This document shows positions 1-64,000 of a stretch of DNA of 64,000 bases, one piece after another. The stretch comes from Wickerhamiella versatilis (taxonomy: Eukaryota): positions 248,001-312,000 of the forward strand of contig JAQOWU010000007.1 in NCBI GenBank assembly GCA_030867685.1, in the 5' to 3' direction. The notes beneath the pieces were generated by a model. That model did not search any database, was not told the DNA's origin, and saw only the letters and a list, made by a program, of their open reading frames with translations. The position numbers and the translations under genes were made by a program. Numbering within the stretch: the first letter of the stretch is position 1; each line of letters starts with the position of its first letter.

Positions 1-1059
1 TCTAATCTTTCGTGGATAGCTGAGAACCTGGTATCTGATGAAGATTGGCGCTCGGATGGGCTGTAAACACATTTATACCCATATTCTGCACAGCGCCCGC
101 AGGCTGGCTTGATTGCATCACAGCGAGTCTTTTTCTTTCTGCAGTTATCACATGCTAAAGAAACGCGATTGTGCCTGGATTTTTCTACACGGTACGACAT
201 TTCCCGTCAAGATACCAACCGAACCCATTAGTCATCATCGACTCGGTCCATAAGTGTCGAGCGTTCCCAGCTTTTCATCCGCGCAGAACATAATATCACA
301 TCATATTCTGTCCTAATTTCGTTTTATAACATTTGAAACAAGTTGGAGCATATAGTAATTCTTTTTTGGTCTTTTCTAGCATATCGGGGAAATGCTGTTG
401 TTACAAATGATAGAGACTGTTCAAACCGTCAAATATTGTACAAACCGCTAGAGCTTAGCACTTTTGATCTAAATTACTTCTAGAAAATGATCTAGCAAGT
501 TGTAGATCTCGATTTATGTAACTTGGTAAGGTACTTTGATTATTCTACCATCATTTTCAGGTCTTTCCAAGATACGCAGACGTGCCAGACGGAAACCAAG
601 CTATCATAGTAAGGTGAAACGACGAAAATTATTCTATAACATACTGTGATAAGATTGGATTATAATCGCTAAACCAGTTTGGGATGTATTAATTTTCGGA
701 TTACAAGGCTTGGCTAAACAGCGATTTGTCACCGCGAACTAGATATCATTACAACTGGAGATAGCCATAAGAGGTAAGGGGAATATCTATCTTAATTGAT
801 ACAAGTAGCACACATTGTTTTCTAGCTAGGTGCTACTTTGTACTACTGATTTTTATCAGTTTGACCATCATTCTGAACTGTTTCCTTCCTAGCGCCATTC
901 TAGCGATTGCCAAAGCACTTGGGATCACGTTTTTCGAACCCAAGCACGGTTGTATGTACGGCCTAGAAAATGACTCCTTATTTCGTTTCAGTCGCTGCAA
1001 GATAACTCAAAATTTGGGAGACAGGATGCTTCATATGTTTGGTACTCAAAGTACCCAGA

Positions 1060-1953
1060 CTAAGTTATGTGTTTTCCCCCCTTGTTGTCAGCAGCGAACC
1101 GGTCTAAAGTATCAATATCATGGCCGAAAACGACCGTCGCGTTGGTAAGCCTCTGAAGCATTCTTAGCCTGCACGATGACCTGTACCAATCCGCCATTCC
1201 AGTTAATAGCCATCCCTGCGGATGCCCAAGCTCGTAGTTTTCTTTGATATGCACATGATCCGACGTAAAAATTACTGTCCCTGCATCGCGCAGATTAATT
1301 TGTAGCCAGATCAGACCGGGTGCATGCCCTGGAGACAGATGCAAAGTAATACCAGGAAATATATCCAGCTCCTGATCGCTAAATGTCTCCCACTTCAGGC
1401 CCATATCAAGGTAGTAAGGCAAGTAACCAGAATCAGAGTCAGTACACGCGGCCCAAAAGGCATGCTTCAGCTCAATCTCATGCGCCCAAATTTTCACATC
1501 GTCGCGGCCCTTGAAGTATTGCAAACCGCCAGCATGATCAAGGTGGAGATGGCTTATGATCACATGCCTCACGTCTTTAATATTGTAACCGGCACTTTCG
1601 ATGGCCTTATCTAATGATTGCATGCGGTCTCGGTTTGTTGGAACGAAAACCTCACAAACATGGTCCCATGATTCCTCATACGTGTCATAAAGACCCGGAC
1701 CGGTATCCCACAAAATAAGCCCATCTGATGGGTGATCTATAAGCACAGCATACATCTGAAGAGTATGAACCGCGTACTTCGCAGGCACACCGCCAGATTT
1801 AGTCCAAACGTTGCCAGCGCTACGCACAAAACTCTCGTCAAGACGGAGGTAGCCTAGGTTCAACACATGTATGGACGTACCTTCAGGCGCAAGGTTGCTC
1901 TGAGTGAGGGATTGAATAGCCGCCTGAGGACCGAATGCGAACCTTTTTGACAT
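1060..1953 (-). CDS. Metallo-beta-lactamase-fold lactonase/lactamase (AiiA/AttM N-acyl-homoserine lactonase / Fusarium MBL1-like)
   Basis: HLHLDHAGG (HxHxDH) zinc motif, LILWDTG, PGHAPG, FTSD, VFGHD. Start set at MSKRFAFG (1953); the longer ORF extension runs through poly-G tracts and looks non-coding. Confidence 0.85.
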   Translation of the reverse strand: MSKRFAFGPQAAIQSLTQSNLAPEGTSIHVLNLGYLRLDESFVRSAGNVWTKSGGVPAKYAVHTLQMYAVLIDHPSDGLILWDTGPGLYDTYEESWDHVCEVFVPTNRDRMQSLDKAIESAGYNIKDVRHVIISHLHLDHAGGLQYFKGRDDVKIWAHEIELKHAFWAACTDSDSGYLPYYLDMGLKWETFSDQELDIFPGITLHLSPGHAPGLIWLQINLRDAGTVIFTSDHVHIKENYELGHPQGWLLTGMADWYRSSCRLRMLQRLTNATVVFGHDIDTLDRFAADNKGGKHIT

Positions 1954-2697
1954 AATGAACCTTGCAAGGTTAATCCGGATAACGTTACTAAAATATGCGG
2001 CTTCCCCGCAATTACGTAACGGGTCCGACTTAGCACTGTCCACCCCCCCCCCGGTCCACCCCCCCGCAAGAGGGCCCATAGCTTGAGTAAAATCAGAGAC
2101 TATTTGGAACCATCTGGCTTCTTCCATATATGAGGTGTAATTCTAGTGTGCTTGGTCGCTTATCCTCTAAACTGACTACATGTCGTGTATATATAGGGAG
2201 ATGCCTTCACCCCTCGATGACCGAGAATTGTTAGCATACGCCCCAAATATCTCTGAAAGCCATTACATTCTTCCAATGATGGGAGATTTCTAGCCTATAG
2301 TGCAATGCCTCTCCGAGCAAGTATATTTTATGATTTATAAACAAGATTCTGTTACGACGATACTTAAGCCGTGAGCGGCTTATGTTGATTAGATGACAAT
2401 GATATCTAGCAACTGTCGAAGAAGTCCGCATTATCCGTTGGGATATAAAGCGGCCACGTTATGGACCACTCATATGCTGATCCATCTAGATCTTGTTGCC
2501 ACCGTTCTCCGCCCGTCCAGCATTTGTTAAGTATCTATCTTATGAGGTCGTAAAGAGAACTATACAATTGATAGAAGCTAGATCCAAAGAATATATAATC
2601 TAAAAGGACATTATGCCACTAGAGGATCAGGAGGATTGTAGTTTTTTGGAGGATATACGAGAGTATTTTATATAATCAGACAGTCCTTCTTCACTCA

Positions 2698-3840
2698 ATG
2701 ATTGAGAAGTTCTCTATCAGCGTCGATGACGACCAAGTTATGGATCTCCATAGGAGACTCTCTGATACGAGATGGATAAATACCATTGACAATGTCGGTT
2801 GGGGTGATGGCACACCCACTGCCGAATTGCGAGAGATTGTGGACTATTGGAAATCTCACTATAACTGGCGAGAGCAAGAATCTAAACTCAACTCCTGGCC
2901 CCAGTATAAGTATGTATTTGAGGATGGTCAATACATTCACTTCATATGGAAAAAAGGTACAGGATCATCGTCTAGACCCTTGCTACTTTCTCACGGCTGG
3001 CCTGGCTCTATTGTGGAGTTCTTGGGGATACTACCGCTTTTAACTGATCCCGAAAAACATGGCGGATCGGCAGAAGACTCATTCGACGTTGTAGTTCCTT
3101 CTCTTCCTGGTTATGCATTTTCATCGCAGCCTCGTGAGCCTGGTACCAATCCATTTACAATTGCCAAACTATTTGCTGATTTGATGGGGGAATTAGGCTA
3201 CTCAAAATTTTTCGCTCAAGGTGGAGACTGGGGTGGATTTGTTGTAAGTGCACTAGCTTTACAATTTCCTGAGCGTGTGCAAGCAATTCACTTGAATTAT
3301 GTACCTGCTACGTACTTACCTCATGCAGAGAATACAACTAATTCCTCGGAGGAAGCTTCATTTAAGAATTTAAAGGACGATTGGCTGAATAGGGAAGGTG
3401 GCTATAGTCACATACAAGGCACAAAGCCGTCGACCCTCGCTATTGGATTGAACGACTCTCCTGCAGGCTTGGCTGCGTGGATCTATGAAAAGTTCCATAC
3501 TTGGAGTGACAGGAATAGCACATCTACAAGTATGAACCTTGATGATATACTCACGAATATTTCTATCTATTGGTTCACTGGAACTATATATTCTTCGATT
3601 AGATTGTACTGGGAAGCACGTGCTGTATTTGCAAGACCAGAATCTTTTAAATTCATTACGACACCTACTGGTGTTTCCGTGTTTCCTGGAGAGATACCTC
3701 TACCCCGCCGAAGCTGGATCGGGAAAGGCTATAACTTAGTATACTGGAATGAGCTTCCAGAGGGTGGCCACTTCGCAGCAATGGAGCAACCAGTGTTACT
3801 AGCTCGTGAGCTTTGGTCTTTTTTCGCAAGTCAGTTTTGA
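2698..3840 (+). CDS. Epoxide hydrolase (EHN N-terminal domain + alpha/beta hydrolase), bacterial-like
   Basis: HGWPGS oxyanion motif, QGGDWG nucleophile, VPSLPGY, GLNDSPAGLAAWIYEKF, GGHFAAMEQP catalytic His. Confidence 0.92.
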   Translation: MIEKFSISVDDDQVMDLHRRLSDTRWINTIDNVGWGDGTPTAELREIVDYWKSHYNWREQESKLNSWPQYKYVFEDGQYIHFIWKKGTGSSSRPLLLSHGWPGSIVEFLGILPLLTDPEKHGGSAEDSFDVVVPSLPGYAFSSQPREPGTNPFTIAKLFADLMGELGYSKFFAQGGDWGGFVVSALALQFPERVQAIHLNYVPATYLPHAENTTNSSEEASFKNLKDDWLNREGGYSHIQGTKPSTLAIGLNDSPAGLAAWIYEKFHTWSDRNSTSTSMNLDDILTNISIYWFTGTIYSSIRLYWEARAVFARPESFKFITTPTGVSVFPGEIPLPRRSWIGKGYNLVYWNELPEGGHFAAMEQPVLLARELWSFFASQF

Positions 3841-4420
3841 ACATTCTCTGTGGTTTTTATGGTTGGAACCCATAGCTATCTTTTTCACTCGGGCACTGTA
3901 GCTGGTGCGAGGGGGTAAAGTAATGAATGAAATGCCTATATTTAGTTCTTATTTGGAAAGTTCTATATTTCATACCATATGACCTATATGTCTCTTTCAG
4001 TTCGGTTAGCATTTAAGCGTATAGTGTCAATTACCATATGTTCCACTAAGCGGTTGTGAGTTCCCACTTTTCATCACAAGATTTTATTTAGTCACTGCGG
4101 CTAACACTCGGATAGTTTTTAATCTCTTTCTGCAGAAAAAAAAAGTATAAAGTATTTTTTTTTGTTTTTGGAAGTTTGAGGGAAATCATGATACAAACTA
4201 ACTATGACGACAAATTTGCTGGCATAAAATCAGCATGTCTTGAGAATTTTTGTTAAGCGATACTAGAGCTATGCATAAAATAAAAGTAAATTTGGTTCTA
4301 AACCGGATAAATTTAAATACGACTTTGTTAAGCGATCTCAAGTAAGGGTACAAAATGTGGTCACTTGTCTTCTTCCATATAACTAGTTTAAACTTCATTT
4401 GTGGGAGTTAAAGATTGGTG

Positions 4421-5527
4421 CTAAGATACAGGAACCACAGAAAAGGGGTTCGTGTCAATAGATGATATTGAAGTCATTTCATGCGGATGGGGTAATTTTT
4501 GATCAACACCCACTAGCATAGGGTCATGCTGACTGTAGGTAGGTAAGAATTCATCTTGAACATTAATTTTAGCTTCAATTTCAAGATCCTTTTTGCATCT
4601 CATAGAATGCGGGAAGGAAATTCTAGCCCTGACTACTAGAAAATACTCAACATCACTTTTTCGCCTCTCGAAGTTTGCAGCCAGAGAGTCTGGAAGGTTA
4701 ACGTTAACGTCATTCAGTTCAGTTACATTATCATGAGACTGCATCCCAATTAAAGGACCTTTGTGAATTTGATGGACTCGTGTGAAATGATTTTCATTTT
4801 GGTTCAGATCTACACTCCAGCACTCGTTGACCTTGATCTCAATCCAATCAAGATTAACCATTTCTGGGTGTGTGCAGAGAAGCGACATTTTGACATAATT
4901 CACCTTTTGCCCTAAGTAAAAAATTTCAGGGACATGAGTGGATAGATCAAGCTGCACTGGTTGTTTTTGAGGTCCGCGAATCAGGCCACATAGGCTCCTA
5001 GGGCGATAGTTTGGCGGACGTGTAGAATAGGACTTTTTGTCATTGTGTACTTGAAATACTGTCGGAGGCACTATTCCCACCGATTGAAGCTTTTCGAGAA
5101 TGATTGGTTTGAAAATGCGAATGTTCCTTTTGCTTTTGGGCCGACGGATTACCAATTTAATATACCACCTCACCCATTCATCGCTTGTTTTCTCGGAGCT
5201 GCCAAGCCACGCATCCCGATATTTCGGAATCACCAAGCTGAATGGAAAGCAATATACTCCCGGCTGCAAAATGTGAGTTTGTTTGTCTTCGCTATCACCA
5301 ATAATACGGGCCGTTTCTGTCACAACCTTTCGTTTTACGGGGAGGTTGGAAATCGCAGAGTAGGAAGCAGTAACAGATAGCATAAAATTTTCACGGCAGC
5401 ATAATTTCAAATCGAGTGCTTTGAATTGGACATCTTTTGAGAGTGAAAGTCTTACCACTCCACTTATTGTGTCCCCATTAGTATATAGAAGCCTTTCGGT
5501 TTCAATATCTATGCCATAGCTGTTCAT
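4421..5527 (-). CDS. Alpha-arrestin (ART-like ubiquitin-ligase adaptor)
   Basis: YTNGDTISGVVRL and LQPGVYCFPFSLVIP arrestin-N patterns, VEYFLVV in the C domain, C-terminal LPTY (PY) motif. Confidence 0.8.
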   Translation of the reverse strand: MNSYGIDIETERLLYTNGDTISGVVRLSLSKDVQFKALDLKLCCRENFMLSVTASYSAISNLPVKRKVVTETARIIGDSEDKQTHILQPGVYCFPFSLVIPKYRDAWLGSSEKTSDEWVRWYIKLVIRRPKSKRNIRIFKPIILEKLQSVGIVPPTVFQVHNDKKSYSTRPPNYRPRSLCGLIRGPQKQPVQLDLSTHVPEIFYLGQKVNYVKMSLLCTHPEMVNLDWIEIKVNECWSVDLNQNENHFTRVHQIHKGPLIGMQSHDNVTELNDVNVNLPDSLAANFERRKSDVEYFLVVRARISFPHSMRCKKDLEIEAKINVQDEFLPTYSQHDPMLVGVDQKLPHPHEMTSISSIDTNPFSVVPVS

Positions 5528-7064
5528 TGAGAACTAGAGGCTGCCGAGGACCAAAAAAGCCTTTATAGTGTTGCTTAAATCTATATCGCGGGCTGAGTCC
5601 AATTACCCTAACCCATTACTAGATATAAGACCGGGGTAAAATTGATAAGATGTCATATCCTTTTGCCATTAGCTGAAAAAAAAAGCAGATAATCATGATA
5701 TTTAACAATCAATAAGCAAGATATATAATACTAGTCATTGCAATCTGGTCCGGCAAAAATTGCATTGAGCTTTTTGAACATTGAACATTGATCGTCGATC
5801 TCGGACCCCGGCATCCCCTTTGTCTTGATGCCGATCAAAATAGGTATCAAAATAGGTAGTATACTAACCAGCTAACTAAAATTTAGGTGTGAGAATAGAA
5901 GAATGGCAAAAGCGTACAAAAAAGGTGACCAAAATATATCAGGTAGCCAGACGGTAACAAACCATCTTGTAAAATATCTAGAGCTCATGGTTTTAAACTG
6001 GATAAATTTACCAAGCCACTCAGCCCACATAACTATATTATATTATAGACTCCATTGGATTCATGACAAGAAAAACTCCTTTCTCTGATGTATTTGATGG
6101 ACTTATGTTAGGTCATTTAAATATGACTTACTATCTAGATCACCCATGCACGTGGCCACGCAGCGGGGAGAACACCTATTTATGATCATTTACTGGTATT
6201 CTACTTAACTTATGTTGTACTGTTGTACATAGTGCCTCCATCATCCGATATCCTCATTTTGGGATCGATAAGGATGAACGAAATCCTGAAGGTCAACATC
6301 GAGGGGCGAACGAAAATCCTGAAGGTCATCAAGAGGTGCTAAAGAATTTCAAATCTCCTGTCTAGATGAAATATAAACGATTACTTCACGAAATATATAA
6401 AGTAAGTGAAGATAACAGATGAACAGTGGAGGAGCTTATGTAAGTAACATAGCTCAAGCGTAGTGAGGTTACTGCAGATCTACGTATAGATAGTGCATGT
6501 ATTTATGATAGAGCTTGTTTAGCGAATTGACCGATACCAATCACATCATTTGGACCAAATACGACATATAAAATATATAGGCCTAAAATCAAACCCTCCC
6601 CGTTCAGCGGTGTTCAGTATGTATGTGACCAAAAGTCACTATAACGATTTATAACTCATGGTATAATCTTGATGAGCCACCCTATTGATGGAGGCGTCAA
6701 AGTTCTTAAAAAGGAATGTCAAAAATACTAAGGCTGTTCTTAAAAAAAAACCGATGACCGAAAACTACTAGAAACAAGAGCCTAGAATTCATTACTTTCA
6801 AAATTTGCAACCGTAACAGTCGTGGCAAGTAGTGCTTAGGCTAAGGCTAAACCAAGACCAGTTAGTTAGTGTGTGTGTAGTCATAATCAACGGTCGTTTA
6901 AGCGATTACTGATTATGGGGATCCATTCTAAGTAAGAGGTAAAGAATTTACATAAACTTGTGCAGTTGCATATCTGGTGGTAGCCCCCTGAGAGCATAGG
7001 GTTAAGTGAGGCTGTGTAGCAATATGGCTAGTATAAATGGTGCGAAGCATTCTCAGATCTCTTC

Positions 7065-7418
7065 ATGAGACTCTCTTATCTTTGCTTTACTGGTTTTGCT
7101 TGCACCGCACCCCTATTCCAATCTACAGCATATTTCTCTCCATCACCTGAACTCTCCCGTCAAAATGCCACAGCAGTTCCAGCTCCCAGTTCAGTAAAAC
7201 CAGATGTTTCGGCAATAGGTCATGTACGTCAATCTCAAGCCAGAGCCATTCCTTCCCAGCCAATTGTCTCAGGGGGACTAGGCAAGCGTGGAAACAGACT
7301 TTCATCACCGAAACCTTCAGCACATGGTGAGATTCCATCAGTACAACCATCGGCTATTGTCTCACGCAACATAACTACAAAAGCGCCATTGCCTCCGTCT
7401 GGTAGCCCCCGACTCTGA
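7065..7418 (+). CDS. Small secreted Ser/Pro-rich protein, unknown function
   Basis: Signal-peptide-like start MRLSYLCFTGFACTA-PL, KR dibasic site, N-glycosylation sequons NAT and NIT, TATAAA about 30 bp upstream. Confidence 0.55.
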   Translation: MRLSYLCFTGFACTAPLFQSTAYFSPSPELSRQNATAVPAPSSVKPDVSAIGHVRQSQARAIPSQPIVSGGLGKRGNRLSSPKPSAHGEIPSVQPSAIVSRNITTKAPLPPSGSPRL

Positions 7419-7641
7419 TCCATTGATGTCGTAAGTATATAGATATAGCATTTAGATTTCTAAGAGTATATAGATAAATTGAACAGGATATTAAACAAAG
7501 GCACATACAATGTGCACCGGAAATCCATTGTAATTATATATCACTCAAACCGTAAATTCTCAGTAGCATTCGTAGCTGGGTGATGTGTATGATACAGGGA
7601 CGCTGTATATACGTCTGCAATGAATTAGTTTACGAGGCTAG

Positions 7642-8133
7642 CTAGATAGAAACAGATCCTTCTTTTTCCTCAGCCATTTGTGGCTTTTCCATCGTTTTTT
7701 CTGCCCGTGCCTTGGCACGGTTAGCCCACCATCTTACCACACGACTGCCAAATAGACTGGAAGCTATGACGGAAATCAAGATAGCTCCAAATGATACTTC
7801 AAAAGCGGCCTTTGACCAACCGAGAAGCATAGACTCGTAACCTAAAAGATAGAGCAATTGACCGGGCCAGATGAACCATTTATTATAGCGCCGTACTACG
7901 GGATCGGTTTCCTGCACATCGACGTAATTATACCACTCTTTTTCCCAGCCTTCGCCACATAAAACTGACATTCTCTGGCGCACGCGCCTACCGACCAAGA
8001 CAATTGAGACAAGGCCTATCAACAAGAGCAAACCAGAGAATACAAAAGGCCCATACTTCCCAAGGTATTTTAGCGCTTCTTGAGTCGCTGGAGACGAAGG
8101 GGCTACGAATTCAACCCCGCCACCAAAGTCCAT
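7642..8133 (-). CDS. Hypothetical membrane protein (2-3 TM)
   Basis: ORF from first ATG (MDFGGG) with hydrophobic segments FVFSGLLLLIGLVSIVLV and VSFGAILISVIASSLFG and a charged C-tail. Confidence 0.6.
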   Translation of the reverse strand: MDFGGGVEFVAPSSPATQEALKYLGKYGPFVFSGLLLLIGLVSIVLVGRRVRQRMSVLCGEGWEKEWYNYVDVQETDPVVRRYNKWFIWPGQLLYLLGYESMLLGWSKAAFEVSFGAILISVIASSLFGSRVVRWWANRAKARAEKTMEKPQMAEEKEGSVSI

Positions 8134-8503
8134 CGTAATCAATATACAATGACTAAAATGGGACACACAGATAATTTCTTCACGCGTGAATCATCCCACC
8201 CTATCACAATGACTTATACGTGATTAGACTATCTTGTGACCGCAGTGCGGTGATGCTCGTACTTGTAAACGACTACTATATATAGCGTGCTCGCGATGCA
8301 GGATAGGATTTTTAAACGTTCAGCTTGGAAATGATGCAGTCGAAACTACTTAGACTATTCTATTTTATCTGTTTATAATTTGGAGCTTTTTTTTACAGTC
8401 ACATGCTAATCTCTAATCCAATAGCAAGATATTACGTGTAAGTGCGCCATTTTGAACAGCCCCTAATATGACTTAGTAAGCTACATGGATTAGGGAGGCG
8501 TGG

Positions 8504-10066
8504 ATGTATTTCTTTCGACGGAAAAGCTGCAAAGTTTTGCCGCCTATTATCGTTATTTTGGCATGTTTAATACTTTTTTACTACAGTTATACTTCGGGAT
8601 TGCCTTTCTTGGAAGTCAACCAGTCAGAACCACGGGAGCCAGTCAAAATAAATACTGATGGCGCGTCTCGAAGGGACCTTATTCACGCTATACAGAAAAT
8701 GACTGCGCTCTCGAGTAAGACGCAGGAACTTTCAGATTATATTCGCGGTATAGAGCCGGATATAAAGGGATTTGAAAATGATACTGATTTAAGAGCAACT
8801 AGCAAGCAGTTGGAAGATTATCTTCAGGTTAGTGACGAACAGATTTTAGATCTGAAGCAATTGCATGAAAGGGTCTTGGAACACATGCCATCAAGATTAC
8901 GGGAGGGTGAGTATACAGGAAAGGGTATCGTCATGAGTGCGGACGGTAGCTACTTTCCGACTGCGCTGGCTAATGTTGCCTGGATTCGCAACAGAAACTA
9001 CACATTACCTATAGAGATTTACATTCCATACCGCAGATCATGGGAAGCTGCCTGTAATGATTTTTTACCCTCCCTAAATGTAAGGTGCAAGTGTCTTGAA
9101 GAACTTTATGGGGAGAGTTTGCTGAACTCTTTCAAAGTCCCCCAAGGCAAAGAGGGCTATTTATATAAGGGCCTCTCCATATTGATGTCAGACTTTGATG
9201 AGATATATTGGATGGATCCGGACTCATTGCCACTCATTGACGTGGAAGAGGGTCTCAATGAACCCCTTTTCCAGGATATTGGTTACATTTTTACGTCCGA
9301 CTATTGGCCAAGGCTAACGTCACCTTATTTTTATGATATAACCAATGTAACCCTAGGGCCGGATGATTTCGGGACCGGCAAGAAGCTGCTGCAAGTTGAT
9401 CGAGAGAATGCTATATCAGGCTTGTCTACTGAGAGTGGCCAATTCTTTGTTAAAAAGTCACAGCATTTCAAATCTCTGGTCCTTTCCGTTTATTATAATC
9501 TCAGAGGTAGTATCTGGTGGCCGCTCCTGACCCAGGGAGGGCCGGGCGAGGGTGACAAGGAGGTATGGCCCGCTGCCGCGCAGGTTCTCGGCGAGCCATG
9601 GTATCAAACACACACACAGCCTCTTACGGCAGGATACCGCCAGAATGGTGATAAGGACGAGTTTCATGGCATGTGTATGATACAGCCTGAGTTCTCAGTA
9701 GATCATAGGACCTATGATCTTGGTCGTACTAAAACCCCACCAAAGTACATGGCTCTTCATTTTAACATGTTGAAACTCAATGTGCAACGCGTCTTACGAG
9801 ATAATGGAGGGAAAATTCCACCATTTCGATATCTGGGGAATGTGACCGAATTCCAGAAGTCTTCTCGTATAAATAGTGATATCGAACTTGAAATGTGGAC
9901 TGCTGTACGTGATTCGACCTGTAAATGGGCTGTTGAAAAAAAGTTGGTACCTAATGATTGGGAATCGCTAGATTCTGCAAGGCATTATTGTGAGATACTT
10001 GAAGAAAGGATTCAATTTTTGGCTAAGTACCCTGAAGTGCCTATATTATTGAGTGCCCAACAATAA
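8504..10066 (+). CDS. Alpha-1,2-mannosyltransferase, GT71 (MNN2/MNN5 family)
   Basis: Type II N-terminal TM, GKGIVM, TLPIEI, DPD (DxD), DYWPRLTSPYFYDI, STESGQ, QGGPGEGDKE. Confidence 0.92.
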   Translation: MYFFRRKSCKVLPPIIVILACLILFYYSYTSGLPFLEVNQSEPREPVKINTDGASRRDLIHAIQKMTALSSKTQELSDYIRGIEPDIKGFENDTDLRATSKQLEDYLQVSDEQILDLKQLHERVLEHMPSRLREGEYTGKGIVMSADGSYFPTALANVAWIRNRNYTLPIEIYIPYRRSWEAACNDFLPSLNVRCKCLEELYGESLLNSFKVPQGKEGYLYKGLSILMSDFDEIYWMDPDSLPLIDVEEGLNEPLFQDIGYIFTSDYWPRLTSPYFYDITNVTLGPDDFGTGKKLLQVDRENAISGLSTESGQFFVKKSQHFKSLVLSVYYNLRGSIWWPLLTQGGPGEGDKEVWPAAAQVLGEPWYQTHTQPLTAGYRQNGDKDEFHGMCMIQPEFSVDHRTYDLGRTKTPPKYMALHFNMLKLNVQRVLRDNGGKIPPFRYLGNVTEFQKSSRINSDIELEMWTAVRDSTCKWAVEKKLVPNDWESLDSARHYCEILEERIQFLAKYPEVPILLSAQQ

Positions 10067-11042
10067 AATTTTGAGATGGTCAATGTAATTTCTTAATTTA
10101 TGGTCGATTGAAAGATTTTGTGTTAGTGCGTGAACAAATAGATGCTGACTAGAGGCAAAATGCACCTCAAGCATTGCTAATCATGATGAAATACATCAGA
10201 ATGATAAATTTAGTCTACAGGTTAGTCTACAAGAGGACTCAAATGTCTTTGCTAAGGCTTTAATTCATGGATAGTACTCGCAATAGATGTACCAAGGACA
10301 TTGATGATGTGGAAAGCTACCGACCGATTCAGAGTGTGAGCGCTTAATTGCTATAGGAGATAATTTATTAGTGAGATGTTCACGATATTAATACTGCCTG
10401 AAAAATTTCTCTGTTGCAAAACAATTTCAAGGTCATAAAAATTGCAAGCCTTCTGTTTTTGATCATCGAAATATCAAGCCCCGGTATATGAGTAAATTCT
10501 GGGGTTATGATGAGTCTTTAATTCAGATCAGTGAAAGGGACGAGCATGCCACCTGACAAAAGAAGCACAGATAACGGATGACAAATGATTAGGGAGCATA
10601 AAATTGAAGGGGTTCAGAATACAGGTGTATGCTCAAGTTTTTAAATCCTACCAGTGGGCTATCTTGGATTTTCCAGCTCGTCTCAAGCAGTGAAGTAGGC
10701 TACTACATTAATTAGACTCACCAGTATATAGCCTTAAGCTAAATGTAAATTGATAGCCCTTGGTTATGTAACTTGTGTCAGTTAATGATTGATGCGGTGA
10801 GACATCCTAATTCTCGTTAAGCCAATGACAGAACATCCAGCCGTCGAAATTCGAATGGGTGATAAGTGTTTCAATTATAACGAACATATTACTTCTAATG
10901 TGGTTTATCCATCACATATAAGTGTGGGTTCCGAACACCAGGATACGGCAGAACTTTGCAACACGGAGTCTGAGCTGGCCAAAGCTTTCAAGAATATCCG
11001 ACGTGAAAAGTTTCAATTATGACGAAGCTAAAACGCTACTAG

Positions 11043-12905
11043 CTAATGATCCCATAACGATCTGCCTGTATTCACCGGCTTAATCAGGCCGGAGCTTTCC
11101 AATTGCTTGGCAATATCCATTAATTGAATATCGCAGCCACTGCCACCTACTATACTCAGTGAAACAGGTAGCCACTCTTGCGAATGTGTGATGGTACTAT
11201 TGTATGGAACTTCCCCTAGGGGAATAACCATATCTGGGAGACTGCCTAGGTTGGCCAATCTTGTCGCACCAAACCCAACAGGTGGTCCTGATACTGGAGT
11301 TCCTGGGTATGATTGTCGTAAACTTGGCTCACCATCATTCGCTGGATAGACCAGAATTCTGGAACAGTCATCAGGTAGAACCTTCTGCATAAAGTCAGTG
11401 AATAATTGCTTTCGACTCACATGTTTTTCGTAGGTTCCGTTGGGCTGAGATTGCATCCAGCTCCACCTTGCAAGTACTGAAGGATCAAAGAAAGGCGCCC
11501 TGTGGTTCTTATCGTGATATGTCTTGTTAAAGGGGGACCCTACTGCCTGGTGTTGGTATCCAGCAATGAGTACGGCGTATGTCTCATTGGCGTAACTTGA
11601 TATGGTTTCGTTAACTTTTGTCATTGCATTCCAGTAGAATTCGAAACTTGTCTTTGTTTCATTTAATCCCGAGAAAGACTTGAACTGATCTAAGAACTTT
11701 CTATATATTTTTGATTGAGGTTCGAGCGCTGGCTCAAGTTCAGAGTGATTTTTCGGCAAAAGATTTTTCCAGAAATCTGCTGGAGTAAGAAGCTCAATAG
11801 GTGCAGTTCTTTTCGTATTATTGGTAAGGCCATACCAAGCCTTCCCAAAATCAAAAAAACTCGATGCATCCCTCGTGAAGAAACCCGGAGTATCCAAAAT
11901 ATCTGACATAGGCATCACACCCGTCAAGTTCATAATCCCAAAAGTGGGTCGTATTCCCTGGACTCCTGATGCGCCAGCAGGTCCTCGTATACTTCCACCT
12001 GTATCGCTACCAATGGCAGCATCGAGCCATTCGTAGGCTGCGATTGCAGCTCCTGAACCTGTCGAACTCCCTGAGGGGTTTCTATAGCCGTCGCCTCGTG
12101 GATTGAAAGGCTCGAGCTGCTCCGCCCATCCCGTGTTTGCAAATGGACACATTATTGTTTTTCCGACTAGAACAGCGCCAAGATTTATTAATCTCTGTAC
12201 GGGGTATGAGTTCGAGGCAGCAGGTCCGTACGTCTCGTAGTACGGGCGACTCCCACAGCCTGTACGAACCCCTGCAATATCAAACAAATCTTTCACAGCT
12301 ACCCTTACTCCATTAAGTGGCTTTTCATTCGTCTTTGGCCCATAGTAAAGTCTTGAGGGCACAGGAATCTCATTTCCCTCTGCCTCTACAAATTCGTCTG
12401 ACCCCGTTTTGAAAAGTCCAGTAGTGAAAGCTTCATGGGTATCCCTGTAAAGCCGAGCAACAGGATAAAGGACATCTTTATCAATAACATAAGGTCCTTC
12501 AGGTATAGCTGCTTGTAAAGAGGGAAGAATAGAAACCGACTGGTTTCGTGGACTCATACTAAGAGACGTGCAATTCTCATCGGGAAGAAGGTATATATTC
12601 TCTAGAAACTCTGGAGACCAGACGTCATCTTCATAAAACGTATCGAGAGCCTCAGTGGAACATCCGTGGATAGCTGTCGCCAACATTGGCAAAGATTCAT
12701 TAGCACCTACTGTTGGAACAGAAAATGTGGATAGTGAAATGCTATGATCTACTAGAGATGCATAGGGAGTTTCCCCAATTGTAAACGTAAAGTGTTGGAT
12801 ATTTTGAGGACCATGTGCTGTACTTTTAGAAAATGTTGAACGACGTTCGAATTTTACCGGCGCAGATAAGGCCAGTGTGGCCTCGAGCAATAATATGGGC
12901 CACAT
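11043..12905 (-). CDS. Secreted amidase (amidase-signature family)
   Basis: Signal peptide, PLNGVRVAVKDLFD (catalytic Lys), PSGSSTGSGAAIA, GSDTGGSIRGPA (Ser-cisSer-Lys triad). Confidence 0.9.
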   Translation of the reverse strand: MWPILLLEATLALSAPVKFERRSTFSKSTAHGPQNIQHFTFTIGETPYASLVDHSISLSTFSVPTVGANESLPMLATAIHGCSTEALDTFYEDDVWSPEFLENIYLLPDENCTSLSMSPRNQSVSILPSLQAAIPEGPYVIDKDVLYPVARLYRDTHEAFTTGLFKTGSDEFVEAEGNEIPVPSRLYYGPKTNEKPLNGVRVAVKDLFDIAGVRTGCGSRPYYETYGPAASNSYPVQRLINLGAVLVGKTIMCPFANTGWAEQLEPFNPRGDGYRNPSGSSTGSGAAIAAYEWLDAAIGSDTGGSIRGPAGASGVQGIRPTFGIMNLTGVMPMSDILDTPGFFTRDASSFFDFGKAWYGLTNNTKRTAPIELLTPADFWKNLLPKNHSELEPALEPQSKIYRKFLDQFKSFSGLNETKTSFEFYWNAMTKVNETISSYANETYAVLIAGYQHQAVGSPFNKTYHDKNHRAPFFDPSVLARWSWMQSQPNGTYEKHVSRKQLFTDFMQKVLPDDCSRILVYPANDGEPSLRQSYPGTPVSGPPVGFGATRLANLGSLPDMVIPLGEVPYNSTITHSQEWLPVSLSIVGGSGCDIQLMDIAKQLESSGLIKPVNTGRSLWDH

Positions 12906-14136
12906 GAATAGAATAGACTAGACCTGTCTGAGAATCTAAAACTAATATGCAATGGGCAAGGGATGCGTTTCCTTTATGGGTAATTCTTATCTAAACTGCT
13001 GTGAATCCCAAAACCTGACATTTGCCCTCTGCTACGTCGTAATATAATAGGAAGTCAAACAAATAAGAAGATACAAACCTTTTTTTTCTATTCAGCACAC
13101 CGGATTTCTATGACAACAAGCTAACTACTTATATCAGGCGTTTTCTGCGCCGCGAATAGACCAAAACATATTATAGAGTATATCTTACTGACTCGTTTTA
13201 GAGTTGTATACCATTCACACTATTAGATTGTGTGCTAAATCCAGGTTACTGTGAGCACTATAAAGGAGAATGCTCAAAACTTTGGGATCATCGATGACCA
13301 ATAAGACGATTCGAATTAGCACAAATTCCACGTTTAGTACCTAGTTGTTCAAATATTGTTTCACGGTTAGGGCAGCTAAACCTTCTAACTCATATGCAAG
13401 CCTCGCCGATATCTGGATGAGACGACTAATTATCAATTTTGATTGTACCTAAAATTCTTTATATCGGTTTCCAAGGCAGGATCTTCTTATATATCGCTGT
13501 GAGCTGGATGTTCCCCCACTTTAGGGGGATTGACATAACAGTCCCTCAAAATAAAGAAGTGCCAGAATCATGTAAGCTTATAGCAGAGTATTATCCTTAG
13601 GATCCACCTCGCCTCTGATACATATCCCAAGAGATTATGATATTTTCAGTAAATGACCTCAACCTTACTTAATTATTAACGGTCTCTGTTCCATCCGAAG
13701 CCCACCATTTTCGTTTACCTCGTGTGTAATGTGTGTACATTCTCGTAAAGCAATGAATCCTATTCGTTACTGTGTCAATGCCAACCTCTGATCAGAATGT
13801 ATTCAATATGAGGATGGCCCACCATGTACTAGAAATTACAAAAAAAACACGAGGCGGCTGCTCCCTTATAGTGTGTGTAGCCGAAATAATATAGGAATAC
13901 AGGACCAAAAGCAACCTAGCGAGTTTTTAATATCATGAACTTTATTCACATTATTGTTTTAAAATCTATTTTATTTTGGGATTGTTTCTATTAAAGCACC
14001 AACCAAGATCTGTATATCTATGGAGCCAGTGACGCCACTGCCGCGAACCATAAACTTTCATTGAATACAATTAACTATATAGAAAGTGTGCTATATGTAC
14101 GTCCATATAATAATTAGCATTCCTCTTGCCGCAAAT

Positions 14137-14334
14137 TTACGTCAACGTCGGCTATTTTTCTCTCCCACTTAGTAAGATTTTTTTTTGTCTCATACCGATG
14201 CGTCGGAGCCCTACATTCCGCAGTGACATGATGGCCCACTACTATAGTCAATCTCTATAAGAATTATATTATATCGTTATTAAGTGTCCTTTTGTCCGTA
14301 TGGAAAATAATAGGAGGACTTTCGGCGTTACTAA
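14137..14334. promoter_or_regulatory. Candidate stress elements upstream of catalase: CRE-like TTACGTCA (14137-14144), Yap1-type TTAGTAA (14169-14175) and TTACTAA (14328-14334)
   Basis: Exact motif matches 330-520 bp upstream of the catalase ATG; short motifs can occur by chance. Confidence 0.4.
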
Positions 14335-14660
14335 AGTGCTGTGATCGTGCTCGTAAAAGCAACCGTTACCCAATGCAGTGTTTTGCTTAAGATTACAAAC
14401 TGACATTGCATGAGATCTTTCAAGAATAATTGCTTTCGGTTATTGTTAAATGGGTTTTAGAAAAATACACAATTTCTTCATAAATTGGTGCTCTTTCTAC
14501 ATATCATTTGAGTATATCCTCCGGCTATTCTGCGTATGTAGTGCGATTTTCATATTACGTACGCTTGTTTATTAACAAATGTCTAATTGGTGGGTGGTCT
14601 AGAATTTGTCAAAGTTAGCATATATATAGTTAATAAATTCCCTCTAATTGGGTCGTTACC

Positions 14661-16817
14661 ATGAAGACTGGTCTGCTTTTTCTAGGTGCCACACTTGGAA
14701 TTGCGCTGGCTGATAGCCAAGCAGCTGGTGTGAATGCCCCTGACCGTGCCAATACCAATGCAAAGATCCAGCAGTTAGAGGAGGATGCGTATTTCGATCC
14801 ATCCTATCACTGGTTGACATCATCTCTTGGCGTTGGTGTTCAGGATAACGAGAATACTCTGAAGGCTGGTGGTGCTCGCGGCCCTCAGCTCCTTGCAGAC
14901 TTTTTGTTTCGGGACAAGATGACCGCATTTGACAGAGAACGTATTCCCGAGCGAGTTGTCCATGCTCGTGGATTTGGTGTTCACGGTGTATTCAAGCCCT
15001 ATCCGGGTAACGAGAAGTACACCACTTCGAAGGTATTCACCAATACCTCTCATGAAACTCCGATGTTCGCCCGTATTTCAAACGTTCAGGGATTCCGTGG
15101 ATCTGCGGACAATGTGCGTGATGTCCACGGATTCGCTCTCAAGTTTTACACAGAGGAGGGTAACTGGGATCTAGTCGGTAACGATATCCCTGTTTTCTTC
15201 ATGCAGGACGGCACCAAATTCTTCGACTTCATCCACGCCCTGAAGCCTGAGCCACACAATGAAATCCCACAGGGTCAGAGTGCTCATGATACCTTCTGGG
15301 ATTACATTGGGCTTAACACCGACTCTGCGTTCATGTCAGAGTTTATCATGTCCGACCGTGGTATCACACGCAATATTCGTGCTATCAATGGCTATGGTGT
15401 CCACACTTTCCGATGGATTAACTCCGAGGGTAAGTCCTGGTTTGTTAAATACATCTGGAAGAACGAGAAGGATGGTAATACCCAGCTTGTTTGGGATGAG
15501 GCTACCACCCTTCAAGGTAAGGACCCTGATTTCAATCGTCGTGATATGTGGAACGCTGTCAACTCTGGTCACGACTACCCTAAGTGGATTATGTATGTGC
15601 AGCTTTTCACCGAGGAAGAAGCCGCCGGTTGGGACTTCGACCACCTTGACGCGACCAAGCTTATTCCAGAGGAGCTTGTGCCTTTGACCCCAGTTGGTGA
15701 GTTCACGTTGAACCGTAATGTGGAGGATTACCATGCTGAAACGGAGCAGATTTCCTTCTCTCCTGCTAATATTGTTCCTGGTATGGATTTCTCTAACGAT
15801 CCTCTTCTACAAGGCCGTCTCTTCGCTTATACTGACACTGCTCTCTACCGCCTCGGCACTGTTAACTTCAATCAGATACCCATTAACCGTCCACTTTGCC
15901 CATTCGCAGCCAACCGTCGTGGTGGCTTTGCTCAGCAGCGTATTGTTCGCGGTGAGGCATCGTACGAGCCGAATAGCATTGACGCTGGGTGGCCCCGTCC
16001 TGATCCTCACGGATTCAGGTCGTTCCCAGAAAATGTCACTGGTCCAATTGTTCGTGAGCGTCCTCAGTCGTTCTCGAACCATTTCAGTCAGGCCCAGATG
16101 TACTGGAACTCGCTGGCTCCTTATGAACAGAACCACACAATCAACGGTTATTCATTTGAACTCTCCAAGGTTATGCGCCCTGAAATCCGTCAACGGGTGG
16201 TTGACCGTGTTCTCCAAAATATCAACATAACTCTTGCGGAATCAGTTGCTCAAAACCTTGGCCTCCAAGTAAACACAAGTTACAAGGTTGATGTGCCTGC
16301 TCCACGAATCCCGCGTGCTGCCAACATTTCCTACGAAAGCCAGAAGCCTCAGACGATTGCACACAACCAGATTGCAATCCTCGTTCACGAGGGTGCCAAT
16401 GGTGACAACATTAAGGCTGTGCAAGATTGGGCTCAGAAGAACGGTGCTGTTCCTCTGGTACTCAACCAGCCTCTTTCCACCATAACCACCTCTCAAAATC
16501 AGACCATCCAGCCAGATGCTCGCCGTGATGGTCAGGGCTCTGTCACAGTTGACGCTGTTGTTGTTGTTGACGGAAACACAGGTGTAACCGACGTTGAGAA
16601 GGACGGTTCTACTAAGCTATACATTCGTGAGGCTTACCAACACTTGAAGCCAATTGCTTTCCTCGGCGATCGTGCTGCGCTTATTGACTATCTAGGTCTC
16701 CACGCCGATACTGGCACCATAACTGGTAACACCTTCTCAGATGTCCAGGATCAGTTCCACAAAGCCCTTCTGAACCACCGTCTATGGGAACGTGAACCTT
16801 ATGCCTCGACAGTCTAA
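14661..16817 (+). CDS. Large-subunit (clade 2, KatE/HPII-type) heme catalase with signal peptide and C-terminal DJ-1/GATase-like domain
   Basis: FDRERIPERVVHARG (distal His), WDLVGND (Asn), LQGRLFAYTDT (proximal Tyr), C-terminal EAYQHLKPI; hydrophobic leader MKTGLLFLGATLGIALA; strong codon bias. Confidence 0.96.
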   Translation: MKTGLLFLGATLGIALADSQAAGVNAPDRANTNAKIQQLEEDAYFDPSYHWLTSSLGVGVQDNENTLKAGGARGPQLLADFLFRDKMTAFDRERIPERVVHARGFGVHGVFKPYPGNEKYTTSKVFTNTSHETPMFARISNVQGFRGSADNVRDVHGFALKFYTEEGNWDLVGNDIPVFFMQDGTKFFDFIHALKPEPHNEIPQGQSAHDTFWDYIGLNTDSAFMSEFIMSDRGITRNIRAINGYGVHTFRWINSEGKSWFVKYIWKNEKDGNTQLVWDEATTLQGKDPDFNRRDMWNAVNSGHDYPKWIMYVQLFTEEEAAGWDFDHLDATKLIPEELVPLTPVGEFTLNRNVEDYHAETEQISFSPANIVPGMDFSNDPLLQGRLFAYTDTALYRLGTVNFNQIPINRPLCPFAANRRGGFAQQRIVRGEASYEPNSIDAGWPRPDPHGFRSFPENVTGPIVRERPQSFSNHFSQAQMYWNSLAPYEQNHTINGYSFELSKVMRPEIRQRVVDRVLQNINITLAESVAQNLGLQVNTSYKVDVPAPRIPRAANISYESQKPQTIAHNQIAILVHEGANGDNIKAVQDWAQKNGAVPLVLNQPLSTITTSQNQTIQPDARRDGQGSVTVDAVVVVDGNTGVTDVEKDGSTKLYIREAYQHLKPIAFLGDRAALIDYLGLHADTGTITGNTFSDVQDQFHKALLNHRLWEREPYASTV

Positions 16818-17058
16818 TCTAGTTGAAACTATGTATAATTAGTTTGTTCCTAAGTTTGTATTATTTTGCTCGTTCATTTAATAACTTAGATTGACACATG
16901 TTTAGCAATACAAGTTCCGTGATATCTGCATCGTGAGTGCAAGTCGACAACTAGTCTAGAGGTAAGACTAATACAGAATGAGTCAATAAAAAAAAAGGAA
17001 CGAGAAACCTCTTATATTTGTCATTTACTTCATCTCCCCCTGATATGTACAACAATAG

Positions 17059-17574
17059 TTAGTGAGAACTCAAGGTTAATTGAAGAAATGCGAGATCTAG
17101 CCACTTACCGAACTTTGTCCCAACTTCAGTTAAGACACCAGTTCGCTTGAACCCAAATTTTTCATGTAGTTTTACGGATGATTCATTTCCTGCTTCGATA
17201 CCCGCTACTATGACATGGAACCCATCATTTCTGCCTCGAACAATCAATTCTTCCAGTAAGGCTTTACCAATACCGCGGCCGCGTTGATCAAAGCGTACGT
17301 ATATAGAGTCCTCAACCGTATGACGATACCCATCCCAAGAGCGAAAATCACTCAATGTCGCAAATCCGACAACCACATCATCTACTAGAGCTGCAATGAC
17401 CGGGTATCCATTATCCTTGTGATTATAAAGCCACCGAGCTCGATTATCAGCATCAACGGTTACTTCATTCCAGACAGCAGTCGTGTGGATCACTGCATGG
17501 TTATAGATTTCGGCAATCTCAAAACAATCCTGTGCTTCTGCATTACGTATTTGCATGTTACTAATCACCGACAT
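17059..17574 (-). CDS. GNAT N-acetyltransferase, YncA/MnaT/Pat family (methionine sulfoximine/sulfone, phosphinothricin-type), bacterial-like
   Basis: IAEIYNHAV, TVDADNR, DGYRHTVEDSIYV, QRGRGIGK (acetyl-CoA motif A), EVGTKFGKWLD closely follow enterobacterial YncA as I recall it. Start may be the second Met (MQIRNA). Confidence 0.92.
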   Translation of the reverse strand: MSVISNMQIRNAEAQDCFEIAEIYNHAVIHTTAVWNEVTVDADNRARWLYNHKDNGYPVIAALVDDVVVGFATLSDFRSWDGYRHTVEDSIYVRFDQRGRGIGKALLEELIVRGRNDGFHVIVAGIEAGNESSVKLHEKFGFKRTGVLTEVGTKFGKWLDLAFLQLTLSSH

Positions 17575-17689
17575 ATCAGACTATCGTTATTACGGCAGTA
17601 AGAGTCTTGTTAATATAAAATAGATCCGATACTGTATAGTCTATTTTTAAGCAAAGCTAAACTGTTGGGGGTTCTGTCGCAACTAGCAC

Positions 17690-19765
17690 CTATAATACTA
17701 TAGCATACGCCGAAGCAGCTATAATGAGAACTCCGCTAGTAAGTAAATTACGCGTTCCCAGTGAGGAAAGTGCCGCAGGAGTTCCTGATACAATAGAAGT
17801 TGAGGCAGATGACGAATTAGAGACCTGCGAGGTTGTACCTGTAGAGATAGAAGTTGGTTTTGTGACATTTGACATTTGAGTACTCAATGCAACTAGTCCA
17901 GAGTATGAAGTATTTGGTGATACACTTGTAGTGTTGCAGATAGCGGAAGAATTTGACGTATCGTTCAACTTAAGCAACCAAACATAATCTCTGATAGATC
18001 CATCTTCTCCCTTTATGTACTCCCAATATGCAGCCGACTCGTTGTGCACTGTAATCTTTGCGAATCCGTAGTTCTCATAATCCAACACGTTGGTGATATT
18101 AAGTGGCTTCTCACCATCAGAGAGCGTGCTGTGACTTTCAAGATTACCTGCAGCACCGTTAATTAAATGAGTGAGAGAGCTCCCTTCGTTCACATAGTAG
18201 GTATAATTATCCTTGATGGCACTGGAATCAATCTCTCCGTCTAAGGTGAGAGGATAAAGACGTTCGTACCAATGAATATGTCCTGAAATATAAGCATCAA
18301 CATTATACTTGAACAACAATGGCTCGAACGCGTTGCGTACATGTTTTTGATAACCAGCAACTTGTGAGCTGTACATGGGACGGTGGCTCATAACAAAGAC
18401 CCATGGTGTCTTGCGGCGATCCACAGATGCAAGGTCATTATTTAACCACTTCCACTGCGCATACGCCTCATTATCCTTCCAGCTGCCATCTATCGGGCCA
18501 AATGGACCGCTGTCCGTGATATAAGTCTCATTTTCAGTTGGTAAACCAGTTGGATTATCTTCCACAAAAGGCGCATTTGGACTGTATGCGAAATCAGTTT
18601 CGGTATCTATAGATACGAAATGAGCTAGACCGTAATCGAAAGAGTACCAGAAATTAGACACCCCATTAGTCTCTTCTCCAGGCATTCTAAACCTGTTTTG
18701 AAAAGCGGTGAAATTACGCTGCGAAGCCGGGCAGCTATAATAATTTAGTTCACTCTCAGCAGTGGTTGAATTAGTTTCGTTATGTACCAAATAGGCCGAA
18801 AGTTCATGATGAGGTGCATCAAATTCTGCACAGGTAGTCTCATGATTTCCGGGAAGAACCATGTAAGGAATGACTGTCGTCACATTGTTCATCCACTGTT
18901 GCCAAAGGTCCCAATTAGTTTCATAAATTACGCTCATGTCACCACCTTCAGGTCCACCTTGGTTCGGAACTTCACCCTCTGGTAGTGGGGCATCATATAA
19001 TTTGGGGACTGGTGCAGGACCTGGCATTCTAGAGCTTGTCCCATTGTAGCACACAGGCCAATCATCTGTGCATTCCATGAATCCGTCAGACCAGTCATCT
19101 GCATAGCTGAGGTCTCCACCATGCCACACGAATGACAGTGGCTTTTCACCAAAGATAGAATCTAAAACATGTCTGTAGGTTCCCCCAGCATTGGTATAAC
19201 CCATATCGTTGACAACTGCCAGTGTAAACTTACTGGAGTCGCCAGGCTTTTTGGCCGTGGTAAACTTTAGCACATTGGACTCAGTAGTTCCATTAGCAGC
19301 CGTGATTTGGTAGTAATATGTGGTGTCTGGCAGCAAGTCATGCAGCTGAACCTCGTGGAAGTACTGGCTACACATGGTTACGGCCGCCAAAGAACATGGC
19401 GGTGTCCGATCATAAGAGTGGGTCTTCCCTGAAGCCATGCGATCAAGATGATTTGAATCAGTACCCCAAGCTACAGCTGGTGATGTTCCCAGCCCAAATG
19501 GTGTCTGGTAATGAATGTTCATACCATTCGGCAAATAAGATAATGATATCACATTTATATTATTGGTTGGATTGCTTGACGAGGGCTTGACAGCTGGAGG
19601 CTCAACGATTCGTGGAAACCCTTTACCGTCCCCATTTATAGTTGGATCAACCCAATCACCAATGGGTACGTTTGGACCGGTATATGGATAACGAGTATCC
19701 ACATATGCGGCTGCGTGAGTAGTCGTGAAGAGAGCCACTCCTACGATATTACAAAATGACCTCAT
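17690..19765 (-). CDS. Purple acid phosphatase (Aspergillus AphA-like), secreted, with Ser/Thr stalk and probable GPI signal
   Basis: Metallophosphoesterase motifs NDMG, GDLSYAD, GNHE, SHRP, GHIH; FN3-like N domain; signal peptide; S/T-rich tail ending in hydrophobic LLTSGVLIIAASAYAIVL. Confidence 0.93.
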   Translation of the reverse strand: MRSFCNIVGVALFTTTHAAAYVDTRYPYTGPNVPIGDWVDPTINGDGKGFPRIVEPPAVKPSSSNPTNNINVISLSYLPNGMNIHYQTPFGLGTSPAVAWGTDSNHLDRMASGKTHSYDRTPPCSLAAVTMCSQYFHEVQLHDLLPDTTYYYQITAANGTTESNVLKFTTAKKPGDSSKFTLAVVNDMGYTNAGGTYRHVLDSIFGEKPLSFVWHGGDLSYADDWSDGFMECTDDWPVCYNGTSSRMPGPAPVPKLYDAPLPEGEVPNQGGPEGGDMSVIYETNWDLWQQWMNNVTTVIPYMVLPGNHETTCAEFDAPHHELSAYLVHNETNSTTAESELNYYSCPASQRNFTAFQNRFRMPGEETNGVSNFWYSFDYGLAHFVSIDTETDFAYSPNAPFVEDNPTGLPTENETYITDSGPFGPIDGSWKDNEAYAQWKWLNNDLASVDRRKTPWVFVMSHRPMYSSQVAGYQKHVRNAFEPLLFKYNVDAYISGHIHWYERLYPLTLDGEIDSSAIKDNYTYYVNEGSSLTHLINGAAGNLESHSTLSDGEKPLNITNVLDYENYGFAKITVHNESAAYWEYIKGEDGSIRDYVWLLKLNDTSNSSAICNTTSVSPNTSYSGLVALSTQMSNVTKPTSISTGTTSQVSNSSSASTSIVSGTPAALSSLGTRNLLTSGVLIIAASAYAIVL

Positions 19766-20422
19766 GTTCGATACCTAATTTTATTCTGGACAGTGGGCAC
19801 AATATAGGCACACAAAGCTGTTATCTTTAATATATAAGAGCTTACAGATGTCTTGCATACTATAGGCTAGTTTATTTTCCACAAACTACTTTAAATCCTC
19901 TTGGATTTGTGCCTTTGTACCTATGTATGCAACGAACCGTTTTTTAGTGCTATAGAACCAATTTGCCAATAATCATTTGCAAGCAGAAGCGATTACATTG
20001 TATATGAAAATGTTATCTTTTAGCTTCTCTTATATAAGCTACAATCTCTAGGGTTACTCTTTTCCTCGGAGATGTAAACAATGTTTATAATTATAGCTGG
20101 AGATCATAGCTCAATAGGAGCGATAGAATCTTCGCTGATAGGCTATTCTTCCAGATTGTTACGAAATATATCATACTATGATGTACCTTCCTCATGTCCT
20201 GCATATATGGTGATATCAATTGTCTAACTGAAAATTTAAGCTCTGCTGGAGACAATAGAAGGCCACTGGCGCGATAGGTTTAAAAACACAACATTGTTAA
20301 TTTTGCGAGATATGATGCAATCTTTCTTTGTCACGTTATTGAAGCCGTGAAAGAGACAACGGTGGCTTCGCAATTTTGCTTCTTCCACGTCCCCGACACT
20401 GACTTCTGACTCTATAATATAA

Positions 20423-21292
20423 CTAATAGTTCTTCGACATTAATGTGATGGTAAATTTCTGTTTATCGTCATCGGGGGCTTTCTTCTCGTATGTGTCAAA
20501 AGCCTGAAAGCCAAACTTTGAATAAAGAAGTCTACCTTGAGCGCTTGCCAAAATCGCAACCTTCGGCCTTTTCTCAGAACCACCAATAGTCACATTTCGT
20601 AACCGTGATTCCATATCCTTTAGTGTAACATCAAAAAACCACTTACCAATGCCTTGACCCGGGCGAGCACAACCGAATATACTCAGTTCGTAAGCATACT
20701 TGTCGGTGTACGGGACCTTCAATAGCGTTTCGTCATTTGCACTTACCAAGTAACTTTCCCGCTCAGGGGTGTTCATAAACCCAGTGATGTTTCTGGCTTC
20801 AACAAAAAGTCTGTCGGCTTGAGGCACCATTGCTGGATTAAAGCCATGGATCAGCTTGAAGGCCCACATATGAATGTTTGCTCGAAGGGATTTGAGGAAG
20901 AGTAGAATTCTTGCCGTCCAAGTCAAGGGTTCAACGTTGCACGCAGGTGTTACGTACTGAGCAATTGCCACCGGGAGTGCACAAGCAGAATCATCGTAAG
21001 CTATGAACGTCTGTCGTCCTGGTTGGATCATATATTTGTAAAAACCCCACGAGTCCTGCAAGACGTGGTCTCTGAAAGCTTTGGATCGAGATACAAGCAT
21101 ATCAAGCCTCTTTTTTGAATTGCTCACCGAGAGAATTGAATCATATACAGTGCCATTAAACCGGTACATCGGTCTCTGGTACATCCAGAAGCCAGGGTCA
21201 TTTCTAAATGCAACATGGAACACTGAAGTAAAGTCAAGCGCATCATTGTAGGTAGCCTGCTCGGCCTTAACCTCTCGGATTGTCAGACCCAT
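20423..21292 (-). CDS. Fungal GNAT-family acetyltransferase, substrate unknown
   Basis: PGQGIGK motif A and ASAQGRLLYSKFGF motif B. Confidence 0.75.
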   Translation of the reverse strand: MGLTIREVKAEQATYNDALDFTSVFHVAFRNDPGFWMYQRPMYRFNGTVYDSILSVSNSKKRLDMLVSRSKAFRDHVLQDSWGFYKYMIQPGRQTFIAYDDSACALPVAIAQYVTPACNVEPLTWTARILLFLKSLRANIHMWAFKLIHGFNPAMVPQADRLFVEARNITGFMNTPERESYLVSANDETLLKVPYTDKYAYELSIFGCARPGQGIGKWFFDVTLKDMESRLRNVTIGGSEKRPKVAILASAQGRLLYSKFGFQAFDTYEKKAPDDDKQKFTITLMSKNY

Positions 21293-21534
21293 GACACCAA
21301 TTAGTCATGCATTAGCCTGTTATTAGTGAGGAAATATTAACTTCGCTGGAAGTAAAACACATTTGTGGGTAATAGCCACTTAGTACATTTTGACTCGGCT
21401 TATGTTTACTTTAGCTAGCAGTTTACCCGATATATCATATGGCCTGAACTTTGTGAAACCCCACTTGCAGATTACAGAAACTAATTTGATACTAGCCGTG
21501 TTCTAATCAATCGTTGAGTCTATGTACTACTACC

Positions 21535-22647
21535 TTAGGCAGAGAAGTCGATCACGACTCGACTCTTTACCTTTCCTTGCTTCAAATCATCAAAGATTTG
21601 GTTGATGTTTTCAAGCTTATCCTTCACGACATCGGGCTTCACTTTGTTTTCAGCGAAAAACCGCAAAGCCTCAACCATGTCCAACCGGGTGCCTACAATC
21701 GAGCCACGGATAGTGATCCCATTCAGAACGGTATCAAATATGCTGATAGGGAACTTCCCGGGTGGCAACCCGTTCATCACCATAACTCCTCCTCGTCTTA
21801 AATAATGCATTGCCTGCTCAAAGGCTGAAGGAGAAACAGCGGTGAGAAGAGCCCCATGTGCTCCTCCTATACTCTGAATAAATGCGGCAGGATCCTCAGT
21901 TTTGGCGTTGACAGTGTACATAGCTCCCATTTGCTTTGCCTGGTCAAGCTTAACATCGTTAATATCGACAGCTACAACATCAAACCCCATAGCAACGGCA
22001 TACTGTACAGCCAGCTGACCCAAGCCGCCTACACCGCCAATAACCACTGTCTGTCCTGAACGACATTGCGACATCTTTAATCCCTTGTACACAGTAAGTC
22101 CTGCGCACAGAACAGGTGCACAATCGTAAGCGTCAACTTCCTCTGGAACGTGGGCAACATAGTTGGGATCAGCAATAGCATATTCTGAAAATGCGCCGTT
22201 AGCCGTAAATCCACCATTCAACTGATCGTGGCATAGCGTTTCCCAGCCGCCGAGACAGTGCTCACAGTGGCCACAAGCCGAAAAAAGCCATGGAATACCC
22301 ACTCTCTCACCAACCTTTACCGAATTCACGTTGGAACCCACTTCAACAACCCTCCCCACACCTTCGTGTCCTGGTATGAAAGGGGGGGTGGCCTGCACTG
22401 GCCAGTCTCCTTCGATGGCATGAAGGTCTGTGTGGCATACACCACATGCCTCCATCTTTACAAGACAGTCGTTAAGCCCAACTTTCGGGATAGGAACTTC
22501 TTTCACCTCAAGTGGGGATCCCAGCTTGGTACAAACCGCTGCTTTCATGGTACCATCGAGATAGCGAGGGCAACTACTGTGAAGTCCGCGCAAGCCGACA
22601 CGCGACGTGCTTGCGTATCGAAAAGTACTATTCAGGAAACGCAACAT
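21535..22647 (-). CDS. ADH1: Zn-dependent alcohol dehydrogenase, bacterial AdhP/AdhA type, with N-terminal mitochondrial-type presequence
   Basis: GVCHTDLH, GHEGVG, structural Zn Cys cluster CGHCEHCLGGWETLC, GVGGLG, GSIVGTRLD. Start at MLRFLN (22647), preceded by TATAAAA; the core begins MKAAV at 22548. Confidence 0.92.
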   Translation of the reverse strand: MLRFLNSTFRYASTSRVGLRGLHSSCPRYLDGTMKAAVCTKLGSPLEVKEVPIPKVGLNDCLVKMEACGVCHTDLHAIEGDWPVQATPPFIPGHEGVGRVVEVGSNVNSVKVGERVGIPWLFSACGHCEHCLGGWETLCHDQLNGGFTANGAFSEYAIADPNYVAHVPEEVDAYDCAPVLCAGLTVYKGLKMSQCRSGQTVVIGGVGGLGQLAVQYAVAMGFDVVAVDINDVKLDQAKQMGAMYTVNAKTEDPAAFIQSIGGAHGALLTAVSPSAFEQAMHYLRRGGVMVMNGLPPGKFPISIFDTVLNGITIRGSIVGTRLDMVEALRFFAENKVKPDVVKDKLENINQIFDDLKQGKVKSRVVIDFSA

Positions 22648-22974
22648 GTGTTGTGTGTGAGTGTGCGACACTTTGACGTAATCCCGCCTCGGCAGATTCT
22701 TTTTATACACCCAAACCACCCCGCACGTCCCCGTTGGGTGCAACCCTAAGCGAGCAGGGTAGAGGGAGTCGGAGATGGTTAGATAGTCCCAACAGGATGA
22801 GAAGAAATTTTTTCTTTTTGTCGGAGCGATATGTATAAGTTTTTCCTGCGCAACTAAAGTTGGTCTCTAATCGCTTCTGGAAAGGTATCCAATTAGCCGA
22901 AAACCTGTTTATGTGTTTTACAGGGCTATTTTAGAATAATCTTCTTAAGTAACGCTTAATACATATTATAATGC

Positions 22975-23022
22975 AGGTTGGTATGTCCGGAGGTTGGTGT
23001 GACCGGAGGTTGGTGTAAGCGG
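22975..23022. repeat. Imperfect tandem repeat 3 x 16 bp (AGGTTGGTRTNNNCGG) upstream of ADH
   Basis: aggttggtatgtccgg / aggttggtgtgaccgg / aggttggtgtaagcgg read directly. Confidence 0.85.
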
Positions 23023-23891
23023 AGCTTATCCTTGGGAAAACGTCGGGCCTATGGAATAACGTCATCATCATGCGGAAAAAGGAGATCTGTTATTTCCCAT
23101 CAAAACACAGCTAGTCGTACAGGAATACCGGCATATACATATAGAAAACTGCATAGTGTATCATTTGTTATGAAGCCCTTTTCGATTACAGCTTCTGATC
23201 TAATCAAGATCGGTAGCGTCATTTTTATCGGGTTTCACGAAAAACGGTGACATATTCCGTCACCCAGCTCACTCTACAGGAAATATCACCGAAAAAACCC
23301 CATCCTGTGATGGCACACGCAAGTAGACTACCAGAAACTTGAGCAGTTTGTTAATCGACAGACATGTAACGTCTCGTTTAATGTACGTGTTAGTAACAAT
23401 CCATAGCCGCCATGCGACGCTGAGTGTCGTTTGTCAGTAGCTTTGTTGAAGCAATCTGAGCACTTCGAGCTGAGTTTACAATATGGATGGCGTTAGGGTT
23501 TTATTTCCAAGCTATATTGACTGTAACTTTAATAACTTATGTGCTGTCTCGTATGAATCGCTATTAATCCGTGTATTATGTCATCATATGCGGGGAAAAG
23601 CAACGCACGGTTGGTCGGCTGCGCCTAGGGATGATTCCTAAATCGCGTTTTTGGTGACGTCACAGGCAATGTTCTTACGCAACTACTATGTGCTACACGT
23701 TATAATGGCCAGTTTTTAATACGTTTCAAGTTTCTTTCAACTAAATACGCTGTTGCCTGATCTCCTATTGCAAGCAAAACTGTGTTCTTCGAAATTGCCA
23801 TCTTCTCTGCTGGTCAAAGAACGAATATAATCCTTGCTATCGACCTCTCAGAGTAGGAGTAATTATCCCTTCATGTCCACAGTAGCAGAGA

Positions 23892-25511
23892 TTAAGCGGA
23901 ATCATCTTTTTTGCCTTCAGTCATGGTTATTTCTTCTGTATTTTCAGGGGTATACCCAAGATATACATCTACGGCATCATCCCGTAATTCTCTAGAGAAG
24001 GGATGCACAACCGAAAGCAAAATATAAGTCACAGAGCCTAGCACAATTGAATCGACCCAATTAAAGCTATAAAAATTGATAAGCCCCTTCGTTACATGGA
24101 GATTGTCATTCATGCTATATGCGAGTCCCGGAAGAAGAGGTGCGATTGCAGTGGCAAACGCAATAAATGCCCTGTAGTTAAATCCACGGTTATACCAGTA
24201 TATTCCCTTTTCCACGAAAAGCTCACTGACACTTACACCTCTCGCACGACCAATGACCCAGTAGTCCGCAATCATCACTCCCAGAATAGCTCCCAGGAAA
24301 ACCGTATACCCATTGAGGAAGTTTAAGAATGTATTGGCACTGTTCTCAATGTTCCATGGTGTTATGGCAAAGCCAAGAACCGCACAGATAAACTGGCCAC
24401 GTCTGATATTAACATACTTCGGAAAAAGATTCGTGAGGTCATTAGCAAAAGGTACGCTATTTCCAGCAACATTAGTTAGAACCATGGAGAATGCTAAAAA
24501 AAGTCCACCGAAAAATTTAGCTGCTCTGGCATCGTCCCAGCTTTGAACAACCAATAGAGGATTCCATATTACTGACCCATAAATCACCTCGGCCGATGTA
24601 GCGAGAACCGCGCCAAGTAATTCAGTGAGGGTAATTACAATGGGAACTGTTAGTGCTTGAGAAGTAACAACGCCCCTCGGACTCTTGGCAAAGCGCGTAA
24701 CGTCAGGCATATTCAGAGCAAAAGTGGCATTACTGGCTAGCGAGCCTGTGATAGCCTTCAGGAAGGCATATCCAACGGTATACCCTTGGCTGTTTTTACT
24801 TTTCTCGTGAAATAAGGGACCCAACCCATCAGAGGCTGTGAGGGCCCACGTGAACAGAGCCACTCCGAAAAATGGCATTATTGCTGGCTTTATAAGGAAA
24901 ACCCAGCGAAGCGACTTTATGGGCAGGTATAGTAGTGGTAAGGTAAGAATCCAAAGAACACTGAAGCTCAGTATCTCCGGTGCTGTCACATTGGCGCTTG
25001 AGGGCAATGAATCGAGACGCCAGTGTTTAAATGATGGCCATATAGCCTGTATCATAGCCTCTACTCCCTGTGCACCCAGGTACGTTTGGACGCCAAACCA
25101 TATCACGCAGACCACGCCACGAACTATGACTGGCCAAATTGAGCCCCAAATCCCGAAACTGCTGCGAATAAGAACTGGAAAGTTGACCCCGTACTTGGCA
25201 CCTAAATATCCATTCAAGCAAATTGGAATTGTTACAAGGAAATTTCCAATCATGCAAGCAACGATTGCAAGTCCAGGATTTAGACCAAGGGCTACCGGTG
25301 CAGATGCGGCCTCCATCGTTGCCGCACTGAAGCCTTCACTTATCCAGAATCCAGCAAAATGATACCATTCCCAGGTTCGCTCGCTCATGGGCACGGGATC
25401 CAAATCTTTGCTCCTTAGCCGCTTATTGCTGGCTACAACTGTCGGGCGATAAGTAGCATCTTCGTCATGTAAAATCAAGAAGCGAGCATGGAATATTTTT
25501 AAACGTTCCAT
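23892..25511 (-). CDS. NCS1 nucleobase/allantoin/uracil/thiamine permease (FUR4/DAL4 family)
   Basis: DLDPVP-ERTW, FPVLIRSSFGIWG, WFGVQ, DVTRFAK, YVNIRRG, PWNI, about 12 TM. Confidence 0.93.
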   Translation of the reverse strand: MERLKIFHARFLILHDEDATYRPTVVASNKRLRSKDLDPVPMSERTWEWYHFAGFWISEGFSAATMEAASAPVALGLNPGLAIVACMIGNFLVTIPICLNGYLGAKYGVNFPVLIRSSFGIWGSIWPVIVRGVVCVIWFGVQTYLGAQGVEAMIQAIWPSFKHWRLDSLPSSANVTAPEILSFSVLWILTLPLLYLPIKSLRWVFLIKPAIMPFFGVALFTWALTASDGLGPLFHEKSKNSQGYTVGYAFLKAITGSLASNATFALNMPDVTRFAKSPRGVVTSQALTVPIVITLTELLGAVLATSAEVIYGSVIWNPLLVVQSWDDARAAKFFGGLFLAFSMVLTNVAGNSVPFANDLTNLFPKYVNIRRGQFICAVLGFAITPWNIENSANTFLNFLNGYTVFLGAILGVMIADYWVIGRARGVSVSELFVEKGIYWYNRGFNYRAFIAFATAIAPLLPGLAYSMNDNLHVTKGLINFYSFNWVDSIVLGSVTYILLSVVHPFSRELRDDAVDVYLGYTPENTEEITMTEGKKDDSA

Positions 25512-26330
25512 AGATCAGCAAATTATTCTAATAGCAATTTCACGAAGTTCCCGCTAATACCAAGTGATATAGAATTTCAACTTAGCGATATTGCTACTTC
25601 AGCTCGATACGGGCACCGTCCAATGTACACTTCCACAGTATCGCTGTGACTTGCCCGATGATTAATTTGTCTATCTCCTTATAAAGCTAAAAGAGATTAA
25701 TAGATCTGTGTGGCTGAGTAAATGGGTCGTAGTCTAACAGCATGCTTATAGTTCTTTATCTGTGGCAAACTTAACTAATTTAAAATGTGAAGCCTTTAAC
25801 TGCATTTTAGTAAACTTCTAGTGGATACATCAAATACACAAATATTTTGCAGCTTGTTAAGGTCCCACTATAGCATTATCTCCACAAATATCAGCCCTAG
25901 CCCGAAATTGTCCTCCGCGGAGAAATGGTTTCAACAAAATTTAGGAATTCCGCAAAGTCCCATTTATACCAGATTTCGAAACTACCACCTTAGTTCCATA
26001 AGCTAGCTAATGTGTGGATGCAGAGGGAAATATCAAACTGAAGTTGGGCTGTCTTTCTCCTCAAAAGCTATGCACCCTGTTTTGGAGGAATTTGGATATG
26101 GTGCAGGCATCTTATGGAAACTCAACCACTTCAACAACGATTCACTGGTTCTCAGTCAGTCGCTTCCAGTATTGTTCCAATGACTCATAGTTCATAAAAA
26201 GATATTAACTATCATTCACACAAACTACTAATGCTAGTTCTTCGATGAAAGCTAAAGATGTTTATCCGATAGAAGTTCATCAATAAAGCTGAAACTTATT
26301 ACCAAGCGTTGCTCCAGCACCATTGTACAT

Positions 26331-26966
26331 ATGTCATCATTGTATTTGTCAGGAATCGGTTCCAGAAGGTTTGTGACGCTATCTTTTTCAAGTATAAGAA
26401 GTTACTCAGGAATTTCCGTCAAAGCCATGCAGCCTCAAAGTGTTCTAGACTTCTGGTTCCATGCTGATATGAAGCCCTACTGGTTTGCTCGAAGTGATCA
26501 AGTTGATGAACAGATTAGCACGAAATTTAAGGAGACGTGGAAAAGTGCCAGTCAGGCAGAGCTTTGGGCTTGGCGCGATAGTGCAGAAGGCTGCCTGGCG
26601 GAAATCATAGTGTTGGATCAGTTTTCCCGCAACTTATTCCGAAATTCCCGCTTGGCATTTGCGCAGGACCCGCTAGCTTTAGGTTTGGCCCAGCAAGCTA
26701 TCAGACATGGTTTGGATAAAGCCCTGACACCAGAGCAACGTCTTTTTCTATATTTGCCGTTCATGCATAGTGAGTCGGTCCTCATCCATGAGTGCGCCTT
26801 GAAACTGTTCGGGGATCTTGGCAATCCCCAGTCATTAGACTTCGAGAAGAAGCATAAAATAATAATCGACAAATTTGGGCGATATCCGCATCGCAATTCT
26901 GTCTTAGGTCGCACATCAAGCCCAGAAGAGACCGAGTTCCTAAGTCAACCTGGCTCAGGGTTTTAG
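26331..26966 (+). CDS. DUF924 family protein (bacterial-like core) with N-terminal mitochondrial-type presequence
   Basis: VLDFWF, LAEIIVLDQFSRN, FLYLPFMHSE, FGRYPHRNSVLGR, FLSQPGSGF; Ser/Arg-rich leader before MQPQ (26427). Confidence 0.9.
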   Translation: MSSLYLSGIGSRRFVTLSFSSIRSYSGISVKAMQPQSVLDFWFHADMKPYWFARSDQVDEQISTKFKETWKSASQAELWAWRDSAEGCLAEIIVLDQFSRNLFRNSRLAFAQDPLALGLAQQAIRHGLDKALTPEQRLFLYLPFMHSESVLIHECALKLFGDLGNPQSLDFEKKHKIIIDKFGRYPHRNSVLGRTSSPEETEFLSQPGSGF

Positions 26967-27309
26967 TGTAAACAGTGTATTTATGAACCCCTTCCGACTA
27001 TAGTTTCTTTGTTGAGATCCTGCATCCTTGGGTACAATCATGCAGTAGCTTTACAAGTCGATCAATCGACGAACTGTCTGGAAAAAGAGATTTTATGGGA
27101 CCGGGTATGCATATACATTGCCTAACTATACTTGTCCGCGTCTAACTTTCATGTAATTGAATTCCCGGTACCAAATTAGAGCGTTTCTGATACGCTTTCT
27201 TATCTGCAGTTACATAATTATCGCAATCTCACGCAATCTCATATGATAAGGACTCATTCTCCCATCCCCTCCTTTTCTATCAGTTGATAGGCTACTTTAG
27301 AGCATTGAG

Positions 27310-28929
27310 ATGAGTGCTAAAGAACATGCAGCTTCCGACTTAAACGTTGAGTCTTCTATAGAGGATATCCGGAGCTACGACTTTGATGTGGATAAAATCG
27401 TTCAAAACGAGGAAGTTTTGAGTCACAATCACTGGTACGACGGAATTGTTCGCCTTTTCTACTGGTATCCAGCTAAAATGCCACGAAGAGAAAAGCTTTT
27501 TTTATTCAAATTAGACTTCATTATCCTGCTTTACATATGTGTGTCGTACTTCACTAAGTCACTTGACCAAGCAAATCTTCAGAAAGCGTATAATAGTGGC
27601 TTCAAGGATATATTCAAACATGATGATCTTGCTTATGCCAACTCACTGTATACCGCTGGATATATTGTGTCTATGTGTCTTGGAACCATGATAGTAACTC
27701 GACCCTGGGCCAAATTCCTGTTACCGACACTAGAAGCTGTTTGGGGTATCTTAACTTTTTGTGAGGCAGCGGTATCAACTTCGAAGCAGATGTTTGCTCT
27801 ACGCTTTCTTATTGGGCTCGCTGAAGGGCCGATATTTCCCAGTATCGCATACACACTAGGATCGTGGTACAAGCGCGATGAGTTGTATCGCCGCATAATG
27901 GCTTTTTCAATCTCTTCAAGTATTGGTGGACTGATATCAGGCCCTCTTCAAACTGCAGCAAATAATAATCTTGCTGGTATAGGAGGATTGAGTGGCTGGA
28001 AATGGGGATTCATAATTGACGGAGTTTTCACCATTCCAGTGGCACTGATTGGTTTCTTAGTATTTCCTGGAACATTAGAACAATCCAAAAAGTCTTGGTG
28101 GATCACAAATGAAGACTACCAACTTGCTAGTTCCAGAATGTATGCTTCTGGAGTGGTGCAGTCGAAAAAACCTTCGTGGAAAATTCTTAAATCTATCTTT
28201 ACGAGATGGCATGTCCACTATTTCACGGCATATTGGGTTATGCTTGATGTTACTGCTCAGCCGGGTCAGAATGCATTTGATCTATGGCTTTTGGACCAAC
28301 ATGAACGCTATTACGGTCTTAGATCCTATAAGGATAATCCCGATACTTCTGCCCATGGCTACACAACTAGCGATGTGAACAATTATCCATCAATTCAGTC
28401 AGCTGTTGGAATTGTAGTTCAGTTTATTTTTGCTGGTCTGGCAGACACTTATCCTGATTATATCTTCTCCACAGTAACTCAATGTCTTTTCGTCATCAGT
28501 TTCAGCTCATTGGCAGCCTGGAATATACCAGACGGATTTCGCTGGTTTTGCTATTTGGCCATGTCGCTTTCTGGGGTTAATCAGGCCATAGTAACTGCTC
28601 AGATTAATCGAGCATGCAGAAGGGATGCAGAAGAGCGGGCTTTCGTCCTAGCTTTCACTGATGCTTTCTCTCATATAATGTATATTTGGACAAATATAGT
28701 CTTCTACCCAACGTCCAAGGCTCCCAGGTTTCATCTAGGGTTTATCATGTCTGACGTGGCGGCAATCATAATGCTACTTTTGCCAATCTTCTTGTGGTTT
28801 GGTCGTAAGTACGATCAAAAGAAATATATTGCTGAAGCGAAAGCGAACGAGCCAACCCAGTCTATAAAGTCACAAGCTAGTGAAAAAGTCATGGGGACCG
28901 AATCTATAGTCATAGAGGAAGTCAAATAA
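27310..28929 (+). CDS. MFS transporter, anion:cation symporter family (FEN2/SEO1/Liz1-like)
   Basis: FKLDFIILLY, LDQANL, RFLIGLAEG, LGSWYKRDE, GLSGWKWGFIIDG, APRFHLG. Confidence 0.9.
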   Translation: MSAKEHAASDLNVESSIEDIRSYDFDVDKIVQNEEVLSHNHWYDGIVRLFYWYPAKMPRREKLFLFKLDFIILLYICVSYFTKSLDQANLQKAYNSGFKDIFKHDDLAYANSLYTAGYIVSMCLGTMIVTRPWAKFLLPTLEAVWGILTFCEAAVSTSKQMFALRFLIGLAEGPIFPSIAYTLGSWYKRDELYRRIMAFSISSSIGGLISGPLQTAANNNLAGIGGLSGWKWGFIIDGVFTIPVALIGFLVFPGTLEQSKKSWWITNEDYQLASSRMYASGVVQSKKPSWKILKSIFTRWHVHYFTAYWVMLDVTAQPGQNAFDLWLLDQHERYYGLRSYKDNPDTSAHGYTTSDVNNYPSIQSAVGIVVQFIFAGLADTYPDYIFSTVTQCLFVISFSSLAAWNIPDGFRWFCYLAMSLSGVNQAIVTAQINRACRRDAEERAFVLAFTDAFSHIMYIWTNIVFYPTSKAPRFHLGFIMSDVAAIIMLLLPIFLWFGRKYDQKKYIAEAKANEPTQSIKSQASEKVMGTESIVIEEVK

Positions 28930-29114
28930 CATTTCTAGACTCTCTGAAATAATAAAATATAAAAAAAGTATGCTCGATATTTTATTATAGCCACATACCT
29001 TATACCTTATTTATAGATTGCTTGAATGAAATATTTCTATTCTACTAATTATTTAGTCAATACATAAAAGCAAAGAGGTGGCTAAATTCGACTATGAGTT
29101 GCCCATCCTTTAAT

Positions 29115-30632
29115 TCAATAAGCATAACGGAAGCTTCGTAGCTCATAATCAGTCAAATCTGCAAACTCAAGTCCATTGCTATTTTCCTCCAGTATTCCTT
29201 CCTTATCCCGCTTTTGGTTCTCCCATATATTAAGGACCAGCATTGTGATCTCCAGTGCAACAGCTACTGCGGCTCCCGCAGCAAAAGTAGTTTTGGCAGT
29301 TGTATAGGACGGTTTTTGCGAGTCGAGAAAGCATTCAGGAGATACTATGTTGCCAACACAGAATGCAATCATCAACAGAGCGTTTGAAAAAAGCTTCTTT
29401 GTGTGGCCCAATGTATTCGACGCAACCCAAGACACAAATCCATTATATGTCGCCATACAAAACATGTTGTAAAGTAGTAGTCCTGCAAACTGTGATCCAT
29501 AATTTGGACCCCAGCTCAATAGGGCTAGACCGAGGAGGGTGAAGCAGCCAGTCGATATCACATATACTGAGCGAATCTGGGGAAAGAAATTGGAACTTAT
29601 TGCACCGACCACCAGCATAGCCACCAGCTGGCCTCCACCAAGTGACATGCCCAATAGAAGACTACGATCTTTCACAAACCCCATTGACTCTAGTAAAATG
29701 TTTTGAAATGTCGAGATCCCGTTACCCAGCATGTTAAAAACTACTGCGGCAAAAGTGATGTACAGCCGAGGGTCGCGTAGTGCCTCCCATACTTGGCCAT
29801 ACTTAATCTCATGTGATCCATAGCCCTGTTTGTTGTGTCTGATCATTTCTATATGCCATCGTTTCTCCTTCTCAGTGAGGAACCAGGCTTGGTGGGGAGT
29901 ATCAGGTACGTGAAATAAGAATAATGCACTTGTTGCTGCTGTAATTGAGCCCAAAATAATGAATACAAACCGCCATGCGCCATCAGAAGGGCCTTTGTTC
30001 TCATATAATCCATAGCCTATCGCGTTTGTCAGTATAATCCCAAACCCGTTGAAAGATGACCAGACGCATGCCCTGGAGTAATGAACCTCCCTTGGATACC
30101 ACTGGGAGACAATTGTGATAAATACAGGCATTACAACGCTTTCACATATGCCTAGCAGAACACGTGTACTAATATATGCGGCGTAAGATTGTGATGCACC
30201 ACTGCAAGCTAGTACAGCCCCCCAGATAATACATATAACACCCATAGCCTTTGCAGCAGGAAGCTTTTGTACCAATATTGATATCGGTATTTCTGCAAAA
30301 ATATAACCCAGGTAGAAACTGGAACCTACCCAACTGTACATATTACCCACCATACCTAGATCTTGTCTCAGCCCAAGCATTGATGCTGGACTCACAGCAA
30401 CTTTGTCACCAAACTGTAAGCCATAGAGAAGTGTTAAAACAGGTAGGATACAGAGGTCTGTTTTCCATTGAATTCGCTTTTTGATATCGGCTGGAACTTC
30501 GGCTGGCTCACCCGCAAATTTCTCAGCCAAGTCTACGTGGGAGAGGTCAACATCTACTCCGCCATCTCTGATGCTCTTCACCTCAACAAGGTCTGTCTTA
30601 TAGGCATTGTCATCCTTCTCAAATTCAAGCAT
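29115..30632 (-). CDS. MFS transporter, DAL5/allantoate permease family
   Basis: KTDLCILP, SSFYLGY, PDTPHQAWFLT, QVWEALRDP, NTLGHTKK, C-terminal FADLTDYE..FRYAY. Start at MLEFEK; two GATAAG (minus strand) at 30688 and 30739. Confidence 0.92.
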   Translation of the reverse strand: MLEFEKDDNAYKTDLVEVKSIRDGGVDVDLSHVDLAEKFAGEPAEVPADIKKRIQWKTDLCILPVLTLLYGLQFGDKVAVSPASMLGLRQDLGMVGNMYSWVGSSFYLGYIFAEIPISILVQKLPAAKAMGVICIIWGAVLACSGASQSYAAYISTRVLLGICESVVMPVFITIVSQWYPREVHYSRACVWSSFNGFGIILTNAIGYGLYENKGPSDGAWRFVFIILGSITAATSALFLFHVPDTPHQAWFLTEKEKRWHIEMIRHNKQGYGSHEIKYGQVWEALRDPRLYITFAAVVFNMLGNGISTFQNILLESMGFVKDRSLLLGMSLGGGQLVAMLVVGAISSNFFPQIRSVYVISTGCFTLLGLALLSWGPNYGSQFAGLLLYNMFCMATYNGFVSWVASNTLGHTKKLFSNALLMIAFCVGNIVSPECFLDSQKPSYTTAKTTFAAGAAVAVALEITMLVLNIWENQKRDKEGILEENSNGLEFADLTDYELRSFRYAY

Positions 30633-31592
30633 GGTCGAACAATGCCGGCTACAACGGGAAATAGCTGTGTTAGTCACAAGACAGTTTCTTATCTCTTGGT
30701 TATTTCAGCAGTGAGACAATTTAGTCATTATATGGCTTCTTATCTCATATTTTCCCAACCTGTGGTAGTAGCACACTGAAATCACATATCCGCACAGCGC
30801 AATTAAAATTGTCTGATTTGATATTCAAAGCTCTGGTAGAGGAGATGGCATATTCTCGCTATAGCAGCAATTATTGAGGGTTTTTAATAGCCCACATACA
30901 TGTTTTGGACGTTCCTATTTCAATATTAGTCTCTTCAAATGATGCTCTAACTTTCGCCATAGGCTACGACCGGTGTACTAGAGTGTGAAAGATTTTTCAG
31001 AGCTGTTTCTTGCTAGACCGAACTCAGTCAAGCACATACAGCACATCAACATTAGCAGTCCTCAGTCATCAGAAGCAGATGGCCCTCCCCTAGAGGATGA
31101 TTAGCTATAATTTAAGTACTGTGAATCTTGGCAGATGAGAGCCATGAAACGTCATGCTGGTAGAGCTGGTAAACAACCCTACCCTAATACTATGGCGGAG
31201 TAAGGCTATATAGCGAGAGTCTACTTGCCGCTAGCACAAAATCATTTTGAATCGAAAAGAATTCAACCGAAGAATTGCTACTTTTGTCATTACTGGATCT
31301 TGTTCAAATTAGTCGCTAAACCGTCGAAAACGCTTCGGCCAATAAATATCTGGGCAAGGACATATTTACAAATGAACTGGTTACAGAATTCCTGAAGAAT
31401 ACGTATAATAGTTCCTTCAGGCATGAATCTAATGGATGAGCCTTTTCATATCCACTTATGAAATGAACCATGGTGGACATCTTTAAAATTCTGCAGTTAC
31501 CTTGAGTTTTTCCTTACACCGGTCACAATGCTTCTCCGTCTGGGTTCATCGGGAAAAGTAAAGTGGGTCCCGAGAATTACGTAATCGAGACC

Positions 31593-33860
31593 ATGTTAGC
31601 TGGAGTTCGTGAAATAGTGCAGTCAATGACACTGGAAGAAAAGGCCAGTCTTTGTTCTGGTCATGATCTTTGGTGGACAGAGAGTGTTGAACGGCTAGAC
31701 ATTGGTTCGTGGATGATGTCTGATGGTCCACACGGTGTGCGTAAGGAATCGTCAGAGCAACTCTTCAATAGTGAGAAAGCAACATGTTTTCCGACGGCTT
31801 CAGCATTGGCAAGTAGCTGGGATAGAAATATTTTGCGGCAATTAGGTAGGGTGCTGGCATGCGAAGCTCACGCTGCGGGAATCTCTGTACTGCTAGGTCC
31901 CGCTATTAACCTGAAGCGCTCCCCATTGTGTGGTCGCAATTTTGAATATTTCTCAGAAGATCCAGTCCTGTCTGGTGAGTTGGCAATTGCCTACGTGAAT
32001 GCGCTCCAGGAGCAGGGAATAGGTGCCTGCCCCAAGCATTTTGCCGCCAACAATCAGGAACATCGACGTTTCTCGGTCGATAGTTGTGTTGATGAGCGAA
32101 CATTGCGCGAACTTTACCTATTAGCCTTTGAAATGGTAGTAAAACAAGCGAATCCGTGGACCTTGATGGCGGCATATAACAAGGTCAATGGCGAGTATTG
32201 CACCCAGCACCATCGGCTTCTAACAGAAATATTGCGAGAGGAGTGGGGATTTGAAGGTGCAGTTATGTCAGACTGGGGAGCTGTGGATGATCGCGTAGCA
32301 GGACTGGCTGCTGGGATGGATCTTGAGATGCCTGGATGCAATGATCGAGATCATCTAATTGTTGAAGCCGTGCGGCAAGGGAAATTGGATGAGTCTATAC
32401 TGGATAATACTGCTGCACGTCTGATTCAGATACTTCACAATATCCGGGAAGCTAAAAAGCCAGTAGATTCCTCCTCATTAGACCGTCATCACGGTCTGGC
32501 TCGACATATGGCCGCTAACTCAGCAGTACTTCTGAAGAACAATGGCGGATTATTACCATTGAAAAAATCTGAGTCTCTAGCAGTTATAGGTGAGCTCGCT
32601 GCAAAACCGAGATATCAAGGTGGAGGTAGCTCACGCATCACCCCCACACATGTGGAATCGCTAAACGGGGCGTTTGAAGCTGCTGGTATTGACTATGTTT
32701 ACTCCAAAGGGTATGAAACGGATAGTGAAAGAGATGATCCAGTACTATTGGAGCAGTCGCTTGAGGTAGCCAAAGCAGCAGATGTTGTGGTGGTCTACTT
32801 GGGGCTACCAGATCGCATGGAATCAGAAGGCTATGACCGATCACATATAAGGCTCCCTAAGAACCAAGTAAACCTTCTATTGTCAGTTAGTAAAGTGAAT
32901 TCTCGGGTGGTGGTACTACTGGCAAACGGTTCGCCCATAGAAATGCCCTGGCTCGACAATGTTGATGCAGTGTTGGAGGGCTACTTAGGTGGTCAAGCAA
33001 TAGGAGGCGCTCTTTTGGATTTACTTTTCGGTACTATCAATCCATCTGGTAAGCTTGCGGAAACCTTTCCTCGCTGCTTAGAGGATACTCCTGCGTATGA
33101 CAACTTTCCAAGCCCTCAGAGACCAAACAACAGTGATCATGTTAACTATGGCGAAGGCCTCTTTATAGGTTATCGACACTATGATACCCATGATGTAACT
33201 CCCTTGTTTCCTTTTGGTTTTGGGCTATCATACACAACTTATGATTACACTAACCTGTCTTTATCCTCTGATCAGTTTAGCCCAGGTACCCCACTGATAG
33301 TTGAGTTTGATCTCACTAACATTGGAAGTATGCAAGGGAGCGAGATTGTACAATTGTATCTTTCGGACCACAGTAGCACGGTGGTAGCTCCAGATCAACA
33401 ACTTAAGGGTTTCGACAAAATTACGCTAGCTCCTTTGGAGACCAAGCGGGTGCAAATGCGTTTAGAAAATCGAGATTTTGCCCATTTCAATGTTGATTGC
33501 AATAAATGGATCGTGCCCAAGGGACGATTCGAGATTAGAATTGGGGCCTCTTCACGTGATATTCGCATAAGATCTAATGTCGACTCAATAGGGGAGAGCG
33601 TGGACATTTCAATTCACCGCAATACTCTCGTTGGAGATATCCTCAAGAGTGATAGGTATGGCCCTGCGCTGATAGCAAATCTGAGGCATCTTGCTGAGGG
33701 AAATGCTCTGTTAACTTCATTTGTTGAAGATCTCAAGAGTGATAAATTAGAGGGTATAATGGCCCGCAGCCTTCCATTGCGGGGCTTTGTTGCATTCAGC
33801 AAGAACCAAATCACGGAGAGCCATCTCGCGCTTTTCATAGAAACACTCAAAAAATGTTGA
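31593..33860 (+). CDS. Intracellular GH3 beta-glucosidase, bacterial type (no PA14, FN3-like C domain)
   Basis: MTLEEKASLCSG, SDGPHGVR, ATCFPTAS, GRNFEYFSEDP, KHFAAN, VMSDWG (Asp nucleophile), ESEGYDR, PSGKLAETFP, YGEGLFIGYR, FPFGFGLSYT. Confidence 0.95.
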   Translation: MLAGVREIVQSMTLEEKASLCSGHDLWWTESVERLDIGSWMMSDGPHGVRKESSEQLFNSEKATCFPTASALASSWDRNILRQLGRVLACEAHAAGISVLLGPAINLKRSPLCGRNFEYFSEDPVLSGELAIAYVNALQEQGIGACPKHFAANNQEHRRFSVDSCVDERTLRELYLLAFEMVVKQANPWTLMAAYNKVNGEYCTQHHRLLTEILREEWGFEGAVMSDWGAVDDRVAGLAAGMDLEMPGCNDRDHLIVEAVRQGKLDESILDNTAARLIQILHNIREAKKPVDSSSLDRHHGLARHMAANSAVLLKNNGGLLPLKKSESLAVIGELAAKPRYQGGGSSRITPTHVESLNGAFEAAGIDYVYSKGYETDSERDDPVLLEQSLEVAKAADVVVVYLGLPDRMESEGYDRSHIRLPKNQVNLLLSVSKVNSRVVVLLANGSPIEMPWLDNVDAVLEGYLGGQAIGGALLDLLFGTINPSGKLAETFPRCLEDTPAYDNFPSPQRPNNSDHVNYGEGLFIGYRHYDTHDVTPLFPFGFGLSYTTYDYTNLSLSSDQFSPGTPLIVEFDLTNIGSMQGSEIVQLYLSDHSSTVVAPDQQLKGFDKITLAPLETKRVQMRLENRDFAHFNVDCNKWIVPKGRFEIRIGASSRDIRIRSNVDSIGESVDISIHRNTLVGDILKSDRYGPALIANLRHLAEGNALLTSFVEDLKSDKLEGIMARSLPLRGFVAFSKNQITESHLALFIETLKKC

Positions 33861-34018
33861 ATCTTTTTCCGGTATCTTCACGTCCTGCCATGTGTCTACT
33901 GGGTCAAGTTATTAAAGCTATATTCCTATTGCAGATTATGTCTCGAAGCATTAGGATTTTAAGTCATTCAGAGCTAACAATCCGATTGATAAACATTTTA
34001 TGCAAAAATACTAGTCAT

Positions 34019-35671
34019 TCAATTATCACTAACATCGTTCAATAAGGAAACACTGAATACCTTACCGGGATTCAAGATACAATTGGGGTCATATGCCAGT
34101 TTCAATTTTCGCATAGCATCCACAGTAGTCTGTCCTACTTCCTTTACAACATCGTGTCGCTTAGCCACACCGACACCATGCTCACCAGTACAGGTACCAT
34201 CCAAGTCAAGTGCTCTTTTGGTCATGCGGGAAACGAAATCATCTATCATCTTTTTTTGAGACTTAGCGTCATAAATTAACATGGTGTGGAAATTCCCATC
34301 CCCCACATGTCCAACAATTCCCTGTTGAATACCCAAAGATTCCAGATCATCCGTTGTCTCCGTCATTATTTGAGAAAGCCGAGATATAGGAACCGCAACA
34401 TCTGTAGACCCAAAAATATATCCTTCGGGAGCTGAATTAACAATGGATAAGACAGCTCCTTTGCGGACCATCCATAACTCCTCGGATTCCTCTTGATTTT
34501 TAGCAAACTCAATAGCTATACAATTATTTTGCGCAGATACTGATTGGACATCTTTGACCTGGTTTTCCACAGCAGTCTTCGAAGATCCGGCAAATCTTAG
34601 AAGTAGCGTGTGTTTTTCATGCCTCTTCTGCTCCATCATGCCGGCTTTGTTCAAGAACTTCATTGTGTTAGCATCAAGAAATTCTATAGCATCAAGATTT
34701 ATTCCTGCCTGAAGAATTTTTTGCACTGTATCAGTAGCATCCTTTGCAGTTTCAAACGCTAGCAACCCCACGCGAGTTTCCGCTGGTATGGGATTCAACT
34801 TGAGCGTCGCTTCCGTTATAATTCCCAGTGTACCTTCAGCACCCACGAAGAGCCCTGTCAGGTCATATCCAGCGCTTGATTTCCGCGGTCGTCGTCTTGT
34901 TTTGATGATAGACCCATCAGCAAGAACGACTGTGACGTTCACAACATTCTGTCTCATCGTACCGTACCGGTATGCATTCGTTCCGGAACATGACGTACCA
35001 ATCATACCTCCAATTTGAGCACCAGGTCCAGGATCAGGGCCAAGGAACATGCCATAGGGAGCCAATACCTCATTCAGATCTTGCCATACAACCGCAGGTT
35101 GTACAACTACGTCAAAATCCTTCTCATGAATTTCAATCACTTTATCCATTTTACTCATGTCTAACGAGATACCGCCATATACTGGTGTAATCTGACCTTC
35201 AAGTGACGTACCGCCTGAGTACGCTGTAATTGGCACTCGATGTTCATGGCATATTTTTAAAACTTTGGACACCTCATCGGTTGATGAAGGATAGACAATA
35301 ACTTGAGGCTTCTCTGTTGCCTTCGGTTGCCGAACCTGTAATATCGTTTTGGTGTGCATGTCAAGTAAATCGCTCTCGCTTGAAACATTATTCTTTCCGA
35401 CAACATTTATGATCTTCTCGAGAGCCACGGCTGTCTCTAACTCACTTGCATACTCGGAATCTTTCATAGCATCCAATGGAAGCGTGCTGGTCGCTGGGGA
35501 AGGTTTTGATACTCCAAACTGATTGTATACGAGAAGCCCAGCAGCAAGTCCTGATGTAAATATCAGTGGTTTCGCAAACCACCCTGCATATCCCGTCCTT
35601 CTACCACTTGCTGAGGTGATATTACGACGGAATATATTCAGGATCTGACCCGCCCCGCGTCTCGATTTCAT
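34019..35671 (-). CDS. DLD1: Mitochondrial D-lactate dehydrogenase (cytochrome), FAD-linked
   Basis: Arg-rich presequence + TM, SGGTSLEG, DPGPGAQIGGM, RKSSAGYDLT, GHVGDGNFH, TGEHGVG, ILNPGKV. Confidence 0.92.
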   Translation of the reverse strand: MKSRRGAGQILNIFRRNITSASGRRTGYAGWFAKPLIFTSGLAAGLLVYNQFGVSKPSPATSTLPLDAMKDSEYASELETAVALEKIINVVGKNNVSSESDLLDMHTKTILQVRQPKATEKPQVIVYPSSTDEVSKVLKICHEHRVPITAYSGGTSLEGQITPVYGGISLDMSKMDKVIEIHEKDFDVVVQPAVVWQDLNEVLAPYGMFLGPDPGPGAQIGGMIGTSCSGTNAYRYGTMRQNVVNVTVVLADGSIIKTRRRPRKSSAGYDLTGLFVGAEGTLGIITEATLKLNPIPAETRVGLLAFETAKDATDTVQKILQAGINLDAIEFLDANTMKFLNKAGMMEQKRHEKHTLLLRFAGSSKTAVENQVKDVQSVSAQNNCIAIEFAKNQEESEELWMVRKGAVLSIVNSAPEGYIFGSTDVAVPISRLSQIMTETTDDLESLGIQQGIVGHVGDGNFHTMLIYDAKSQKKMIDDFVSRMTKRALDLDGTCTGEHGVGVAKRHDVVKEVGQTTVDAMRKLKLAYDPNCILNPGKVFSVSLLNDVSDN

Positions 35672-36230
35672 AAGAGGTAGATGCCAGTTACTTAGTCAGC
35701 GACTAATAGATGCAAGATATTAAACATTGTTTGCATGCACTATGTGCCATGTTAAATATGATAATTTATACTATAAAGTTTTAACGATCCTTTAATGTCT
35801 GCCAGCTTTGAACGATCGCTACTTCAAAATTGTGGTGGTTGATTTGATATCTTAATGTAATAAGTGTAGTAGCATAACATCATTGAGGTTTCTTCGAGGG
35901 TTAATCGCAAGAAACATACGAATTCAGAATCGTTTGGACGTATTTCTCACAAATGAGGCCAGGTATAATCGTCTACGACTTTTAGCTATCACCTAATTCA
36001 TCATCACTTGATCTGCTACAGCTACCACAAAATTGCCCACAGGCGGCACTACCATGATACTAAATATAGAATTACGCTAATAGAATTGGTTCTTCAAAAG
36101 ACTAATAGTAGTTTTAGCCAAATAAAAAAAAAGCATAAGCACTCAAAATTCCTTTTTACCGAGAGTTTTCCTTAAGATTCTATGACGTAATCTCATAAGT
36201 ATCCCCGGTCATATCAATTCCCAGCCGTGA

Positions 36231-37214
36231 ATGCCTCTCACCATAGCTGGAAAATATGTCGGTGATATAGGATTTGGAATGATAGGTTTAATGAGGCTAC
36301 CATCGCCTGAGGATGCCTTTCCGGTGATGAAGGCAGCTCTGAATGCAGGTGCAAACTATTGGGATGCAGGAGAATTGTATGGCACTCCTGAATATAACAG
36401 TCTTCACCTTCTCAACAAATACTTCTCCAAGTATCCTGAAGATGCCTCGAAGGTGTTTATTTCAGTCAAAGGATGCTTCGATATGTCATCCCGTCGAGCA
36501 CTTAACGATAAAGAGGGGGTGAAGGCCAGCATTGAGAACTGCCTCAAAATTTTGGATGGAAAGTGCCAGATAGATCTATTTCAAGCTGCCCGAGGAGACC
36601 CTGATGTACCCATTGAAACGACAGTGAGCGCTATAGCCGACTATGTTGCAGCAGGGAAGGTAGGCACCATCGGCCTAAGCGAGTGCAGTGCGGCCACGAT
36701 TCGGAGGGCGACTATTGTGCATGCCATTTCGGCCGTTGAAGTGGAGCTCAGCCTTATCGAGACCGGTATTTTTGCTAATGGTGTTGCTGGAACCTGCGCA
36801 GAATTTGGCATTCCAATTATTGCGTACAGTCCTTTATGTCGGGGACTTTTAACCGGGAAATTGCGCAAATATGAAGACCTGGGGGAGCACGATTACCGAA
36901 AGGTATTTCCACGCTTTCAACCAGATGCTTTTAAGGAAAACGTGAAATTAGTAGGGGAACTGGAGAGTATAGCCAAGGAAAAGGGTTGCACAGTAAGTCA
37001 AGTGGCCATTGCTTGGGTTTCAGAACAAACAGAGACGGCTGACGTACCAGTCATACCAATTCCTGGTGCCTCTGCGGTTGAGCGGGTGGAGCAGAATTTG
37101 AAAAAAGTTGTCCTCACTGGCCTTGAGCTCAATCAGATTAACCAAGCGCTAAGCACGTTCAAGGTCAAGGGTGATCGCTACCCCGCAGCGCTTGCACGAT
37201 TCGTCGAGGTCTAA
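36231..37214 (+). CDS. Aldo-keto reductase, pyridoxal reductase (AKR8) family
   Basis: GELYGTPEYNSLHLL, IGLSECSA, AVEVELSL, IIAYSPLCRGLLTG, PIPGAS. Confidence 0.88.
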   Translation: MPLTIAGKYVGDIGFGMIGLMRLPSPEDAFPVMKAALNAGANYWDAGELYGTPEYNSLHLLNKYFSKYPEDASKVFISVKGCFDMSSRRALNDKEGVKASIENCLKILDGKCQIDLFQAARGDPDVPIETTVSAIADYVAAGKVGTIGLSECSAATIRRATIVHAISAVEVELSLIETGIFANGVAGTCAEFGIPIIAYSPLCRGLLTGKLRKYEDLGEHDYRKVFPRFQPDAFKENVKLVGELESIAKEKGCTVSQVAIAWVSEQTETADVPVIPIPGASAVERVEQNLKKVVLTGLELNQINQALSTFKVKGDRYPAALARFVEV

Positions 37215-37421
37215 GCTTAGTATGGTTGCGAATTTTTTGGCAATGGAAACGGCATAAGTTGAGGTTCCACATTAAAGTATACTGCGTCGAAAAATAGGCA
37301 TATGCATATTCCACTAGGAGATCGTGGGTAGTTCTAACTTCGTAGATCACTTCACCGGATCACAAGTATAAACTAGACTGTGCTGGTTAGATATAAATAT
37401 ATTTCGGTAACTTCAAATCGC

Positions 37422-37429
37422 AAAAAAAA
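37422..37429 (-). terminator. RNA polymerase III terminator (T8) of the 5S gene
   Basis: A8 on plus strand at the 5S 3' end. Confidence 0.85.
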
Positions 37430-37547
37430 CTACAGCACCTGCCGTTCTCACGTGGTCTCCCACCGTAATACTGAATCAGGCTCTCAGCAGCTTATGTATG
37501 GCTGATCGGACGGGAAGCCCAGTTACCTGCTGGATATGGCCGTAGCT
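37428..37547 (-). rRNA. Dispersed 5S rRNA gene
   Basis: Reverse complement AGCTACGGCCATATCCAGCAG...TTCCCGTCCGATCA...TAAGCTGCTGAGAGCCTGA...AGTA...GTGGGAGACCA...CAGGTGCTGTAGTT is 120 nt and collinear with yeast 5S; termini pair (helix I); followed by a T run. Confidence 0.96.
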
Positions 37548-38121
37548 ACAACGTTTGTTCATGTAATTATTATATTCTGAGAACAGATCATCGCTCGAAA
37601 TAAATACGATAGCCATAGATCCCCAACTTTTGCTGACACTATAGTAACGTAGCTAAGAGTCTGCTGGTCGTTACATTTTATCTTATAATATACATATATA
37701 CAGGAAAAGGATTTCACTACCAGTGTCTTGTCACCAGGAGAATTGTTGAGCAATACCCCGCACAAAATTTGAAGGTAATATATTACATTGCTCAATAAGT
37801 TGCTCAAAATAATGGTTTCATTGTCTGCAGGGTCGTGACAAAGCGATCTTCGTTTGTCGCAAGCGGAGAGAAATGACTTTTAGATTCTTTGATTATTATT
37901 AGCTTGAAAACTTGTTATATGGCACATATCCGAATATATATAGGCCTCTCGCAGAAAATAATTTGAAACGGAGCTACGGTTTATTTATTTGAACTAGGAT
38001 CCAACATCACATAATTAATCGTATAGTTGATCGTCGATAATATCGGAAAGTTAAATAAGCTACTGTCAATTATAAATACGAGTCACCAGCCTTATTAGAC
38101 TATACACTCGGATATTTGATC

Positions 38122-38787
38122 ATGCACTTCACTTTCCTCGGTACTCTAGCGTTCTTCTTCACTCAACCAATTATTGCTTCACCCATTGTTGGTCGTTCTG
38201 AACCCGACACTCAAAAGTGGGACTCTGTGGTCAGCAGCCTGAAGGTGGATAGCGCAGAGTTGAAAAATGGTATAGGAAAAATCATCGACTCAATTGAGCA
38301 TGATGAGGACTACAAGCCTTATGTCGAGTCCACTGTAAATTCAATCAACAACGTTTCCGCCGAGGCTTCTTTTATTGGCCATTTCGTTGAGAATCTCAAG
38401 ATTGATGGATCTCAGGCGAGCGCGCAGGACAAGAGGGACTTGAGGATCCCTGACAGTTGCAAATTCCAGCAAGGCCTTTCTGAATTGGTCAACCCTATAG
38501 CATGTGCTGAGGATCTGTTTTTCCTTTATGTTCTTGGCTTCGGTGCCGACTCCGGGAACACCAATAACAACGGCGAAAACGTCTCTCTTGTGAAGCTGCA
38601 GAACACTGCATCTGGCAACAATACATTGCAAAGCGATTTGAAGCCTGTGCTTTCTAACAGCAAGAACTTGATAGGCACTATTCTCAACCAAGCGAAGTCT
38701 TCGGGCCCATTTTTCGAAAGCGTTCGTCAGCACTATTCTGCGGACATAACTAAGCTTCAGGATCTCTATAACCAGATTTCCGTATGA
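38122..38787 (+). CDS. Secreted protein of unknown function (pre-pro architecture)
   Basis: Signal peptide MHFTFLGTLAFFFTQPIIA-SP, internal KR site, two Cys, several N-glycosylation sequons, TATAAATA at 38071. Confidence 0.75.
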   Translation: MHFTFLGTLAFFFTQPIIASPIVGRSEPDTQKWDSVVSSLKVDSAELKNGIGKIIDSIEHDEDYKPYVESTVNSINNVSAEASFIGHFVENLKIDGSQASAQDKRDLRIPDSCKFQQGLSELVNPIACAEDLFFLYVLGFGADSGNTNNNGENVSLVKLQNTASGNNTLQSDLKPVLSNSKNLIGTILNQAKSSGPFFESVRQHYSADITKLQDLYNQISV

Positions 38788-39059
38788 ATTTCAAAGCAAA
38801 ATTCAATTTTTTGGGTCTGAGATAGTGATGTAATAACGCTTTCTTTAGCAGAAATGCAGGCCTCCAAGTGGCATCAAGCTCGCTCTCTAAATATTTGACA
38901 GTCTACCTACATATAAAGTTCTTCCGTTACAAAGAGTTAAGGCGTTTCAATGCAGTAAGTTTCGGTAGCAATAGTCAGAAATGTCACGAAATAGTTTATT
39001 TTTTTTATAAACCGCAGGGCTGTGAATGTTAAATGGATGATTACAAATAGAAATACGTT

Positions 39060-39084
39060 GCTGAGCTGAGCTGAGCTGAGCTGA
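39060..39084. repeat. (GCTGA)5 microsatellite just upstream of the quinone reductase ATG
   Basis: Read directly. Confidence 0.9.
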
Positions 39085-39094
39085 AACTGGTTGG

Positions 39095-39715
39095 ATGTCT
39101 CGAAGGGTATTAGCCATATTGGCACATCCAGAACGTAGATCACTAAATGGTCTTCTTTTTGATGAATCTATCAACCAGCTGAAGTGTCTGGGCAAAGAGG
39201 TCCAGATTTCAGATCTTTGTCGGATGAATTTCAAGCCAACAATAGACCGCGCTGACTTTCCAAGGTACGATAAGGATGTATTCTCGGTAACTTCGGCCAT
39301 AAAAGAGGCGGAAAGTGCAAGGAACTTGCCAGATGTGATTGTGCGGGAGCAGCAAAAGATTATTTGGGCCGATTGCCTTGTGTTTCAATTCCCAATTTGG
39401 TGGTTTTCTGCCCCAGCAATTCTAAAAGGCTGGTTAGATCGCGTGGTAAGTTTTGGGTTCGGAAAGCAAATGGCAGGAAAAGGTGTACTGTTTTCAGTAA
39501 CTGCCGGATCACCCCAGCCTAAACGTCCAGATGATCAGGGTGATATTAGCAAGCTCCTACTTCCAATGTTGTATGGGTTTTCCTGTTTAGGGTGTAATGT
39601 GGCTCCGCCGGTGGTTATGTACGATGTTTTCCACACCGATGAAGCAAGGGTACAGTCGCATATCAGCATACTCAAATCCCAACTTACTGATATGGTGAAT
39701 GCACCAAAGAAGTGA
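39095..39715 (+). CDS. NAD(P)H:quinone oxidoreductase, flavodoxin-2 family (NQO/KefF/MdaB-like)
   Basis: AHPERRSLN, SDL, EQQKIIWAD, FQFPIWWFSAPAILKGWLDRV, SVTAG. Confidence 0.9.
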   Translation: MSRRVLAILAHPERRSLNGLLFDESINQLKCLGKEVQISDLCRMNFKPTIDRADFPRYDKDVFSVTSAIKEAESARNLPDVIVREQQKIIWADCLVFQFPIWWFSAPAILKGWLDRVVSFGFGKQMAGKGVLFSVTAGSPQPKRPDDQGDISKLLLPMLYGFSCLGCNVAPPVVMYDVFHTDEARVQSHISILKSQLTDMVNAPKK

Positions 39716-39973
39716 GCCAATCGCACTCAAAGATGAATTGAATTCGACGTAAGAGATCAAACTTTGATTATACATAGACATCGAAAGTCGTCATTGGCGG
39801 AAAATTTATGCAAATTGCGCAGGCTACTGCACAATAAGATTAGTTAGTAACGATAAACATAATCTCTATATACCGGGCTTAGGGTTGTACGCCACCTATC
39901 CTATAAGTAGGGGCCAGACCAGGCCTGGGGTAGTAACGGCGCGACATCTCACCCATAGAGACACTGATAGACC

Positions 39974-41008
39974 ATGGTGAGCACACGAGTCGAAATTTCT
40001 GATAAAGTCGGATTTGGAAGTATGTCCCTAACTTGGCGGGCAGCGCCTCTTCCTAAAGCACATGGCGTAGAGGTCCTGAACTACGTGACGCATAATAAAG
40101 GTGTCAAGTACATTAATGGCGGAGAGTTTTATGGGCCAAATGACTCTAATTTGAAACTATTAAAGGAGTTTTTGGAGTCCAATGAGCCGGATTTCAACCG
40201 GAATCTGGTTGTGTGCATCAAAGGCGCTGCTAATCCCTCGACCATTTTGCCCGAGGGAAGTGATGATGGTGTGAAAAGGTCAGTTGAAAATGTATTGACT
40301 TACTTCCCCGAGTCCATTGGCAAGCCTAAGCTGATATTTGAGGCGGCAAGAAAGGATCCAGCGGTGCCCTACGAATCAACCGTGGCTGCTATCGCTCAAT
40401 ATGTGAAGAAAGGCGTCCTGGACGGGGTGGCTGTATCCGAGGTAGGTGCCCATTCTATTGCCAAAGCAGATGACGGGTTCCCCATATCCTCTGTGGAAGT
40501 GGAACTTTCGTTGCTCTCGCGTGACATACTCCACAACGGGGTGCTGAAGGAATGCTCAGAGAGGGGTATACCGATAATTGCGTATTCGCCGTTGCACAGA
40601 TCACTACTCACGGACTATGTGGTTGAGAACTCGAGTAACTTCTTGTCATCGTTGCCGGAGAATGACTTGCGGAGGCATTTCGACCGGTTTTCTCCAGAAA
40701 ACTTTGATGCAAACGTCGTCATAGCCAAAAAGCTGTATGACTTTGCGCATAAAAAGGGAACTTCCTTGGAAATTCTTGCCTTGTCCTGGATTGTAAAGCT
40801 CTCCGGGCTGGAGAACTTCAGAGGAATTAAGAAGGTTTGCCCCATTATCCCTATTCCAAGTGGCTCTACTAAAGAAAAGGTGGACAAGAACTTCAACACA
40901 ATTGACTTGTCGGATAAGGACTTTGAGGAACTCACCAGTATTTGCGAAGAGCATACAGTTCAAGGTTACAGGTACAATAAACACCATGTTGCCCTGGAAT
41001 TTGCTTAA
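39974..41008 (+). CDS. Aldo-keto reductase, pyridoxal reductase family (YPR127W-like)
   Basis: GFGSMSLTW, NGGEFYGP, SEVGA, VEVELSL, IIAYSPL, IPIPSGST, GYRYN. Confidence 0.88.
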   Translation: MVSTRVEISDKVGFGSMSLTWRAAPLPKAHGVEVLNYVTHNKGVKYINGGEFYGPNDSNLKLLKEFLESNEPDFNRNLVVCIKGAANPSTILPEGSDDGVKRSVENVLTYFPESIGKPKLIFEAARKDPAVPYESTVAAIAQYVKKGVLDGVAVSEVGAHSIAKADDGFPISSVEVELSLLSRDILHNGVLKECSERGIPIIAYSPLHRSLLTDYVVENSSNFLSSLPENDLRRHFDRFSPENFDANVVIAKKLYDFAHKKGTSLEILALSWIVKLSGLENFRGIKKVCPIIPIPSGSTKEKVDKNFNTIDLSDKDFEELTSICEEHTVQGYRYNKHHVALEFA

Positions 41009-42056
41009 GCAGTGCGAGCTTATCTCAGAGTGCTATTTCAGTCTGGAGGGGAGCTGGCTCACCTCAGAAGGTAAAACCGTCGTACATATCGCATGCTGTA
41101 GCGGCCGCCTCCATGATAATCAAGCTTATTTAGGGTAGCAGCTTCTAACCTTACAATTTTCATAAATTTAGACCTTCGGCAGCTTTCCGCGTATGTGTTC
41201 TGCTTGATGGAGGGAAGCTCCGCCGTGGTGGAGCAGTGGTAAATGAGACGAGACAGAGCGAGCTGGAGAATGCTCCCAAACATTAAGAAACCTTTTGCAA
41301 TAAAAGTACTTCATTGTTATTGTTCTCGGATAATCCGATTGTTATCTTCTTCCATCTCAATAGACTCTATATATCTGTAATTCGGCTTTTCATAAAGTAG
41401 ATTTTGCAACACAGCATCAGTAGCAGCTAGCAAATTCATCTGCTTCTATACTACATGATTAGCACGAAAAAGAACAGTTTAATGCCTGAGTCCGTCTGGT
41501 GATAAGCAAGATAGGCATCTTCGCATCAGTAGTTAGTAATATGCATGCTCGTGAATTTGTCAGGATGGAATTCTGTAAATATCACCATGTCAAACCTATG
41601 AAATGAATTGGGACGTAAGTTTCGGCCGTTTTATACATTGAAAACCATCTTGTCAAATGGAAGATAGCTCACTCGAATGTGGCATTTGTTGTCACGGGAG
41701 AAGGGCCGCGTATTTGCGTTCTTCAGCTGCCGTGAACGAATGATACGAGGATTGCGGTCAGTATCCGTTGTACAGGAAACTTAAAACTCGGTAGAGAGAT
41801 GAGCTATGCTATTGAATGTGCAGCAGTGCTGTAATCCTACGCACTATAATTTTTCCAATATGCACCAAATTCCTTTTATGTGGCGTTCGACGGGCTATCA
41901 GACTTAATTTAAAAAAATACCATAGCAATAGGCAGAAAGATCTGAAACCCCCTCTCTAACCTTAAAGAATTTTGAGAACATTTAGAAGGAAATAATTTCA
42001 TTACTCATCGACGCTATAGTGGCAAGCTTGCTAATTAAATTACTACTTTTTCCCAT

Positions 42057-43100
42057 ATGGTGCAATCAACTGTCCTCTCCTACACTAGTTTTGCATCCCC
42101 CCTGGAGCTCAAGACCATTGATGTTCCATCAGAATTGTCACCAACAGAGATTGTCGTCAAGGTGACCCACACGGCACTCAACCCTATCGACATAAAGATC
42201 AAATCCCTTGATCCAGGATTCAATCTGTATGCTATCAAGGACTTTTGTGGCCACGTCCATAGTGCAGGCCAGGAGGCAGCCAAGCACTGGGAAGCCGGCG
42301 AGCGGATATGTGGAGTTGGTCTGAAGGCCCCCTTTAAGGGCTTTGTCGGCACCTACGCACTTTTGGATATCTCCAAGGATGCCCTAATCAAACCTGCGGA
42401 GCGATTGACCGATGCAGAGGCAGCGGCATTCCCCTTGGTTTTCGGTACTGCCTATCAGTTGCTAGAAACTGCGACGTTGACCCCAGACTCGTCTGTATTG
42501 GTGCTGGGTGGCACGACTGCCGTGGGCCAATATGTGATTCAGCTCGCCAAATTACATTATAGAGTGAAGAACGTGGTTGCCACATGCTCTGCTTCATCGT
42601 CGCCCCTGGTGCGTTCGCTGGGTGCCGACAGTGTTATCGACTACAACGAGCCAAACCTCTCGCAGATATTTGCCGACTCTGCAGCAGCCATAGGCAAGTA
42701 CTCTGCGGTCATAGATTGTGTTGGAGGGTACGATGCGCTCAGAGTGTGGCCGCAAATCCTGAAACCAGCATCCACGGGCTCGTCGTACGCCACCGTCATG
42801 GGCGACGTTCCTCCCCAAAAGAGCTATACAAAGACCATGATTAAGGCTCTTTTGGCCATGCCCTGGGTTTTGTTTAGGAAGCTCTTCGGGTCTTATTTGG
42901 GCATAAACTACTTCCTTATCTCGCTCAGTGGTGGAAGCGGCGAGGGTGGATGGACGAAGGACGCCACCACTTTCTTTGCCAATCCGAAGACAAAGGTTAT
43001 AATTGACTCTGTGTACCCCCTGACCCAGTTCCAGAAAGCTTGGGACCGTCTCGACAGCACACGTGCTAGGGGTAAGGTGGTACTGGATATGTCGTCGTAG
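42057..43100 (+). CDS. Zinc-independent MDR/enoyl-reductase-like protein (YIM1/AST1 family)
   Basis: ALNPIDIK, AAAFPLVFGTAY, VLVLGGTTAVGQYVIQLAK, IDSVYP, ARGKVV. Confidence 0.85.
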   Translation: MVQSTVLSYTSFASPLELKTIDVPSELSPTEIVVKVTHTALNPIDIKIKSLDPGFNLYAIKDFCGHVHSAGQEAAKHWEAGERICGVGLKAPFKGFVGTYALLDISKDALIKPAERLTDAEAAAFPLVFGTAYQLLETATLTPDSSVLVLGGTTAVGQYVIQLAKLHYRVKNVVATCSASSSPLVRSLGADSVIDYNEPNLSQIFADSAAAIGKYSAVIDCVGGYDALRVWPQILKPASTGSSYATVMGDVPPQKSYTKTMIKALLAMPWVLFRKLFGSYLGINYFLISLSGGSGEGGWTKDATTFFANPKTKVIIDSVYPLTQFQKAWDRLDSTRARGKVVLDMSS

Positions 43101-43319
43101 GCTGCCGCAGGCCATCGCACGCTCTGAGACGGGCTTCTTCGTCCTGTGAACAAGACATATGCCATTTTACATGCATAAACGTAGTTTCGTAGCAGGCCTC
43201 AACTGGAGGTGAATAAGTGTAAGCATTCGTTTTAGATTGGTTTGAAATTGGATGCGATTATTGGGCACCCATATCTATTGGGACTGCCCTGCGTGGTTTT
43301 AAGGCCCTCTAGTCCATGC

Positions 43320-44852
43320 TCACAGGCTAGCATCACGGCGTCCACTGGTTATAAGATCACAAGCCCGTTCTGCAAGCATTTCTATCGTTATTACAGGATT
43401 CACTGAGGTCAGAGTTGGGAAGCTTGATGCATCTATCACTCTGAGTGATCTCGTGCCGCGTACTCGGAGCTTGGAATCTAGCACTGAACCCATCGCACAG
43501 GTGCAAGACATGTGGTATACTGTCTGATGAGTGGCCCTCTCAGCTCGTGAAATATCTTCAAAAGACTCGACTGATGGCCCTGGGAAAATCTCTCTTTTAA
43601 TCCAACTCTTGAAAGGATCAATAGAGGCAATTCTGCGACAAGCCCTAATTGCCTCAACAATCACACGTTCGTCATGGCCCTCGACATCGGTGAAATATCG
43701 TGGATCAATCTTCGGAGGAACATTTGGGTTCGAGCTGGTAATCCATACTCTACCGCGACTGGATGGCTTGGCAACATTGGGGGTAAGGCTTATAATGTTA
43801 GCAGGAAAAGTGTATCCAATGGCCTCTGCATGCATGACCCATGGCTCAATTGGAAAGTGGCACAGGGTATCAGGTAGCTTTCCTGGACGAGGAATGGATT
43901 CAGGGCCCACGGATAACATACATCCGCCATCCCAACCGCTAGCGCATGGTCCTTTAGGTACGTTATGGTTTGCCTCCCACACTATCAACCCTTCAGCATG
44001 ATCCTGTAGGTTCTCCCCAACCGCAGGTATATCCACATTACAAGCTACTCCAGCAGCTTCTAAGACATTGCGAGGACCTATTCCAGAAAGTTGAAGCAAC
44101 CTGGGAGAATCAATTGCTCCGGCACACAGAATTACTTCATGCTTCGCCCGCAAAACTTCGTTTCCCTCCAGTAATATACCTGTAGCCCTGGGTGGGGATG
44201 TGGACGACAAAATGACCTTAATGCACCGACGATTCACCATAAGGTGGAGGTTTGATCTTGATAAAGCAGGATGAAGATAGTCCAGCGAGGTTGCACCCCG
44301 TTGATTGGTGGCAGGATCGTATCCCACTTCAAAAAAGCCTGTGCCAGCCGCTCCTTTCTCGAGTCGGCCATCATTCCACTGATCCTGGATGGGTAACCCT
44401 AGGGACTTGGAAGCAGAGGTTATGACATCACTCACCATTGGGTTTCGATCTTTTACAGCAACTGGCTGTACTTGGGTGAGAAGCTTCTCATAGTATGGAT
44501 ACAAGTTTTCACTGTCCCATCCATCGGCACCTAGTCTCACCCATTCATCTAGATCAGCTTTCAGTGGCTTCCATGCGATCATGGTATTCGTGTTTGAACA
44601 ACCTCCCAGTATCCTCATGCGAGTCTGATGGATCATACCGTTACCTCTCTCCTGGGGCACATATCGATAGTCCATATCGTACTCGCTGCCCACCATCTCT
44701 TCCCATCGATTTAACTGTGTAGCCCGTTTTTCACCACGGTCGTCTGGCCCCCATTCAATTAGGCAAACGGAGATTGAAGGGTCCTCGGTAAGCCTCGCGG
44801 CCAAAATAGAGCCTGCGGTGCCGCCTCCTACAATAATATAGTCAAAGGACAT
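43320..44852 (-). CDS. GMC oxidoreductase, choline-oxidase-like
   Basis: FDYIIVGGGTAG Rossmann motif, GPDDRG, LGGCS, GAIDSPRLLQLSGIG, VGENLQDH, TVYH (catalytic His), DASSFP, NP. First ATG is MSFDY (44852). Confidence 0.9.
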   Translation of the reverse strand: MSFDYIIVGGGTAGSILAARLTEDPSISVCLIEWGPDDRGEKRATQLNRWEEMVGSEYDMDYRYVPQERGNGMIHQTRMRILGGCSNTNTMIAWKPLKADLDEWVRLGADGWDSENLYPYYEKLLTQVQPVAVKDRNPMVSDVITSASKSLGLPIQDQWNDGRLEKGAAGTGFFEVGYDPATNQRGATSLDYLHPALSRSNLHLMVNRRCIKVILSSTSPPRATGILLEGNEVLRAKHEVILCAGAIDSPRLLQLSGIGPRNVLEAAGVACNVDIPAVGENLQDHAEGLIVWEANHNVPKGPCASGWDGGCMLSVGPESIPRPGKLPDTLCHFPIEPWVMHAEAIGYTFPANIISLTPNVAKPSSRGRVWITSSNPNVPPKIDPRYFTDVEGHDERVIVEAIRACRRIASIDPFKSWIKREIFPGPSVESFEDISRAERATHQTVYHMSCTCAMGSVLDSKLRVRGTRSLRVIDASSFPTLTSVNPVITIEMLAERACDLITSGRRDASL

Positions 44853-45066
44853 CTGCAAAACTCGGATGGACACCTTGATCAATTAATTTTACGGGAATTT
44901 CAGCCAGATATCAATTACTAATACTGATAACCACTGTCCTTACGTGTTGGGATACTAAGTCCGAGAGGAAACTCACTCCGTTTTGACCTAGAGATCTCGC
45001 GGATAAGCTTTGATTTGCTGGAGGGTACGTCAAGTTGGAGCATGCTCAATATACTCTTGCTAACCT

Positions 45067-45140
45067 ACCTTGTGGGTGTCTTGGACTCTGCACGCCGGTG
45101 AGCACCTTGTGGGTTTCTTGGACTTTAGACGCTGGTGAGC
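45067..45140. repeat. Tandem duplication 2 x 37 bp (32/37 identical)
   Basis: accttgtgggtgtcttggactctgcacgccggtgagc / accttgtgggtttcttggactttagacgctggtgagc. Confidence 0.9.
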
Positions 45141-46007
45141 TAGCTTCGTTCTAAACACATTCCATATCAACTAACACCTTAAGCTATGTAAAAGCACTCA
45201 CGGTCTCTGAGATCCCCTATCAGTGAGAGCACGACAAGTTCTCTTAATTGATAAAACTTCCATAGGCAGATGTGGTAGCAGGCCTACGCCTCGTTTCGGA
45301 ATACGAATGCTTACTTTTCTCTACCCCATGCTCCCTCTATATGCGCCGTTATTGTATGTAAGGTAGGCCTGCTGCGGCAGCAACGCCCCCATCACCATAT
45401 AGAACTCAGACGGTGAGGGGGGTGCAGTATGGTAGCATGAAGCTCAATCATATATGGAAGTTTTACAAAACGGATATAGAGTATTGACATTTAGTTTATT
45501 GGTTGACGATCTTTTCTCAACATCTTCATTTTGAATGCGTCCACAAGTAGAACATGCATTGTGACGTCATGCATCCAGGTTCAGAAGATATGCTAGGAGT
45601 TTTCGGTAAAGCCTTTTAGGGACTCCTTTTCTCTTCATTTTAAGCATATTAAAATATCTCCTGTCGATTTTTATAGATTTCTGGTGTATACTTTTCGTGA
45701 TCTTTCTTCAATACTTCAGGCCCTAAAAATAGAATCGCGCCGGTTTTGTCCACCCTCGATGTATTGATGGCTCGCTAAAACCATATGGAGTATATGGGGC
45801 ATAGAGGAAGGGATTCCCACTTTTTGTCTATACTGGGTCTTACCTCTTTACCCAAGATCTCGAGGACTCAACAACCATCTCTCGAGCATGATGCATTACA
45901 TAAGAAACGTTGACTGCTAATTATAGACACAAATATAGAGATACGATACAGATATATAAGGGGGATTTACCATGCGGCACTTCGTTAGAACTCGATTCGA
46001 TTTGCAA

Positions 46008-46472
46008 ATGCAGCTCTCCCTCATCTCTACTTCTCTATTAGCTCTGGCTGCTGCTGGCCCTGTATCTTTCGATACGCGTTATTTGTTAACTGCTGTGTAT
46101 TCTGGTGTGCCTGAAGTTCACCACAAAGATCTCAAGATTGATAGTTCTTCCGGTGGTGTTACACTTAGTGGTGATACCAACTTCTCTGTCGGTTTTCCTC
46201 ATGACCAGCTGCTAGTTTACGAAAATGGCGAATATACCGACTTATCATTTAGCGTCGCTGTAACGAATTCCCAGAGAATATTTGTCACTAATAGCACGAA
46301 TCTACCAACACACTTCAGTATTTCGAACGGACGTCTCGAGCATGACTTTTCTACAAGCTTCACTGTATGTCTTGATGACTTGTCCGTCGCGGCGGCGGAC
46401 TCCGAGGCGTCCTGGGCGTACTGCAAGAATCCTTTGAGTGGAGTGACTATAAATGCCTTCGAGCTAAACTAA
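46008..46472 (+). CDS. Small secreted protein (cell-wall PhiA/Cwp1-like beta-rich?)
   Basis: Signal peptide MQLSLISTSLLALAAA-GP, about 154 aa, two Cys near the C-terminus, sequons. Confidence 0.75.
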   Translation: MQLSLISTSLLALAAAGPVSFDTRYLLTAVYSGVPEVHHKDLKIDSSSGGVTLSGDTNFSVGFPHDQLLVYENGEYTDLSFSVAVTNSQRIFVTNSTNLPTHFSISNGRLEHDFSTSFTVCLDDLSVAAADSEASWAYCKNPLSGVTINAFELN

Positions 46473-47134
46473 ATTACATGACGTCCTTAAAAAGGGTCGT
46501 TTATTCAGGTCAAGTCAATAGTATTTTATATTCATACTTATTTTAGCTAAACTGATTGCTGTAAACACTTTCAACGACCTCATATTTATGTGCTCATTGA
46601 GATTCTCGAAATGAGCGCGCTCAGCGATACTATGATAGATAATAGTCTGGCACTGTAAAGGAGTATTCTATAAGACGGCACTATATGCGGCGGGGGAGAA
46701 GGTGCATCATACCATGAAAGCTGAGCAGCGTAATCTCTCGTAGGGATGCATCTTTTCTACCCATGCTTCTTTGCTTTTGTTTCCCCTCTTTCGTGTTGTA
46801 TGGGGCTTGGGCTAGGGTGTATGCAAAATTTCACAGGTAGATGCGAGGAAGTACGCCGGGGAGTGCAGAAATTATAGTGTTAATAATCTTCGATAGACGG
46901 TTTGCCATTTATATGATCTCTGTAAATTGACAAAAAACCTCCGTAGTATATCGACGAAGACATTTTTATGATGCTTTGATAAGTATTATTTTACAACTGA
47001 CTATGTTATTGAGAATGGTATAATCTATGCTAAGCCGACCACTGATGACGTCACTTCTAAATTTAGAGCTAGTGCGAAATTGCCTGAAGGTATTTAAGAT
47101 CCTAGATGGGAACGTTTAATGGGTATCGCAGAAC

Positions 47135-47611
47135 ATGAAACTCTCTTGCTTGTCGATAATAACCGCTGTCCTCGCTGCACCAGCACCAGAGCCCACTGAT
47201 GCTAGGGATGCTACCATATATTCGATCATAACAAGTAATACCGTGGTACCGGAGTTAAACCAGCGCCAACTATACCACCATGATAATAACAAGTTCAGTC
47301 TTAATGAGCCTACCAGCGGCCGCCCTGCTATTTTGAGACTTGGATTCGCCAACAATAAGGCATACTACTACGATTATACTAGCATGCCTGTCGGCGGTCT
47401 GCTGGTGAATAGTACAGATAATACCGTGGGTATTCAAAAAGAGGCCACTACTGACTTTGAGCTGAATAACAGTACAGGTACCCCTGTGCTGAATTACAAG
47501 GGTTCCAATAATCTGTTCATTAATATTGACACATTGGAGCTTTTGGCTGGTGGCATACCTGCAGGTGTCAATAGCACTTCAGTCGATTTGATTGCTCAGC
47601 CATTCATTTAA
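47135..47611 (+). CDS. Small secreted protein
   Basis: Signal peptide MKLSCLSIITAVLA-AP, 158 aa, several NST sequons. Confidence 0.8.
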   Translation: MKLSCLSIITAVLAAPAPEPTDARDATIYSIITSNTVVPELNQRQLYHHDNNKFSLNEPTSGRPAILRLGFANNKAYYYDYTSMPVGGLLVNSTDNTVGIQKEATTDFELNNSTGTPVLNYKGSNNLFINIDTLELLAGGIPAGVNSTSVDLIAQPFI

Positions 47612-47836
47612 TTAGCATATTACCCCTCTAGTTATTAGATTTTTTAAAGCATTCTTTTCTGCCTCTAAAAGGCTATCAACGTTGGGCACGGTTACCTACT
47701 CAGGTAAACCTAATCACAGCATTTGTCGGATAACCAACCCGATATATCTGATTCATCAAAAGGACCGGTGTGGCACAGCAGATTTGCTCATATAAGCAGT
47801 GTTCGCATTTTTCAATATCTCCAATATATATGCTCC

Positions 47837-48307
47837 ATGATTCCGCAAATTATATGGCTGGCAGCGATAGCAGTAAATGTAGCAGCTACTCAGCTCTATA
47901 CGCTCAATGCTTTCGATCTTCTTTTTCCCAACGGTACCTATACTCCCCTGGAGCTTCTCAATTCTACAGATGATATCATAATGAGCAGTGACATGGTATC
48001 CGGTGCGAATATGAGCGTTGCTTTTCGTAATGGCACGATGTCAATTTTCGACAACCATGTAGATACAGGTACGTGGATTGCTCTCGATCCAACCGCCCAG
48101 AATTGGATTAGATCGAATAGCGTCTCCCCCATCCAGTTCAGTATCGAACCATTGGCATCTAGCAAGCGCAATATTTTGAAATATAACAGTTCCGAAAGGT
48201 TTGCACCTTGCTTTCAGAATGGACTGGTATTTTTTAACACTAACGCAGCGTATAGCGCGGGCTGTCGTCAGGTCGATAGCAAGGCTATTACCCCCATACC
48301 TTTATAA
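47837..48307 (+). CDS. Small secreted protein
   Basis: Signal peptide MIPQIIWLAAIAVNVAA, about 156 aa, two Cys near the C-terminus, sequons. Confidence 0.75.
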   Translation: MIPQIIWLAAIAVNVAATQLYTLNAFDLLFPNGTYTPLELLNSTDDIIMSSDMVSGANMSVAFRNGTMSIFDNHVDTGTWIALDPTAQNWIRSNSVSPIQFSIEPLASSKRNILKYNSSERFAPCFQNGLVFFNTNAAYSAGCRQVDSKAITPIPL

Positions 48308-48416
48308 CTAAATGAACAGAACAGATTAAATTTGAGCTTGTGCAAGTTTACTTTATATATATACCATCAATTTATAATTTATTTCTATGCATATCAAAAG
48401 TAAGATGCGCATATAG

Positions 48417-48935
48417 CTAGAGGTGCTTCAATACGGCATCAACGCCAGAAACGGTCACCTGCGATGGGTCTTCCTCGTTTCCTGCGTAGGTGATCTTGCC
48501 ATCTTCTACAATGAGGGCATAGCGACCGGTACGGACGCCCATGCCTCCCTTCGTCATATCAATGGAGAATCCCAACGATTTGGAGAACTCCGCGCCGACG
48601 TCAGAGGCGAAGATGAACTTATCGGCCAAATTCTCGGCCTTACCGAAGGCAGACATAACGAAGGGATCGTTTGCAGCAAGAACAATCACTTGGTCGACAC
48701 CCTTGGCCTTCAGCTCCTGATATTTCTCCGCATATGGAGGCAAGTGGTTAGCCGTGCATGTCGGAGTGAATGCACCGGGAACGGCTACAATTACAACCTT
48801 CTTTCCCGGAACAACCTTGTCGAGGTACAACTGCAACGGGAAGCCGCATGCCTTGATGTCTTTGGTCTCTTCCTTATAAGGGATATAGCCGAAGTGGACG
48901 CCCTTAGGGAATTCGCTGCCTACTACAGAAGACAT
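48417..48935 (-). CDS. AHP1: Peroxiredoxin, Prx5/AHP1/PMP20 type
   Basis: ACGFP resolving Cys, VPGAFTPTCT peroxidatic Cys, NDPFVMSAFG, RYALIV; C-terminal KHL; TTACTAA (Yap1-type) at 49006-49012. Confidence 0.93.
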   Translation of the reverse strand: MSSVVGSEFPKGVHFGYIPYKEETKDIKACGFPLQLYLDKVVPGKKVVIVAVPGAFTPTCTANHLPPYAEKYQELKAKGVDQVIVLAANDPFVMSAFGKAENLADKFIFASDVGAEFSKSLGFSIDMTKGGMGVRTGRYALIVEDGKITYAGNEEDPSQVTVSGVDAVLKHL

Positions 48936-49232
48936 TGTATTTGTTGTACTAATTGAGGCGGAAGTTGGCCCATTATATAGTCTCTAGCGTCTAGTTTGTA
49001 GGTTATTACTAATTTTGTCTGGATCGGTCGATTTGCTTGCTTGCTAATATAATAGAACTATAGCAACGACAAACTTGCGATCAGGCTTCGTATAATTACG
49101 TTATTGTTTTAGGCAGTCTATATGTTTTCTATGACTTCAATGTTAAGTTTCATCACAATGTGTCGGGTCGCGTTGCAACGCGTCGGATCGTGTCGCTATG
49201 CTATATGATTCAACAGCAATAGGATGGATAAT

Positions 49233-50087
49233 CTATAGGTCATCCTGGGGATGTGTGAACCTATGAATCTTCTCAAGAAAGTCTGATTCTGGTTTGAGGT
49301 TTTCTTCTGCAACATGCCTATATAACTCACTGGCACCTTCGAGCATGGTGACTGCGCCGGCTTCTGGTTGCAAGAATTTTGCTATTTCATTCATTTCACC
49401 ATCCCAACGATAGGCCTTTGAGTACATGGATGGTAGCTGCCTTGCCAATATGCCATAGAGAGCTGGCTGACTGGCTTGGAGTTCTGCAACCAGGCCAGTG
49501 GTTACCCCATGATTCGCAGCACCTATGGCCATAGATGTTCCTAGAGCTTGAAATCCCTTGGTGATGCCTGCATAAGCCATCTTCAGTGCAGAAGCCTCGC
49601 CCAGGCTATCTGACAGTACACGTGCATCAATGCCAAACGAGCGAAGCAAAAGAGCCTCCTGATCTATGTTCCCTGACATATACAGTCGAGGGCCGGCTGT
49701 TCCTGGCTTCGGACTGGAGCCAATTATGGATGCGTCTCCAAATAAAAGACCCTGGACCACGAATTCATCCGCCATGGCTGTCAATGTTTCGGGGGCAATT
49801 GCGTTGCAATCAATGTAAACTTTTTTACCACCAAATTGTTTAATGAGCGGCATAATATGTATTGCTGTGGACAACGCAACAGATGGAGGAACTATTGACA
49901 GTATCACCTCAGACTGTTGAACCATTTCAGCATCGCTGAAAACCTCGGCTTTGGCCCATTCTGCACGTTTGCGGCTTGCCTCGCTCCGTCCCTCTAAGCT
50001 TGTGACTACACGTGCTCCATTATCGGTCAATCTACGAGCTATTCTGGCCCCCATCTCGCCCATTGAGATAACTCCAATGTTCACCAT
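49233..50087 (-). CDS. NAD(P)-dependent oxidoreductase, 6PGD/3-hydroxyisobutyrate-DH-like with DUF1932 C domain, bacterial-like
   Basis: IGVISMGEMG, LEGRSEAS, ILSIVPP, YIDCNAIAP, ASALKMAYAGITKG, KAYRWDGEM. Confidence 0.85.
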   Translation of the reverse strand: MVNIGVISMGEMGARIARRLTDNGARVVTSLEGRSEASRKRAEWAKAEVFSDAEMVQQSEVILSIVPPSVALSTAIHIMPLIKQFGGKKVYIDCNAIAPETLTAMADEFVVQGLLFGDASIIGSSPKPGTAGPRLYMSGNIDQEALLLRSFGIDARVLSDSLGEASALKMAYAGITKGFQALGTSMAIGAANHGVTTGLVAELQASQPALYGILARQLPSMYSKAYRWDGEMNEIAKFLQPEAGAVTMLEGASELYRHVAEENLKPESDFLEKIHRFTHPQDDL

Positions 50088-50378
50088 TCTCTCCGCAATT
50101 ATTAGGTAATGCCTTCCCGCCAACACGAAGATCCAACCGATCATAAATGCTTAATTGTGAACTCACTAGTAGTATACGGCTCAATGGTGAAGCTTAGTTC
50201 TTTCCGTCTAACCCCTAATATCGATGCATTTTGGGGTTCAATGTTAAAAGATCATGAAACAGCAAGGTAATTGCAATGTTTTCTATAGTTACTATAACGC
50301 ATTTCTTTTTCATGTTTTGGTTCTAGCCATCATTATATTTAAGAGCAGAGAAAAAACTGGTTTGAACCAAAAAAAATC

Positions 50379-51839
50379 TTACTCTGGTGTGATTGCAGTA
50401 CTTGCACAGCTGAAGGGGTTACCATACGAACCTGACTGGTAATTCCAGACGATAGATTGCACAGTCGAATAAACGCCAGGACCGAAAAAATAGAATCCCA
50501 TGACTATAAGAACTACGTTGAAAGCGTCCAAGATAAAGGTATATGGCTTTTTGGGCCTATTCTTTCGCAGTTGGAAATATGCAGCACCCCAGAACACAAA
50601 CCCAAACCAGCAGTCAAATAGAGACGACATTATGGACTCCAAATCGCTAAAAAAAGGAATGACCTCTGCTATGACGAAAGCCAAAGCCCAACATGCAAAA
50701 ACGATACCAATCCATACACCCCAGCCGAGAAACGTATTGCTGTGAAGATTTCTCGAACCCTTGGGGAATATAAATTGCATCAAAAATTGCGAGGTTACGT
50801 TGGTGTATAGAGACCCAAGGAATATCAAGGTGGGGAGTGCGAAAGAGAACGATATATAGAGATAATTTCCAGTGAGGCTTGCATAGGCAGGAGTGGTCAT
50901 GTAATAGTCGCCAACGTATACGTACACAATTGAACCCACAAGAACAAATAGAACAAGTTCACATACACTAACTACAGTGACGGCCTTCTTGAAATCTTGT
51001 GGTTTCTTCATTTGATGAATGAAGCTGGGGTACGTGATCTGCCCTACCAGCGTGTAAGTAATGTTGAGGACTGCAGTCATGGCCGTGGGGTAGGGATTGC
51101 CCGAATGCGGCCATAATGAGCCCGGCCGCGGGTCGGCCCGCACCTTCCATGTCACAGGAGTTCCATCATACGAATGTGGATGTTCCTGAATACCAGCGAA
51201 TATCATGGCCAAGATCACTGATACAAATTGGGTTCCTGCACTGAACAGGCCCACCCACGACAGTTGGCTGAAGGTGCGTGGTAGGGAGAGGAAACAGCAC
51301 AAAACAGTAGCCAAGACGGCAAATGCCAAAGAGCAGGTATTAATCAGACCGCCCTCATAATTCTTCGTGATCGTGTTAAAATATCTAGCCCCCACAAGGA
51401 CATGCAGCGCAGCAAGAATGATGTTGTTAGCGACAAAACAGGCTGCAGTAATCCACCATACGACTTTCGAATTCCAGAATAGGTGCTTCCCCAGGTCACA
51501 AACGTCAGTTAGTCCAGGGTGGGCAATTGTATAATCAGTAATTGTTAGACCTGTGTACCATGTCGTGAATGTGATGAATATTGTGATAAGAATGCCCGGT
51601 ACGAGGCCTAGAACAGAATATGCCCATGGAAATGACATAATTGCAAGGCAAATGTACTCAGAAAAGAGCAGGAAAGCTGCCCTTTGCCAGGTGAGGGTCT
51701 TGTAGCGGATGGTGGCACCTTGCGTGTCCATGTCATTGATCATGGCTTCATCATCGTCAGAGGAGCCTGTATGGTCCAACAGACTATCTTTACCGAGTGA
51801 AAGTTCGGGATCTTTCGTCTGCTCATGATCTCCGAACAT
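50379..51839 (-). CDS. Amino acid/auxin permease (AAAP), Neurospora Mtr-like neutral amino acid transporter
   Basis: IRYKTLTWQ, SEYICLAIMSFPW, LPRTF, GQITYPSFI.QMKKPQDF, AEVIPFFSDL, about 11 TM. Confidence 0.92.
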   Translation of the reverse strand: MFGDHEQTKDPELSLGKDSLLDHTGSSDDDEAMINDMDTQGATIRYKTLTWQRAAFLLFSEYICLAIMSFPWAYSVLGLVPGILITIFITFTTWYTGLTITDYTIAHPGLTDVCDLGKHLFWNSKVVWWITAACFVANNIILAALHVLVGARYFNTITKNYEGGLINTCSLAFAVLATVLCCFLSLPRTFSQLSWVGLFSAGTQFVSVILAMIFAGIQEHPHSYDGTPVTWKVRADPRPGSLWPHSGNPYPTAMTAVLNITYTLVGQITYPSFIHQMKKPQDFKKAVTVVSVCELVLFVLVGSIVYVYVGDYYMTTPAYASLTGNYLYISFSFALPTLIFLGSLYTNVTSQFLMQFIFPKGSRNLHSNTFLGWGVWIGIVFACWALAFVIAEVIPFFSDLESIMSSLFDCWFGFVFWGAAYFQLRKNRPKKPYTFILDAFNVVLIVMGFYFFGPGVYSTVQSIVWNYQSGSYGNPFSCASTAITPE

Positions 51840-51912
51840 CTCCAACTAGAATTTTTCTACCTCGGTACCTTCAAATGATACCCGATGCTGCGTAGTCATG
51901 CATGTTTCTAAT

Positions 51913-52308
51913 ATCACGTGATCTATATTACCTAATGGTAGCACAGGCGATTCGACGTGTTGAGTTCCTATTGTTGGACTGAGCATTGATCGCTTTGATC
52001 TCAGTTCTAATTTTCAGCTTTTCTTTTATATAAGAGGTTTATTTACCTCATTGTAGTGCTTATTGCTTGACGATAACATGGCTTAGCTGAGTAATTAAAT
52101 TAGGCTGAAGCGTGATAACTAGTAGGTTTAGCATGCTCTACTAACTTCACTAGCATCTCATCTAGGGTTTTGAAGTTTAGATTATCAATGAAAGTTTTAT
52201 CTAAGTAGGGCATCTACTTGAAAGTAGGACTGTAGCCATCGCGTGTCCATTGCCACTGGTTAAGTCCAAAACCCTAGCATCGGTATAAGATGGTGGCTGT
52301 TCACGTGA
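51913..52308. promoter_or_regulatory. Two TCACGTGA (Cbf1-type E-box) motifs in the divergent permease/sulfatase promoter
   Basis: ATCACGTGAT at 51913-51922 and TCACGTGA at 52301-52308. Confidence 0.5.
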
Positions 52309-52318
52309 TACTCTGACC

Positions 52319-53605
52319 ATGTCCCGTCCAAATATCGTGTTCATACTCGCGGACGACCTGGGCTCTGCAGACTTGAGCTGTTATGGAAGGAGGGACTATA
52401 AGACACCAGTTTTGGATGAGCTAGCATCAAATGGAATCAAGCTACGAAATGCATACGCGAACTCCGCAGTATGTAGTGCAACCAGAGTTGCGCTTATTAC
52501 TGGACAATATCAGTATCGTTTTACAACTGGCCTATACGAGCCCATAGCAGGACCAAAGTTCGAATCTTTACCTAAAACTGTCCCTACGCTGCCTGGCCGC
52601 TTTAAAGACTTGGGCTACCGGACAAACTTGATTGGTAAGTGGCATCTGGGGAAGTTGCCTGACAATGGGCCTCTCAATTACGGGTACGACAAATTCTTTG
52701 GCTTTCTTGGAGGTGCAGCGGATTATTTCGAGCACAAAATGTGGATCGGTAAAGATGTTGAGGGAGACGGGCTTGTCGAAGATAAACAATACGTGAAAAG
52801 AGACGGTTATCTTACTGAGATACTTGGTGATGAGGCAGTGAAAGTCATTGAGCAGGCCAAAGACCCTTTTTTACTATGTCTGCACTTTAATGCTCCCCAT
52901 TGGCCCTGGGAGGGTCCCAATGATAAAGACGTTCCCAAGGGTTTGGAGAATTTGAGACATTTGGATGGAGGTAACCTCGCTGTGTATGCTGAAATGGTGC
53001 AAAGTATGGATGCAAATATCGGAAAAGTCCTTAATGCCCTTAAGAATAAAGGTATCAGCGACAACACCATAGTTGTTTTCACCAGCGACAACGGTGGAGA
53101 GCGCTTTGGTGATACATGGCCACATATAGGAGTGAAGGGGGAGCTATTCGAGGGTGGGCTTCGCGTGCCAGCCATAATTAGGTGGCCCGATGGTGGGCTT
53201 AGTGGTGGGAAAGAAAGCGATCAAGTAGCTATAACCATGGACTGGGTGCCTACGTTGCTGGCTGCCGTAGAAGGGGGTAATAAACCTGCTGTTTTGGACG
53301 GTATAAATTTATTACCTATGTTGCGGGGAAATTACCGAGAAGACAGGACATTGTTCTGGCGTTACAAATCGAGTGAACAGGCCGCAGTTCGAAGTGGTAA
53401 ATATAAGTATTTACAAATTGCCGGAAAGGAATATCTCTTTGATGTTGAAACAGATGAGCGAGAGCGTGCGAATATCAAGAAAAAGTTTCCTACAATATTC
53501 GAGGGATTGAAACAAAAGTATCACGACTGGAATATAGATATGTTGCCGTATCCACCCGATAGCTTCAGTGAAGCTGCTCATAATTTTATCGCGGATAGGT
53601 ATTAG
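52319..53605 (+). CDS. Formylglycine-dependent (Cys-type, S1) sulfatase, cytosolic, bacterial-like
   Basis: PNIVFILADDLG, CSATRVALITG (CxAxR), GKWHLG, APHWP, FTSDNGG, KGELFEGGLRVP; no signal peptide. Confidence 0.94.
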   Translation: MSRPNIVFILADDLGSADLSCYGRRDYKTPVLDELASNGIKLRNAYANSAVCSATRVALITGQYQYRFTTGLYEPIAGPKFESLPKTVPTLPGRFKDLGYRTNLIGKWHLGKLPDNGPLNYGYDKFFGFLGGAADYFEHKMWIGKDVEGDGLVEDKQYVKRDGYLTEILGDEAVKVIEQAKDPFLLCLHFNAPHWPWEGPNDKDVPKGLENLRHLDGGNLAVYAEMVQSMDANIGKVLNALKNKGISDNTIVVFTSDNGGERFGDTWPHIGVKGELFEGGLRVPAIIRWPDGGLSGGKESDQVAITMDWVPTLLAAVEGGNKPAVLDGINLLPMLRGNYREDRTLFWRYKSSEQAAVRSGKYKYLQIAGKEYLFDVETDERERANIKKKFPTIFEGLKQKYHDWNIDMLPYPPDSFSEAAHNFIADRY

Positions 53606-54211
53606 GATGCTCAGCTAGGGTGCTGTGCTAGATCATATACTAAGAAGAATGTTCGATCCTTCATTGAAGTTACCGGATTTATTCGACACTAAGTACCAAA
53701 ATCTTCACCTGTAATTAAACTGTGGGGCCAAAGTCAAGAAGCGCTTCTTATACATTATGCCTGGAGGGGAGTGAAAAGTGCATTCTCCCCAATTAGGCCC
53801 CTGAATGACGCCATCGAGGCTTTTTAGGTAATATAGTAGTATTAAACAATCTCAATGAATCGTAGTGTTGCTATTTTCTTGCATCATGCAAAACTCGTGA
53901 GTGCTAAGTCATTCCCCTAACATGCTATGCTACTCCAAGGCAAGACCGGTATGTGATATGATAACGCATTATCGGCATTTTCCCGAAATTTGAACGCGTG
54001 AAAAAGTGTCCAAAGGGTAAAGAACAAATTTTTTATTGGAATAATAATGATACATCTCTTGATTGCTTCCCACATATCATCATCATAGCGCTCACTTAGG
54101 CTATCACCATACCCCAACCTTGCCCTAATAATCCGGTATGTGCACTTATCTTTGATTATAGATTTATAGGCAGCGTAGCCGTTGCGTAGCTCTAGTCGGC
54201 CTTAGAAATAA

Positions 54212-56698
54212 ATGGTTCCACAATCACTCGTTCTTTGGTGCTTTTTGACGGCATGTGTTTCTGCACTGTCACCCAAGATGAGAGGCCTCGGAAAGCCTCT
54301 TATGCCAAAGCCCCCGCCCAGGCGCCGTGTTGCACTAGCAGTTGACGAACAAGAGCCCACTTCAGGACATAGTACCTTCACCCAATATATCGATCATAGT
54401 AACCCGGATTTGGGCACGTTCGAGCAGTTCTACTATTGGGGTTCGGAGTTTTGGGGCGGACCTGGTTCACCAGTGATTCTTATGACGCCAGGGGAGTCTG
54501 CCGCAGAAGGATACGATAGCTACTTGGAAAACACCACGATCACAGGTCATTTTGCTGAGGCTATTAATGCAGCTGTAGTTGTTGTTGAACATCGTTACTG
54601 GGGCCAATCGGTCCCTGTCCCTGACCTAAGTACAGAAAATTTGAAGTATCTTACTGTGAACCAATCTCTTGCAGATTTCGAGCGATTTGCCAGAGAAGTG
54701 AAGCTCCCTTTTGACAAGGAGCAGACGTCAATTGCTACCAAGGCCCCCTGGGTAATGTCGGGCGGATCCTACTCTGGGGCTCTATCGGCGTACATGGCTA
54801 ACGTCAAACCAGGTACATTTTGGGTCTACACTTCAACTTCTGGACCCGTTGAAACTATTTATGACTTCTACGGCTATTTCGACCCCATCCGAGAGCACAT
54901 GCCTAAGAATTGTTCAGCAGATGTGCAGAAGGTGATTGGCCATGTTGATGCAGTTCTGACCAATGGAACAGAGGAAGAGCAGCACTCTCTAATGTCAGAC
55001 TTTAATGCTATTGGTATTGAACACTTGGATGATTTTGCCTCAGCTTTTTCAAGCCCTATTTATCAATGGCAAAGCAACCAGTACTATGGTGGGTATAGCG
55101 CACCTTTCTACGAATTCTGTGATGCCATTGAGGGAGTTGGTTCTGGCTCTTACAATAGTAGTTTGCCCGGTCCAGAAGGTGTGGGCTTCAAGGACGCGTA
55201 TAATAACTTCGCGGAGTACATGAAGAAATATTACTTTTATAACGGAACTTGCGGTGATTCCACTTACGATTGTTTTGACACATACAACCCCAATTCTAGC
55301 ACTTACACTGATATATCCGCTAGTAACGACTTTCGTCAGTGGGAATGGATTCTCTGCAATGAACCCTTCGCATTCTGGCAAGATGGGGCCCCCGAAGGGC
55401 ATCCTAGCGTGATCTCACGCCTCGTGTCCGCTGAATATCAGCAAAGGCAGTGCGCTCTATATTTCCCCGAGGCTAAAGATGGGTTCTCCTTCCGTTCCGA
55501 AGAAGGATATACAGTTGACAACACTAATGCGTACTTTGGCGGTTGGGACGTTTATGACACCAAGCGTCTTCTGCATGTAACAGGAAGTGCTGATCCTTGG
55601 AGGGAGGCATGCGTGTCAAGTACGGAGCGGCCAGGTGGCCCTCGGTCCAGTTCAAACCGGATCCCAATATTTGAGATTGATGGTGGATTCCACTGTACTG
55701 ATATGCTTATGGAAAATGCTGTCAATGAGAACGTTAAGAAAGCTATCGATGAAGAAACTGCTCAAGTTGTGGAATGGATCAAACAGTGGCCGGGTGCTAG
55801 GAAGTCGTTGTCGAGCTCCAAACCCAGTTCTGCATCCGCAACCAAGCCAGCAACCAAATCGAGCTCTGCTAAAACATTGAGTAGCCATTTCTCATCCACA
55901 GCGGGCAAACCATCCTCAGCATCTCCTAGTACACTAACCTCTAAAAGCTTTCTTCCAAGCTCTGTGAAGTCGATCGCCAGCTTTAGCACTTCGTCAGTCA
56001 GTGGTTCTGCTTCTGCAAGCTCCCTCGTCCCTTCCGTCGCGGCTCCCTCTACAACAGGCGCAGGTTCTGGCGTCTCAAGTAGTGCTTCTGGCCCGTCCGT
56101 AACTACCACAGTCGTGTCATCGTTCACAACTTTTTGCCCTAGCTCTACTGAGCTCACGTTTAACGGCCATACATACACTGCCACAGGTAGTACCACTCTT
56201 ACGATTACGGACTGCCCATGTACTCTTACGCAGTCTGGCAAGCCAACAGCCGCCCCCACGGCGAGCTCGGCTGTTTCCAAGCCACAGGGACAAGCGAGCT
56301 CAGTGACCACAAGTGAGCACGATTCGGTATCTACGGTTGTGGTCTCTGCTTTCACTACATACTGCCCTGGCTCCACTGAGTTTACATTTAACGGAAAGAC
56401 TTACACCGCCACCGAATCGACGACAATGACGATCACCGATTGCCCGTGTACTCTTACTACCGGCAGCTCACCATCAGCAGGTCCGGTGGGTACCCCTGGA
56501 ACAGTGTCATCTGAAGCGAGCTCTACATCAGCTATTTCCCCTGGACTGCCTTCCTCTTCAGGTTCTCCATCGCTTGCTCCAACTGGTCTTCCCGTTGAGC
56601 CCAACCAGTCAGCTCCAGCCGTGGCAAATGGCATCTCTCGCCTCGTACCTGCGGTCTCAGCAGTGGTAGCCGGTATGGTTGCAACGCTACTGCTTTGA
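54212..56698 (+). CDS. Peptidase S28 (serine carboxypeptidase, PRCP-like) with Ser/Thr stalk, two Ccw12/Sed1-type cell-wall repeats and GPI signal
   Basis: Signal peptide, [14 protein letters not shown] (catalytic Ser), DPW, HCTD (His); S/T-rich region; TTxCP...TITDCPCT x2; C-terminal NG + hydrophobic tail. Confidence 0.92.
56111..56458 (+). repeat. Two 120-bp intragenic repeats (56111-56230, 56339-56458) encoding [40 protein letters not shown]
   Basis: Read from DNA and translation. Confidence 0.9.
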
Positions 56699-56939
56699 AG
56701 TTTTGAGTCTATATACCAATAATACTATTGCAAAACATCTAAAAACAGAGTTTAGGCCAGTTATTTGCCACGTAAGTATCACATACTTTCTCTCCTGTCC
56801 CTGACGGAACCTTGGTATTTCGGTGCTTCCGCGGATACACAAAAGGGCTAGGGTAAGTGATAGAGATCCTGAAAACGTTAAATAACTAGTTATTTCTTGG
56901 TGTTACGAATGGGAATCCGTTAAAAAGTAAGATTAGCGA

Positions 56940-58310
56940 ATGGAGGGGTTGACTCTGTACTTAGGAGCTGTTGTACATTGTGTATCTGCAACCGAATGTG
57001 TGCTCATGCCTAATGCGCAATTAGGTGTTACACCAGACGGTAAAATCGCATTTTTGCGTGACCAGAAAGAGTCCGAGATACCGTCTGGTGTCAATGTGAT
57101 TCAACTGAATCCCAACCAGTTTTTGGTGCCGGGATTCGTGGACAGTCACATTCATGCTCCCCAATATCCCAATGCTGGTATTTTTGGGGACTCCACACTG
57201 CTAGACTGGCTGGATGAGTACACTTTCCCAATGGAACTCAAATTCCGGGATAGGGAAGTGGCTGAAGCAGTTTGCTCTCGGTTAGTGAGGCGTGCCATAG
57301 ATAGCGGCACTACCCTCGCCAGTTACTACGGCACCAGTCACCTTGATACTACAGTACAACTCGCGAAGATTGCGCAGAGGGTGGGTCAGCGTTGTCTAGT
57401 GGGACGTGTATGCATGGAAAGGTTCTGCCCCGAGGAAATCGCGGATGAATCCACAGAATCTGCACTTGCCGCAGATCGCGAGTTCGTGAGGATCGTCAAA
57501 AACCTCGACCCGCATGGTCATAACGTCGTGCCTGTTATCACACCGCGATTTGCACCCAGCTGCCGGCAAAAAACTCTCTGTGAGGAAGGGAAACTTGCCG
57601 CGGAGGCAGACATCCCAGTTCAGACCCACATTGCTGAGAACAAGTCTGAAATCGAATGGGTTCGAGAGTTGTTTCCAGATTCTGACCATTATGCCGGTGT
57701 ATACGACAATGCTGGACTCTTAGGGCCTAAAACTATTCTAGCCCATGCAATACATCTCAGTGAGCCCGAATTACAACTGATTGGGGATCGTAAATGTGGC
57801 ATATCGCACTGTCCGGAGTCGAATGCCAGTATTGGGAGCGGTATCGCCCCTGTGCGTCGGATGATGTTAAGAGGTATTAAATGCTCGCTTGGCACTGATA
57901 TAAGTGCCGGAAGCTCACCCAGTGTCCTGCGCAACCTGAAGCTGGCTCTTCTAAAGTCAAGACTACTATCTGAAAGACTTAATGACGCAGAAAGCATTTT
58001 ATCGGTCAAGGATGGGGTCTTCCTGGCAACCCTAGGTGGGGCTCAGGTCTGTGGCCTGGACAAGATAGCAGGAAATTTTACTGTGGGTAAATTTTTTGAT
58101 GCCCAACTGATAGATGTCTCGAAAGAGCCAATCGATATCTTCAAATTCGCAGAACCGGAGGACCCTATAGAACGGCTGGAATATATGTTAACTAAATGGG
58201 TGTATATGGGTGATGACCGCAATACAGTGCAGGTATGGGTGGGAGGCAAACCCGTAAAGCACAGCTCTCATGATATCCGTCTACAGCTTGAGGAGTACTG
58301 CGCACTGTAG
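56940..58310 (+). CDS. GUD1: Guanine deaminase
   Basis: PGFVDSHIHAPQY, LLDWLDEYTFP, ITPRFAPSC, QTHIAEN, LAHAIHL, HCPESN, LGTD, GDDRN. Confidence 0.95.
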   Translation: MEGLTLYLGAVVHCVSATECVLMPNAQLGVTPDGKIAFLRDQKESEIPSGVNVIQLNPNQFLVPGFVDSHIHAPQYPNAGIFGDSTLLDWLDEYTFPMELKFRDREVAEAVCSRLVRRAIDSGTTLASYYGTSHLDTTVQLAKIAQRVGQRCLVGRVCMERFCPEEIADESTESALAADREFVRIVKNLDPHGHNVVPVITPRFAPSCRQKTLCEEGKLAAEADIPVQTHIAENKSEIEWVRELFPDSDHYAGVYDNAGLLGPKTILAHAIHLSEPELQLIGDRKCGISHCPESNASIGSGIAPVRRMMLRGIKCSLGTDISAGSSPSVLRNLKLALLKSRLLSERLNDAESILSVKDGVFLATLGGAQVCGLDKIAGNFTVGKFFDAQLIDVSKEPIDIFKFAEPEDPIERLEYMLTKWVYMGDDRNTVQVWVGGKPVKHSSHDIRLQLEEYCAL

Positions 58311-58425
58311 GCTATTTATCACCAAAAGGCTTTTTTTTTCATTTTTTATGAATCTATGAATTCCATAAAACTCATACCTCTAAAGTATGGAACTGCAAAC
58401 TTACAAATTCATGCTAATATCTTTT

Positions 58426-59322
58426 TTATTTATCGAAAGGGTCATATTCCGCAGGCCAGCTGATGGGATCAAATCCGTTCGACAGATAGTAGTCGTTCGG
58501 GTCACCAAGGGACGCAAAGTCCTCGCGAGAGAACTCGAAATCAAACACGTCTAAGTTCTCCTGCATGCGATTAGTGTGCGTGGTCTTGGGCAGAGGAATA
58601 GCACCGTAGTCCAAAGACCACTTCAAGAGAATCTGAGCTGGGGTCTTGTTGTATTCCTTGGCCAAAGCCTGGAGCCTGGCATCCTCAGTCAAGCGGGTAC
58701 CCCTTGTCAGAGGACCCCATGCCTCAATTGCAATGTGGTGACTACGCAAGAAACTAACCAGATCCCTGCGCTGATTCCACGGGCTCAATTCAATCTGGTT
58801 AAGAACGGGCAGAGGAAGCTTGGCATCGATAATCTCTTGAATGTTGCCCTGGCTATAGTTGGACACGCCGATATCCTTCACGATACCTTCCTTTTGCGCG
58901 TCAACAAGGGCCTGGTAAGTGGCAATACGAGATTCCGGGTTGCCCGAGGGGAAATGGACGAGAAGTAGATCAATGTACTCAAGCTGCTCCACACGCTGCA
59001 AAGCTTCCTTGATCTGTTCTGCCGCGGCATTATAGGTGTAGTTGGCACCTTTAACCTTGGTGGTGTAGTAAATGTCGCTACGCTTGACGTCTGGATAATC
59101 CTCCAAGAACTTCGAAATTGCCTCACCTGTGGCCTTTTCATTCTTGTAGTAGGCTGCAGAGTCAATCAAACGGTAGCCGGTGACAAGTGCATCGTACACA
59201 GTCTCCGTAGTTGTCTTGGGGTCGACCTCGAAGACACCGAATCCCAAATTAGGGATAGTCCTACCGCTTGACAATTGGACTCTGGGGACCCGGTCAGAAA
59301 CTTCAATCTTTCTCGACGACAT
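58426..59322 (-). CDS. Aldo-keto reductase (AKR5/YJR096W-like)
   Basis: IPNLGFG, GYRLIDSAAYYKNE, YIDLLLVHFP, IGVSNY, NQIELSPW, IPLPK. Confidence 0.92.
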   Translation of the reverse strand: MSSRKIEVSDRVPRVQLSSGRTIPNLGFGVFEVDPKTTTETVYDALVTGYRLIDSAAYYKNEKATGEAISKFLEDYPDVKRSDIYYTTKVKGANYTYNAAAEQIKEALQRVEQLEYIDLLLVHFPSGNPESRIATYQALVDAQKEGIVKDIGVSNYSQGNIQEIIDAKLPLPVLNQIELSPWNQRRDLVSFLRSHHIAIEAWGPLTRGTRLTEDARLQALAKEYNKTPAQILLKWSLDYGAIPLPKTTHTNRMQENLDVFDFEFSREDFASLGDPNDYYLSNGFDPISWPAEYDPFDK

Positions 59323-60102
59323 ATTAGAATAAATCTGTATTGAACGGTATAAGCCTTCACACTTTATATAGTTGAGGCTTCATCATTGCATCATCATGTT
59401 GTAATACAATAGCAAGCAACGGTCAGATCACATGATGGAAATAATGATCGGAGCCTCTGATCCTTTTAGTTTAATCAGACCCATGCTAAAAGATGGCTGC
59501 TTTGACTATGGAAATAATCCTAGAAAATAAAATATTAGATGCATTACAATCTGAGAGCTGTATACCCCAAAATGGGGTATACGCAATAGAAGCGTAATGT
59601 AGCATATTTGCTGAATAAGTCCAACGTTGGGTGCTGACTCATATATTCTAGAACACTCGGGAAGGATCTGTCATCTGTACCTATGGTTGTCGATCAAGGG
59701 TGAAGTTCTGTAAGCTAAGCTTTGTAAGAAAGACATAATTGATGTCGCTTTCTTGGGCTAGTTTACTTTAATAAAAGAATCCTTTTTTTTGTAATCATCC
59801 TCTCAGCTGGGCTTCCACGAACGCAGTTGTGTCGACTACTTAACTATATAGACATAAATATTCTTGTATCTTCACATGATATCAATGAAAAGAAGTTTCA
59901 TGAGACCATATGGCTTCTAAGGGGCCTATAGTCACGACCAGTCCCTGATGGTGCTCAGAACCACTTGGATGTTCCTCCTGATATCACACATACATTGCAG
60001 AGACCGTAAACATATCCCCGGAAATGCAAAACAGTTATCTGCTAATACGACATATGACACTTCTTTGTCCTTACTGTTGAGTTAGCTGTACGGCATTAAG
60101 GC

Positions 60103-60132
60103 CCGGTCTGGTCCGGTCCGGTCCGGTCCGGT
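60103..60132. repeat. (CCGGT)6-like pentamer repeat, one unit CTGGT
   Basis: ccggtctggtccggtccggtccggtccggt read directly. Confidence 0.9.
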
Positions 60133-60549
60133 TACATTTGATATGGATTCGACTAGATTGATTTGTTATCTGATAAGTTGTTGTGCCTATGAAATAGTTG
60201 TTGCTACAAGATCTCTAGATGTTGGCAAGCTTCTTGGTGCTCAAGTACGTTACATACCCAGTCATCAGGCCTAGCAATTTAATCCGAGATCTTAGATGGA
60301 GGTAAGTGGATCCGACAATCGCAACCATCTTGTTGCATCACCCTACAAAATAGCCTTTATAAAATTTACGTGAAATACCTGTTATTTTTATTACAAGCAT
60401 GGTGGTATGGTGATAGTCATTATCCTCAACGACTATTGCCCTATCTGATAAGGACCCGCATGTTAATAATAGAATCAGTAACTAATTCCGAGATAGTAAA
60501 GTTCAAGAACCACAGTGAGCCCGCAGATTGTGGCAGTGAATTCTTTTAA

Positions 60550-61356
60550 ATGGTAGCACCAGCGCAAACCACTAATACTGTCACTAAGGATGTATTTCCG
60601 GTACCGATTGGGGTTCCCAAGTTTGACAATGTTGAACTAGAGCGCAAATGGCTTCTTGAGCAAATGGCTGGTGCATTCCGCGTATTCGCACGGAAGGGAT
60701 ACTGTGTGGGTTCTGCAGGGCATATCAGTGTGAGGGATCCTGGTAATCCTAATCACTTTTGGTTGAATCCTGTTGGTCGACACTTTGCCACCTTGAAGGC
60801 AAGTGATATGGTTCTTGTAGATCATGCTGGAGAAGTCATCGGGGGAAGTCGTCTTCCTGTAAACAAGGCTGGATTTGAGATCCACTCTGCAATACATACA
60901 GCCCGACCTGATGTTAATGTTGCCTGTCATACACACTCCATGTACGGTAAGGCATATTCGGCTTTTGGCAAGCCACTAGAAATGCTGAACCAAGATGTCT
61001 GCGTTTTTTACGAAAACCACTCGGTATATAATAGCTTTGGTGGTATCGTTCTCACTGAAGGCGAAGGAAAGCACATTGCAGCAGCGTTAGGGGACAATGC
61101 CGCGGTGATTCTTCAGAACCATGGATTGCTCACCGCAGGGGGGTCCGTAGGAGAGGCCACCACGCTTTTTACTTTATTTGAAGAGTCATGCCATGCGCAG
61201 CTTCTGGCAGATGCATCTAAATTCCCCAAGCAGCTCATCCCGCATGAAAAAGCACAGTACACTAAGGATGCCACTTGTTATCCTGACTTTCTCCACTTCG
61301 AGTTCCTTCCGGATCTGGAGTATGAAGAGCATATGGATCCCAGCTTTAAACAATAG
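60550..61356 (+). CDS. Class II aldolase/adducin-family protein (Mug14-like)
   Basis: AGHISVRDP, FWLNP, NKAGFEIHSAIH, CHTHS, LQNHGLLT metal-binding His set. Confidence 0.92.
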   Translation: MVAPAQTTNTVTKDVFPVPIGVPKFDNVELERKWLLEQMAGAFRVFARKGYCVGSAGHISVRDPGNPNHFWLNPVGRHFATLKASDMVLVDHAGEVIGGSRLPVNKAGFEIHSAIHTARPDVNVACHTHSMYGKAYSAFGKPLEMLNQDVCVFYENHSVYNSFGGIVLTEGEGKHIAAALGDNAAVILQNHGLLTAGGSVGEATTLFTLFEESCHAQLLADASKFPKQLIPHEKAQYTKDATCYPDFLHFEFLPDLEYEEHMDPSFKQ

Positions 61357-61449
61357 GTAACTAAGTGTAGACCATAAGGTAATGAATAGGAAATTTATAT
61401 TTGATGCTTCATTTATTATGTTACAGTGCTGTACTATAATATGCTATGT

Positions 61450-62463
61450 CTAGAATTCAATTGGTTCTAACGATGTAGAAAAAGGCTCTGAAGGGAGAAT
61501 TACCTTCCCATTTTTTTCTAGGAGAGAGAACTGCCTTCCTCTCAGAAACTGGTACATCACCTGAAGCACGGGAACTTCAATTTGATGTTTGGCTGCACAC
61601 CTAATAGGAGTCCCAAGAAGGGTTTCAAGCTCCATAACTCGACCATTTTTGGCATCCACAAGCATTGAAGGTTCAAAATAGATTCCCATATTCCCATGTT
61701 CAAGCATTTTTTCTATGGTGTCGGGTGGAAACTTCTCCCCTAGCTCAACCTCAGCTATCTTGAGTACTTCATACATCGCAGGTTCTATGAGAGTTTTTCC
61801 TAAGCCTGAAAAATGTATTCTTCCAGCATCAATGCCCATGATGGCTGCAGCGGGGTTATAAGTCGCATTATAAAGAAGTTTCCACCATCTGCGGGCAGAT
61901 ATGTTTTCCGTAAAAACAGCCTCTGATTTGGACTGGTTGTATATATCTACGAACTGCTTTGTCCTCTCAATTGCCTCCGGTCTCTTATCCAAAGTCCCAA
62001 CAGTAATATGGTCAGACCCCACATGCTTTATGTATCCACCGTGATTGATCGCAGCTATGAGAGACATCCCGCCTATCACGTACGAATCAGGATACGCCTT
62101 CATTACGGACAATTCGTTGTAAACCCCATTTTGAATTACCACAATGGCACATTCCGGTGACACAAGAGGTCTTATCAGGTCCTCTGTCGTCTGCACCTCA
62201 GGAATATTTTTCGTGCAGACCACGATGTAGTCGTATGGGCAATATTTAGCCGCATCCTGTACAGAGGATACAATCCGATATGGCTTCCAGGAGCTCACCT
62301 GACCATAGTCGACAGAATCGAAATAAAACCCGTTCTTGGTCACCGAGTCATAAGTACTTCGAGCAACAAGCGTCACATCCAAATGTCCCGACATTTCCAT
62401 GGCCAGGGCAACAACACTGCCTACTCCACCTGCTCCAATCAATACAGCCTGCTTCTTAGGCAT
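61450..62463 (-). CDS. Ketopantoate reductase (PanE/ApbA) family 2-keto-acid reductase
   Basis: IGAGGVG, YDYIVVCTKNIP, IQNG, WWKLLYNATYN, PSMLVD, MELE. Confidence 0.9.
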   Translation of the reverse strand: MPKKQAVLIGAGGVGSVVALAMEMSGHLDVTLVARSTYDSVTKNGFYFDSVDYGQVSSWKPYRIVSSVQDAAKYCPYDYIVVCTKNIPEVQTTEDLIRPLVSPECAIVVIQNGVYNELSVMKAYPDSYVIGGMSLIAAINHGGYIKHVGSDHITVGTLDKRPEAIERTKQFVDIYNQSKSEAVFTENISARRWWKLLYNATYNPAAAIMGIDAGRIHFSGLGKTLIEPAMYEVLKIAEVELGEKFPPDTIEKMLEHGNMGIYFEPSMLVDAKNGRVMELETLLGTPIRCAAKHQIEVPVLQVMYQFLRGRQFSLLEKNGKVILPSEPFSTSLEPIEF

Positions 62464-62767
62464 TTTCTATGTACTGATCAGAATTAGTATTAGTAGTGGG
62501 CAATAACATTAAATACGAAACGTGCGGCATACACATATGATGACAAAGTCATACAGTGATGGAAGGTAAATCCGAAAATGCCTCACCTGTAATGCGAATG
62601 GGCAAAACCTAATAAATTCTCTCCACCCATGAGGTTCATGAGATAAAAAACAATTCATCGACTTACCAGTATAGCATATTCAAATAAATAAGGATTCTAT
62701 AAATATCATACGAATTTCGCTGAGTACCACGTTTCGGACATCCGATATTGGTGCTGGTAAAATAACA

Positions 62768-64000
62768 CTAGTACAAGTACAACGTGATACCCAAATCTTC
62801 TGCAACGTTCCACCAATCGCAAAGTTCGCCTCTGCGTCTCCGTGAGTGTACTTCATCCACAAGCTTTATCTCTTCATCACGATTGCATAGGGAACTCTCT
62901 TGCATATACGAGAGCCATCGCTCGTACCTAGTCCTGAGCTTTTCATCATGACCTGAAACTTCGCATGCACCAACAAACCCAACAAAGAAAAAGGGTACGC
63001 TGGTGACAGATTCAAATGTCTTGTTAAGGTAGGTAATTGCGTCCAAATGCTGGATAATACTAAGTACAAATCTCTGGAGTAACTCAGGATTCACACCCTT
63101 GACCGCCCGGTAGTGATACAGAACCAGACAGTCAAAAAATGCAAGCGTATGGTGGTTTATTATGGCAAGTCGCCTGGCCTGTTTTCCCGCAGCAGAATTC
63201 TCAGCCGCTGAGGAGAGAATGCTAGGCGGCGTATAATGCTTGTGCCAGTTTTCAAAGGCTGCTTCTAGTGCGGTGCTCTTCTGAATATGCTTTTCATCCA
63301 AAAAAGTATTGGGTTGCTTTTTTCTCTCGGTTAAGGCTGCCTGGGAAATAAGAACTGTCTCCTTAAATAGGAAGATCAGTGAGTTTGGCAGGCCCCAAGT
63401 GAGCTCTAAAGACTGTGCGACTCGGTCTGTCAACGGGTCTACAGTGTACTGGGAGAAGTATTCATTCAGCTCTAAAGGATTCTTCATGTAGTCCAATTTA
63501 AGATGAGGCCATTCTTTCATCCCTAGTTTTTTAACATCTTCATGAACATCAGACTGAAATGGTGAAAGTTTCTCAAACGCTCTGTCTATCCAATCATCGC
63601 TGTCGAGAAAACCACCCCCGACTGGATTAAAAACTGAACCAGATACCTTCATCAGTAGGACGGATATCGCGAGACACTGATGTATCATTCGGTCCCTATC
63701 ACTCATATTTGGTTGATTGCTGAGTCGGAGGTTAACCAACCTCTGGGCAGATACCAACAATTTATCCGCATCAGGGCCGTTTGTGACTCGTTCCACTAAT
63801 ACCATTAATTGGATAGCTATCAATAGGTCCTGGTATTTTCCGACCCCTTCACCGCGAAAACACTCATTTAGCGATGACCTTGCAACCTTATGGCACTGTG
63901 ATGCAATATTATAATACTCATCTTTTGCATCTCTATCAGTGCAATATTTGCGCGCTAGGTGGTATGCCGCTATTGCTTCTGCACCATACAATATGCAATT
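62768..64000 (-). CDS. Fungal-specific transcription factor (Fungal_trans_2 / Arg81-like C-terminal region), 5'-truncated by window edge
   Basis: Frame open to the window end; AAYHL, LELTWGLPNSL, FVGACE and terminal DWWNV..DLG pattern typical of this family. The Zn2Cys6 domain would lie outside the window. Confidence 0.75.
   Translation of the reverse strand, partial: NCILYGAEAIAAYHLARKYCTDRDAKDEYYNIASQCHKVARSSLNECFRGEGVGKYQDLLIAIQLMVLVERVTNGPDADKLLVSAQRLVNLRLSNQPNMSDRDRMIHQCLAISVLLMKVSGSVFNPVGGGFLDSDDWIDRAFEKLSPFQSDVHEDVKKLGMKEWPHLKLDYMKNPLELNEYFSQYTVDPLTDRVAQSLELTWGLPNSLIFLFKETVLISQAALTERKKQPNTFLDEKHIQKSTALEAAFENWHKHYTPPSILSSAAENSAAGKQARRLAIINHHTLAFFDCLVLYHYRAVKGVNPELLQRFVLSIIQHLDAITYLNKTFESVTSVPFFFVGFVGACEVSGHDEKLRTRYERWLSYMQESSLCNRDEEIKLVDEVHSRRRRGELCDWWNVAEDLGITLYLY

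Follow-up and report, generated by a model that had tools for sequence, protein, structure and literature searches.

Large-subunit catalases of the fungal L2 group, e.g., those of N. crassa (CAT-3), Penicillium vitale, Scytalidium (CATPO), and Podospora (PaCATB), are described as bearing an N-terminal signal peptide, and their presumed role lies outside the cell, in coping with external H2O2 (Hansberg 2022, PMC9687031; for PaCATB, PMC3184978). The former account assigns only small-subunit catalases to Saccharomycetes, in agreement with what the first-pass annotation of the DNA described below had stated for budding yeasts. Catalases have also entered eukaryotes from bacteria: three independent acquisitions were documented in trypanosomatids (PMC8773446), and the large-subunit catalases of Dictyostelium represent a bacterium-to-eukaryote transfer (Zamocky et al. 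2012, PMC3523812). In the parts of these two accounts covered here, the donors include Gammaproteobacteria, and a secretion leader gained after the transfer is undescribed; both recipients and donors are other than in the yeast case. Yeasts of the Wickerhamiella/Starmerella clade possess many bacterial genes, with redox functions enriched among them (Goncalves et al. 2018); the bacterial-type catalase-peroxidase in the supplement of that study is KatG-type, whereas the gene considered here is KatE-type. The main text of a survey of 829 fungal genomes (mBio 2024) makes no mention of catalase.

The literature searched yielded no account of a KatE-type catalase passing into budding yeasts. The gain of a signal peptide by a transferred gene is a known phenomenon. 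Since catalase transfers into eukaryotes and secreted large-subunit catalases are known as well, the claim put forward here from sequence comparison is modest in kind: a real, independent bacterium-to-yeast catalase transfer, the product of which has probably been rerouted to the secretory pathway.

The encoded enzyme and its bacterial relatives

The window (the whole 64,000-nt stretch of Wickerhamiella versatilis DNA that was analyzed; coordinates refer to its forward strand) carries at 14661–16817 (+) an uninterrupted ORF of 718 aa. Its product is a large-subunit (clade 2, HPII/KatE-type) catalase, as proposed on first reading and borne out by the length of the ORF and by three Pfam domains. 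These are the catalase core (14817–15983, aa 53–441; PF00199, E 5.6e-152), complete, with the alignment spanning profile positions 1–382 of 383; the catalase-related, alpha-helical domain (16065–16259, aa 469–533; PF06628, E 6.6e-17); and the C-terminal domain of large-subunit catalases (16368–16796, aa 570–712; PF18011, E 1e-12). With the latter two present, the extra (flavodoxin/DJ-1-like) domain separating large from small subunits is found. The segments YEPNSI and SFELSKVMRPEIRQRVVD, singled out earlier as KatE-like, both occur in the translation. The sole NCBIfam family match, “catalase HPII” (NF008422), scored 866.8 bits, i.e., below the E. coli-type equivalog cut-off of 1102; hence, the gene is filed as a clade 2 catalase and not as an HPII equivalog.

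The catalytic set is intact, comprising the distal His101, Ser140, Asn174, Arg386, and the proximal Tyr390 (roles as in the HPII literature), all of them (nearly) invariant across the 118 relatives considered below. The N-terminal arm of the mature enzyme (14712–14816) retains the motif AG..(P/L)DR..N(T/S)N.K of long bacterial HPIIs (alignment A1); it pairs with the N-termini of HPII from Pseudomonas, Alkanindiges, and Moraxellaceae and is absent from the clade of 692-aa Acinetobacter catalases. The yeast protein ends in ...YASTV and its bacterial counterparts in ...IPA; we recognize neither a PTS1 or HDEL motif nor a hydrophobic (GPI-type) tail in the yeast C-terminus. An AlphaFold2 model based on the 13-row alignment A1 was discarded as uninformative (mean pLDDT 52, pTM 0.38).

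The similarity search covered 5.8 billion clustered proteins, the window protein being designated P0001. Among the best 120 of 8000 scored matches, only two were yeast-type, namely the full-length P0002 with 90% identity to the window protein and the identical but partial P0003; every named one of the other 118 was bacterial. The closest named relatives within these best 120 of 8000 were Acinetobacter catalases (54–56% identity, 867 bits). A scan of metagenomes returned 362 relatives, the best 80 of which were kept; all showed at most 59% identity, and none was a yeast-type copy. E. coli HPII/eKatE (PDB 1gge, 6lfk), the top relatives with a solved structure (E 1e-194 to 1e-203 over residues 23–716), scored 650–681 bits, compared with 556 bits for N. 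crassa Cat-1 and 447–493 bits for the L2 group, which upholds the earlier view of an enzyme nearer to bacterial KatE than to mold CatB or CatA (650–681 vs. 447–556 bits).

In the trees, the yeast pair is sister to the 692-aa clade of Acinetobacter (e.g., A. amyesii, A. pragensis, A. parvus, A. shaoyimingii) with a support of 100/100 (99/97 for the next enclosing set), and together they are nested inside Acinetobacter HPII, other Moraxellaceae, and Pseudomonas. The placement was the same with 66 rows and with 38 rows (mixture model, careful search). The yeast enzyme has the three-domain architecture and the catalytic residues in common with these 692-aa catalases but, unlike them, has kept a longer N-terminal arm. 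A grouping of the yeast enzymes with the fungal secreted L2 catalases was rejected by the AU test (lnL -63, p 2e-5), the L2 group being represented by one sequence, P0257, so labelled from its 1476-bit match to 2iuf. The grouping with fungal L1, i.e., the CAT-1-like P0244 (765-bit match to 1sy7) plus Capsaspora, was rejected as well (lnL -140, p 9e-8), which argues against common descent with N. crassa CAT-1. The yeast enzyme resembles the L2 enzymes in its large subunit and would do so in its predicted signal peptide and putative N-glycosylation sites; nevertheless, it is distant from them in all trees, does not nest among the secreted L2 catalases of Pezizomycotina in the phylogeny that the first-pass annotation had called for, and acquired its leader independently. 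The trees and AU tests back the HGT from proteobacteria suggested at that stage and narrow the donor to Gammaproteobacteria, more precisely to the Acinetobacter/Moraxellaceae type.

At one site, Asn is present in the yeast enzyme and in 62/118 relatives, a shared derived state, and His in the remaining 56. We take this His to be the partner in the His-Tyr cross-link of HPII; E. coli HPII has His at this position and a longer N-terminal extension, whereas the yeast enzyme has Asn and a shorter one. By these comparisons, a bacterial origin of the yeast catalase is strongly supported. The yeast stem of 0.69–0.94 substitutions per site, compared with ~0.35–0.5 on the sister side (a 2–3x longer branch), could reflect relaxed constraint instead of adaptation.

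The gene is physically embedded among eukaryotic genes and is not a contaminant: fungal genes adjoin it on either side, and the exact protein occurs on 7 contigs, the longest of 873,793 bp. None of the seven neighboring proteins was found in Moraxellaceae catalase loci, i.e., there was no sign of co-transfer (a match of ADH in a Chitinophagaceae locus, with 30% identity, was judged irrelevant in this respect). No bacterial DNA similarity was detected in the flanks of the catalase, which are yeast-like, only its coding sequence being bacterial-like. As for bacterial signals, the region 12900–17100 contains eight promoter-like sites, compared with 9.5 ± 2.7 in shuffles, and no terminators. The strong codon bias noticed at the outset is reflected by an ENC of 44.3, the lowest among 32 ORFs (51–61 in the rest). 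The top codon coincides with that of the window's peroxiredoxin gene for 14/18 amino acids in the catalase, compared with 9/18 in the pooled neighbors and 7/18 in Acinetobacter catalase genes; GC3 is 0.50 in the yeast gene and 0.26 in Acinetobacter. The bias is strong and of the host type; therefore, a long selection for expression is implied. Apart from this codon usage, the yeast gene differs from its Acinetobacter relatives in possessing a eukaryotic promoter and mRNA (see below).

Leader and N-glycosylation sequons

The first 17 codons (14661–14711) encode a signal-peptide-like leader, MKTGLLFLGATLGIALA, which has a single basic residue, ~15 residues that are either uncharged or hydrophobic, and an A-L-A end of the small-x-small type, after which the cut is predicted; the label was given by simple hydropathy, length, and the small-x-small rule. 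The top 10-residue hydropathy of the leader (2.28) is close to that of leader-bearing host proteins encoded in the window, i.e., an amidase (2.29), a purple acid phosphatase (2.27), and an S28 peptidase (2.40); the hydropathy and the A-L-A end bear out the signal-peptide-like leader seen on first reading. The initial proposal had also considered that the closest bacterial homologs might already have signal peptides, but a leader was found in 0/118 bacterial-type relatives and in 0/25 named bacterial loci, the bacterial N-termini being hydrophilic. In P0002, 6/17 leader residues differ with hydrophobicity maintained. Judging by this distribution, the leader is a gain of the yeast branch; its absence in the bacterial relatives and presence in both yeast proteins accord with the independent gain after transfer suggested earlier. 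Nothing resembling the leader at the DNA level, and thus hinting at where it came from, was found in the rest of the window; the 1.75-kb gap upstream contains no ORF of >=46 aa, and there are no tRNA genes in 10000–20000.

The seven sequons listed in the first-pass annotation (NTS twice, NVT, NHT, NIT, NIS, and NQT) were confirmed exactly as given. N128 (NTS, 15042–15050) is a sequon in 3/118 bacterial relatives and is retained in P0002. Four sites have no counterpart (0/118) in the bacterial relatives: N458 (NVT, 16032–16040; NVS in P0002), N491 (NHT, 16131–16139; lost in P0002, which has KHT), N522 (NIT, 16224–16232; NDT in P0002), and N538 (NTS, 16272–16280; NTT in P0002). N555 (NIS, 16323–16331; NIS in P0002 too) and N613 (NQT, 16497–16505; NYT in P0002) each have a counterpart in 1/118. 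Hence, P0002 has 6/7 sequon positions, four of them with altered letters yet still sequons. Six of the seven are situated in the outer C-terminal third. On this pattern, all seven arose in the yeast lineage.

The number of sequons is greater than in any of the 118 bacterial-type relatives (mean 1.9, max 4); HPII of Acinetobacter, Moraxellaceae, and Pseudomonas is leaderless with 0–4 sequons, whereas the yeast enzyme has the 17-residue leader and seven new ones. At the same time, seven sequons are not above the chance expectation from the protein's own composition (5.5 ± 2.1 in 2000 shuffles, P(>=7) = 0.30), the N+S+T content being raised overall in the yeast catalase (18.4% vs. 15.6%). The density of 9.7 sequons per 1000 matches the host leader-bearing proteins (9.7–23) and not most of the cytosolic ones (0–6).

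Transcript and the disabled-looking allele

The run-based evidence for transcription comes from the allele of a ~2% diverged strain carrying the same species label. The window's own allele is represented in RNA data by only four short identical contigs from one food metatranscriptome, possibly containing DNA. These four contigs also provide the sole hint of habitat, leaving the nectar or honey niche suggested on first reading conjectural.

The mRNA 5' ends (cap sites), mapped in the diverged strain, are located at 14650–14656, leaving a 5'UTR of ~5–11 nt; a TATA-like element, TATATATA, read from the sequence at 14621–14628, lies ~25–35 nt upstream of them. In the poly(A) runs X15 and X16, a template-switch-oligo-like tail with a GGG end, presumably the SMART oligo, stands directly before 14650 and 14655 (6+6+6 reads). 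Fragment ends of the run X12 cluster at 14668 and 14675, pile-ups probably due to the usual loss of the 5' extreme in random-primed libraries. No splice joints were detected in 13800–17800. The start codon ATG (14661–14663) has A at -3 and is the first ATG past in-frame stops 10–11 codons upstream; the ATGs that follow at 14734, 14758, and 14785 lie in other frames, and the catalase frame offers no further ATG until codon 87 (14919). In yeast scanning, a 5'UTR as short as ~5–11 nt favors leaky initiation. The depth of X12 (both read orientations summed) amounts to ~1000–1800 across the CDS vs. <60 in the flanks; it falls from ~1000 to ~270 in the bin 16748–16881 and to ~12 beyond, and this drop delimits the stop codon with a short 3'UTR at 16815–16880 (approximate end).

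The allele of the RNA-seq strain looks disabled, as far as the reads tell. A>G at 14661 converts ATG into GTG in 38/38 reads (11/11 in X15, 24/24 in X16, and 3/3 in X12). A template-switch-oligo artefact was rejected as an explanation, because the tagged reads align from 14650/14655, i.e., upstream of 14661, so the G falls inside their aligned part. Besides, clipped reads point to two apparent deletions, either of which alone would break the reading frame. The 8-nt one (14837–14844, present in the window) is indicated by 183 X12 reads clipped after 14836, with an overhang corresponding to window 14845–14858 at 13/14 letters, and by an X12 depth of 308 at 14909 vs. ~1450 at 14975. The 13-nt one (15271–15283, present in the window and encoding part of the conserved QGQSAHD stretch) is indicated by overhangs after 15270 (33 X12, 5 X15, and 5 X16 reads) corresponding to window 15284–15295 (12/12) and by overhangs before 15283 (68 X12 and 3 X15 reads) corresponding to window 15259–15269 (11/11), with a depth of 236 at 15302. 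One of the food-metatranscriptome contigs (15204–15354) covers the latter site without the deletion. Among the codons differing between the strains, 32/36 are synonymous in the catalase frame, including 5/5 of those that follow the start and precede codon 87 (codons 21–83). Since the start is GTG and the apparent deletions break the frame, at least one lineage appears either to do without the gene or to be losing it; together with cap sites ~5–11 nt from the start, these features speak against a simple adaptive necessity.

Proposed history and competing readings

We lean towards the view that the gene is a xenolog from an Acinetobacter-like donor, domesticated and coding for a secreted, glycosylated catalase that would act outside the plasma membrane. 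A cytoplasmic clade 2 HPII-type gene of an Acinetobacter-like (Moraxellaceae) bacterium would have moved singly into a yeast from which two or more closely related lineages of budding yeasts descend. Through its domestication, it would have come under a yeast promoter that includes a TATA element, be expressed as a short polyadenylated mRNA, and use the codons translationally preferred by the host. The first residues would have been replaced or extended to form a cleavable ER signal peptide, and the seven N-glycosylation sequons arose, mostly in the C-terminal third. For the strain of the window, we infer translation from the ATG at 14661, ER entry, glycosylation, extracellular location, and an ecological benefit: the product most likely enters the secretory pathway and becomes N-glycosylated, and the heme catalase residing in the medium, periplasmic space, or cell wall would remove external H2O2. 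The enzyme would then be a convergent counterpart of the secreted L2 catalases of filamentous fungi.

If true, this would represent a clean, datable case of a bacterial cytoplasmic enzyme fitted to the eukaryotic secretory pathway with the needs of such a conversion on show: a different promoter, codons adjusted to the host, a leader, and sites for glycans. Budding yeasts would thereby have repeated, convergently, what happened long ago when the secreted L2 catalases of fungi originated. A yeast-made HPII-type catalase that is, as predicted, naturally secreted is of biotechnological interest, since large-subunit catalases are described as notably stable. A more far-reaching version, which we advance tentatively and with more doubt than conviction, is that the yeast independently arrived at a secreted, glycosylated large catalase by capturing a cytoplasmic gene from an Acinetobacter-like bacterium of its own habitat, with an extracellular defense against H2O2 from competitors or from the substrate as the benefit, and now possesses alleles from intact to freshly disabled, so that gain, compartment switch, and loss would all be seen within one species, as they rarely are; if true, the intact and disabled alleles would constitute a natural experiment on the fitness value of the gene.

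Among the competing readings, the bacterial-derived catalase might remain intracellular, with a leader that is poorly translated, bypassed, or a weak/dual-targeting one and with sequons as a by-product of composition. We consider this unlikely, although its bacterial ancestors were cytoplasmic, the sequon count is within compositional chance (N+S+T 18.4% vs. 15.6%), the 5'UTR is very short, and the mRNA is still abundant in the strain that has lost the start codon. Against it, codon 87 is the earliest alternative ATG in frame, the three out-of-frame ATGs come ahead of it, and a start there would drop the N-terminal arm together with the beginning of the catalase core. The frame and hydrophobicity of the leader are maintained in the 90% relative P0002, 5/5 changed codons ahead of codon 87 are synonymous, and 6/7 sequon positions are common to both yeast proteins, four with internal changes. 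Alternatively, the enzyme might enter the secretory pathway unreleased, protecting the vacuole, the ER/Golgi lumen, or the cell wall/periplasm to which it would be tightly bound. Leader and sequons indeed speak for ER entry alone and not for a destination, and Hansberg (2022, PMC9687031) describes the L2 enzymes of filamentous fungi as cell-wall associated. Such retention nevertheless seems rather improbable.

A terminus in ...YASTV, presumably devoid of an HDEL-type signal or a GPI-type hydrophobic tail, speaks against retention. Of two further explanations, one pictures a decaying relic, i.e., a once-useful transferred gene losing its function species-wide, with the copy in the window merely unbroken so far. 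The start loss and the two apparent frameshifting deletions in the RNA-seq strain would fit this picture, as would the mere two yeast-type lineages in the best 120 matches and the lack of any in the best 80 metagenome loci. It is nonetheless very improbable, given the 718 intact codons with all catalytic residues kept, the 32/36 synonymous differences between the strains, the full-length P0002 at 90% identity, the host-type codon bias, and the exact intact protein on 7 contigs. The other, vertical inheritance of a fungal L1/L2 catalase or else bacterial contamination or a chimeric assembly, is hardly tenable. Fungal large-subunit catalases do exist, those of L2 with signal peptides, but the AU tests reject both the L1 and L2 groupings, and the bit scores (650–681 vs. 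447–556) point the same way; contamination is contradicted by an identity of 54–56% at most to any bacterium and flanks free of bacterial DNA, as well as by the fungal neighbors, the long contig, the yeast codon usage, and the poly(A) RNA.

Family and descent of the catalase

The open reading frame at 14661–16817 (+) is unbroken over 718 codons, and its product carries the catalase core domain (Pfam, E 5.6e-152) along with the catalase-related domain and the C-terminal domain defining large-subunit catalases. The residues that we take to be catalytic are all present: His and Asn on the distal side, Tyr with its Arg on the proximal side, and a conserved Ser. In a search against solved structures, the best matches were E. 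coli HPII/eKatE (650–681 bits) vs. 556 bits for Neurospora CAT-1 and 447–493 bits for the secreted fungal group (CAT-3, CATPO, Penicillium vitale); the first-pass annotation had likewise called the protein KatE-like rather than CatB- or CatA-like, and the peptide segments it quoted are found in the sequence. The sole NCBIfam match, “catalase HPII”, scored 866.8 bits, i.e., below the curated cut-off of 1102; hence, the gene is assigned to the clade 2 large-subunit catalases, but not to the E. coli-type HPII equivalogs.

When 5.8 billion clustered proteins were searched and 8000 hits scored, the top 120 consisted of P0002 (718 aa, 90% identical), P0003 (an identical fragment), and 118 relatives, all of the named ones being bacterial. 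These were headed by 692-aa Acinetobacter catalases (54–56% identity), followed by other Moraxellaceae and Pseudomonas HPIIs (~50%), and an exhaustive search of 1.84 billion representatives revealed no closer family. Full-length representatives from the latter search served as labelled outgroups: a Penicillium protein of the secreted L2 class (1476-bit match to 2iuf), a CAT-1-like protein, P0244, standing for the spore/cytosolic L1 class (765 bits to 1sy7), and sequences from Ceraceosorus, Capsaspora, Lonsdalea (HPII), and an actinobacterium. The two trees built, one of 66 rows under LG+G4 and one of 38 rows under a mixture model (a quick run, then a careful one with bootstraps), agreed in placing the 692-aa Acinetobacter clade as the sister (100/100) of the yeast pair, i.e., the catalase and P0002, with both nested in further Acinetobacter, Moraxellaceae, and Pseudomonas sequences (next enclosing set 99/97). 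Grouping of the yeast pair with the L2 representative was rejected by the AU test (lnL −63, p 2e-5), as was grouping with the L1-like one (lnL −140, p 9e-8), the main limit of these tests being that each fungal class comprised one or two long-branched sequences. The phylogeny proposed earlier as a check thus upholds the claimed transfer from bacteria and speaks against nesting within L2.

Two sequence characters fit this placement: an Asn common to the yeast pair and the Acinetobacter clade at a position occupied by His in the other 56 of the 118 relatives, and the N-terminal arm motif of long HPIIs, AG...DR..N.N.K, kept in the yeast pair and lost in the crown 692-aa clade. Since the motif was lost there, a donor on the stem of this clade, or in an unsampled Moraxellaceae lineage, would suit the data. 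Overall, a bacterial origin can be held with little doubt, and by descent the yeast enzyme is, as judged from these comparisons, a Moraxellaceae HPII-type catalase. It is thus not a member of the L2 group by descent (447–493 bits; AU p 2e-5), although it is predicted to work like the L2 secreted catalases of filamentous fungi.

Bacterium-to-eukaryote transfer of catalases has been described in trypanosomatids (PMC8773446) and Dictyostelium (PMC3523812), and a bacterial catalase-peroxidase is among the Wickerhamiella/Starmerella xenologs (Goncalves et al. 2018); the main text and eight supplementary files of the latter work contain no KatE-type catalase. Full-text literature searches turned up no report of the present gene; it may be listed in a large HGT table.

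Host setting and secretion-type features

The neighbours of the catalase gene are fungal in kind, with intron-free ORFs; they encode, e.g., an arrestin, an Mnn-type mannosyltransferase, a sequon-heavy purple acid phosphatase, MFS and purine-cytosine permeases, a fungal-specific transcription factor, and many oxidoreductases. For the neighbouring D-lactate dehydrogenase, the top-scoring named sequences are from Blastobotrys (53%) and Trichomonascus (51%), and in a quick tree the protein fell outside an 11-sequence Pezizomycotina clade and inside a group attaching among early-branching budding yeasts; as a single marker, it gives no more than an indicative placement. The exact catalase protein is recorded on seven contigs, the longest of 873,793 bp. 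The bacterial-like part is confined to the coding sequence (~65% DNA identity to Acinetobacter over ~1 kb): no bacterial similarity was found in the flanks, bacterial promoter or terminator signals around the gene did not exceed chance, and none of seven neighbour proteins was present in Moraxellaceae catalase loci. The TATATATA element at 14621–14628 and the A at −3 of the start codon occur on the yeast side only.

The strong codon bias reported earlier was confirmed: the effective number of codons (44.3) is the lowest among the 32 ORFs of the window (others 51–61). The top codon coincides with that of the window peroxiredoxin gene for 14 of 18 amino acids, vs. 9/18 for the pooled neighbours and 7/18 for Acinetobacter catalase genes, and GC3 is 0.50 vs. 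0.26 in the latter. The codon preferences are therefore host-type, a yeast-side feature. This bias, together with the long stem branch of the yeast pair (0.69–0.94 substitutions per site), argues that the transfer was not recent.

The 718-aa protein begins with 17 residues typical of a short hydrophobic leader (one Lys, ~15 uncharged residues, an A-L-A end) and has all seven N-X-S/T sequons at the expected places, as the first-pass annotation had it. The sequon count itself is no higher than expected from the composition of the protein (5.5 ± 2.1 in 2000 shuffles, P = 0.30) and is informative only in comparison with the relatives. The 118 bacterial-type relatives have 0–4 sequons per protein (mean 1.9), with just 0–3 of them bearing one at any of the seven positions, so all seven are yeast side only in the alignment. 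No leader was found in these relatives or in 25 named loci, i.e., the closest bacterial homologues do not already have signal peptides; 25 hydropathy flags among the relatives all corresponded to a conserved mature segment (residues 25–34), and no Tat motifs were seen. In P0002, the leader is still hydrophobic although 6 of its 17 residues differ, and six of the seven sequons recur at the same positions, four of these with different letters that still spell a sequon. In leader hydropathy and in sequon density (9.7 per 1000), the catalase resembles those proteins of the window that bear leaders (9.7–23 per 1000) rather than most others (0–6). A signal-peptide-like leader also occurs at the start of the 733-aa P0244, whose closest solved relative is the cytosolic L1 enzyme CAT-1 (765 bits); such leaders may have arisen on more than one occasion in large-subunit catalases.

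In the window's strain, the protein is most likely translated from the ATG at 14661; the leader would direct it into the ER and be cleaved after Ala17, N-glycosylation would fall mainly on the outer C-terminal third, and the enzyme would be exported to the cell surface or medium, dismutating external H2O2 there to the presumed benefit of the yeast. The main rival explanation, an enzyme that stays inside the cell, its N-terminus failing to serve as an efficient signal, has on its side the composition-level sequon count, and against it the leader kept in P0002 and the six sequon positions kept between the two yeast proteins; we consider it unlikely. The rerouting of a bacterial catalase to the secretory pathway is, as a whole, the somewhat better than even reading. 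Of the earlier proposal of a horizontally acquired, secreted glycoprotein, the bacterial transfer and the gain of secretory features (leader and seven sequons) stand, and secretion itself and the suggested nectar or honey niche stay predictions.

Transcription and the allele of a diverged strain

The RNA-seq runs mapped to 13800–17800 bear the species label of the best DNA match and come from a strain ~2% different from the window. The catalase gene is transcribed without splicing: depth in the random-primed run (X12) was ~1000–1800 over the CDS vs. <60 in the flanks, and in two poly(A) runs (X15, X16) ~40–80, similar to the adjoining acetyltransferase gene. Template-switch-oligo-like tailed reads start at 14650 and 14655; therefore, the 5′UTR is only ~5–11 nt long. 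Coverage stops ~25–65 nt past the stop codon. The next three ATGs after 14661 are out of frame, the next in-frame one being codon 87. As 32 of 36 changed codons are synonymous (37 CDS differences, among the 40 listed of 77 in the mapped stretch), including all five between the start and codon 87, the reading frame has been under purifying selection.

At the same time, the diverged strain shows three changes, each of which alone would disrupt the ORF. The start codon reads GTG (A>G at 14661, 38/38 reads). An apparent 8-nt skip after 14836 (183 clipped X12 reads, overhang matching 14845–14858 in 13/14 letters) would create a stop at codon 60. An apparent 13-nt skip, with overhangs at 15270 (33 X12, 5 X15, and 5 X16 reads; 12/12 letters, 13 nt further on) and at 15283 (68 X12 and 3 X15 reads; 11/11 letters), would delete some of the conserved QGQSAHD residues. 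Depth drops beside both skips (308 at 14909 and 236 at 15302 vs. 1100–1700 elsewhere). If real, the apparent deletions being read from clipped overhangs, this is a freshly disabled yet strongly transcribed allele, and the gene would seem to be functionally lost in one related strain. The intact allele is the window's own and that of four short food-metatranscriptome contigs identical to it (DNA carry-over is possible there), one covering 15204–15354 undeleted.

In the diverged strain, dense third-position changes also seem to occur at 14845–14876, where the overhang before 14877 differs in 4 of 10 letters, all synonymously; this cluster, much denser than the ~2% average, adjoins the apparent 8-nt deletion. 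Upstream of the catalase promoter, low but clear coverage (depth ~10–60) at 13800–14067 falls within a 1.75-kb gap where no ORF reaches 46 aa; its source could be a transcript that is not annotated, or the tail of a transcript from further upstream.

Other genes of the window

Convergent to the catalase gene and 241 nt downstream, 17059–17574 (−) encodes a 171-aa GNAT acetyltransferase whose best NCBIfam matches are bacterial arsinothricin/phosphinothricin resistance N-acetyltransferases (ArsN1b, 128 bits; cut-off 210). It is transcribed (depth ~30–50 in the poly(A) runs), was absent from all 80 bacterial catalase loci, and its gene, too, may descend from bacteria. A 211-aa DUF924 protein (“bacterial protein of unknown function”; Pfam, E 1.5e-63) is encoded at 26331–26966 (+), its Ser/Arg-rich N-terminus looking like a mitochondrial presequence. 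Accessory-metabolism genes follow one another across the entire window (1–64000), which resembles a subtelomere or some other plastic region that might collect acquired genes; among the products encoded are three aldo-keto reductases, several dehydrogenases, a GMC oxidoreductase, a sulfatase, a guanine deaminase, an amidase with a leader and 12 sequons, a metallo-beta-lactamase-fold protein, an epoxide hydrolase, transporters, and a peroxiredoxin.

Follow-up and report, generated by a model that had tools for sequence, protein, structure and literature searches.

A bacterial-type alcohol dehydrogenase of the yeast Wickerhamiella versatilis with a predicted mitochondrial presequence

One of the three bacterial-type alcohol dehydrogenase (Adh) genes of the yeast Wickerhamiella versatilis encodes an N-terminal leader that is most probably a mitochondrial presequence, which would place the enzyme in the matrix. 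Judged from its sequence, the protein, named P0001, is predicted to be an imported matrix Adh that was derived from a bacterial gene after duplication and is a functional counterpart of Adh3; we give this reading a probability of about 0.78. The Acetobacteraceae origin of Adh1 in W/S yeasts has been reported (PMC5897096), and three copies of it are found in W. versatilis (PMC11140947). Bacterial ADH1 in W/S yeasts is thus already known, whereas the leader on it appears to be unreported. The gene is located on the minus strand of the window, which is the whole stretch of 64,000 nucleotides that was analysed.

The gene is an uninterrupted open reading frame of 370 codons, running from 22647 to 21535. 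As described in the initial annotation, it begins with a leader of 33 amino acid residues, which precedes the sequence MKAAV at 22548; the leader is rich in Arg and has no acidic residue among its first 30. The gene and its upstream region comprise the following features.

22701 to 22707, minus strand: putative TATA box, TATAAAA, whose first base is 33 nt upstream of the main transcription start
22648 to 22674, minus strand: main transcription start (22674) and 27-nt CA-rich 5' leader without ATG, from RNA 5' ends
22561 to 22647, minus strand: predicted mitochondrial presequence, residues 1-29, from composition, pLDDT and the orthologue P0003; it has no counterpart in the closest bacterial AdhPs
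22609 to 22641, minus strand: best amphipathic segment, residues 3-13, with a helical moment of 0.72
22561 to 22590, minus strand: R-10 type MPP/Oct1 motif Arg20-Tyr29, RG↓LHSSCPRY↓ (arrows, predicted cleavage), from a motif match; predicted mature start Leu30
21535 to 22560, minus strand: zinc-dependent AdhP-type alcohol dehydrogenase body, from the NF006940 score and the zinc ligands

The body matches the NCBIfam AdhP profile NF006940, which begins at residue 34, with a score of 363.5 bits against a curated cut-off of 344, while P0003 scores 348.4 bits. Residues Cys71, His94, Cys181, Cys125, Cys128, Cys131, Cys139 and Asp228 are invariant in an alignment of 17 rows, A1. By reference to the MDR family, we take Cys71, His94 and Cys181 to be the ligands of the catalytic zinc, Cys125, Cys128, Cys131 and Cys139 to be those of the structural zinc, and Asp228 to be the NAD-specificity position. 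The Rossmann Gly motif and the acidic NAD-specificity residue are both present. By its score the protein is an AdhP, and it is predicted to be an ethanol/acetaldehyde enzyme. In the structure model, which was built from the 17-row alignment, residues 1-28 have a pLDDT below 50, and residues 121-148 are not resolved either. A 391-residue protein, P0002, corresponds to the same gene with its start called upstream of the mapped 5' end, and it was discarded as a gene-calling artefact.

Four RNA runs from two studies were mapped onto the segment 22150-22899. Read ends that bear an adaptor, presumably the template-switch adaptor, pile up at 22674, with 270, 551 and 267 reads in runs X18, X19 and X20, respectively. 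A minor start is located near 22665, with 15, 39 and 23 adaptor-marked reads in the same runs, and in run X15, 115 and 93 molecules end at 22665. RNA depth is high across the leader and is about 1% beyond 22675. The ATG at 22647 (ATG1) is the first ATG of the mRNA, with no other upstream, and the four runs have no joints across 22150-22899 that would indicate an intron in the leader. With 5' ends at 22674 and no intron, the leader is N-terminal and is read from the first AUG. Within the mapped span, there are seven fixed differences between RNA and window in the body, and none is listed in the leader codons. In the CA-rich 5' leader, at 22651-22660, the window and the RNA reads differ by one substitution and a two-base insertion. 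The main 5' ends are therefore upstream of ATG1 and not downstream of 22647, which is compatible with the leader-bearing enzyme of the initial annotation. Its suggestion that alternative start use could yield two isoforms finds very little support in the transcription starts: among the positions listed, the adaptor-marked ends between ATG1 and Met34 are 11 reads at 22628 in one of the three adaptor-bearing runs, X19, against 289-590 reads per run upstream of ATG1. Also among the positions listed, 5 adaptor-marked reads are found at 22500 in X20, past Met34.

The first 30 residues include 5 Arg and no Asp or Glu, for a net charge of +5, and the best helical moment over 11 residues is 0.72. A home-made presequence filter was applied, with thresholds that were fixed after seeing the query (Arg ≥3, acidic residues ≤1, net charge ≥+4, moment ≥0.6). 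It passes 5 of 7 presumed native mitochondrial proteins of the genome, whose identities were assigned from their families. The Complex I 51K subunit, an Oct1-like peptidase, two ALDHs and a D-lactate dehydrogenase-like protein pass, and two other ALDH-family proteins fail. As background, the filter was also run on 200 kb of other regions, where it lets through 3 of 91 ORF starts, and on 1194 internal windows, of which 7 pass. It also passes 59 of 674 short spurious Met-started frames, or 6 of the 674 if the R-10 motif is required as well. Composition alone is thus modest or weak evidence, and flanking DNA can readily give rise to leaders of this kind. Stronger evidence is provided by the RNA 5' ends upstream of ATG1 and by the conserved leader of P0003.

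The MPP/Oct1 motif is given as RX↓(F/L/I)XX(T/S/G)XXXX↓ in PMC3128517. It is found at Arg20 in both P0001 and P0003; of 88 other N-termini, 7 have it too. A degenerate DNA pattern for this type of motif is not enriched, with 63 matches against 61 in the control, and one other long ORF among the 30 loci examined has such a motif near its start. The Oct1-like peptidase encoded in the genome is of the M3 family. An N-terminal Leu is destabilising under the N-end rule, and since the Oct1 cut would expose Leu30, it is not certain that this second cut, or a further trim, takes place.

P0003 is an orthologue of 370 residues with 78% identity overall. Its leader also has 33 residues and a net charge of +5, with a moment of 0.80, and it keeps MLR, Arg16, RGLHSS and the register of the motif. 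The two proteins have identical residues at 15 of 33 positions of the leader and 274 of 337 positions of the body, a comparison that involves a single orthologue, at the level of protein sequence. Presequences are known for fast turnover with a conserved charge and cleavage motif, and the leader pair behaves as presequences do. The conservation of length, charge and motif is in line with the initial annotation, which had further described the leader as grafted. Searches of the genome itself with the leader DNA and protein return the locus alone, and in the protein collection the leader region matches P0002 and P0003 alone. With no donor found, a graft is unproven and a de novo origin is just as likely. 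Because short presequences diverge fast, the absence of a graft source is no proof of a de novo origin; the leader may have come from extension into upstream DNA or from a graft that is now unrecognisable.

The junction between leader and body comprises three features.

22558 to 22560, minus strand: Leu30 (CTC), at the initiator-Met position of the closest bacterial AdhPs, from alignment A1 and the codon
22546 to 22548, minus strand: Met34, which corresponds to an internal residue, Met5, in Acetobacteraceae AdhP; it opens the first β-strand of the structure model and has A at -3
22545 to 22556, minus strand: out-of-frame ORF of three codons, with a stop that overlaps the codon of Met34, from the sequence

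MKAAV had been regarded as the place where AdhP-type proteins begin, which is correct for distant AdhPs but not for most of the closest bacterial ones, in which this Met is residue 5. Of the 117 closest bacterial matches, which are largely near-duplicates and whose start positions are gene-caller predictions, 107 have the equivalent of Met34 as residue 5 and 3 have it as residue 1. In the other seven it is at 4, 6, 9 or 15, or is not matched properly. In alignment A1, the bacterial segment M-[SA]-[GD]-[KT]-M maps onto L30-D31-G32-T33-M34. Since the Met equivalent is residue 5 in 107 of 117, the donor-type start has been lost and is now Leu30, and the added part is 29 residues long. Met34, once interpreted as a retained bacterial start codon, corresponds to the internal Met5. 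From Leu30, the predicted mature enzyme has the bacterial length.

The closest named matches of the body are AdhPs of Gluconobacter and Acetobacter, with identities of 66-67%. The genome has three AdhP-type genes, the leader-bearing copy and two paralogues, L002 and L003, which are 346 residues each, have no leader, and are 64-66% identical to the leader-bearing copy. No native Adh1/Adh3 was found in the genome with the query P0184, a presequence-bearing Adh that was labelled fungal-like in the present analysis; the three AdhP-type genes come first, with identities of 39-41%, and nothing in the genome is closer. In a tree of 43 rows, of which 37 are bacterial and were hand-picked from the 117 matches, the six yeast-type rows are on one side of one branch, with support of 100/99. 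In a rooted tree of 28 rows (LG+G4), which carries a long-branch warning among the outgroups, the six rows are sister to 11 Acetobacteraceae rows (97/99). A constraint that groups P0001 and P0003 with three fungal-like Adhs was rejected (p-AU 0.004). This test and the P0184 search both argue against vertical descent from fungal Adh1/Adh3, and the grouping with Acetobacteraceae, and not with native fungal Adh, is that of the W/S Adh1a xenologs. Matches and tree thus support the bacterial origin proposed at the outset, here Acetobacteraceae-related, and the P0184 search and tree agree with the companion claim that W/S yeasts lost the native ADH1 and regained a bacterial one. The leader-bearing pair is sister to the group of four leaderless rows, so that, on the sequences, a single bacterial transfer followed by duplication would fit best. 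The leader-bearing branch is less changed than the leaderless branch. In L002 and L003, two residues are inserted after the substrate-pocket Trp and the branch is longer than that of the leader-bearing copy; their specificity may be altered. No Starmerella Adh1a was recognisable in a profile search, a metagenome scan and a search of representatives; the best identities in the metagenome scan for further W/S Adh1 were 59-65%.

It is improbable that the extension is a tolerated, non-targeting N-terminal tail on a cytosolic enzyme. About 9% of the spurious Met-started frames pass the composition filter and 15 of the 33 leader residues are shared with P0003, as such a tail would allow, but length, start, charge and the cleavage-type motif are kept though the orthologue body differs at 19% of sites, and the conserved residues cluster at MLR and Arg20-Tyr29. 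A role of the leader as a peroxisomal PTS2, or as a sorting signal of another kind, is very unlikely. The PTS2 consensus is a nonapeptide, R-[LVIQ]-x5-[HQ]-[LAF]; P0001 and P0003 both keep a near-match, R-[VI]-x5-H-S, but the strict and the loose consensus both fail, with Ser in place of L/A/F in both proteins. Furthermore, the leader lacks the hydrophobic core of a secretion signal, and the C-terminus does not resemble a PTS1. Also unlikely is a dual-localised gene, in which leaky scanning past ATG1 would give a meaningful cytosolic isoform from Met34 in addition to the mitochondrial form. In its favour, the base at -3 is C for ATG1 and A for Met34, Met34 is present in P0001 and P0003 and is replaced in all four cytosolic-type paralogues, and the 11 ends at 22628 could mark a shorter transcript. 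However, these 11 compare with 590 upstream reads in X19, and none are among the positions listed for X18 and X20. The out-of-frame ATG at 22556 would be met first and its ORF overlaps Met34, and the Met is conserved in bacteria as an internal residue (115 of 116 matched). The preference at -3 looks weak in this genome (A 28, G 27, T 20 and C 16 in 91 crude ORFs), and C is found at this position in the Complex I 51K gene as well. Moreover, two highly expressed leaderless paralogues already provide cytosolic enzyme.

A matrix Adh of bacterial origin, the reading that we prefer, could have come about as follows. The lineage would have lost its native Adh1/Adh3 and taken up one Acetobacteraceae-related adhP, which would then have duplicated. 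One branch would have given rise to the two leaderless cytosolic enzymes, and the other would have gained the 29-residue extension before the old bacterial start, now Leu30. In the mRNA a 5' leader of 27 nt precedes the new ATG, and by the first-AUG rule the main product should carry the extension. Import into the matrix, with an MPP cut after Gly21 and probably an Oct1 cut after Tyr29, would yield an enzyme of bacterial length. Together with the cytosolic paralogues, it would interconvert ethanol and acetaldehyde, linked to NAD, on both sides of the inner membrane, which is the arrangement behind the Adh3 redox shuttle. Such a shuttle needs a cytosolic and a mitochondrial NAD-linked Adh (PMC7376551). 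Given a matrix location, a shuttle during growth on sugar has about an even chance, ethanol oxidation that feeds Complex I has a lesser but appreciable one, and the reduction of other aldehydes has a small one. The data do not separate the shuttle role, which is plausible, from matrix ethanol oxidation, which would involve the same enzyme in the same place. Ethanol oxidation is a close rival, since the genome encodes an intact 51K subunit of Complex I, two type II NADH dehydrogenases and two ALDHs whose starts are presequence-like. The 51K gene, L022 (G000:C8:385938-386462), has a presequence-like start of its own; some Starmerella species have no Complex I genes.

It is doubtful that the main job of a mitochondrial Adh would be net ethanol oxidation with ALDH, passing NADH to the proton-pumping Complex I, and not the export of matrix NADH. 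The Complex I subunit and the two ALDHs are consistent with it, the same arrangement is described for Cyberlindnera jadinii (PMC13488300), and an Ady2-family transporter gene adjoins adhP in the published gene order (PMC13376923). However, Ady2 is ~69 kb away in the present assembly, and mid-exponential cultures on glucose already show very high expression. In the W. versatilis table of PMC13376923, the syntenic adhP row, which we took as the counterpart of the window gene by gene order, has 2549, 2364 and 1486 TPM in YNB and 1039, 1138 and 866 TPM in YPD, and it is not differentially expressed. The same paper has two other highly expressed adhP rows, one with 706-1280 and 4748-9598 and the other with 732-1787 and 188-619. 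High expression on glucose in a fermenting species fits an Adh3-like role.

Supplementary Data 6 of PMC13376923 gives a bacterial catalase, MnaT, a purple acid phosphatase, an orphan and adhP in succession for W. versatilis, and the window has the same gene order. Relative to the published order, there is an apparent inversion of ~70 kb, with ends at ~22900-23890 of the window and at G000:C7 ~340300-340670; no repeats were found at these ends, and it could be a strain difference or an assembly artefact. In the published order the gene after adhP belongs to the Ady2 family, and the two would be in head-to-head orientation, while here an NCS1 permease and a DUF924 protein are found. The window (1060-63805) has many families of bacterial or mould type, including epoxide hydrolase, GNAT, GH3 glucosidase, sulfatase, flavodoxin-like and GMC oxidoreductase proteins. 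This content agrees with the xenolog-rich chromosome-end domains in PMC13376923.

The DUF924 protein (26331-26966, plus strand) is 59% identical to an Acinetobacter protein over residues 30-211, and the published table (PMC13376923) counts it among the bacterial transfers. It has ~30 extra N-terminal residues, rich in Ser and Arg and free of acidic residues, with a net charge of +3 and a moment of 0.55, which is below the filter; it could be a second candidate for mitochondrial retargeting. Two MDR dehydrogenases, L015:1393-2595 (plus strand) and L009:1498-2697 (minus strand), are 58-62% identical to proteobacterial plasmid proteins from residues 31-35 onward, and each has a basic, acid-free N-terminal extension of ~30 residues; the extension of L013 is shorter. 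L015 passes the presequence filter (net +5, moment 0.78), and L009 fails (net +3). With slightly less than even confidence, we suggest that a lost two-compartment Adh system and its redox shuttle may have been rebuilt from one bacterial gene by duplication and a de novo presequence, within a repeated mitochondrial retargeting of bacterial xenologs that would include at least three more, the DUF924 protein and the two MDR dehydrogenases.

The regained bacterial ADH1 of W/S yeasts has so far been treated as restoring cytosolic fermentation. If one copy goes to the matrix, the compartment split of Adh1 and Adh3 would have been restored too. Such convergence would suggest strong selection for a mitochondrial isozyme, and it offers a role for one of the three copies of W. 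versatilis type. The locus would also be a clean case of the gain of an organelle address, in which the former start position, the present start, the promoter and the leader of an orthologue can all be seen. A literature search, made mostly outside subscription papers, found no report of a mitochondrial leader in W/S Adh1. Mitochondria go unmentioned in the available portions of the W/S fermentation papers PMC5897096 and PMC11140947, including supplements, and are mentioned once, in an unrelated context, in each of PMC13376923 and PMC12461148.

The present enzyme shares with the W/S Adh1a xenologs (PMC5897096, PMC11140947) the donor group and the family, and there are three ADH1 genes in W. 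versatilis, as here; the available portions of these papers and of PMC13376923 do not report a leader of this kind or the compartment split proposed here. Like Adh3 of Saccharomyces cerevisiae and other native mitochondrial yeast Adhs (e.g. Adh isozyme III, PDB-id 5yat), it is an NAD-type zinc MDR enzyme with a presequence of cleavable type, here predicted, and with cytosolic isozymes beside it. However, it is not their orthologue: its identity is ~40% with a fungal-like Adh that bears a presequence and 67% with Gluconobacter. Its leader is unrelated and its shuttle is a prediction. The mitochondrial Adh of C. jadinii (PMC13488300) is likewise an abundant, presequence-bearing Adh in a yeast with Complex I, but it is presumably native and was studied on ethanol, whereas the expression figures given here are for glucose. 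Acetobacteraceae AdhPs (NF006940) are 62-67% identical to the yeast Adh, with all zinc ligands and the same fold; the yeast Adh differs in the 29-residue extension, the Leu at the initiator Met position and the eukaryotic TATA promoter. The gain of N-terminal targeting peptides by bacterial genes transferred to eukaryotes, through endosymbiosis or lateral transfer, is a known kind of event. Compared with other such gains, the one proposed here would have followed a duplication and would restore a lost two-compartment isozyme pair in a budding yeast.
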